The notes: a model not told the origin generated them from the sequence alone. A stretch of DNA of 49,361 nucleotides, filler included, from Sphacelaria rigidula (GCA_964200075.2; 3 parts of 3 records of this genome joined end to end with filler, not necessarily neighbours in it), one strand, 5' to 3'. Shown: positions 1-49,361, numbered from the whole stretch's first letter. Numbers and translations: made by a program.

Positions 1-603
1 AACATAAAAAACCTACGACTGATTTTCGCAGCCTGGACCCCTTCAAACTCAAACCCTTTTTGAGGGGGAGGGGGGGGGGGGGCGCTCACAACTTGAAAAT
101 GTTACGGCAACCGAGTGGTGAAGCTGTTATCAAAACCTCGCTTTTTTATCTTTAGTTCGTATCGGTGACACACCGTCACAGGTGGGACCCGGAACCGTGC
201 ACTTGCCGGACGTGATAGCGTGGATTGCGCTGAGGTGCACAGCCCACGGCAGCGACGACTTTTGCGGACCTCGCGCACCTTGCTGGACACGCCAGAGTCG
301 GAAGTCTTCGAACGGCTGCTTGTTTCGTGTGTTTTCACAGCAGTAGCCCAGCAGCGATGAAAGCCAGCTGCCGGCAGAGCTGCATGGCCGTGATACGCCT
401 AGCTTCCTACTCACGACAACAGTACTACTCCATCACACTGCGAAATATAGACGGAGGATGACAACCGTACCCGTTCGGCTTTCTCAGAGCAATGAACAGT
501 CCTTCGATTGGTGTAGTAGAGCGTGTGAGGTAGGGATCAACAGGGTGGGGTAACGATCGACCGCAAATGTCGGAGCATAAATCGATAGGCAACGATGTTT
601 CGC

Positions 604-810
604 TGAAATTGAGAGTCTCGCATACAAATGAGAGTGAAGGGCGATCAACACATGACAAGCATAGGTTCACTTTTAAAATGCCTATCCGGGCCTCATGTAT
701 CAACTGTGTTCTGGTGAATTTGAAAGTCTAGCATAAAATTGGGAGTGAAGAGCGAACAACTCGTGGAAAGCATAGGTCTACTTTCGAAATGCCCCTTACG
801 GGCCTCATAT
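604..810 (+). repeat. tandem duplication, ~112-bp diverged unit x2, related to the family-C MITE subterminal region
   Basis: gagtgaag.gcga.caac...aagcataggt..actt...aaatgcc...cgggcctcat is repeated; compare 35601-35670. Confidence 0.7.
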
Positions 811-1107
811 ATGCCATTGGTATTTCTTCAAAAAGATATCGGCGTGTAGCTGTTGTCTTTTTCGGGACCGTTTTCCTCAGCAATTGTATGATGGTGAGTG
901 TCCATTTGTGTCGTATTCAAGTCAAGCTTATGCCAATTCATATCTTCATGTGACTTGGCATCACTGGACTTGAACTCAAAGTCAATGGACAGGTGCCACC
1001 ACCACAAGATGGGGGGAAAGTGGGGAAAAGGGCCATGAACACACGAGTACCGTTGTGGGAAACCCGGTCCTTGAAGGGTCAAGCATACGATAGTAGCGAG
1101 ACGGGCA

Positions 1108-1349
1108 AAAAACATCGCCCACGAGATTGTACGTCGGCCAAGTTGGAGCAAGTAAAAAAAATCCTCCTCCATCAACGTGGGACTCTCAATTCCACGAGAA
1201 CATTCTTAGCTGTACTCACAGGGTTTCCAAAAAACATCACCCACAAGATTGTACGTGGGCCAGGTTAGAGCAAGTACAAAACATCCTCCTCCATCAATGT
1301 GGGACTTTCAATCCCACGAGAACGTTCTTCGCTGTACTCACAGGGTTCC
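1108..1349 (+). repeat. tandem duplication, ~122-bp unit x2
   Basis: aaaacatc.ccca..agattgtacgt.ggcca.gtt.gagcaagta...gctgtactcacagggtt is repeated. Confidence 0.9.
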
Positions 1350-2024
1350 TCGCCAGTGGACCCTATGCATCCACAGATGGTGCTGAGAAGAGTGCGAAAA
1401 AAAAAAGGGTTGTAGTGATTTTCGCGTCCTCTGGCGCCGGCAACGATCTCTGACCGTAGACAGGATGCAATGTCGACGTTGTGAGGGTCCTTGTTGACCA
1501 GATATTTCTTTTCACGTTGGGGTGCCACCTCACACACCAAAAAGTGCAGTGCCTGCACATAGAGTATTCCCGCCACTCGAAACCACGTGTTAACACGGGT
1601 ACGCCGGTTTCAAGGTAGTTGACGTCCGCGATCGATAGAAGAGTCACCCATAGAATTGGTATCATGTCCATAGCATTGGCATCAGGATAGCTATCACGAA
1701 ATCTAGGCTCCGCCGTGTATCCAACAGTCAATGATTTCAAATTCGGGGTTCCCGGTATGCCACTGAAAAAACACGGCGTACGAAAACTTTCGTCCGATGT
1801 ACGTACCAGGGTCCGCGAGTTCAAGATATCTGTCTTATACGAGAGAAAGGTGCTAGACCACAATCCATCGGGGGAAATCAAAGTGGTCGGCATCCGTGCA
1901 CAGACAACGTTCGAGAGCCAAGGAGCTGCTATTATACCACGCCTGACTCCGATATGTTGACACAGGGATTCAGGGAGTAAAAAGTGGTGCCACTTCAGCA
2001 GAGATGACCCGCACTTCTTATCGG

Positions 2025-2110
2025 AGGTATCTCGAACTCGAGATTCCTGAAATTTTCAACGGTAAGTTATTGTGAGAAAAAATATGCCGAGAACTCGTGT
2101 TTGAGGACGT
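2025..2110. mobile_element. family-A MITE (right TIR degenerate)
   Basis: aggtatctcgaactcgagattcc...gaactcgtgtttgaggacgt. Confidence 0.65.
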
Positions 2111-2368
2111 GTCTCACAGTATAACAGTACAGTAGCACATTTCTCTTTCGATCAAAAATGTGCGGTGGAAAAGGAATACTCCGACCCGATAGGTCGTGAT
2201 ATCAACTATCGTAAGTTATTTCATATTGAAATCCGACGCCCGGATGGGTAGTGTGACTCGTGTACAGAGTCGAGCTAGGGGACAATGTAGGAGGTTTGGT
2301 CGGTGAGGGACAGTTTTGTTTCACTTTCCAAGTCCGACACTAACCTGGTTGGGGGGGCACTCCCACCT

Positions 2369-2378
2369 NNNNNNNNNN
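2369..2378. other. small assembly gap
   Basis: 10 Ns. Confidence 0.97.
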
Positions 2379-3445
2379 GCCGGGTGGAGCGACTTGAAGC
2401 GCTGGACGAAACTAGAAATAGCAAAGTGTATGGATAAAAGGTTCCTTTCTGTCCTCTGGGGACGAAAAAAAAAAGTTATTTCATATTGAGGATGGTTGAA
2501 ATCACGACCTTTTGTACTGGAATTTGTTTTCAAGTTCTGTGAGGACACACGGCCCGAAATACCTGTCAAAGGCAAGTAGAAGGTGTTCACGAGAACATGA
2601 CGACGTCATCATCTGCACACAGACCAGCGCGTTACCTCCTTGACAGATAACTGGGCACATTTGCTGTTGTGCTCCGGGGCCCTTGATCAGCCGAACAGCC
2701 TACGCATGGCATCCATTATACCTCGTGTTGCGCATTTTCGACGAATTGTTTCTCCGTCTCGAGTTTTAGAGGGAGAATGCTGCGAAGTGATGGGAAGGAA
2801 ACCCTTCATGTGAAGGCAGACACCTGCTGGTGAGTAATCATAGCGGAGTTACACGCCACCAGAGTCGTACGCAAAATTGTAGAAAATCCATCAACGTGCT
2901 CGTGTGTGAACGTCCGCATACAAAATCGTTGCACTGTTGTACAACAACTTCACTTGCGCATGTCTCGACCGAGGCTGGACCAACCGCCGTGAACTGGGCG
3001 CATTGTTCGTACAAACCACATGCAGCATGTGCACCAATTCGGCGGCACATTTAGGTGGTATCGGAAAACAAGCTCAGAGATTGGCGGTTTCGAGCAGTAC
3101 CGCCCTCACAAAGGCTTTCCCGCAGGCCGAACGTAGCGAATCATGTGTAGACCTCAAGCTTGCGAACGCACGAGGCGCCTACCCCACTTAAATACCTCGA
3201 GGGTTTCTAGCCGATGATCTGCGAAATCGGCACACGAACTCGCTTGCGTGGTAAGTGTTGGGTGAGGTATCCTCCTCCCTTTCAGGAGACGGGGAAATCA
3301 TGTGTAGCTGGGCGGCTGTAGGGCCGGCAAACGAACATCGATTCGCACTGGGACACCCTGTGGATTCTGACAATTTTTCACAAACTCAGTAAAATGTCGC
3401 TCGTGGAGGTGCTCAGATCGGTGGGCACACCCGTACGCTCTCCTA

Positions 3446-3551
3446 CCCCTCCATCGCGAGGGTAGGTCACCTGCTTGATCGACATCAATCCTCACTCGAA
3501 ACCACTGTGCGTAATCCAGATGGACGATCCGTATCGCGGTCCAAGGGTTAA
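3446..3551 (+). mobile_element. degenerate family-B MITE
   Basis: Right end tccagatggac...tcgcggtccaagggttaa; diverged left end ccct...gcgagggtaggtca. Confidence 0.65.
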
Positions 3552-4898
3552 CGCAGACACCACAATGCGTTTACGGAATTTATCGAGGGCTCCGAGACAA
3601 GGGGGAACATGACATCTGGACACAAAACTGCTGATGGACACCCTTCACGTAACTAGCCAAATCGGTAGCATCACCACCCCTCCCCTCTCCTCCCTATTCG
3701 CAGATAGGATGCCATCAAATTGATCATATTCCCTGGTGAGGATCTATATATTGCTATACTCCTCGAGTACATGATAAATGCTGCTTGATTATCTCGAAGT
3801 ATCCTGATTCGCTCCGTAGGATTCAGTCCCGTGGTGTTTGAATATCGGACGGGAGATTTGCGATGATTTTCCCCCGCCATTCGGGACATGCAATCGAAGG
3901 AGACAAACAAACGTCAACACAGACAGGTATTACGAACAGCACCTCGGGGTTGAGTTTGATCTCCGCAGGAACCCCTAATTTTTTTTGCAGCTGTTCGCTC
4001 TCGAGCCCTGGAGAGACATGATCTAGCAAGACCCTCGAATTTGCTCCATCAGACATGCTGGGTCAGATGGCGTGATCGTTCACCCTTACATCTCTCGCGA
4101 CAGGTTGGCAAATCTAATGGTCCTACCACCCCATGGAGGATGACGATGGAGTGCGCGCAGGTGGTCGAGAGTAGGCCGTTTGGGCGCTCCACAGATTTAA
4201 TAGATCCTTCTCGTGGCATCGCACTCGCTTCAACTTTTTCGCAAGACAGCTGCGCAAGAACAGACCCCGCCCTAGATCTTCGACGTTCGACCGTCGAGTG
4301 GGGTCGTCGGGGTATCCCGGTAGCTCCTTAGGATAAATCTTTTGTCAAGTTACCCATCCCAGTGATCATATCAACATGCGGAACATTTGGTTGGACATCT
4401 AACGGGCGGATTCAAGTGAAGGGGTGGGTGGGGTTCGAAAAGGTAACTGTCCTTGGTGAAACAGACGACATCCCCATAAAATGCAGCATGTCCACACGAT
4501 ATTTCCGGGGAAAAATCATGTCCATGTGAAGGATATTTCACAACTTGGTTAACTGCAGACCTCCTCAAGCTTCCCCAGCACAGCTGACTCTCGGGCGAAA
4601 GCAGAGCTTAGTATGCCGGAGGCCAACGTGATGGTGGCAAGGGAGTTTATGCTCGGATGAAGCTCGAAAAGCGTGCTGTGAATGTTCGGAGGCGTTACAA
4701 CAGTAAGGACGCTTAATAAAAATCGATTGATTGGTCATTGCACAAGAACTAATCGTCATGGATCCAGCTGTGATACTTTCAACAAGATGAACATATTCAA
4801 AGGTGGAAGAGCCCTCCGACCAACGGGGTGGGTTGTCAAGGGAAAAATGACGCCAACGCAAAATGAACCCGACACGGGAGTCCACACTGGCACATTCA

Positions 4899-4976
4899 CA
4901 TACATACATACATACATACCTACATACATACATACATACATACATACATACATACATACATACATACATACATACA
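4899..4976. repeat. (TACA)n microsatellite
   Basis: About 19 near-perfect TACA units. Confidence 0.97.
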
Positions 4977-5126
4977 CACATACGTACAATACCAAGCAAG
5001 TGATGGAGCACGCACACAGTACAGTGTTGCGTAAAGGAGTAAAGGAAACGACCATCCGGAGACCAGTCAATGCTGGAAAAGTTTGAAATATTCCCGTCCG
5101 GACCCTATTTCGTCATGTCGACGCGG

Positions 5127-5231
5127 TGAACCCTCTCAGGCGGCGAGGGTATATCTTTCATTGAAAACGCATATTTCTCATTTGAAAAGAGTACATGATC
5201 TAGATGGACTACACTCGCGGATCAAGGGTCA
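5127..5231 (+). mobile_element. degenerate family-B MITE
   Basis: aaccct...ggcgagggt...catgatctagatggactacactcgcggatcaagggtcaa aligns with the other copies. Confidence 0.6.
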
Positions 5232-7842
5232 AGCGATTGGTCATGAAAGAGATGGCAATATTTCGAAACAAATCATGAAGATCCTTGTTGCTTCCGGACA
5301 CAAGAATTCAAGCACCGTTCATGATGAGAATTTCCTTCCGAAATGAGTTATTCGAAGAAAAAGAAAAACCTCGACGGAATCCATTTTTTTATATTAACTT
5401 TTCAGAAATCCCTGCCCCTCATTTTGAGCAAGGTCAGCGGTTGTGGGGCATGATGAAGCCGGACACGCCTCGACATGCACGCGGCGCGTCAGGAACATGG
5501 GGGCCTGTAGCACTTGTTGACAAGATTCACAGCAATATCATGACCGGATGAATCGGATGGCCGTCACTAATATTTTCAGGCAAAGGACCCATACATGAGG
5601 ACGAATTTGTAGTAAATAAACTATTTGGACGAAGCGCGTTATATCCTAGCGTTTAAAGTCGGCACCCAGCAAACACTGAGGACCTGTCAAAACAAGCCGG
5701 ATAACTAAAAACATGGGACATGTTTTGTTTCACTGTACTGCAGCACAAACACACTCACGGCCGCTCTCATGTGCTGTAGCCATAATTTTGTGTGGTTTGT
5801 TTTAGACCTCGCGAAGACGGTTTCGTCTCCGCTGTGAGATTGCCCAATGTGCTGCAGTGTTGTGGTTGTCTCTCTGAAACATTTAGCATCAGTCGGGACG
5901 CAGTGTTGTCTACACACTCAACTGTCCGTTGAAAACTCCATATTTCCCGGACCCATCACTTGCGCGATACCGAACATGGCTGAGTTAAGGCACACAACCA
6001 GCACCAGTATACACGGCTCGACCGGCCGGGCCGGATACCATGCTCAGATGAAAGGAGCAACACAGAGCATAGTGCGGATATACTGCACCGCCAGGGTACT
6101 GCCTGCACCAATCAGCATGACGGGTGCTGCTGCTAGCATCGGCGCCAGCGCTCGGGGCCACGGGAAGACACAACCAGCCCCACCAAGATGGGGATATACT
6201 CGTACATGGGCATCGCAATGACCCACTGAGGCGGCACTGTAGCATTCGATATCTGCTGGTCTGGTTGCAGCTCCGTTTTTCTGCGGATGTTTTATCCATC
6301 CCGGCGTGCACTCAAAATGTGAATCGAACCTGCGAGCCAATAAGAAGCAGTTTTACTGTTCACTACGAACGTCGGGTACATGAGCGCTCAATTCCGCTGA
6401 TTCCTCACTGAGGAGCCTCTGATTGGTTGAATTACATATTTCACCACAAAAAAGTACCTCCCCATGTGTGAGCGTTGTGCCTTTTATCACATCGTCGATG
6501 GCAAGGGATCCTCGGGAACCGGCAGTGGGGGTCTCTTCAAAACAAATCGTCCGATACTTCGTCCGTGCCTCTCCTCGCATACAATATCTGATGGCAACGT
6601 CATGGTCCCAAGCGTCGGATTTCTGGAAATTACTCGGTTCTAGTGTAATTGATTCAAATCGTACCAATCCCATGGGCCTTGTTTCCAGCGTTGCAGCTTA
6701 GGTACACGCAGCCCAGCCACGTGGAATGGCGCAAAAGTTGCGTGGATACCCCTTGGACTAGCGGTCAACATTATTTTCCCTTTCGGGCAACCAGGCCACA
6801 GAAATCGTTGAATTTGGTGATCCGAACCCGTGATGATTCATCCGAACCGTGCATGGTTCCATTGAACGACAAGATCCAGGTGCCATTTGGCCAGTTTCAC
6901 TGCTGTGTTGGAAATCATTCGTCTAATAAGGTGAATTTTTGCACACCTTGAACAGGATGAAGATTACCTTGTCGAAAAGTGTGCTGCGTACAGTGTCGAC
7001 TACTGCGCCAATTGCGGTGGATGATACTGTAGATACCATACTGCATGCAGTAGTTTTTGACAGGATGATCTCCCAGCATGTGAAGTTTTGCACGTCAACT
7101 GGAAGGCATGACATTTCGGACGCGGGTTCGTGCATCGTTATGGATTACACACTTGCAGATTGCACGCAAGCAGTGTAGAGGAACAATAACGTAGCCATGA
7201 GACACAACATCGGGAGGAAGGGAGGCGGCGCCGGAGTAACCGGTGCCACGTCGAGAGAGACTCTTCCTGTCAACCCATGATTTACGTGATGCTTCCCGAC
7301 ATGTAACAGTACACAATGGCGCCACGAAGAGTGGCGGATTCTGATCAGCCTCGAGTGATACTTCCAAAAATCGAGCGCATGTAGCACGTAAGAAACAAGG
7401 ATGACTACAGGTGTCTACCTTGCGGTGTAAACACGCAAGGCACTTGAACGTGCCAAATGCGTGTGCGTTACAACACAACGAATTATATAGACAAATCAAT
7501 AACTATGCAAACGGGGTACAAAGTTCTCGCATTCCTCCTAGTCTTGCATTCATACGGTGCTTCTCCTGTACGTGGCGGGTGCCAAGAGGTTGGATCTGTT
7601 CCTAGCATTGTCCATCAGACTTTACAGACAGAGCAGAAATGGGCACCCGAGCAGATACAAGCGGCCGCGGCTCCATGTTGTGCGGTGAATCCGGGTATGC
7701 CCAATCGGATGGGAAAGGAAACGGGAAATCGTTTGGAACTATAATACAAGAGATCAGGTGAGAATTCCACGCATAGTAGAAATGTTGTATCAAAAAGTCG
7801 GGGTTTCCGTCGTAATGCCAATAATGAATTATCGAAGAATTG

Positions 7843-7923
7843 AGGTATCTCGAACTCGAGATTCCCCGTGCATTTCGCAAAATTTACAAATAATATGTCG
7901 GGAACCTCGAGTTTGAGGTACCT
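7843..7923. mobile_element. ~80-bp MITE (family A, TIR AGGTATCTCGAACTCGAG)
   Basis: aggtatctcgaactcgagattcc...ggaacctcgagtttgaggtacct; four copies in the window. Confidence 0.75.
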
Positions 7924-8655
7924 CTGATAAGCCGGGGACACCGAGCTTGGGGGACCTTCACCGATCTCCGAACATCATGGTTGAACGATTTGGTTTCAAG
8001 ACTTCCGAAGTCTCACGTACGGCCTCTGGGCAGGACGCCTTTCGAGTCGCTGTTCGAGGTGGCATCATCTTTCACTTTGCCAGCGCTTACATTGCTCCAA
8101 GACATATTCGGTATCAGGGCTGCGAAGGGGTTCCACGGTACTCCTGAGGCTGTCACGGCTACAGTGGCGGTTAGATCTATCAACAGATATTCAACATGAC
8201 ACAAGTACATGTAGGGTAGATCTACCTAGAGAAAAAAGTGATGGGTGCCTCGACTCAAGTCGAAGTGCCTCATATTACATGCCTCGAGCTCCATGAAGGC
8301 ACCACGATTCACAGGATATTCGTCGTTATTCGCATTGGTGATAGTACCCGCACTCACAAAGAGGAGCTTGTTGGTGTTGTTCCAGCGTTGATGTTGTTTC
8401 GGGCGGAGGACGGCCGGCGGTATCGTTCTGCGAGGCGGCCCCACCCACCAAGCCTGCACCAAGATGAGTGGGCTACTCTTCACCGCTCGATCGGTGTTTC
8501 ATATCGAGAATTCGGCACAATTTTTGCTTGCTCTGTGGACCGAATAAATTCCATCCGCACAGAAAAGTTTGATTGAAAATCAAACGCACGAAATATCCAA
8601 GTATTCCGATTTCGTCCTCACGACTCATACGCAGCAAATGTTGTCTGTTCATTTC

Positions 8656-8739
8656 AGGTATCTCGAGCTCGAGGCTCCCGGCACGGTTGACTATGAAGTA
8701 CTAATGAAACATCCCGGGAAACTCGAGTTCGAGATGCCT
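8656..8739. mobile_element. family-A MITE
   Basis: aggtatctcgagctcgag...ctcgagttcgagatgcct. Confidence 0.72.
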
Positions 8740-11700
8740 TCACTAGGGTGCTGGACAGAGAACTTAGCATCGAGCCATGCATGATGCATTGGACATTGTC
8801 CCGGGAACCAACAGTCGATGCAGAGAACGAAAGCATCGCGACGAGATATATCAAGTATCCCGTCCAAGAATGATACGGCGCAGCCCACATCGGTCACGTG
8901 TCACATGCCACGTGCTGTAATAGAACGTAAACGTAAAGCACATATTCATCGGACGTGAACTCTTCTGCACTCGACAGACGCAAAATATGAGCTGACGTCC
9001 TGTCATGTGCTGTACTTTGGAGTGGTGAATCGTACAGTCAAGTTGCACTCTGCTGTGGTGTGTGATGGTCGAGCTTTCTTGAAATCAACCAGAACAACAA
9101 GAGCATTTCATCGCCCCTCGGTCTCGCCTCAGCTTTTGTGGCTGCACATGCTCTCATATTATCGAGATTGGATCCTCCGAGGGTGATTCGGGCTCATACC
9201 GTCTTCCCGGAGAAAGTGATGCCCGATCAATAGGGTGCTCATGTTGGCTATCGGAGAGTACAGTCGTGCATTCGATCCCCATCTGCACCGTCCGTCAATT
9301 TGTCTAGACTCTCCAAAAAAATCTCTGATTACGGTCGGGTTCATGCCAGTTCATCAGATTTCCATGTTTGAAGTTTTGAATTTTCAAAGTTGAAACAGCG
9401 TGTCCCATTACGACCAGGACCGCCACATTCTGATTTCCGGAGAGCTAGAGACTGACTGTTCCAGACGCCTCGCGTGCGCAGCAGGCGATATTGCTCAAAA
9501 TAGCGCCCGCCCTGTCATACTGTGCTCAAGTGTCCCAGCGTACACATAATTCGCAGAACATAATTCGAAGGACGATAACACCGTGTGAAACTGCCGGCAT
9601 CCGAGGATTGGATCCGAGGAACAATGCCATGAGCTCCGGGAATGTTCTCGGTTAGCGTCCAAGTTTCATCTGTTCAGAGAATGCACCAACCATGAAAAAT
9701 CACGGACATGAGGTAAACCACACCAACCTGATTTTCTCGTAATGTAGGGAACGCCTCCGCGGAGTATGTGTTGCCGTTTATCACCACCTCCCTATTCAGG
9801 GACCACTGACAAACAAAGGTATGATCTCGCATGGTGGCGAATAATGCCGAGTAATGACTCGGGAAACAAAGGTATCAGTTTGCCTGGTCAAATCGTTCTG
9901 CATATTTTCATGATCGGAGAGTGCCCGTGAGGGGAATTCATGGGTGCGTGGGGTATTGACAACGGCAATCGTTTTCAGCGGGCGTTTGTGACTGTGGTGA
10001 AAGCTTCACCTCCTGGCTGAAAGTCAGAGTTCGGATAAAGGGCGCAACCCTCACAGAGGTTACCAATCGAGATTTCGACCGATCCCCCGCAGAACCAACA
10101 TGACAAATCATGTACTGTATTGACGTTGAACCGTTCTCCCATAACGCAGCACTGCAATAGTCATTGCCCCATCTTACAGGTGCATAGAGTGATGCAGCCC
10201 GGTTGCATCAAACGTCGCCAACGTACGCAGTGACATAATCACACAGACTGGGGGGACGGTCGAGGTGTTCGTGTGATATGCTCGATCAACGGGTCCACGA
10301 TAACGTGGGCCTCTCTGTTCTCGAGAACGATTTTCAGAACGGTGAGCTTGTGTGGACGTCCGGGAGTACACGCAGCACCCGACGTATTCTTTACTGCATG
10401 GCATCCTCTGCTGTGCTTCGGGATTTTCACCCTACCCTGGACAACCACGTTCCGGGTTGATGTCACGATACCCGCAGCGAAAGTGCCAAAGTCCGTACTC
10501 GTCAACTATATTTCGGCCGACCGTCATTTACTCTCACGTATTACATCAAATACCGCCGAAAGGAGGATAGGAGAAACGTTATGATCATACACCTCAAATT
10601 ATTCTCCCTACAAGACAATTTCTCTACAGAAGACGCAACCAGCGAATGCCGGCACCATCCAGGCATCACGCTTGTTCGTCCACAACAATCGACGTCACGC
10701 TACCGGGGCATCATTATCGTAGATGGCAGGAGTATCGTAACGAAGGCCCAGGAGACAAGGTCGATGTTGGAACAAAAATAGCCGAACATAAGGGAAACTT
10801 CCGTTCTGCCCCTCTCCGGTTTTTTTTCTGCTGTGTGCTGTGCTGGATCGGACGTGAACCACTATTACATTAGAGTAACGCGCATGTATCATGTCAATTT
10901 CAACGATATCGTGTTGTGTCGACCGCAGTGCCTTTGAATTAACAACAGGTGGTATAGCAGAGTGCACGGTGCGAGCTCCTCACGATTGTCCGCCAGGTTG
11001 GAGGGTTCAATGACCACTTCATCACTAGATATTGAACCCTGGGTACAAGTGCAGAACTTGCATACGAAGAGACCGCACTTGTCCCTCAAGGGAAAATTCA
11101 GGAAAGGGCAAGAAGTTATTTGTACAGGAGGCAAGACTGTTGCACGTTTGACATACATGTGCACGTGCCATCGATGTGGAGCTGGGGTGCTCTCATGTCT
11201 CGAAGAGGGCACTCGGCACAATCGCGTATCTGTACTACGGTCACAAAGGGCATCGTGCTCGCTGTGCCGTGCGCATGCGAATCCCCCGCAACACGAGTGA
11301 AGAGGGAGCCTTGTCTAATGCGACAGCCCATCACTCATAGAACGCCTCATCGACGGAATAAAAAAAGGCGTACCATTGGTTGTGGCGCATATGAGAGCAC
11401 ATGTCACAAATGTCTGTTGACGTCGTGAGTTGTCGGTGTGCGCGGTACGCTCGGACAACAGGCCTTCACTTCTCATGTAAACTGTGTTACTGGGTGATGA
11501 CGGGTGTGTAATGATGGTGCTGCACCATGGGCCGGGCACCACGCGTCACACCGCACACTAGGAAGAAGATAACAAAAGCAAGAAATGGAAGCATACGGTG
11601 CCGTATCGTAACGTGTACGGGGTGCCCGCCGACACACTATGCAGCCGAGAGGGGGGGGAAACGTAACTAAAGCAAAGACAGTGTGCGAGTAAGTCACGTC

Positions 11701-11936
11701 CAGAAACCTTTCGTGTGCCCAACACCGACTTCTATCGTGTAATTGACGCTGGTGTTGCGATAATGAGACAAAGCAATGCTCCCTCGCTCATCCGTTGACC
11801 CGACTAATAATAAATCTGCTGTATCGCACAACTACGGTAGGTTACTCCGTGTACAAACAGTATAGCAGCGATGCCTTTGCCCCGATCGGTATTGAAGCGA
11901 GGGAGAAAACGGAATATACGAAGTACAAGTTTTCAC

Positions 11937-12395
11937 CTCGTTGAGAGTTCCGTTCCGTTGAGCACGCAGCAGTCCAACCGGGTCCTGAATACACAGCAAA
12001 GCACAGTTGCACAGCGCAGCATCAACCGGCATAATGACCCCCCACCCCATCCCATCCGCCGCCCCCCCATCGCCGTAGTTTGTTTCAAGGATCACGTCAC
12101 ACAGAGCACAAGCAAAAAAGAGCAAAAACAGGGAAGAAGCAGGAAGAGAAAGAAAGGGATTGTGAATCTCACATGATGAGAGGATGAGATAAAGACAACC
12201 ACGGGGGACAACCCCTTTCTTCGTAAAAACGTAGCTTCTCTACAACAGACTTGTGAGCAATGCTGCAGGGTTTTACTGTACGTAAGCGCCTTCATCAGGT
12301 CCCTGCTAATTTGGATACTCACGAGAAGCTGGTTCACCGGTGCGAACTCAAACACGCAGTCGTCGGTGGTCGAAGATAATACTACTGCAGACGAG
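11937..12395 (-). CDS. two candidate small exons (about 12395/12384-12323 and 11984-11937) of an unknown gene
   Basis: Donors |gtgagt and |gtgaaa, acceptor tattcag|. The phase-0 junction gives ...DDCVFEFAPVNQLL-DPVGLLRAQRNGTLNE; no recognised homology. Confidence 0.28.
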
Positions 12396-13564
12396 CTGTG
12401 TGTGCCGTGGGGTATATTTCTAATACTTCGTGTATTGAAGCGCAAAAGAGCAGGAAAAAATAATCTTCAGAATAGAAAGGTGCGTGGGGGGAGGGGGACC
12501 ACAGGGGGGAGGGGGGGGGGGACGAAAAGCTTGCCACATAGGAGGAAATACAAAACATCTTATTCTTAGTATGAAACCGACCGTCCGTTACCTCTTGACG
12601 TCATCTAGTCAGCGGGTTGGCCACCCGCACTATATATTTACATATTTACCTCTTTACTCTTGAGATATCAAGATAAAAGAGCACACATCAGAGGAAGCGG
12701 AAAAGTATGTGCATCTTTTCATGTGAACATCAAGGAATCCCTCATCGAAAGTAGTTAGTTAGTTGTTCCGTTATCAAAATATATACATATATTTCAGAGG
12801 AAGCGCGTGCAACAATCATGAGAAAAATATACACATATTTGTATAGGCGTTGGTGGGCGTGAAGGTGTGGCGGTATCGGTTCTTCCAGATGACTCTTTAA
12901 ATATTACTCCGCTTTTGACGCGGGAAAGCCACTCGCAGGTGAAAAAACCGTTACTGTCATCTTTTCCAGAGAGCATACGCCATAACACACACACGTACAA
13001 ACCGAGCCGCTTGAGCATACCTCCATCATATGATCATGACAATCGTGCTGTATATTTTTCTACTGTCAGTGCTGCACCGGTACAGTGTGTTGGCCTTGAT
13101 CTTTGACTTGTGACAAGAGGCTCAGCACAAGTGGATAGGGTAAAGCAGCACAGGAGGGAACATGACGCGGCCGAACCTATCCCATCCCCGTAGTTTCAAA
13201 ATTCACGTACTCGTATACGGATAAATCCCAATTCATCTGTCGTACGAGAAAGTCCATGGTTGCTTTATGACGAGGAACACTAACGTAGATAGTAAGTACC
13301 CTTAGACGTCACAACGCGTGGCACCTGTGCGGACATCGTTTCAAGCTGCTGTCCGTTTGTGCTGATATATAGCATTTCACTTCATCTACATGGACGAGTT
13401 GCGAAATGTGTCGCTGTTTTCCCCTCCTCTAGATAAATGAATCGACGTTACAGTAGACGATATCTAACCACGCACGAAGCCGTCTTTTATTTACGTATTT
13501 TGTCTTTTTTTTGTACAGCATGTATCATGTCTCTGGGGCTTGCCTTTTTGCGCTTGTCGGACAG

Positions 13565-13660
13565 GATGAGGCTGAGCTTTCTCTGTCCTTCTGCCTTCGA
13601 GATCATATGGAATTTCCCTGGGCGGATACGACAGTGTTCGACAAGATTATTAGAGCAACG
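13565..13660 (+). CDS. candidate orphan exon (96 nt)
   Basis: Pyrimidine-rich acceptor ...gacag| and donor |gtaaga; open in two frames; no recognised homology. Confidence 0.28.
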
Positions 13661-14711
13661 GTAAGACAGGCGTGAGCGTAAGTTGCTTCATCAAGTCACG
13701 CCACTTCCTTGGAGTCAGCTCTGTTCGGCTCTGTCATCTCTGCTGTGGACTGGGCATAGATTTGGAGCAGCTGTGAACAGCAGCATTCTCTAAACCGTAC
13801 AGAGTAGTACTTTTCCCGCCCGCACCCCCGAGGGGGGTACAGTACTGTTTGCAATGCTGACTGTATACCAGATGTGCTCCGAATGGGGCGAATATGGTAG
13901 CAGGGGTGTTGCTGCTGCTGATGGCGTACTTCACCTTGGTGGCAGATGAGGGGGATGCAGACTTTGACTTGCCAAGGCACCGTTGTTGTGTCGCCGTGAG
14001 GAATCCAGAAACCCTGAATGTGGAATGTAGTGCAGCACTACTGTCTGTCTGTAGACAGAATACTCCAGCACTCAATTCAGTTGAGTTTTCACTGTCCTCT
14101 GTGAGGTGCGGGGTAATTTGCTCGGATTCTGGGAAAGAACGACCTCGCGCATAAATATATATACTGTACTACCAGATACTACGAGTCTACATATATTTCA
14201 TGTTTATTTTATTTATTTATGTCAAACCACTCTCATCAAACCAGATCAAATCATTCTTCATTCTTCGCAACTGAACTCTGCGGCAGGTTCAGAAATGACT
14301 TCGTCACACAATCCGTCGCACGGACGAACAGACAGTAAAATTCATTGTGGCGGCATGGCTAGTCGCCGAGGAAGTCACTGGTAAAAAAACACGAGAACAT
14401 AAAAGAGGAGAAGACAAACGGACGAAGATATTTACATATACATATACATATACATATACCAGCCCTCTTAGTGCGCTCATGCTCCATGTGGCTACTTCAC
14501 GGAGTACAACTGAAAGTATCTCGTATTTTTGTTTTCTTCTTATTGTCGGAAGTGTTTTCGACGGGTACTAGCAGAAAATATTACAGCGAATATTACTATG
14601 CAGAAAAATAACAGTTTTCACAGCTGCAAGCAAGCGAGAGCGACAGCCTGTTTGCCTCTTGCCTGGTTATTAACACACGCAAAGAGCTACTTCTCTGTCG
14701 GTAAAGAGAGA

Positions 14712-14854
14712 ATGGCACTGGAACACAGAAATGGTGCTTCCCGCGGTGACGTGGAAGACGAGCTTGTTAGTGCCGCGCTTCAAATCTCAGAGATGCGGCA
14801 AGAAGCCAAGGTCATGCGCAAGACATTGGCTAGTACCGATGCGGAGTGCATCAG
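14712..14854 (+). CDS. candidate first exon, coiled-coil-like peptide (MALEHRNGASRGDVEDELVSAALQISEMRQEAKVMRKTLASTDAECI)
   Basis: ATG to a strong donor AG|gtgaga; helical charged composition; downstream partner exon uncertain. Confidence 0.4.
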
Positions 14855-15959
14855 GTGAGACGCGCCGCAGCAACAGTAGCAGCCGTAGTCGTGGCAGCAC
14901 TTTGTTTGCGAGTGTGACAGTGGTGCTAAATACTCTGATGGCGTATACGTGCTACCGTCTGGTGAAACTTGCCCACCATCGCTGTGTTGTCGTTAGCGAC
15001 AGCCCACCGGTGCTGTTCACTGATAATAATGATGGAATTGAAATAACCAGTATTCAACTATATTACCAGTAGAGTAGTACTGTTGTAGTGAAATTGGAGT
15101 TAGTAGTGACTTTCTGATGATCCACCTACAATGGGGCAACGGGACTAGAGATACTGCAAGTGTCAAGCGCACGTATTGAAGTGGGGTCATTTCTCCTAAG
15201 CTTCTCACGCAAGATACCGGCAATCCGTCTGATATCTGATGCCCGGGTTAGCACTTATCATAACCTGTAGCGCAACAGGTTTCGCCATCGTCTTTCAGGG
15301 TCGGAGCAATGCCTGAACCGGCATGTCAAGCCTACCCTTGAGTTCTTCGAGATGTCGTGGGCTGACTGACCCTTCATATCTTTCGCACTTGCTACTTGAT
15401 CATGCACGAGTCAAACAGATTACCTGCCGTACAGGGGGAATCCAAAAATATACTCGTGGAAACTATTCTGAACCAAGTTATGTTATCATCTTCGAGGAGA
15501 TAACGCCTCTTGGGTCGAATCCTACAAGGCAACGAAGCACGTTCCTGGGGCTTTCCAACGCCCATATTTTGAGTTTGCCACACTTCTCCTCATCTTTATC
15601 GCACTCTTCTCTCAGCACGCAACACGTGCTTCTACCCTGGGAAGGGAAAACACCGAACGGATATTGAAGTCGGGAGTAAAAACAACCCTATGATTGACCC
15701 GCTGCCCTGAAGTTTACGTAACTATGCTTCAATTTTCCGAGCCCTGCGCGTAAGATCCCAACAATCTGCCGAAAATCGAAAAGTAAATAATCGTTTTTCT
15801 TAAGGCGGCATGACAGGTACCGACCAGCAGAAGATATGACGGTGCGTGACGGGAAGCGTACGCATCCACAAGCGGCCTGAATTGACTACTATAGTAGAAG
15901 ACAAAGTGCTGCGATCGATAGCGTTTGGTTCCGTGTTGGGTGATCGTGAACGACGTGTG

Positions 15960-16260
15960 ACAACATTTTCGTGAGATTGAGAGTAGAGCGCTGATTGAGA
16001 GTGGCTTTGATAATTTGCTGTAACTTAGCCAATTTTGTATTGCGTGTGTGCTTTTCTTTGCCTCCATCACTGGCGTGTGCTTACAGCTACACGTCGATAT
16101 CCTACTCCAGGATATCAAGGGCCTCAGTGGCAAGCTACGACGGAAAGCATAGTGGGCCTTGGGGAGGGGCATTTCGGAACTGAAACGATTAATTCACTAA
16201 TTGACCGCTCTTCACTCTCAATCGTATCCTCTACTCTCAATCTCACGAAAACACTGTTGT
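15960..16260 (+). mobile_element. ~300-bp MITE (family C, TIR ...TTTTCGTGAGATTGAGAGTAGAG)
   Basis: TIRs of about 40 bp; a homologous reverse-orientation copy lies at 35562-35867. Confidence 0.8.
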
Positions 16261-16390
16261 GCGCAAACAGTTTACAGGTTTTCCCGCCGCACTTTCTTTT
16301 ATAGTTTTGGCGTCGTTTGTGGTGTGCAACTTTCGCGGAAATAGCCGCTCTTTTTTTTTTGGCAAACCTTCCACAGATAAGGGTAACTCA

Positions 16391-16490
16391 NNNNNNNNNN
16401 NNNNNNNNNNNNNNNNNNNNNNNNNNNNNNNNNNTTAATTAATTAANNNNNNNNNNNNNNNNNNNNNNNNNNNNNNNNNNNNNNNNNNNN
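16391..16490. other. assembly gap with artificial six-frame-stop linker
   Basis: N44-TTAATTAATTAA-N44, identical to 32881-32980. Confidence 0.97.
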
Positions 16491-18292
16491 GTGGCGTGCT
16501 CCGTCCCGGCTTCTTTAGGGATGCGAGGTCAATGGTCTAATGACTATGGCATGCATGATCATGAGTGCACCCCCCCCCGCACCGCCCCTCGCCTGACTCC
16601 CCCTCTGTATTGAGCCAAGACACTCAAGCCTGCACGCTCATACTTGCACCGATTTGATAGCAAATACTCAGCGTCCGTGATGAACATTGAATGGATGCTG
16701 GTCGGACGGTGTGCATCCTATCAATACCTCGTTACCGTCCTCCCTGACTTTACCCGTCGCGGACATGCGTCGTGGACCTCATTCTCTACGTCCAACTCGG
16801 TGTACGTTGACAGCGGCAGCAACACATGTTTTCACCAACAACCTGTTCTATATACCCTGACAGAGTCATCAGCGATTGGCGTGGTAGGTGATGAACGCTG
16901 CATGTTGTGTGGGAACTAGGATAGCTACCTTCATCTCTCCCCAAAAATTATGGCTTTGGTTCATGGCAAGACTCGATGACACACTCCTCCACTCATGGCC
17001 CGGACTCGAGGAGAAGAGGGAGACGCGGTTGGTGCTGTGCCGGGTGGCCAAGAACGACTGTCATCCTAGGGCCGAAGCTCAAAAGAGGACGGCGGCCCGT
17101 GCACTGCGCCAAGCTGACGGGGGTTTTAAGTGTGTGTGACCCCCACATTGCCTTGAGCAAAGCTTGCTAACGCTCGAGGCACCTACCCCACATGACTTCC
17201 ACGAGGTAGTCTAGCCGAGCCTCCGAGTGATCGGCACACGAACCCACTTGCGGGTTCAGTGTTGGGTTAGGTTCACTCCTTCCGCCGAGAACAAAAAAAA
17301 AACGATGGTGATGGGCTCTGATAGCCCATGTGCAGTCTTCATCGATTAGATCACGGAGTACCACTGCACAGCGCGAGAGCCCGGGGGGAAATGCACGATC
17401 TGTCGACCACGTCCAGGTACGTGGTACATACCTTCCTAGCGTAAGGATCATCTTCGAATCCGTACGGGGTGCATATGTCTCACGTCTTACAAGCGTGACA
17501 GCACTTGCAATCACAGCGGTACTGTGAAGGAGCCGTGCGGTTTTCGGTGCGTTCCTTCACTCCTGGATACACCCCCCTTCCACAAGGTGCGCGTGCTCCT
17601 GTGCACTGGTTGCATAAAGCTGACATGCCTTGTTGAGCAGAACCCGCTGGAAGCTACTTTTGATTGGATGTGACGGTAAACTGTGTCACAATCTGCATGT
17701 AGACTACCACGGCCCGACATGAGCGCTGGAAGTTATGGCGGCAAGAGATGCAACAAGGCGGCCAGGCAGCGTCGATGAAGCTCTCACCACCGCTCACTGA
17801 CCCAATCTTCAACCCAAACCCGAAACTAACCGTGACAATAAGGCTCGGTGGACTCGCCACGCCCCCCCGTCATTGAAGATGGGCTCTTGAGAGGCCATGA
17901 CACAGCGCTTCATTGCGCTCTGTGCAGCCTACATCGATCGCTGCGGGGGACCGACTGACGGCGACCGCCTCATCGGTGCATGTAGCCTGGCGGCATGGGT
18001 TCAGAACACGCCGTCGTTGTTCAGGGAGCGGCACGGTGGCGGACGATGATGATGGGTGAGGCGGTCATCAAGCAGTTATCGGCCAGGTCTGAGCCCTGCG
18101 GTCGGTGCCCGCACTCTGTCACATTGCCGGCAAGCAAGATGAGACATCTTGCCACCTTGGAGCAGAAGCACACGCATTTGTCCGAACGATACGAGGACCG
18201 AGCCAGTCGGGTCGGTGGGTGTACTCCAAAGACAAACAAGGCAACTGCCTGTTCCATTCGCCGAAACGCGTCTTGGTGACTGACCGACTTAA

Positions 18293-18390
18293 CCCTTAGA
18301 CCGCGAGGTTAGTCTTCTGTTGAATCGGCATCAATTTCAAGTGGGAAAAAGTATGCATGGTCCAGAACGACTAATCTCGCGGTCTAAGGG
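18293..18390 (+). mobile_element. 98-bp piggyBac-like MITE (family B)
   Basis: TTAA|CCCTTAGACCGCGAG...CTCGCGGTCTAAGGG|TTAA: perfect 15-bp TIR and TTAA TSD. Confidence 0.88.
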
Positions 18391-21300
18391 TTAATCCAAT
18401 GACCGCGCTACCGGAGGATAATTACGGGCAGTCAATTTCACCCAGCCAATCGTGGCGGGTCGGTGTAGCTGACTCTTCTTGTTAACTCTCTCGCGCCCAC
18501 CCAAGAGCAGCAAGAGCAGCAGCAACGACAGCAACAGAAGCAACAAGGGGCACGAGTGGCGATGTGACTGACCCTTCCTGTGTCTGCCGTATGTCGGTGC
18601 ACCCTGCTCGCGTCGTGGATAGCTTTCCTCGTTGACATACTGGACCAGATGATAGTAGGGACTGTTGTTTCCACGCACCAACCACCCACAGAGTAGTGTC
18701 GATGGACCTCTCCGAGACTGACGCTGATCACACCAGCGCTAGTGATCGCGGTGGCGGCGGCCTGGTGCAGCAGTGCCCGGATGTGATTGCCGTCCGTACT
18801 CATGTACCACCACCATCTCGTCGCTGGTGGTGTTGCGATACTCTTTTCGTTGTCGCCCTGATTAAACCCCCAATTTGGGGGGGATGACAAGCTCCCCTGA
18901 CACCTATCTTCTGCATGGCACTGTGCGGTTCGCTAGAAGCGGTATTGCTTGGGCGTTATTGGTCAGTCGGATTTAGAACCAGCAGGTACTGTTTCCAAGC
19001 GTCGACAAGTTATACTCTCTGCATATCTTCCGGCGGTGGGCAGACGAATACATGCGGTGTGCGCATGTGAAACAGCACTTTCCAAGCTGAGCGGCATCCC
19101 TCGAAAAAATAGTGTTATTTCAATAATATGTCAAGCCCGCCGCTAGCGGGTACGGACAGACGAAATGCGAAACGTTTTATCCTCGTTGCGGATGTGGGAT
19201 TGTTGGATACCAGAACAGAATGGGGGTATTGTACATATTTTCCTTCGACACTGCTGCTGCAACTACGACGTACGTCAAAATACTTTGTTGGTCAGGAAAT
19301 ATCGCCAACGCCGATTTTCGCTGGGAAGCTTTTGTGGGATCGCTTCAAGAGGAGTCAAGCCGAGGAGCTAAACAGCAGCGAACCAGGTCGTGGGTTTCAG
19401 AGTTGTTCGTGAAATAAATTTCTTCGGGCGCCGAAGCCTAGAAGTTACGCATGTACCCGAAATCATCCAGAAAACCAAGATATACCCGTTATCGTGCCTG
19501 GATTCGGAGATTTGAAATTCAAATTTCGAAAACTTACATGTGATGTTTGTTTCTGTTTCCCAGCGAGCATGTCGCCATCGTCAACTCTTGCAGAACGTTC
19601 CTTGTGGCTTACACAAGGTTGAGGTTCCATCCTCTGCAGTGGTCGGTCATCACTGGACAAATGTAAGATAATGGCATGGTGTATGCCAACTATACGCGGT
19701 TCGTCTCGTGTTATTCCGAACAAGCTTTGGTTTCACAAAACCTTTTGTAGCACGATTACACCCGGTCGAAGGGTAATTGCAAGTGCATGCCGTTTCACAC
19801 GCTTTTCTTTGTCGCCCACCATCATCAGGGACTAACTGTTACTGCATTTTCTTCACATGCAGTATATCTCCACGTCAGGAAAGTACCGTAGTTCCCATCA
19901 TCCTCTTTCGTTTGCTGTGTTTACGGTTCGTTTGCTCGGCGCAATGTGATCAACTAACTGCACAGCAAATACATGAAATAATAGTACCATAGAATTGTCA
20001 CTACTGCGATGCTGCCCATGCGAACCATACATTGGACTCAACCGCGACAGTCAATTCGGCGACGTTTTATGCACGTGAAGGTTCGAATGCTCATATTTTC
20101 TCTTCTGGCACATCGGTATGGCAGCATTGCGCCAAAAACGACGAATCGTGTTCTGTTTATCATGTACTGTACATGAATATGCCATCGTGTTTTGTGCATC
20201 ACGTACTACTGTACATGAATATGCCATGTTCAGCACAAATGCAAAGGGCATGTCCTCATGAACAAAGAAGAACGACTTTTCTCTCAGTCAGCGAACCATC
20301 AGGAACAACGCAAGGAAGGTCCTTTCTTGACAGCGGTTGACCATGGCGACCAGACTACTAGTCATGTATGGCTTCGGGCTCCCGACGTGAAGCAGTCTCC
20401 AAACGAGTCACGACAGCTGCTGTAACCATCATTACTACCGCTGTTGGATTACCTTTTACAGTCGACAACATGAAATAACACGTAACTTTACGCACAATAG
20501 ATAAAAGGCGAGTGCGTACGGTTCTAAGCAGGTTGCGCTGCTACGACTTGTTCCGTCCTTCATTGATGACGGCATTCCTACATGGCAGCCGCCCCCCGTT
20601 ATCCAAGTTGAAATACCTTTGCAGGAGGATAGGGGTGTTATACTTTGTTCACGAGAATGTGACAGTTTCAGCGTTGATCGACGCAATGAGATCGCATCTC
20701 AAACGTTTAGCGAAGAACAGGTATTCAATACACAAGAAGCTCTCGAAACACCACCAGGACTGACTGTCATAAAAGCCACCGGAGCCAGCAAGCTATATTC
20801 TTCCTCCACGGCTGGGTGGATGTCCATCTTCCCGATGCAAGAATTGCCGGACACCAACAGCAGACTGTTATTTCGTCGTGACAAAACAGTCGGCGGAAAT
20901 CTGTCTCCTGGCGTCAGCGGCCGAAGAAACGTTTACTTACAAAACTCGAGAAGAGTCCCTCTATACGTTTGACTGCTGAGAATCCCTGTAGATTAGCAGC
21001 ACGATGATTAAGGCAACCATCTGTGTCCAGCGCTACTTCGTCGATAGGCGGGTGTGAGTAGGGAGAGCAATCCGGCCGCGCGCCGCAAGCAAGCTGCAGT
21101 AGCCCGATTTCCTTGATATCAGTTCCCGCTCTCGCATCCTACATGCACTCATGATGAACTTTGAACTTGGTTCAGTGAAATCATGTGAAATATGTTTCGT
21201 CAGCGCAAGTACTATGACGAGAGAACCCTTAGACTTGGACGGTACGATTGAGCAAAATCGGGGGTATTTCTACTATTCATCTCTTATGATGTCATGGACT

Positions 21301-21732
21301 GTTGTCATTGATGATATCACACGCACCATCGGTGGCGGCACATAACATGATTGAATCGGACCATTTTTTGGAGCGTAGACGTCGAGCCGGAATTTAAACT
21401 TGGCAAGGCCGTCTACGGGAACTGAATAACTTCGAGCAAAGGTGGAAAATTGAAGGAAGAAAGAGGCGTGGGTAGGGAAGTGAAGTGTGTTGCGAGCAAA
21501 GTTGTCTCGTGAGCGAGAGGCACAGAGCGGAAGAGAGAGGGGGCAAATCTTCAGTCTAGGATCATCAACAGGTGGTCGAGATCACATCAGTCCACCGCTG
21601 ATAGGTGTTAGATTGGTTTTTTTCTTGAGGACTCAGTGTTTTGTCGCGCGGGCCAGGTAGAACGGTGCAGCAGGCCCGCGCTTTCCGAAAACAAAACCCA
21701 CCGATTTTTGAGGCGATATATATATTTTTGCA

Positions 21733-22754
21733 GTTTTGTGTGCTCTCCTTCGGAAGAGGGAGGGCATACATCAGAGCTGAGAGCGAGAGCGATGCGGCAC
21801 CAACACCAACACCAACATCGCCACCAACAGCAGCAGCAGCAACAGCAACAGCAGCAGCGAACACCCCAGCAGCAGCAGCAGATGGGCCTTATCATGTCCC
21901 GTGAGAGCAGCACACTAGGACAACAACAGCAACAACAACAGCAGCAGGAGCAGCAGCTCTCAGATTCACAGCAAGAAGCTTCCACCACTGCAAACAGGGC
22001 GCCAAAAAAATCACCGACTCCGCCGCCTCGACAAAACCCATTGGGCGTATCCGGCATGAGGGGTACCCTTGGTGGTCATGGGATCCCAGGGAAAGGGTCT
22101 TTGTGTTCCCCAGGGGAGAATACAACTGTGGCAGAAGCGGCGACGGGGGCTGTAGGTGTTAGTGGCGATAGTGCTTCCGGTGTTGTGGAATCACAACATG
22201 AAGTCGACTTTTCACGAAACCCAGCGCAAAAGAAATCATCTCCCGAGGTTGTGCCCGGGACGGAGGGGGGTCTTCGTCTGGAGACGGAAACCGGCAGCAG
22301 TAGGAGCATGGAAGAGAGCGGGCAGGTGTTGGGTACCCTTCAAGAGGACATTTTGTCCGCGGCAGTTGTGGCGGCGGCAGTGGAAGCGGCAGGGGGTGAG
22401 GGTAATGGTGGTGGCGCCAGCAGTGGTAGTGTTTCGAAGGTGACAGAGTTACAGCCCGAGACTGTTGCGAGGAAAGCAGCGCAGAGGAAAGCCAGGCATC
22501 AACAGCAACAGCAGTTGCTAGGCGCTACACGGCAGACGCGCTACGGCAACAACAAGGCTGCGAATAGCAGTGCTACCAAGGCTAGCAGTAGTGGAAATGC
22601 TAAAGGAAATGAAAAGGAGAAGCAGCAGCTGCAGCAGCAGCAGCAAAATAAGGCTTTTGGGCTCGGTAGAGGGAAGAGACTCCGGGCGCAACAGCAGACA
22701 AAGGACAAAAAAGCGGGAAGCCACAAGCGAGGTGGTGGCGTCTCTGTTGATGAG
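21733..22754 (+). CDS. large low-complexity Gln/Ser/Gly-rich exon of an unknown protein
   Basis: Core of the 481-aa ORF 21636-23081, with several polyQ tracts of mixed CAA/CAG codons. Bounded by acceptor tttttgcag| and donor GAG|gtatgc. A possible next exon starts near 22887 (caccag|GTGATGAAG). No recognisable domain. Confidence 0.55.
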
Positions 22755-25511
22755 GTATGCTGGGTACGATTACAGCGTACTCTTCAGAAGAAAAGGTTTT
22801 GTCTCTCTGTCATCATTGTGTCTTTGTGTGTTCTGGTCGATATGCAAGCACTCTATGTGTGGCAATGTGTGATGGTGTGCCACCAGGTGATGAAGACACA
22901 CGAAGATGAAGAGATGAACCGCCGACGGGGTGTTTTGGTGACTCGTGGTGCCCTGGTATCATATTTTTTGTGTCAACATGGGCATTTCACTATGAGAGTT
23001 CTTGGTTCGAAATACAGAGAGCGCCCGCCTCGTAATACATCACCTCACCACCCTTCACTGGTCCACGCTGCGCCTCCCTGAAGAAGTTACCCCTTCACTG
23101 ATCACTTGTTTTCACTGTACGCGTCTGTCTCTAATATTCAACATAATGATACGTTTGGTGTACATTAAAGACACATGGAACGAAAGCATAATACTGTTAA
23201 TGTCTCTTGTGGTGCCCACTTCCCACGCTTCTTCGTCGCTCCGTACTCGTAATTTGTGTGGTGTGTGCCAGACACAAGGGTCGCATTTGGCTTTTACGTG
23301 GAGATTGATGTATATATACTATCAGAAGATTGCTATCCAGGGCAAGCAGAACATTTTTTTGAACATGATCGTCAGTCGTGCATCGCTGGCACAAGCACCG
23401 TACTGTCGAGTGTACTTACCGACTGTAACGCACTACACTATTGTTGTACCACTTCACAGGCGCACAGACAGGAGTTCGTGCTTGCTTCGAATAGTCGGGC
23501 TACGTCTGGCAAAATCGGCATGGACGTTTTTTTTCGTTTTTTCCCCCCGGTCTTTGATTCGAGTTGTCACAAACACGCGGGCAGCATGTGTGCACTTTTG
23601 CCCTCGTCTCAAAACGTACCTCAACCTTCAGTTTCACATGTTTGTTTTTTGAACGGCCCGATCTGTTGAAAGAGACACGAACAGCTCGGTGCCCCCAGAC
23701 CCTCCCCTGTCGTGAAAAAAATATTCTGCTGGGCAGGAGTGATGAATGCTACCAAAGCCGACATTCGACAGGGTCTGCTATCCTCTATTACCCGAGTGGT
23801 TTCTAGGGATCGTTCTGATCGTCGTCTAGCATGCCAAGCGTGCGGTGATGCTGTCCATTATTTTCTTCGTGTTTGTGCAAACTGCTTGCAAGACCCCTGT
23901 GTCAGACCTGCGCGTGTGTTCCTTTACATAAACAGCAAATAGATCTTGCAAGAGACAACCTGTTTCAGAATGGAAACCAAAACGAAAGCATATACCCATT
24001 TGCCGACAGGGGCTTGACGCGCAGAGCAGGGGAGAATATGGGCTCGCTCTGGTGTTCGCTGCTGTGTTTTGTGTCTGTGCGTGTCCATCGTGCTCTTGCG
24101 AGGGCGGGTGCGCACCGATGTTGAACAAACGTTGAAAGGATCGTTTTTTGAAAATATCACGCTGCTCTCACCTGTACTGCCTAAATTCGAAGGCCTTCTC
24201 CCCACTATTTTCGTTTTCTGTGGTCCTGAATTTTTGAGAGATCGTGTCAAAATGTGGCAGCGGGCCATGCCATGTCTCTCTTCTCTCTGTACTAAATCAG
24301 TACTTTATACAAGAGTCAGTAGTAAATGGTTTTGACATATCGCACAGACAGTAGGCAGTACTGGTACCTCTATTATAGTAACTTTTTGAACCAAGACACA
24401 AATGAACGGTTTGCTCTCTCAGGCAGTCTAGGAGAATCTCCGGACATCACTCGCTTGTCATACCCTCCCATGTGGGGCCCACTTCATTTTTGTCCGTTGC
24501 CAACATGAATGGAGCGCTGTCGGTGTATTAAACTTTTGGAGTTTCAGCTAGTGCCGTCATCTCTTTGGCTCGAAGCACCGAAACCCGCTCTGCGCTCCCA
24601 AACCGGAATGCCCGTCCAGTATTTTTACCCCCACATACAACGTTGAGCCAAACTCACCGAGTATATAACTATGAAGTATCTCATATACTACAATACTGGA
24701 GTTCATCAACGCAGCGTATAGGTGGAGACCGACCACGGTCGACCATCGCCGCATTTGTGCTTGATGCTATCCAACTTCTGCCGCCACCCGCTCGCGGGGC
24801 ACCGTGTACTACGAGAGGGCTGTAATAATGCCCTGGGTTGCTGTGGAATGGGGATTTTCCTCCCCCAGTTTACCGTTTGTCGTCCTAGTCCCTCAGAGTG
24901 TATGTAGTATAGGCGAGAGTACGATACTGATCAGATATAATGGTAGTTGCAGGGCAGCCATCTTTACTCGAAATCCGATACAGACTTGCACGCTGTACCC
25001 TCGCACGGCCGTGCAGCTTCTGACTGCTGTACACGCTCACACACACAGCTTCCCCCCTCCTGAAATTCACCCACACGTTGTTGTTATTCATTCATGCACC
25101 AGTGATGCTCACCTGAGTCTACGTGCGTGTCATGCATCTGCATTTCATGCGCAGAGAGGGAAAAATGAGGTCACATACGCGCTGTTTTTATTTTTAGTAC
25201 AGTATGTCGTGATCATTTTCTCCGAAAGAATGTGTTGCTGTAGCTGCTGCTGCAGTTCTATACATGCACCCTACCGTTGTACTGAGTCTACTGACCGCGC
25301 GTTTGAAAGCCACCAGGTAACTTTACTGTCCGGCAACAACCATCGCTGTCTCGTTCGGGTATTTTTAGTCTTGAAATATTTCGTGCGGAGCACGACACAG
25401 GCTAAATCGCCCCCCCAGGAACCACGCCCCCCCCCCCCCTCCTGTCCCGCTACAGGGAAACTAAACTCGTCAACATTCTCAGCCGATACGGAGTTATTGT
25501 ACTATTTATAA

Positions 25512-25740
25512 AGGTATATCTTGAACTCGAGGTTCGTGGTTCCTGGTATTTTGTCTTTCCCTTGTCCAAAAAAAAAATCCCAACCAACCGTCCAACCATC
25601 CATCCTCAGACAATCTTCAGTCAATTTATTTATTTATTTATTTATTTATTTACATACTCCGTGTATTATTGTCTTTACCTTCTCTATTTCACGGTAATTG
25701 ACAGTCAAATAAGCCGGGAACCTCGAGTTTGAGATACCCT
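25512..25740. mobile_element. family-A MITE enlarged by an internal repeat and (ATTT)n
   Basis: Same TIRs, about 230 bp apart; the interior carries the ccaaccatccatcctc repeat. Confidence 0.65.
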
Positions 25741-25844
25741 TACTAAACTGGACCACCATCCTCTCTGTAACCACAGGGAACGCCCCCTGCATTCTTGGAG
25801 CCTTTCTCGTGATCCAGGATTGTTGACAAGATCCATGCGATTTT

Positions 25845-25948
25845 TCCACACCCTGGACAATATATGTGGTCAAGAGTTGCAATAGGCCTATACTCTACGC
25901 ATGTTTTTTGTCTATTGCAACTATGGACCGTGTTGTCTAGGGTGTGGA
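25845..25948. repeat. imperfect inverted repeat / small MITE-like hairpin
   Basis: tccacaccctggacaa...agttgcaatag versus ctattgcaact...ttgtctagggtgtgga. Confidence 0.75.
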
Positions 25949-26566
25949 TTTTTCACACCTATGACGTGAAAGCCAACGGTCGGAAACGTGAGGAATCATA
26001 CTGTTTTTGAACGGGTGATTCATGATGTGTTACCTACTCCCCCCCCCCCCGAAGCTGGGTTGGGGGCGGGAGTGCATACTGTCCCAAAATCGAAAGTATG
26101 CAATGATTTTTTTTGGCCAAAGAACATCCAAAGTCGGAATCGGGGATTGCTCAAGATCAAGACGTGCCCAGCTGCGGCCGGAATGTGTGAGGCCGTGAAC
26201 ACATCGCAGTCTTCTGATCGCTGCTTGCTGGGCAAGAAACATGCCCCCTGCTGCCATCCTAGAGACCAACTGGAGATCCAGTAGAGTGCGCCTTTGCCCT
26301 CAGACGGTAAGGGTATGTCATGTGCTCATGCAGTAATTTCGGAGTGAAATCGATGTTCATTCAGCTGATGGACCCATGCATGCTCGCGGTCAAAGGGCCA
26401 TCCCTCACGACACGATGGACGGCGAGAGTAGGTTATGAGAACATGAAGAGGAGGTCAAACAATATGGTCGTGTGATTTTGACATACTGGATCGGAAATAC
26501 GAAAGAAAAAAAAGCCCGACAAGGCAGTTAGCGAAATACGAAAAAAGAAAAAGCCCGACAACGTCG

Positions 26567-26679
26567 TCCACATTTCGGCGAAAAATTCGAACACCTCCAG
26601 GAATCAAGCAGGGGATGATGGCATCACCAATCCCCTGCTTGGTTCCTGGAGGTGTTCGAATTTTTCGCCGAAAGGTGGA
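26567..26679. ncRNA. miRNA-precursor-like stem-loop (50-nt arms, 13-nt loop)
   Basis: 26567-26616 pairs with 26630-26679 with one mismatch and one G-U pair (+ strand). The hairpin is certain; the RNA function is inferred. Confidence 0.4.
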
Positions 26680-26774
26680 TGTTGTACCTCCTTCCAAGGT
26701 CCAGCATCCTCAGGGTCTGCGGGCGACTTTGCAGCGCTTCATTTTCCTGGAGTCCCATCACTTCTGCTGACTGC

Positions 26775-26968
26775 GTCTGTTAAATCGGCATCACTTTCAC
26801 TTGAAAAAGTATCCATGATCCCGATGGACTAGCATACCCTCTCGGTCTAGATATTAATCCTTTCATGGCGAGGGCGGGCGATCTACTGAATCGGCACCAT
26901 TTATATTATTTTCAGGTGTAAACGATGCCGATTCAACAGATCGCCCACCCTCGCGGCCAAAGGGTTAT
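26775..26968. mobile_element. partial family-B MITE abutting a related element with two left-type arms
   Basis: 26775-26857 matches the family interior and right end. 26853-26968 is a palindrome (gcgagggcgggcgatctactgaatcggca / tgccgattcaacagatcgcccaccctcgc). Confidence 0.6.
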
Positions 26969-27291
26969 GCTGCCTCTGATTTGTACATACGGACTGGTCC
27001 TGGGTGAACGCCCAAAAATTATTCCCCACGCAAAACTGACCCGACAGAGACAAATTTGGTTGTCATGGTGAACCCCACAAACAAGCGAGCAGGGTAATAT
27101 GGACAGAATATTTATTGCGTCCTTTACTGTGGCGGTATAGTAGTGAAAATGTTTCTCGGCCAATCAGGGACCTTCAACTTGTTTCGAAATTAATCATGTG
27201 AATCCCCGATACAGTGACCACGCAATCTCATCAAAAATCAAACATGAGTACTAGTCATCAGCTGGGAAATCTGGCGTAAGAAACGGATTAA

Positions 27292-27389
27292 CCCTTAGAC
27301 GGCGAGGGTGGGTCATATCTTGAACCGGCATCAATTTCACGTGAAAATAGTATGCATGGTCCAGATGGACTACTATCGCGGTCTGAGGG
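27292..27389 (+). mobile_element. 98-bp piggyBac-like MITE (family B)
   Basis: TTAA|CCCTTAGACGGCGAG...ATCGCGGTCTGAGGG|TTAA; interior similar to the 18293 copy. Confidence 0.85.
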
Positions 27390-27789
27390 TTAAACAACGA
27401 TTTTTATGCGATTGAGTTATATGCTCTCAGCCGTAGAGCTCGGAAATGGTTTGTCTCACCACTAACCAGTTGAATGGTACATGATGATTTGGTCATCGGG
27501 CGGTGCAGCCGCGAGCCAAAAAGCCCCCCCCACGGTAGAGGGGGCCCCGCCGGAGACGCTCCCGGAGAGCCACGCTGGAGGCGCCGTGCCGGGGCACGTC
27601 TGTACGCGATTTGGCTTCACTAGAACATTAAATTTGGGCCAATTTTCAAGGACTGTATATAGCATACGTAGCCGGTAACTGTAAATAATGGATTGAAACC
27701 ATTATCCAAGATTTTTCAAATAACCATCACCATTATCACTATCATAATGATGATGGCCAGTTATAACTGGTAGCATTGCTCCCGGCGTG

Positions 27790-27866
27790 AAAAAAAACGC
27801 CGGTAGCATGCTACAATAAAGCAATCCACAGGCACCGCAGGTGAGGTAGGTACCCGGTACCGGTAA
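27790..27866 (+). repeat. dispersed ~75-bp repeat, second copy at 30845-30921
   Basis: aaaaaacgccggtagcatgctacaa..aagcaatccacaggcaccgcaggtgaggtag.tacccggtaccggta is shared. Confidence 0.85.
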
Positions 27867-28304
27867 TTTGGACTTCTACGAGCTGGGCCATCAGTTAATC
27901 CCGCTTTCGCTTTCTACACCACAACTTCTCGAGTTTTCCAAATCAGTGCGACTTGAGCATATCGCTGGAAAGTGCAGAACAACCTGGTAACACACGGCAC
28001 CGCCACTGAAGGAAGAAAAACTATGAAAATAAAGGAGCTGCATAATTTAGCGGTTGCACTGCGAGAATCGGTCAGTGTTCACCTTGTCGGGATCTATCGC
28101 GACATGTGGGCGCACGGGTGATGCAGAACATGCTTTCTTTTTCATTACGAGTACTGAAAACAACAGGTGCATGCCCGCAGACGTTTCCGACAACACATCG
28201 AACGGTGCCGTGTGATTGGTTGAAGAGGCCTTGACTCGCTACGCCCGTGTTGGCTCTGTCTGCGTCGTCTCGTCCCGATATCTGTTGTTGTCCCTATAAC
28301 CAGG

Positions 28305-28864
28305 ATCATGGGACTACCAGCTTTTGTAGCAGCCACAGCCGCCGGAGTCAACACTGTGACTGCTGTTCTCACGCGCGCTTCAGCACGAGAGAAGGCCAAG
28401 GCAGAAGCCGCCGTTGGTGAGCTGCTTGCCCGCGAGTCGCTCTGCCGAGTGGCGTTGGGGGGCACAAGTGCCATGTTCCTCTTGGTGGCGGCGGTAGGGG
28501 CGTTCAAGTGGTGGAAGGAGCACAAGAGGTGCAACGAATTGGAGCTCGGCGCTCAGGTTATTTCCAGGACATTTCCAGGACATGAGAATTTCCCGGAGAT
28601 CACCTGAGCGCTGAGCTCCAGTTCGTTGCACCTCTTGTGCTTCCTCCACCCCTTGAACGCCCCTACCGCCGCCGCCAAGGGGATCATGGCACTTGTGCCC
28701 TTCAACGCCACTCGGCAGAGCGACTCGCGGGCAAGCAGCTCACCAACGGCGGCTTCTGCCTTGGCGTTTTCCTCTCGAGCTGAAGCGCGCGTGAGACCAG
28801 CAGTCACAGTGCTGACTCCGGCGGCTGTGGCTGCTACGAAAGCTGGTGCGAGTAGTCCCATGAT
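28305..28864. repeat. long inverted repeat (arms ~270 nt, loop ~13 nt) formed by two convergent copies of a small ORF; candidate hairpin RNA
   Basis: 28305-28573 is the near reverse complement of 28587-28864. ORFs 28308-28607 (+) and 28861-28553 (-) encode near-identical peptides. Confidence 0.95.
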
Positions 28865-29049
28865 GCTCTTCTAACACCTATAATAATTATAAATTGAATA
28901 ATTAATTCATTGCTTCAAGATTGTTTGAGGATGGTTGGTTGAGATTGAATTTAATTCCAAAGTGGAGCTCCTAACGGCGTTACTGACACATTCGTACGTA
29001 AGTAAGCGGTACAGCGTCCACTCTGACGAAGTACATGCTACACACTAGA

Positions 29050-30250
29050 GGCTGGTTCAGGCTTAAAACCCTGAAAACACTCATCGGCGAAAGCTCACCT
29101 CGTTTCCAGGAGTTAGATCTTTACACTAGATGTTCTATGGGGCATTACGCATATTCCGAAGGTCGAGGTTACGTTTTTTTTACTTTTTCACCGTTTTTCG
29201 GGGGTCCCAGTTTTTTCGGCGAAACATCGATCCCATCGGACCCCCGTGAAACGGCAAAGAACAAAATCTCAAAAAACCTCGTTCATCCATAGTTACGTAA
29301 TGACCCATAGCACAGTTGTGCAAAATTTCAGGGTCTAACTTCGTGGAACGGCGCGAGGTTTTTCGCTTTTGTGCGATGAACTGTGACGTGCCGCGGTGAA
29401 ACCGCTAACTACTTGATTTTAGTACCAAAAGGGCGGGTTTGGGCCTTCTTCGACGTGAACATGAAAATTCAACCGTCCGTTGATCGATTTTTACGACGAA
29501 ATTTTGTGGGTTCATTCCTTGGGTTATGCGGCGACAGCTCGTTTGCCAAAAAATGAGGAAAAATATTTCGTAGTGCCGGTTTTCCGGGGTCCCGGAATGG
29601 AGACTACTTCGGAAAACGACTTGGATCCTGTCGGACCCCCGAGAAACGGTGAAGAACTAGAAAAAAAAATCGTCCATGGAAAGGTGCGTACTGACACATG
29701 GCATATTTGTGCAAAGTTTCAGGGTCTAACTCCTAATAACGGCGTGAAGGTTCGCGGGTCTGTGGAGGACTGGCTTGCAACGTGCAACTCCTTACTACGT
29801 GGTTTTTGTGTGGAAACGTCTTTTGGGTGAATTTTACGTCATGGCAAGAAAAACTGTATGAGGTTCTCGAGTTTCTCCACCAAACGTTGTACATGTGTTC
29901 CTTGGAGTATCCCGAGACGCATCATTTTATTATTTTTCTTCTGGGGCATTCTGTACCGCCTCCCGGGAGTCTTCATACGGGGACCCCCGGAAGCCGGTAC
30001 AGAACGGAGAAACCATGAAATATTGTCAAGGAAACCATTTTTCGATTTTGATCATCAGTATCTACGTAATTGCCAAGTTTGAGAGTGATCTGAGCTTTTC
30101 TACAACAGATAGAAGGGACACCGTCACGAGGCTCCCTGGGTCTTTCGTGCGTATCACTAGTGGGAAATTAGACGACGCCAACACCCGACATCACCGAAAC
30201 ATCACGGTTTCGGTAATCATTCAACCCCCGTAGTAACCGTTTTCAACTAT
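29050..30250. mobile_element. decayed non-autonomous element(s) with internal direct and inverted modules
   Basis: gtgcaaa(a/g)tttcagggtctaact occurs at ~29318 and ~29709, with an inverted relative at ~29100-29150; tcggaccccc at ~29237 and ~29631. Boundaries are approximate. Confidence 0.5.
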
Positions 30251-30599
30251 GTTTTTTTCGTTAGATGCCCGAGCCGATGACGGTTACTGCCATTTGAAGC
30301 ATGTGGAGATTGGGTAAAAATTAGGCTTGGAATTCGTAATTTTGATCTCTGAACAATTTGACGGGCGCTGATTGGTCGATGTACCTTTTCGCCCTTAGCG
30401 CTACCGTTATGGCCTTACACACAAATCCGTCTGTGTCACGCTCTTCAGCTGTCCATGGCGGTCAGTATGATATCATGTGTGCGACTATTGGGTAGGTGTT
30501 GCGAAATGCATTTGCTGATGACACAATTTTGGGTGATGAGCGTGAACCAGCCTGTATACATACTACAACGGTACCGTTGTAATATATTGTTCCTCTTTT

Positions 30600-30670
30600 T
30601 TCCAAAAAATAAATTTCAATCCCAATCAACCATCCAACCATCCATCCTCACACAGTCCTTCATTGATTCA
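30600..30670 (+). repeat. dispersed ccaaccatccatcctc repeat (also 25565-25625 on +, 28895-28960 on -)
   Basis: Shared ccaaa..aatcccaa.caacc.tccaaccatccatcctca..ca.tc motif. Confidence 0.7.
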
Positions 30671-31231
30671 TAAGCATAAAATATATACATAGGTTTCCCC
30701 TATACCTCTGATCACAAAGCTCCGATCATCGTCAAACGTGGCAATTTGGCACATATAGGCACACTCCAAATCGAAAACAAGAATCGATGAACATGGTTTC
30801 AAAGTTTATTCTCTCTCTACCGGCTTCCGGGGGTCCCGGCGTCAAGAAAAAACGCCGGTAGCATGCTACAAGCAAGCAATCCACAGGCACCGCAGGTGAG
30901 GTAGATACCCGGTACCGGTACTTGGGACATCTCAAACCCTACCAATACCGGTCCAATCGGGTATTTTCAAAACTCATACCTACGATACCCACGCATACCG
31001 CCGTATGAGATACCCCGGTAAATACCGAAAGTACGCTCGATACGGTACCTTACCTACGGTTCCCGTGAAGCAATCCGGGGGTTCCGCGTACATTTGTACT
31101 TCAACGCACACGCGCCCGCGATATCTCACCCGGGCTTTTCTATTTAGTCCCCGAAAATTCGCACCCGTGTGTTACGGGGTGCTGCAAAATTGACGATGAA
31201 TGAGGTATTCCAAAAATATATAATCCGCCGC

Positions 31232-31825
31232 GCCCCGGTGGTGTAATGGTCCTACTGTCGCCATGAGGGTGGAAAGAATGGAGGTTCGATTCCCGATGCG
31301 TTGGTTCTTTTCTCAGTAGTGTATGATTTCCACCGTGGAAAGCGTGAGAACGTGAGTAAACAAAGAAGTCGACTGGGTTTGTGTGACGAGAGTTGACGCG
31401 GTACCGCGGGAGTGCTGGTCATGATCCAATCCGCGAGACCAAAATGCAAGGCGCGTACCGGGGGAGAGATGCGTTGATCCCTTGAGACCACGGACTCATC
31501 CCGAGGAAGGGGAGGGGTTCAAAGTGTGAGGAGAAAAAAAATCGCCAGGTATCCGATAATAGCACCGTACTATGAGAGTGGTTCTGTGCAAGATCTTTCC
31601 AACCGAAGCAATGTGGCAGAGGCTGGCTATTTATTTTATTTTGATGTCTTGTTCCACTATGTTGTTCTGTTATACCTTTTTTGTTTCTTCATTTTTCTTG
31701 AGCGAGTATTTCAGTTTTGTTTTGCCTCGGGTACGTCTATCCTGTGACCACGGCTGGATCATGACTCCTGAGGGGTCAGTTCAAGTGCGACAATCAATCA
31801 ATCAATCAATCAACCAATCAATCAA
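31232..31825 (+). mobile_element. tRNA-derived SINE (~590 bp)
   Basis: Pol III box A TGGTGTAATGG (31239-31249) and box B GGTTCGATTCC (31283-31293) in a degenerate tRNA head, a unique body, and a (CAAT)n tail at 31791-31825. Confidence 0.8.
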
Positions 31826-32249
31826 AATTATTATCGGAGTCGGTACCTTGTATCGACCTTGAGTATTTCATGAGAAAAACTGTTTTTCCTAACCTTCCTC
31901 TAGCGGGCGGATTTAATCGGATTTCGTTTTCTGCTTCTCCGATCGGATCATTGGCAGAGGCGACGGAAACTTTCCGGAAATACCCCACCGCTTAGAACGG
32001 CTCTGGGTTGTCGCTTCACAAGCTCTTAATTGCCCAAACTCTGCGCTGCGGGGTACACACCCTCAAGCAATATCCCTCGTGCTTTTTTTTGTAGTGTTGT
32101 CACCTTGGGTAGGTACGTCTCTCGTGCGGATAATGACAAGGGCTTGCTCCCTCGGGCATGAATTAATGTGCAACAGCGTATGAACCTGAACAATCATATG
32201 TCGGACAGCTCATGAGCTGCCTAAAATAACGAATCGAAGAGGACTCTTA

Positions 32250-32725
32250 GACCCACTTTTATGGCAACGAATATCGATTTGTACAGATATGGGGATTTCA
32301 GACCGTCTACAGACTGTTTTCTCCCATGGATTGATTGTTTTGACCCCAGTCCGTCGGGTATTACTTTTCGGCTAGCTGTGAGCAAACCAGATCACTTCTC
32401 CGATTTTCTGGACGTTTACTTTCGGTATACCAACTCTTTGCCCAAATCGGGACACTCCCACATCTCCCCCAATTTTCCCCCGATTGAAAAAAAAAAATCG
32501 GGGGAGATGCGGGGGGGAGTCTCCCGATTTGAGCAGAGAGTTGGTATACCGAAAGTAAACGTCCAGAGAATCGGAGAAGTGATCTGGTTTGCTCACAAAT
32601 AGCCGAAAAACATTGCCCAACGGACTGGGGTCCGAAAAATCAATCCTACGGGAGAAAATCGCCTGTAGTCGGGCTGAAATCCTCATATTTGTACAAATCG
32701 AGATCCGTTGCCATAAAAGTGGGTC
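32250..32725. mobile_element. fold-back MITE, PIF/Harbinger (Tourist)-like, ~210-bp TIRs, TTA target-site duplication
   Basis: GACCCACTTTTATGGCAACG...CGTTGCCATAAAAGTGGGTC, flanked by TTA at 32247-32249 and 32726-32728; almost the whole element is palindromic. Confidence 0.85.
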
Positions 32726-32880
32726 TTAGATCAGTTGTCCTAAAACGCAAAATACGCGACAGTAGAGTCAGAGAAGCCATTTCCGTCCCTCTACTTGTAA
32801 GAAGGGGGGGGGAGTCATTGGACGTTCTAGTGTGGTACGTCCCGACTGACGGGGGTGGTTGAGAGTTGAGATATTACAGG

Positions 32881-32980
32881 NNNNNNNNNNNNNNNNNNNN
32901 NNNNNNNNNNNNNNNNNNNNNNNNTTAATTAATTAANNNNNNNNNNNNNNNNNNNNNNNNNNNNNNNNNNNNNNNNNNNN
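32881..32980. other. assembly gap with artificial six-frame-stop linker
   Basis: N44-TTAATTAATTAA-N44. Confidence 0.97.
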
Positions 32981-33254
32981 GCTCGCCCTATTCATTTTTA
33001 GGCCAACGAGCAGCCCAACGAGTGCGAGTGCCACGAGTGCCACTCGTGCTCGTCCGACGTTTGCAATTTTCGAAGGAAGGCCCTCCGGGAGGGGGGAGGG
33101 GGGTTACGTGTCCGAAAAATTTCTCCGCACTGCCCTCTGGTCGGAATTGGACTTATTCAAATGTCATACTTCGTAGTGATCACTGGATTAATATCCAGCA
33201 CTGGCTATTCCGCTCAGTGGCTTTCGTGATCTCAACACTCTTCTTCTTGCTATA

Positions 33255-33441
33255 GGTTTGATAGCGACCAGTGTGCAAAAACTTGTGCACCCTGTGATCC
33301 ATCGTCTTTACGGCGCAATGGTTCCCGTCTGTTGTTTTCACCGAGAAGGCGCAGTATTGCTTACTTTCTGCCCACACATGCACTGCAAGAAATACAGGAG
33401 AACGCAGGCGAGGTGGCGTTCAGGAGAGCTTCAAGTTCGCC
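33255..33441 (+). CDS. candidate orphan exon
   Basis: Pyrimidine tract plus ctatag| acceptor, open frame FDSDQCAKTCAPC...RRASSSP, donor |gtaata; no recognised homology. Confidence 0.2.
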
Positions 33442-35273
33442 GGTAATATTGCAGAGCTATCTTGTACGCCGCAGTCGTCCTAACCGACACCGCTGGTCTT
33501 TACTGTTCTGGGCATCAGCTGGGTTGGCCTTGAATCGTCGATTCTGGCCACTTTTGTGACGTTTTTTATCCGTTGGGCCGCATTTGTGCGCTCATGGAAT
33601 ATTGTCAACCACTGAGTTCTAGAGTATCGAGTCGTCATGAGGTATACCTTCTCCTAGCCACCACCCTAATTCGACGGGTTTTGAAACGGAGATGAAGGCA
33701 TCGTATATGTTTGCCACTTCACTGTCGTACTGCTGTAGAATAATACATAAACAAGAACTTAGTGTTCATTTCGAGCCTTAGGTTTCTGTGACACGGCTTG
33801 ACAAAAGTTTAAGGGAGTACCGGAACTTAATGGTGTTGTGTTCTCGACGTTTTGCCGTTTGGACACGGGTAATATACGAGCCGGTCCTGACGAAGGATAC
33901 CTCAAGTGCCTTGGGCGATATTTTACTTGAGATATCAAAAGTGAAACCTGACAACTTTTATGGTGTCCGGTGCCGGGTGTTCCAGCGGCAGGTATAGTCC
34001 CGTGTAAATTAAATTGGGAACGGAGATACGCCACCCTCCTCAAGATTAAAAACCCCGAGTAACATAACCCTAGATATGTACATTCCTTGGGAACTCGGTA
34101 ATTGTACACATCGTTGCAGGTGTCTCAAACAACATGTTTCGGTGAGGTTTCCCGTAAATGAAAATCGACACACCCAGGCACCGAAAGATGAAACGTGGTG
34201 TGCGTTTTTTCGGGGGTGGTGATATTGACGTCATGCCCCCCCTAAGAGTCTGAATGCATTTTTCAGCTGGTAGCGGATGGGGATGTCCGAGCTGGCAGTT
34301 CCTCGTCGGAAGCTGCACCGTTGGAAGACAAGGAGGGTAATCGAGTTGCCTCAACAGCAGCATTTGAAGAAAGACCGCGTGTCGCATTTCTGGCGAAGCA
34401 GCTGTCTGGGGACTGCAAAAAATGGGCAAGACCTCCAACCCACGAGCTCTGTAGGAGCGACGCACAAGCATACGGCTGATAATCCGATTCCTGATCCGAT
34501 GCGATTCATTCAATCGCACGGTGCATTATGTACGATATCTTTCTGACCCGCAGAGATCATGTTGCGTTCGATCCTCCACTTGTCGTTCTTGTTTCGCCTA
34601 TTCTTGGCTTGAAAAAATGAAAAAACCGTGGGGGGTGGTTTATAGACCAAACATCTACGGGCATCCTTGACCCAAGGTAGCCAGTGTAACCCGACAGAAA
34701 CAGACGACGCACGGTACTACGACAATAGACGGAAGAAGTACAAACATCAGTCTAGAAGTATACTGGTGAACTTCTTGAGATTTTCAATATTTGAGTGCCC
34801 ACAAGTTGAAATTCCTCCCCGCGGGGGGAGGAGGGGGCTGTGTGTCCGAATTTCAGTCTACGAGCACCCTCGTAGTGCGGCCATGAATTTCGAACGGCGA
34901 CAACTTGGATGTCGCAACAGAAGCTACCGCGCTGCTCTCGCTTTGATGTCAGCAATTCGCGCGGAAAATTTCAGGACAATTGAGCAAGCACTCAGTAACC
35001 ACGTTGACTATCGCACACAACCGGTCCTTCCCTAACTGCTACGGCAGGTCGTATTCGATTTTTCGCGGTTGTATATTTGTGTATAATGATGAAAGCGCTC
35101 ACATTACCGGTTAGCCGGTCAGCGCGCGGCGACCTCCGGGGTGGTGTGTTCGGTTGCAGGGCACCTGTTTTTCTGTGTTACGCTATTGCGAATGCTGCTT
35201 TCTAACGATATTTTCTAGTCGCGATGGCAAAATAATGCTAGATAGTGACGGGTCCTAACCAGCCGCTACTCAC

Positions 35274-35493
35274 CCATATGGTCAAAGGTGAGATAAATAT
35301 CTCGCCCATTTTCCGCCTTGACGACGTGTTGCAGGCGGATAATATTGTCGTGTCCCGCGAGTGCCTGTAGATACATAATCTCCCGGAATGTCCTCTGTGC
35401 GTCCGTGGCGTTCCGGAACGCATCAAAGCACTTCTTTAGCGCCAATACTTGGCGACTTCGCTTCTCGATCGCCTTCCAGACAACACCGTATGC
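35274..35493 (-). CDS. MAPK15: MAPK15/ERK7-like MAP kinase exon 2 (kinase subdomains I-V)
   Basis: AYGVVWKAIEKRSRQVLALKKCFDAFRNATDAQRTFREIMYLQALAGHDNIIRLQHVVKAENGRDIYLTFDHM. FDAFRNxTDAQRTFREI is the ERK7 signature; acceptor tcacag|, donor G|gtgagt. Confidence 0.92.
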
Positions 35494-35561
35494 CTGTGAA
35501 AAATGAAATTGTCGGAGATATCGGCAGGTGGATCGTCTACGAAAAGAAGGTACGATGTATG

Positions 35562-35867
35562 ACAACGTTTTCGTGAGATTGAGAGTAGAGGATACGATTG
35601 AGAGTGAAGAGCGGTCAATTAGTGAATGAGTCGTTTCAGTTCCGAAATGCCCCTCCACGAGACCTGATATGCTTTCTGTGGCAGCTTGGCCACTGAGCCC
35701 CTTGATAACCCTAAGTAGGTTATCGACGTGTTGTAGCTGTGAGAACACGCTAGTGATGAAGGCAAATACAAGCACAAAAGGAACGAAAAAAATGGCTAGG
35801 TTAAAGCGAATTACCGGGGCCACTCTCAATCAGCGCTCTACTCTCAATCTCACGAAAACATTGTTGT
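35562..35867 (-). mobile_element. family-C MITE in MAPK intron 1
   Basis: Same TIRs and interior as 15960-16260, opposite orientation; explains the spurious N-terminal half of ORF 35266-35829. Confidence 0.8.
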
Positions 35868-36396
35868 ATGTGATGCGTGTGGCATCACTTGGCTGCAATA
35901 TATAGCCCTGCTCTGAATTCCACATGTCTTAATGCATTCATGCACCCATCTATTTACACATGATAGAAGCTATCCCCTTCGTCTTCGGCAAATGGAGTCG
36001 TCGCGGGATGTTGATCGAGGATATATATGTGCCGCTGTTAACAGCTAGGACATACGAATACATACGTTTCGGGGTACGTGCACTCAATTAGTTGCTGTGT
36101 ACCGTCGATAATGTAGCACTGTGGCAATTGAGTTGATTGACGTGCTGCTGTTCACCTAATAATGGGGCAAGACACGGGGCATTTGAGCCTCCAAGTGTTG
36201 CGTGCGCGGGCATCGTTCCATTTCTTGTGTGGGCGTTGGTTTCTTCCTCGGGTAAAATTAGAAGCATGGCCGAAATGTAAGCATGAGGCGTCTCTACTTG
36301 GCTTCTGGCATGTGTGTGTTAGACTAACAACACAACCTCCCTGCCGTAGTATTGTTGTGCCGAGAGAGGTTTCTTATCACGTCGCCTGCCACTCAC

Positions 36397-36462
36397 CCCT
36401 TTCCCCAGTTTTTGGCATATCTCGAAGCGGCGAAGTACGTGTCTGTCGATATCCTCACTCAT
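36397..36462 (-). CDS. MAPK15: MAPK15/ERK7-like MAP kinase exon 1 (MSEDIDRHVLRRFEICQKLGKG)
   Basis: N-terminus characteristic of ERK7/MAPK15 kinases, running into the Gly-rich loop; donor |gtgagt, phase 0. Confidence 0.88.
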
Positions 36463-37556
36463 TGCTGTTGTTGCCTGGGGTGACCGATGCGTGTCTTGCG
36501 TATCTAGTAATCCAAGGTTTTGCATACATTGCATGTAACACAACATGCATTTTTGCGCGGTACATGCCCCTCCACAATCGGGACAAGATACAGGCGACCC
36601 TGAGAACGTGTTCGGAGGATTTCAAAGAAATAAGATATTTTCTCCTATATCTCATGACATTTTGTATGATCGATAATGTCCAATGACCAAATGATCGGTG
36701 AGTACAGCGCAGTCAATACCTCTACCTCGGTCCGACGAGGTTGTTCCCTTCCGTATGTCAAAGAAATGAAGGGCTCAGCGCCGAGCAGAAACTTCGCGAC
36801 TGGATTCAATGCAGGCCTGTTATTGCATTGCATTACCATGTTTATCTTTTCCGTGTGCAGTGAGTCTGTGTAGCGGGTAGTTGGTGATCGCGAAGGAATA
36901 CGACAAAACAAGTCCTCTTCCTCCTGTCGTATCTCTTCGATTGATCGCGAGTCCATCCGGGATTAAGATATACCCATATCAAAGTTCAAGGTCTACGCAT
37001 GCGGTTTTCGAACCTACTACCTACTTGGAAGGACAACAGAAGAGCATATGGTGCAAAGAACAGCGGGTCAATATGCATGGTACAGCCGGTTTTACGACAA
37101 CAGTAGTAGTAAGCACTAGTCCGTTGCATTCTTCGAGGATTTCGCATGGCTACGTGCAGACAGTTCGTAATCCTTGACAAGCAATCTGTTTCACGACATA
37201 TGTGGCGCTGATTCGGAGCAGTCGTCCCTAAAATGAAATAAAATCCAAAACATGTTCCTGAAATAGACTAAAACCTCGCGTTGGGTTTATCTATCGACAC
37301 AAGATCGACATGTAGACGCGACAACGCTCGTATAATGGTTAGGGGTGATATTGAACGTGATAATGAGTGGAGCATAACACATGTATATTCCAATATTTGG
37401 ATAAAGACAGAACTCATACGGCATCACAATCCGCGACATCACTCAACACGCCAACGTAGCACACCTGGTCACAACAAATCCCTCCGACACCACCTGCCCT
37501 TCACCTGACTCGAACTGGGCGTGCCGTACTGCTGTGCCTAAGTAAACCTGATAAAT
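36463..37556. promoter_or_regulatory. divergent intergenic region / probable bidirectional promoter and 5' UTRs
   Basis: Lies between the divergent start codons of the kinase (-) and oxidoreductase (+); no specific motifs identified. Confidence 0.45.
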
Positions 37557-37649
37557 ATGACTGTCGGACAAAACGGTACCATGCGAGATGAAGGACCTCT
37601 TCGGTGGGGAATCATGGGCGCGGGCCGCGTGTGTCACGACTTCGTTCAG
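37557..37649 (+). CDS. DHDH: oxidoreductase exon 1 (MTVGQNGTMRDEGPLRWGIMGAGRVCHDFVQ)
   Basis: First ATG after an in-frame TAA (alternative ATG at 37581); Rossmann GxGxI/V motif; donor CAG|gtactc. Not in the ORF track because it is short. Confidence 0.85.
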
Positions 37650-40600
37650 GTACTCGTAGCATGTTTGAATACAAGCAGAATATAGAGTCGGTGTTCTAGA
37701 AGCAATTCACGATCTTCTTTCAGCCTCCTGGCATGCACGTACGCTGGCTATAACATACTTACTATCAAACTCAGGTGAACACGCCTTCGATGTAAATTGC
37801 GGATAGCGACCCGGCGGGACACCGAAGCATTCTCGACGTGTAATGCGGACATTTTGAGCGTGCCCCTGGACAAGGCATTTCTTCTGCACACGCTCGATTC
37901 AAATCGACGCCCCCACAAAATACTATACATTTTGCGGTATATAACAAAACAGCGCGATACTCCCGAGATGATCATGATACATCCGACCGCTGGTGTCGAA
38001 GTGTGCGTGTGCGAAGTAGGTAGGAAACCAATGGATGGAAAACCTCGCACTCCGGGCGCGAACGACATCCAACAGCTTGTGTTGATGGCGTATTTCTCGT
38101 GTGTGAAGTACGTGGTCATCCATCCCCGGGTCTCCGTCAAGGCACTCCGGACAAAACCAAATTTGGTTGTGAGGGGGGGTGGGAGGGGGAGGAAGGCCGG
38201 GCAGTCTAACTCCAAGTTATTGGGCTACCAGACTAGATGAGAGTTGTAAAAGTTAAATTGACAACTTTGGCCTGTTGGGGAGGTGGTCAAGGAGAAGATG
38301 ACGTCACCTTCCCTTAAGAGAACAGGTTCGCTTAGGACAAGTTCTCGCTCTCGCCTTGCATCGGAGAGGATTTACAGATTGTAGCCGACGGACGCGCTGT
38401 TGTTTGTCCTCTTTTTGGGTCGGCGCTGTAGTAACTCGAAGGTACTTGGTGGCGATTGTTGGCGGCGACACCATCCATCTCACAGTTACGCCACCAATCT
38501 ACAGCTGATGAAATGTCGTGAAGCCATACTTACTGAGAAGATATCGTGAGGGCCCATGTACACCTGACGTCCGCCGTCGCCCACGGCATTGCTTGTTGAA
38601 TATCGGAAATGTTGGAGCATCTCTTCACTCCCTCTGATGGCCGGGCTTTGATGGCGAAGTAGTGGCGACATGAGCGCGCGCAGTTGCTGTTCAATACTAT
38701 CAGTGATGTCGGATGACCCGCGTGTTTCGTCCAGAGGGCGCATGTTGCTCTCATGAACATATATATTTTAAATACTACACCCACTCAATGTTTTCGTTGC
38801 TCGCTCTATCGCAGGCCCTCAAGTCCGTTCCACACGCGGCAGCGGTGCAGACCGTAGGCTGCCGTGACCTCAAGAGATCGATGGAATTTGCGGACATGCA
38901 TGGTGAGGTTCAAAACACTGTGACCGGCTTTATCGTATCCCACGTTGCAAAAAATACTGGCAGGTTGCGACTGAAGCGGGTGAAATTCTGCCAAGACTGT
39001 TTTACTCATTGTTCTTGATACCCACCAATTAGCCATGTGTGTTTGGAAGTTTCGTACGGAAACTTATAAAGGTGTGTCTTGTCGAGACAAGAAGCGGAAG
39101 CACGAAGATGAACAAAGTCATGAAATTTGCCGGCCAACAGAAACCGCCTTGGGTCCTCACGAAGATTCATACAACTGGCTTCTTGGGAAGAGCGGTGATT
39201 CTTTTCGTACTGGACGCTGTGGTGAGACAGGTCTGGAAACCTCAACGGGCGTGACTGAAACACGTGACTAAATCATGTTACACCGTCACAACACAGCCGG
39301 AGCATGCACGCATTGACATCCACGGCACGAGTGCTGTACACCTGATGCTAATCTATTCACGGTGCGCTCTCGTTTCACGGCGATCCATTCGTCATCGGAA
39401 GATGACTGGCCGCGTTTATGCAACAAAACTTGCTCGAGACGAATTCGTCGACCGTTTGTGGGTGTGTAATACAGTGCCTGTCTGACATGAATCATCGTCT
39501 GATTCAGTTTTGAAAAAAAGAAACTACGAGCTAAGAGCGTTGTACTCGAGTCGATCAATAGCTACGACTCGAGACATTCGTTTTCTATGCTGGGACGGTA
39601 AGATCAAAAGTTTACACACGTCGGGCAGTTCATGACCTACCTCAAATAGCTCATCAAAGAGCACTCTCTGATTTACTGTCAAAGAACACACAATACGTGA
39701 CAGCGGCGTCCGAGAAGCCAATGCTGTAGACAGTAAATATGAAAAAGAGCGTCCACGAGAGCTAGCCGATGTATCTACTTGAAAACATGCGGTCGAATCG
39801 AATTGGTTGCTACAAGGCCGTATCAGATACGTCCACGGCATTCATGTTCTCATATGCCTTTAAGTCCATTTGATGATTAGTTGCACGCGACGGGCAGGGT
39901 CAAAAACAGAAGACCTTGGCTTTTCGAGCGAAACGAGCGGCGGAATGAACGAAGGGGCACCTAAGTCCTATGTTGCAGACAACCGTGCCAGATGCTCCCC
40001 TTTCACAGAATTACTCAAAACCCATATGGTTCATTCGCAGCTACCCACTCGACCCTGCAGCATAGGTCACAAACTGAGCACAGGAATACATACACTACAG
40101 TGATGGGAAACCGACACCATCACACTTTTGGCAGGGTGTGTTTCTTCTTTTTGGCGAAAACTTGGGCATCTAATTTTGTGGCAGGGTCCACCGACTGAGG
40201 TACGTGCTGAGGTGGGCGATCGAACTGCCAACGCGCTCATGGACGGTAGAGGCGGTGCGAAAGTACACGTGGTTCAAATTTGCTTCGCATCCTCCTGTGT
40301 GCACAGAATCACAAAGCTGTGCTGTCTGTATGTCGCGCTGCCCGCTTCTTTTCCACATCGCGCCTGCATGCTGTGCGAAACACACACCGTCTAGACAGTA
40401 CAGGCCGCCACTGTTGTACAGTCTGTACTATCTGTACTGTACTGTCCATTAAATATAATCAAAGAAGTACCGCTTCACGAATTTTGCTTAGCCTTTTCGA
40501 TTCGAAGCGTGCAAATTCGCTCGGACCCAAACATGAACATGGCAAAACCGGGCTGGGACGGAGACGTCGGAGAACATGTCTGATGCGGAGTAACTTTGTT

Positions 40601-40893
40601 TGGGTGCGGGTGTGAGGGTGTGTGTTTGTACGTGTCCGCCAGGGATCTTTTTCCCCGGCGTAACTTCGTTTCGGTGCGTACGTGCATGTGAATGTGTATG
40701 TGTTCGTCAAGCAGGGCGGCAATTACGCACTAGGGTGTGTGGCTTTTGTCGCAGGTCAAAACGCGAACCGCCTCCCGCACGAGAAAGCGAGGAAGCAATA
40801 GCAGCAGTAACAGTAACAGTAACAGCAGCAGCAGCATCTTCGCTCCCAGCATATGTGTACGGCTGCGGGTGGTTCTGAATCACCCGTTGCCGA

Positions 40894-40930
<37 letters not shown>

Positions 40931-43900
40931 CTTCCTCGTGAGGGAGACGGTCCGCGTTGCGATCGTGCCACAACGCCCACGCACCTCGCGCTTGATAGCC
41001 ACCGTGCCGGGAGATATAGCTGTGCGCATCTCTGTGCGAGCTGTGCACACCGGGTGTGTCCCGCTCGTGTGGCTACTGCTCGTGATGGGAATAAAGCCAG
41101 CGTCCAATACAGGGGACTACAAAGATGACGTACTGAAAATGCAGTGGGTGTAAAAACACGCGAGCAGATCATAATCGATTTCGAACAGGGAGGGGTAAAC
41201 GTGACAGGCGCATGGGCATTGTCGCAGATCGAAACGTGGGCCACCTTCCGCACGAGAAGAAGCAGCAGCAGCAGCAGCAGCAGTAGCATCTTTCCTGACA
41301 GCAAATTTGTACGACTGGGGGTGAGTCTGAATCAGCCGGTGCCGATACTGATGATGCTGATGATGCTGCTGCTGCTCTTCCAACGGTCCGCGTTTCGACA
41401 GTGCGACAACCCCCACGCACCTTGCGAGTGATCGATACTACCCGCCGATGTGTCCATGCTTGCTCACTGGGCGAAGTGCTGTGACATACAGCTGTGCGCA
41501 TCTCTGTGAGAGCTGTGCACGTCCGAGTGTGTCTCCCACGCGTGGCTACTGCCGATGATGGAATCAAAGCCAGCGTGGCCACCGCTAGTGATCGGAAGCC
41601 AACCGTACGCTCCATGAAAAGCCGAACAGCCCACACCTTGCAGCCATGTGAAGTTCCTCTTCGCACTCTCACGCGAATGTTCATCCGCTCTCACAAAAAA
41701 TATGAACGATAGAAGTGTCGTGAGGGTGATTCCGGGGGAGATCAGAATGTGGCATCAACTCACAACCAATCGGAATCACAAGAAGAAAAAATCCCCGACC
41801 GCCACGATCACCATCACGATTACGTCGCGTTCCCACACTTGTGGACTCGATAACACGGGCCCTGAGCACGCGCCGTGAGAGTGAGAGTAATTCTGGCGTT
41901 TGTCGCGATTTTCTTCTTGTCTTTCCAATCGGTTGACCATCAGCTCCCAACCAATCGGAAGGGCGAGAAAGAAACAAGGTCACCTGAACCGCCACAATCA
42001 CTCGCACTAGTACGGCGCGTTCTCACTAAGCTTGTGTCGTCCAAACCGCCCCTCATCCGATTGTCTTGCTCTATTTTGCCATCTGAAAGATTCTGGACAC
42101 GTTGGAAAAAAAACAAAATGTTTGGAGCGCGACGAATCTCTTGTAGTTGTATACTGATGAAAATTCCGGTGGTTGTCGACGATTTTGTACAAAGCTAGTA
42201 CTGAGTTAGTACCGCGGCAGTAGCCCAGAAATATTTTACATATGTGTCAAAAGCCATCAATGTCAAAGCATTATGAAGTAATCTGCACGCAGAGGGAGAG
42301 CAGTCGAATGAAAATCGAGCAAAATGCGAAGAGACTAACTCATAGGTACTGGGCGGTCAATCGCCCACCACATTCTTCGAATACAAAAAACAGACGAGAT
42401 TGATTCATCCAAGTATAGGTGAAGTACAGTACGGTGGGATCCTACTGTTTTGAGGTGCTACACACCACAGTACAGCACGAAAACAGTAAGGCACATCAAC
42501 CCAACCAACAAGAACATTTCAGTAATCCAGTACAAACCGCGAGACAGAAAAGTACACTACATGATATCTTCCATGATCATCGCCAGAGCACATGGCGTCA
42601 CCACCAGTTGGTTCCACTGGCTGTCTAAACCTGCGCAAGTTTTTGATCACCAGCATAGCCCAACAACACTGCAGCAAGCGCAGGTGCGACCTGTGGTGCC
42701 ATGAAACCGACCGCGATTTGGTATCAAGAACATCAAATGAGTAATGTGATGGCACTGTACGCCACCATCTGTACGTCCCGTTTATACAGATTGGGGGGGG
42801 AATGCTTTTCCCAATTTCGTCGCATATTAACCCTTAGACCGCGAGATAAGTCTTTCTAGATCATGGCTACTTTTTTCCCTTGAAATTGATACCGATTCAA
42901 CAGAAGACTAACCTCGCGGTCCAAGGGTTAATCTGCGTCCGGATTAAAACTTGTGGGCCATAATGGGTTAATCTGAGTGAATGCTCGCTCTGAGTCCAGC
43001 AACATGCTTCCAACACGTGACCCCACTTCAGTGTTGGAGGTATGACGATTCCAGACAACTTGATTGCTTGGACTTGGAGTACCCCCTCCTCCCAAATTTT
43101 GCCTTTTGTAACGAATTGGGGTTTGGTGCAGTCTATTGCTTATACGCCACTCCCTGGCTTTACAAATTGTTTTGGTGGGTATTCAAGCTGTGCACCATGA
43201 ACGTAGACATCAACCATCACCTGGCTACAATGTGGATGCGGAACGCCATCACTTTCACTCACCTCTCGTACAGTCTGCAGTAATCTGAGGGGAGCAGAAT
43301 TCCAGGTGATGTTATATAAAAGGTGATGGAGGTACTCGTACAGTGCAATCTAACCATGTGTTGTCGCGGGTGCACACGTTCCGGAATACAGCACGGCACA
43401 TATTTGGTTGCGTGTCGTTGATGGTGGATCGCCACTGCACTCTTCGTTGCAGACTAACTACTCCATATTCTCGAGGTGGGGTGAAGTGAGGATCCAATCA
43501 TACTGCCAGGGTTGACCTTCATGCACCACAATGGAACATGTCAACTCGTCAAGTGCCCAACACCTGGAAAAGGCACACGGTCTACACGTCCTTGTGTATC
43601 GATGAAAGAGTTCGTATGTCTCGGAATTGCCGCCCCCATCCCCGTCTCCTCCTCTGTGGTCTGAGCAACAGTGAAAAATATCTCACGTTGAGCAAATATC
43701 AACTCGCCAGCACTCGGCAGACAAGTGCCGCAGCTGCAGAAGTGATCTACTGAACAAGATACTTCTTAGCCGACCCGATCTCCTCTCCCCTCCTCTGGGG
43801 TGTGAGATCAGTCTCGCGTCAACGTCGGAGCTCAGCCTATCTGGTCCTCTTTCTTGCGCTCGACGTTGAGTCGCTTCCTCTGGGTCACTGTCATCCCTCG

Positions 43901-46538
43901 CCACTTCTCCTGGGATGCGTACCTTCGTGTGGCAAAATGACTCACTCGTCGATTTGATCAATTTCAGCTCAGATGACGGAGTCGAGAAGCCCTACTGCGT
44001 GTATTCGGAGACTTCCCCTTTTGGGCAAAAATCTACGGGCGTATTGTCGAATTTGGATAATACGTGCCTCCCCCGTGGATTGTACAAGCTAGTGGGTGAT
44101 GATGAGTGCGTTTTTTTCCCTCCCAAAGCTTTCTCTGGACCTTCCCGGCACACCTGTCGTCCATGGTCGATAATTTGAGTTCTTCTTGTGGCTGATGAGT
44201 CTGACATTTTCCGGTGTAACACGGTGGATCAGGTTAGTAATGGGAGCCCATGTCCACGCGCCGCCCGCGGCCAGGTTGACCCATGTTAACCTCGCCGGCA
44301 GGGAGTGACTTGCACTTGGACGATGACCCCATGAACATCTGGTTCTCGAGTAGCTCTAGTAATCCAGTCGTGGGTACCCGAGTGTGAGTATCAACTCTTT
44401 CTACTGCAGAGCTCTTTTGGCAAATGTTTGCTCTGTTACCCAGCAACGCAAAAAGTAACATCATACTTGCACACCGATGCACTCTCACCATGACCGCAGG
44501 CATTCCGAACCGGGTTGGCAGCTATGCGGAAGTGGCCGAAGACCCAGACGTGGAAATCGTCTACGTGGGAATGTTGCACCCTTTCCACTATGAGAACGCG
44601 TTGGTGGCTCTGCAAAACGGCAAGCATGTGCTAGTGGAAAAGCCTTCCACGTGCAGCTTGTCTGACACTCGAGCGCTCGCGGCGATGGTGCGTGACTGTA
44701 CTAACTCCCCCCCCGCCCCCTCCGCTGCCAACGGGATCATGAAGAGCCTGAGAAGCTGTTCTGTCCCCTCAATGGTAAGTCCATCTATAAGTTGTTTCTT
44801 GTTCGTTGTCCCGCTTTCACATGATAACAGGCCAAGGAAAAAGGCGTTTTTTTTATGGAGGGGATGTGGACGCGTTTCTTTCCCGCGATGGCAAAGGCCC
44901 GTGAGCTGGTGCAGGCTGGAGTGGTGGGAGACGTCGTGGCAGTGCACTCAGACTTCGGCTTTAATGGGAACGATGTTGCCAACTACCCGGACCACGTTTT
45001 CTACGATCTGCACCTAGGCGGCGGCGGACTTTTTTACGTTGCACCGTACCCTGTAGCAGTGGCATCCGAGTTCCTTGGGCCAGGACTGCCTTCCCGCATA
45101 GCGGCTGCGGGAGTCAAGGACAAGCTAACTGGTGTCGATCTCAGTGGAGCTATCTCGCTTCACTACGCTGGGAGAGGCATCGCTTCCCTCACGTACAACA
45201 TTCAGGTTTGTACATGTTTTCGGTGTCAAAGTTTCTGTCTGACTCCTTCCACGACATCAACCGCGTGCTCTCCGGACGCATGTTGGCTCTGAGGATCCCC
45301 TTCATGGAAGTGGATACAGGGCACACCTTGTGAAGGTCATCATCCGTACATTTTTTTTCGCTTACGCATGATCGCATTACGATCTTACGCGGCAGTGAAA
45401 ACGCAGAGCGAGTCCCACGTTCTATCCCAAAAGCTGCGCTGCTAGCACCAGTCCAGCAAAACTTTTGGTCCAATTTGGGAATGCTAGCGTCCGAACAGTC
45501 CTGGTAGGTACTGCGGAAATCTGCGATGAGTGTTTCCAGTCGACTACGAGTGAGGGCCGAGGGTTGCATTGGGTTGAATCTAGACGCTCTGTGCGACTGG
45601 GCGACGTCTCTCCTCCTCTCTTCACCGCCCCCTGCCTGTTCGGTTGTTTTTTGTTTGTAGGCTGAAACCGAAGAAGAGACCAGCATCATCGGCACAAAAG
45701 GGCGCATCAAGATTCTGTCTCCCAGTCATGCCCCCACGGCTATTGAGGTCTCAATCAAGCGGAATGGTCGAGGTGCGTGAGGGGGGATTTGCTCTCGACG
45801 GATTTCAACGCTTTCACGTCAAACGAATTTTCGTGCAATGTTGCTCCGCAGCAATTTTGTGGCGTTTTAGCGAATCGGTTGCGTTTTGGTAAAAGTGCGT
45901 GATGCAGCCATCAAGGTTGCGGCGACCTCCACTCTGCTGTCTCGTCTTGTACCAACCCTCCGTTGTTCCACGCGTGGAATCTCCTTCGTGCAGCGAACAC
46001 GACCACGGAGCGCATGGAATTCCCACTGCCACCCCTTCCCGCATCGGTGGAGGAAACAGGGGGATTTAACTACCCCAACTCCAATGGGTTCCAGTTCGAA
46101 GCCGAAGCGATATACGAATCCATTCGTGCAGGAGAAACCAGTTGTCCACTGTATTCGGTGGACGAGATGGTCGCGGTGCGTTGCCCCATCTAGTAAATGC
46201 AGCTAGTGTTCGCGTTTTTCATGCATTAGGCGACGTTCGTTTATGGTTGCGCAAGACTACTCGTTGACTGGCATGCCCGCGGACCATTACAGGTCGGTTG
46301 TCAGTGTACAGTTACCCTAGCTCGTGCCATTCCCCGAAACAAGTCCGGAAATAATCAAAGGGAGGCGGTGGCCTTGATTGTTGCAGTTCAGCCGTTCTTT
46401 CACCCCTCACGACTGGTGCGTTGTGTAATGTGCAACGTTGATGCGACTCTTCATGTGCACTTTCATCGTATCTGCCTCTGACAGGTGATGCACGTTTTGG
46501 AGGAGACGCGCAATCAGCTCAAGATTGACGACGTCTAG
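37557..46538 (+). CDS. DHDH: Gfo/Idh/MocA-family NAD(P)-dependent oxidoreductase (dihydrodiol dehydrogenase / D-xylose dehydrogenase-like), 7 exons, 363 aa
   Basis: Manual splicing of 37557-37649, 38815-38902, 44500-44687, 44831-45205, 45661-45772, 45994-46175 and 46485-46538 gives 1092 nt. All introns are GT-AG, phases match, and the CDS ends in TAG. Family motifs: LRWGIMGAGRVCHDF (Rossmann fold), DVEIVYVG..HPFHYE, GKHVLVEKP, FMEGMWTRFFP, GGGGLF, IIGTKGRI, NSNGFQFEA. Confidence 0.9.
38815..38902 (+). CDS. DHDH: oxidoreductase exon 2 (ALKSVPHAAAVQTVGCRDLKRSMEFADMH)
   Basis: Acceptor tcgcag|GCC, donor G|gtgagg. Matches the V..R...A..FA..HG segment typical of the family; phases fit exons 1 and 3. 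Confidence 0.85.
40730..41580. repeat. two tandem ~470-bp diverged units, each a fold-back with (CAG)n/(CTG)n inside its arms
   Basis: Units ~40730-41105 and ~41200-41577 align (e.g. agctgtgcgcatctctgtg.gagctgtgcac, aaagccagcgt). Within each unit, cacgagaa..agcagcag is mirrored by ctgctgct.ttc. Confidence 0.8.
42831..42927 (-). mobile_element. 97-bp piggyBac-like MITE (family B) in oxidoreductase intron 2
   Basis: TTAA TSD on both sides, same TIR, interior is the reverse complement of the 18293 copy. Confidence 0.88.
44500..44687 (+). CDS. DHDH: oxidoreductase exon 3
   Basis: GSYAEVAEDPDVEIVYVGMLHPFHYENALVALQNGKHVLVEKP; acceptor cgcag|, donor |gtgcgt. Confidence 0.92.
44831..45205 (+). CDS. 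DHDH: oxidoreductase exon 4
   Basis: AKEKGVFFMEGMWTRFFPAM...DLHLGGGGLF...; acceptor aacag|, donor |gtttgt. Confidence 0.92.
45661..45772 (+). CDS. DHDH: oxidoreductase exon 5
   Basis: AETEEETSIIGTKGRIKILSPSHAPTAIEV; acceptor tttgtag|, donor |gtgcgt. Confidence 0.88.
45994..46175 (+). CDS. DHDH: oxidoreductase exon 6
   Basis: FPLPPLP...FNYPNSNGFQFEAEAIYESIRAGETSCPLYSVDEM; acceptor gtgcag|, donor |gtgcgt. Confidence 0.88.
46485..46538 (+). CDS. DHDH: oxidoreductase last exon (VMHVLEETRNQLKIDDV*)
   Basis: Acceptor ctgacag|, phase 0, typical C-terminal helix of the family, TAG stop. Confidence 0.82.
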   Translation: MMHVLEETRNQLKIDDV

Positions 46539-49361
46539 TGTAGGGCCCCAGCATCCACGAGTGGGTTCGTCCATGTTCGAGAGTACCAGTTAGCAATCCA
46601 TGTCTCGTGGTGTTGCAAGTTTGTGTACACCAAATCGATCACTTGGCGGGGGGGCCTGCGTTGTACACGTTCTTTACGATGAAGACTGCGTCCCTTGATG
46701 TAAGATTCAGGATTTTCGTTATCTTGGCCACGGATGTTAGGCGAATGGCATGACAATTTTGAGTGTCGTGTTTGTGTGACGCACCCATGCGCGCGTGACT
46801 GCGAGTGAAGTAGCTGCGAACTCCGTCTTCTAGGAGGCTTATTCGAAGATTTATAAATATGCTGTTTAGCTCTGGGTTGTGCCCCTTGACAGGGTAAGGG
46901 TTTAGAGTCTGAGTACAAAAGTAGTAACATCATCCAGGATTCAAATTGTTACAAATCAATGAGAACCTGCGTGGCCGTTGGAACCACTGCCCATCGTTTC
47001 ACTGGTTCGTTCAAAAGTCGATGTAGGCGACCTTGTATTGTCCCCTGGTGTGCTGCCTTGTGTTTAGCTCGCCCGAATGTGCGAATTTTGACGGCTCTCA
47101 CCGGACGATTTTGAAGAGGTGGCGTCGGTTGGTTTGTATCGATGATTTTTTAGGGCTAGCAATGGTTGACCTGTGAAGAAAATTTCGAGTGTTCAGATGC
47201 TACTGATACATTGCGAAAAGTAGGTGGGTGTTGGGTCTGTTTCACGTGCGATTGCCAACCTTATCGGTCAGGCGGTAGTAATATGTTCTGTGAACTGTGA
47301 AGAGAAAAGCGGCAATGGACGCTTCTTTTTATCGAAAAGCACTGACATGAGGAGCAATAGGAGGAGATCGAGTGACTCTATTTTTTGTTTGAAAAGGTCG
47401 CGGTGGAGTATTGGCGGGGTGGATATGAGGTGCTTGTGTGATCGATGGCAAGTGTATGCTCGCGTACATTGTTTGCAACATGATGGATGACAGACGCGAT
47501 CCCGACTGTTGCACCTGTGTGCGAGGGAGAGTGCACGAATTGCGCTCAGTGCCCTCCGCAAAAACTCTGGGGGCAACACCTCACAACACGGAGGATCATC
47601 AGGGCACTTCCACGATCGTGTGGGTGTGTAATGGCGGTCTCTTGATGTTGCAGGAGAAATTGCGCTCTGACTTGAACTTCAGCGAGGGAGTATCTCGTAG
47701 TGTAGTCCTGGCGGAAAAAACACAGGGTGTATCCCAGGCAAGCAGCTCTTCCATTACAATGAAAGTACCCTCCCTAAAAACCGTAGCACCGCCTCGGAGT
47801 ATGCCGTGCCCTCTTATCGATCAATCGAGCACCTTTCTCACATACTGTCCATCCCGGCACCCTGAGTGGATGACCTCCTGGTGGCACTTCAGCGTCCGGT
47901 TATAATGCCAGCTAAAAGTCGGTGTTCGATTGTCCGGAACTTTTGGTGCACGATTCCCTTTAGACGGATGGGTGCGTCGGTACCAACTAATCTTTTAGTA
48001 ACCCTTTCGGAACTTACCATGGGAAATTGATCATTTGTAATTGACGGTTTTTGAGCAAGTTATGGTCGATGGTTTACAGCTCAGACACACCGACATTTTC
48101 CCAATGCTATATAAATATTTTTCTCAACCCGTACGAGTGACAGTGTAAAGCGACGTTGCTTATTATCGTGGATGGATACAATTTGACACACTTCATCCCT
48201 TGCGTGGTATGACTGGACAAACCTCACCCGACCTATGCAGGGAGGACATTTTCCCTGCACTCGCTGCGTATGCCACTGGATTCTTGATCGGTCTTCCATG
48301 ATGAAATGGTTGCCGGCGGCCTATTCTGCTCCCATATTTTCCTCTTTGTCGGCCTCTCGTGATTAGGCGTTTGGCCCGGGGACTGGGGGAGGGTTCCGAA
48401 AGGGTTGATGGGGCATTCTTGAGATATTTTGCTTCCTCCGAAACAACGTTTTTTTTCCCACACAGATCTCGGAAACAATTGCTGGATACAAAGTTTCGGC
48501 GCTAGATTTCCGGAGATATCTGCAGTTTGGCCGCTTCGCAGAGTATGAAGACAGACTCGATGAATACAAGGCAACCTGAAGTTGAAGCGTACATTGATGA
48601 CTGAATTTTTCGAACGAGGTAACAAACGCTCGTCCTAAACCCAAAACCGACCCAACGCGTACGAAACTCTCTGGCGAAGAGGGTGTATGAGGTCCCCTCG
48701 ACAAAGTGTTACGATTGAGAGCGAATGTTTCCGAGGGCCTAATCGGCCAAGGCCTGTCTGTATTCCATCCACGCCAGGAAAGAGTCTTCTAGTTGGGCAG
48801 ATCTCAGCGGCGTCTCTAAAGCTGTTGTCGTGGATCCATGGTTAATTTAGTTTTCTACTGGAACGACAAATTTAGGGTCATTATGTTATTGCTTGGTAGC
48901 ATGTCTACGGGTTTTAACGTTACAGATTATCAAGATCCCTGTTTTTTTGTTCTTAATTCTTTCAAAAGTGACAGCACGACTGCTTGATTGTAGAATGGAG
49001 CTTTTTGAGAAAAATCATGGTTTGGGGGAGGTAAGTGGTCGATCAAGCTTGTCCAACACGTATTCTTGTCGAAATCAGTGACTGCGGCGTCGACTCGAGA
49101 TCTGCCAATCCACACTTACTTTGCCTTGAGCACCTTGTGCGCGCCCCCTTGCCCGAGGGTCTCGTACGCCGCCTGTCGCTAGAATATTCTTGGAAAGCAT
49201 AGCAAACCTTTCCGAAGCAACTTTTTCCGAGGGAAATCAATCCGCCAAGGCCTGTATACGGTCCAAAATCCGCTATGAAAGGCTCAAATAACAGCCGATG
49301 ATCTATGTTGAGGATGGTGCTTTTCATTGAGGATGAGAACCCGGAGGATTAAAATCTTCGT

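Follow-up and report, generated by a model that had tools for sequence, protein, structure and literature searches.

A single-copy palindrome with two exon-like coding arms in the brown alga Sphacelaria rigidula: a candidate inverted duplication with hairpin-forming potential

The inverted-duplication model for the origin of plant MIR genes and proto-miRNAs is reportedly that of Allen et al. in 2004. An update of the model is set out in extracts from PMC3237417, and extracts from two further papers describe natural hairpin silencers that arose from partial inverted duplications, namely, maize Mu killer (PMC3440606) and the Drosophila hpRNA loci (PMC10317233). Brown algae evolved miRNAs independently, and, according to portions of PMC5381526, the two published surveys traced their loci for the most part to genomic hairpins rather than to the duplication of protein-coding genes. 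The mean foldback length of brown-alga precursors is 170-183 nt, and, in the same portions of PMC5381526, a canonical miRNA is defined by a miRNA/miRNA* pair with 2-nt overhangs, on a precursor that is not an extended hairpin with further small-RNA species and that carries no additional loops. At the level of DNA, inverted duplications and quasi-palindromes generated by fold-back or template switching are described in extracts from PMC3907307, PMC7954356, and PMC7999016.

Here, we describe a 560-base palindrome at positions 28305-28864 of a stretch of S. rigidula DNA (GCA_964200075.2) of 49,361 nucleotides, filler included, hereafter referred to as the window. The palindrome consists of two diverging arms that face each other around a 13-nt loop. 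Compared with the systems above, it is best described, as far as our analysis goes, as a dated, single-copy inverted duplication of a coding exon from an orphan family, one that may work, or could come to work, like the seeds of plant MIR genes.

Architecture, boundaries, and copy number of the palindrome

The repeat search returned the palindrome as two collinear inverted pairs, 28389-28573/28587-28771 (185 nt, 91%) and 28316-28391/28772-28847 (76 nt, 95%). The arms, the centre, and the flanks are as follows:

28305-28573, plus strand: left arm, 269 nt, delimited by the repeat search, the arm alignment, and blastn/tblastn
28574-28586, no strand: loop or unpaired centre, 13 nt, from the repeat search and the fold
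28587-28864, minus strand: right arm, 278 nt, exceeding the left arm at two places, by 6 nt and by 3 nt
28395-28457, no strand: perfect complementary run, 63 nt, pairing with 28703-28765
28560-28581, plus strand: 11-nt tandem duplication, two units of ATTTCCAGGAC, which breaks the central symmetry and makes up most of the loop
28240-28304, plus strand: left flank, by sequence reading a pyrimidine-rich tract with an acceptor-like CAG end (AG at 28302-28303) and CTATAA at 28294-28299
28865-28977, no strand: right flank, unique and A+T-rich (GC 0.37 over 28865-29020), with a second CCTATAA at 28877-28883

When 28305-28580 was aligned globally with the reverse-complemented 28581-28864, ATC-ATG stood at the start of the arm on both sides, and the gaps were limited to one 6-nt and one 3-nt indel. 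Together with the repeat search and an ORF scan, this bears out the preliminary description of the locus, in which the arms opened 3 nt before an ATG at each end, enclosed a loop of about 13 nt, and differed by two in-frame indels that introduced no stops. The whole alignment contains 22 substitutions (14 transitions and 8 transversions), and the arms as delimited by the repeat search contain 19 (12 transitions and 7 transversions), for an arm identity of about 93%. Nine of the 12 arm transitions would give G-U pairs in plus-strand RNA, the very figure previously obtained by manual count, and the other three would do so in minus-strand RNA; with the loop-side positions included, the plus-strand count becomes 10 of 14. 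Folding of the RNA, proposed earlier as a check, produced an extended duplex of ~270 bp, with 63 nt as the longest perfect run, at -558.4 kcal/mol for the plus strand (shuffled sequences, -231.6 +/- 6.1; z = -53.8; 0 of 100 as good) and -535.4 kcal/mol for the minus strand. Without one of the two 11-nt units at the centre, the symmetry would extend to within a few bases of the axis.

The sequence common to both arms may begin at 28302, with the shared motif AG-N-ATC-ATG. Past this motif, the outer boundary is sharp, with 12 of 60 in-register positions matching, and no homology was detected between the flanks beyond the arms, local alignment being no better than for shuffled sequences. The boundary falls within 3-6 nt of both the ATG and the acceptor-like AG; the right flank is devoid of a pyrimidine-rich tract. 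The earlier statement that no target site duplication is visible holds for the positions directly abutting the arms, but a 7-nt direct repeat, CCTATAA, occurs once in each flank, at 28293 and at 28877, separated from the arms by 5 and 12 nt, respectively; 4% of shuffled 40-nt flanks have a 7-mer in common.

To assess the assembly and the copy number, Logan contigs of four public runs (X1, X3, X6, and X7) were placed on positions 25000-32000. A 202-nt contig of X1 over 28443-28644 spans the centre of the palindrome with 0 differences, and so does, with one difference, a 231-nt contig over 28414-28644 from X3, a run of another study. All X1 pieces listed are identical to the window, and X1 may therefore be the source sample of the window, whereas X3 differs from the window at 6 of 335 letters of the left flank. 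The palindrome is thus common to at least two sequenced strains or samples and is older than the split of the X1 and X3 samples. Contig depth on the arms and unique flanks is 14-16 in X1 and 15-27 in X3, compared with 10^3 to 10^6 in the neighbouring bins, so that the palindrome occupies a unique island of ~0.9 kb (roughly 28042-28977) between high-copy repeats. Within the 49-kb window, both of the two significant blastn and tblastn matches of an arm are the arms themselves, and no second arm-like contig at a likeness of at least 90% was found in the same-strain DNA run X1. A weak tblastn signal at 7349-7456, with E = 0.045 and 39% over 36 aa, was dismissed as noise. Two of the outcomes that the preliminary description had named as damaging to its interpretation, many palindromic copies and an assembly artefact, were not encountered: the depth is that of a single copy, the sequence is unique within the window, and contigs of two studies bridge the centre, which excludes an artefact to the extent that short-read contigs allow.

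Variation between samples is concentrated in the outer part of the left arm. Of 70 positions over 28317-28385, six differ between X3 and the window, a higher proportion than next to the arm, where the flank has 6 of 335 (p = 0.008), and two of the six arm differences (28351 and 28385) correspond to the right-arm state; X6 and X7 have three of the X3 differences in common (28317, 28351, and 28385). This cluster may reflect arm-to-arm conversion or local hypermutability. Further changes in the X3 left arm affect A19 and L21, which are, respectively, invariant and nearly invariant in the protein family described below (codon positions assigned by hand).

In X6 and X7, for which the label "RNA?" is a guess only, the unique contigs have a depth of 2-3 and most unique bins are empty. 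Their deep contigs (1190 and 1197 nt, depth 71 and 20, respectively) match the left arm only from 28286 inwards and run outwards for ~1 kb of sequence unlike positions 25000-28285 of the window. We considered and rejected the possibility that these contigs represent a transcript, because no GT/AG splice signals were found at the joint 28285/28286 on either strand and the runs resemble low-coverage DNA. The joint probably marks a structural difference, or the insertion of a repeat, immediately upstream of the left arm.

The repeats around the unique island, at 25468-28041 and 28978-31785, are of extremely high copy number. At 31318-31551, the summed contig depth reaches 4x10^5 in X1 and 10^6 in X3, with poly-A-tailed loose ends at 31526-31541, and internal repeat pairs are found at 27780-27877/30834-30932 (92%) and 29229-29360/29624-29752 (76%). 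A second fold-back, at 32245-32730, has arms at 32328-32459/32515-32646 (132 nt, 89%) and 32245-32325/32650-32730 (81 nt, 88%), a 55-nt centre with an A-run, no coding appearance, and the ends CTCTTAGACCCAC ... GTGGGTCTTAGATC; it probably belongs to the MITE-like elements mentioned in the preliminary description. Elsewhere in the window, 44388-45292 (plus strand) contains exons of a GFO/IDH/MocA oxidoreductase (PF01408, PF22725); the protein is of the D-xylose/dihydrodiol dehydrogenase type and shares about 80% identity with brown-alga proteins. The best named relatives of the exon at 44828-45208 are from Ectocarpus (79-80%), Hapterophycus (80%), and Discosporangium (74%), followed by the xanthophyte Tribonema (67%), which supports the brown-algal origin assumed in the preliminary description. 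A protein-kinase exon was recognized at 35269-35829 (minus strand), with PF00069 exactly at the cut-off. An open frame of 489 codons at 21612-23081 (plus strand), rich in poly-Gln and in Ser, Ala, and Gly and with poly-Cys on the opposite strand, matched no Pfam family and could represent either an exon of low complexity or an artefact of simple repeats. A microsatellite-like short tandem repeat at 4682-5104 reads (MYVC)n in one frame and (HTYI)n in another, in unremarkable surroundings. The 186 N of the window include a run of 10 at 2369-2378 and two stretches, 16391-16490 and 32881-32980, each composed of 44 N, 12 bases, and 44 N; these may be masked or gap stretches.

The coding block and its protein family

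The preliminary description assigned a peptide of about 100 aa to each arm. The corresponding ORFs, at 28308-28607 (plus strand, 99 aa) and 28861-28553 (minus strand, 102 aa), are indeed open, but the final 16 residues of each are read across the loop and then from the antisense of the opposite arm, so that the homologous coding block comprises just 83 and 86 aa. The elements of this block are the following:

28308-28556, plus strand: left coding block, 83 codons from ATG to CAG, nearer to the relatives in the hydrophobic segment
28604-28861, minus strand: right coding block, 86 codons, with more derived changes (8 events vs. 4)
28557-28573, plus strand: donor-like GT and presumed intron, 17 nt, mirrored at 28587-28603 on the minus strand

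In both arms, the ORF frame is the only one that is free of stops over the whole block, the other five containing 1-5 stops each. Relatives of the 83-aa block are exceedingly rare: among 1.84 billion representative proteins, just two were retrieved, namely, P0001 (90 aa, 75% identity, E = 1e-28), from a 917-nt Logan contig, and P0002 (116 aa, 53% identity, E = 8.5e-7), from ENA, which belongs to a cluster of three, P0002-P0004. A search among proteins of similar length identified one relative in 19 candidates, and scoring of 8000 candidates of 155-2000 aa yielded none. The block is absent from all annotated proteomes, including those of brown algae, in the collections searched. Pattern matches in JGI metagenome contigs (590), viral contigs (595), and prokaryote genomes (42) gave no confirmed relative. 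The best Pfam matches scored 14.7 and 14.2 bits, below the respective cut-offs of 27.8 and 25; there were 0 matches in PDB at E values up to 1 and no usable match in the ESM Atlas. An AF2 model built from the four-sequence alignment consists of three helices, with a mean pLDDT of 55.4 (low confidence).

The family alignment has a consistent layout. The first Met is common to all members, with P0003 beginning 7 residues upstream, and the frame and in-frame indels are kept as far as the motif (G/S)AQ-V, across a hydrophobic N-terminus, a charged helix rich in Ala, Glu, and Lys, and a hydrophobic segment followed by Trp and basic residues. The coding appearance originally attributed to the arms is thereby substantiated, the relatives preserving Met1, the frame, and the hydrophobic/charged arrangement. 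Beyond Q-V, the tails are unrelated, and the ORFs stop 7, 17, and 29 residues past that Gln. In both arms, the Q-V codons read CAG|GT. From this pattern, which comes from three lineages of short ORFs from small contigs, it appears quite likely that the conserved block is an exon ending at a splice donor, with gene callers on short contigs reading into the intron; alternatively, it could be a single-exon small protein with a C-terminus free to evolve. A search for a downstream exon found none. The GC content of the arms (0.61) is near that of the two recognizable exons of the window (0.56-0.57), so that the composition fits an exon; the flanks have values of 0.51 and 0.37. The arms would thus each represent one exon-like block of a conserved, lineage-restricted small protein family of apparent membrane type, rather than a whole 100-aa gene, an assignment that is new here. 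The analysis thereby flags a small protein family without members in the annotated proteomes of the collections searched.

Divergence of the arms and readings of the locus

Within the coding block, the arms differ by 12 nonsynonymous and 4 synonymous changes (dN 0.068, dS 0.064, dN/dS 1.06). Such a ratio would be unlikely (p = 0.007) if both copies had evolved at an omega of 0.25, a value that is assumed and not taken from the nucleotide sequences of the relatives. When polarized on P0001 and P0002, 8 derived events fall on the right arm and 4 on the left arm, an asymmetry that is not significant (p = 0.39). The derived changes of the right arm include the 6-nt insertion, a Gly to Lys replacement at the start of the hydrophobic segment, and a Trp to Gly replacement in or near that segment, and the peak hydropathy of the second hydrophobic segment is about 2.0 in the left arm vs. 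about 1.1 in the right arm. A dN/dS of 1.06 is the neutral expectation, which argues that the arms are not two constrained genes. On balance, it is probable that the copies are drifting about neutrally, the right one perhaps faster, and do not represent two protein genes under purifying selection. In simulation, 58% of copies remain open after 16 substitutions; together with a chance of about 1/9 that the indels are in frame, pure drift would produce the observed state with a probability of about 0.06. The stop-free copies and in-frame indels are, then, in mild tension with pure drift and may reflect some coding constraint on both arms. Differences between the arms are also unevenly distributed, affecting 5 of the 17 positions between CAG and the loop vs. 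16 of 249 in the coding block (p = 0.006). Palindrome centres can be extra mutable. The lower divergence of the block could stem from such mutability of the centre or from selection or gene conversion acting on the block.

The best reading of these data, and in our judgment a fairly probable one, is a DNA-level inverted partial duplication of one exon, the copies of which are now drifting. One exon-like block, consisting of the start codon, the first ~83 codons, and ~20 nt after them, would have been copied in inverted orientation beside itself with almost no spacer, the likeliest route being fold-back priming or replication template switching. A later 11-nt tandem duplication, presumably by slippage, would have opened the centre to the 13-nt loop, while since the event both copies would have diverged at a roughly neutral pace, possibly more quickly on the right. 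The 3' splice-site-like left flank and the better-kept hydrophobic segment of the left arm weakly suggest that the left copy is the original. If this copy is a working ATG exon, its pre-mRNA would carry an antisense exon directly behind the splice donor, and the start codon and the donor would be buried in the ~270-bp duplex; the gene copy would probably be crippled, which would explain the drift in both arms. The duplex, with its 63-bp perfect run, is predicted to be a plausible Dicer substrate and, hence, a potential source of siRNAs against the family. A random duplication at the DNA level leaves the coincidence of the outer boundary with the start codon unexplained. Given that the boundary lies 3-6 nt before the ATG, one might speculate that an RNA ending at the 5' end of a transcript served as the template for the reverse copy (RNA-templated fold-back repair), an idea for which this coincidence is the sole support.

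Among the alternatives to an exon duplication that is now drifting, the one that fares best, although we regard it as unlikely, is a working hairpin-RNA locus, of the endo-siRNA or proto-miRNA kind, in which the plus-strand transcript would be diced, the parent family silenced, and the hairpin maintained by selection. The length of the duplex and of its perfect run agree with such a function, as do the plus-strand fold, which is better than that of the minus strand by 23 kcal/mol, the G-U character in the plus strand of most arm transitions, and the greater likeness between the arms in the coding block than in the 17 nt at the loop. The inverted-duplication model calls for arms of protein-coding origin, which the arms here have, and extracts from PMC5381526 report Dicer/Argonaute-based miRNAs in brown algae and many Ectocarpus candidates on extended hairpins. 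However, the G-U bias is not significant (binomial test, one-sided p = 0.07 for 9 of 12 and p = 0.09 for 10 of 14), and strand-biased C-to-T mutation through deamination would give the same pattern. Furthermore, no separate target copy was found within the window or among the X1 contigs at a likeness of at least 90%, and, in the portions of PMC5381526 concerned with brown-alga surveys, duplicated protein-coding genes are not considered an important source of miRNA loci. The Rfam search gave 0 matches at gathering score over the whole window, and only sub-threshold matches of a generic hairpin nature on both strands of the palindrome; the 12 at the hairpin tip belong to unrelated miRNA families, with the best scoring 53 bits vs. 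a gathering score of 120. As a canonical brown-alga miRNA precursor, the locus was rejected on structural grounds, being an extended hairpin three times the mean length. The more specific proposition that it is a newborn brown-alga hairpin-RNA gene, formed after inverted duplication of the ATG exon of a lineage-specific membrane protein, is accordingly put forward tentatively, as a minority prospect. If true, it would be the first documented brown-alga case of the small-RNA route by "inverted duplication of the target"; if the locus is silent, it would be an ordinary, dated fold-back duplication that disabled an orphan gene copy.

It is more doubtful still that the palindrome comprises two functional convergent genes, each encoding a membrane protein of ~100 aa and kept alike through arm-to-arm gene conversion, the second of the two interpretations offered in the preliminary description. 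Both ORFs are open, start with ATG, and differ by in-frame indels only, the family is conserved elsewhere, and the left arm of X3, X6, and X7 has the right-arm state at two of four substitution differences in the outer arm (28351 and 28385), which could be conversion. Yet the dN/dS check recommended in that description, when applied between the arms, gave a value close to neutrality (1.06), and the arms are just ~93% identical, whereas pairs kept by conversion are typically above 99%. The right copy, with its degraded hydrophobic segment, carries radical changes at positions conserved in the relatives. Moreover, the antisense ORF tails and the end of conservation at CAG|GT indicate that each arm is probably an exon and not a gene, and transcripts converging from the two sides would overlap and base-pair from end to end. 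The claim of a gene pair kept similar by conversion is therefore not one that we retain.

A foldback or MITE-type transposon with a captured gene fragment is very improbable: the region is repeat-dense, with another foldback 3.4 kb away (32245-32730), and the flanks share a 7-nt direct repeat, but the depth is that of a single copy in two DNA runs, there is no further copy in the 49 kb, the direct repeat does not abut the arms and is of a kind matched in 4% of shuffles, and the arms are coding sequence up to their tips. Least credible of all is an assembly or library artefact, such as a chimeric fold-back read, because, although some libraries are known to yield artefactual palindromes with tiny spacers, the arms here have diverged by 19 substitutions and two indels and the centre is spanned by short-read contigs from two different studies.

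Comparison with described systems

Ampliconic gene palindromes have kilobase arms that are nearly identical through arm-to-arm gene conversion and that contain whole working genes. The present locus shares with them two convergent coding copies around a short centre, but its arms measure 0.27 kb, are 93% identical, contain one exon-like block, and have a dN/dS of about 1. As in fold-back and template-switch duplications, the copies lie head-on with hardly any spacer between them, the outer boundaries are sharp, and the locus occurs just once; the cases described in the extracts from PMC3907307, PMC7954356, and PMC7999016 are, in contrast, from human, great-ape, yeast, or cancer genomes and mostly of other size ranges, and that mechanism does not entail an outer boundary that coincides with the start codon.

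Similar to Mu killer and the Drosophila hpRNA loci, as described in extracts from PMC3440606 and PMC10317233, the palindrome duplicates part of a gene, with its 5' portion, in inverted orientation and would yield a long hairpin upon read-through from outside. For those loci, siRNAs and targets have been demonstrated, whereas this one is a candidate at the level of DNA, and its only known candidate target is its own left copy; Mu killer, in addition, forms a ~4-kb hairpin of transposon-gene origin, compared with the 0.27-kb duplex here.

The comparison with the inverted duplications at the origin of plant MIR genes is the one that bears most directly on the possible fate of the locus. Unlike those, the present locus is a DNA-level candidate; its fold-back of 560 nt contrasts with the brown-alga precursor mean of 170-183 nt; and its host belongs to a lineage in which, according to the portions of PMC5381526 on this point, the route is judged unimportant. 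What the two have in common is a long, near-perfect fold-back, arms copied from a protein-coding segment, and a young age, as reflected in the ~93% identity. A young, single-copy hairpin derived from a coding exon thus offers a concrete place to test for the plant-type route in brown algae.
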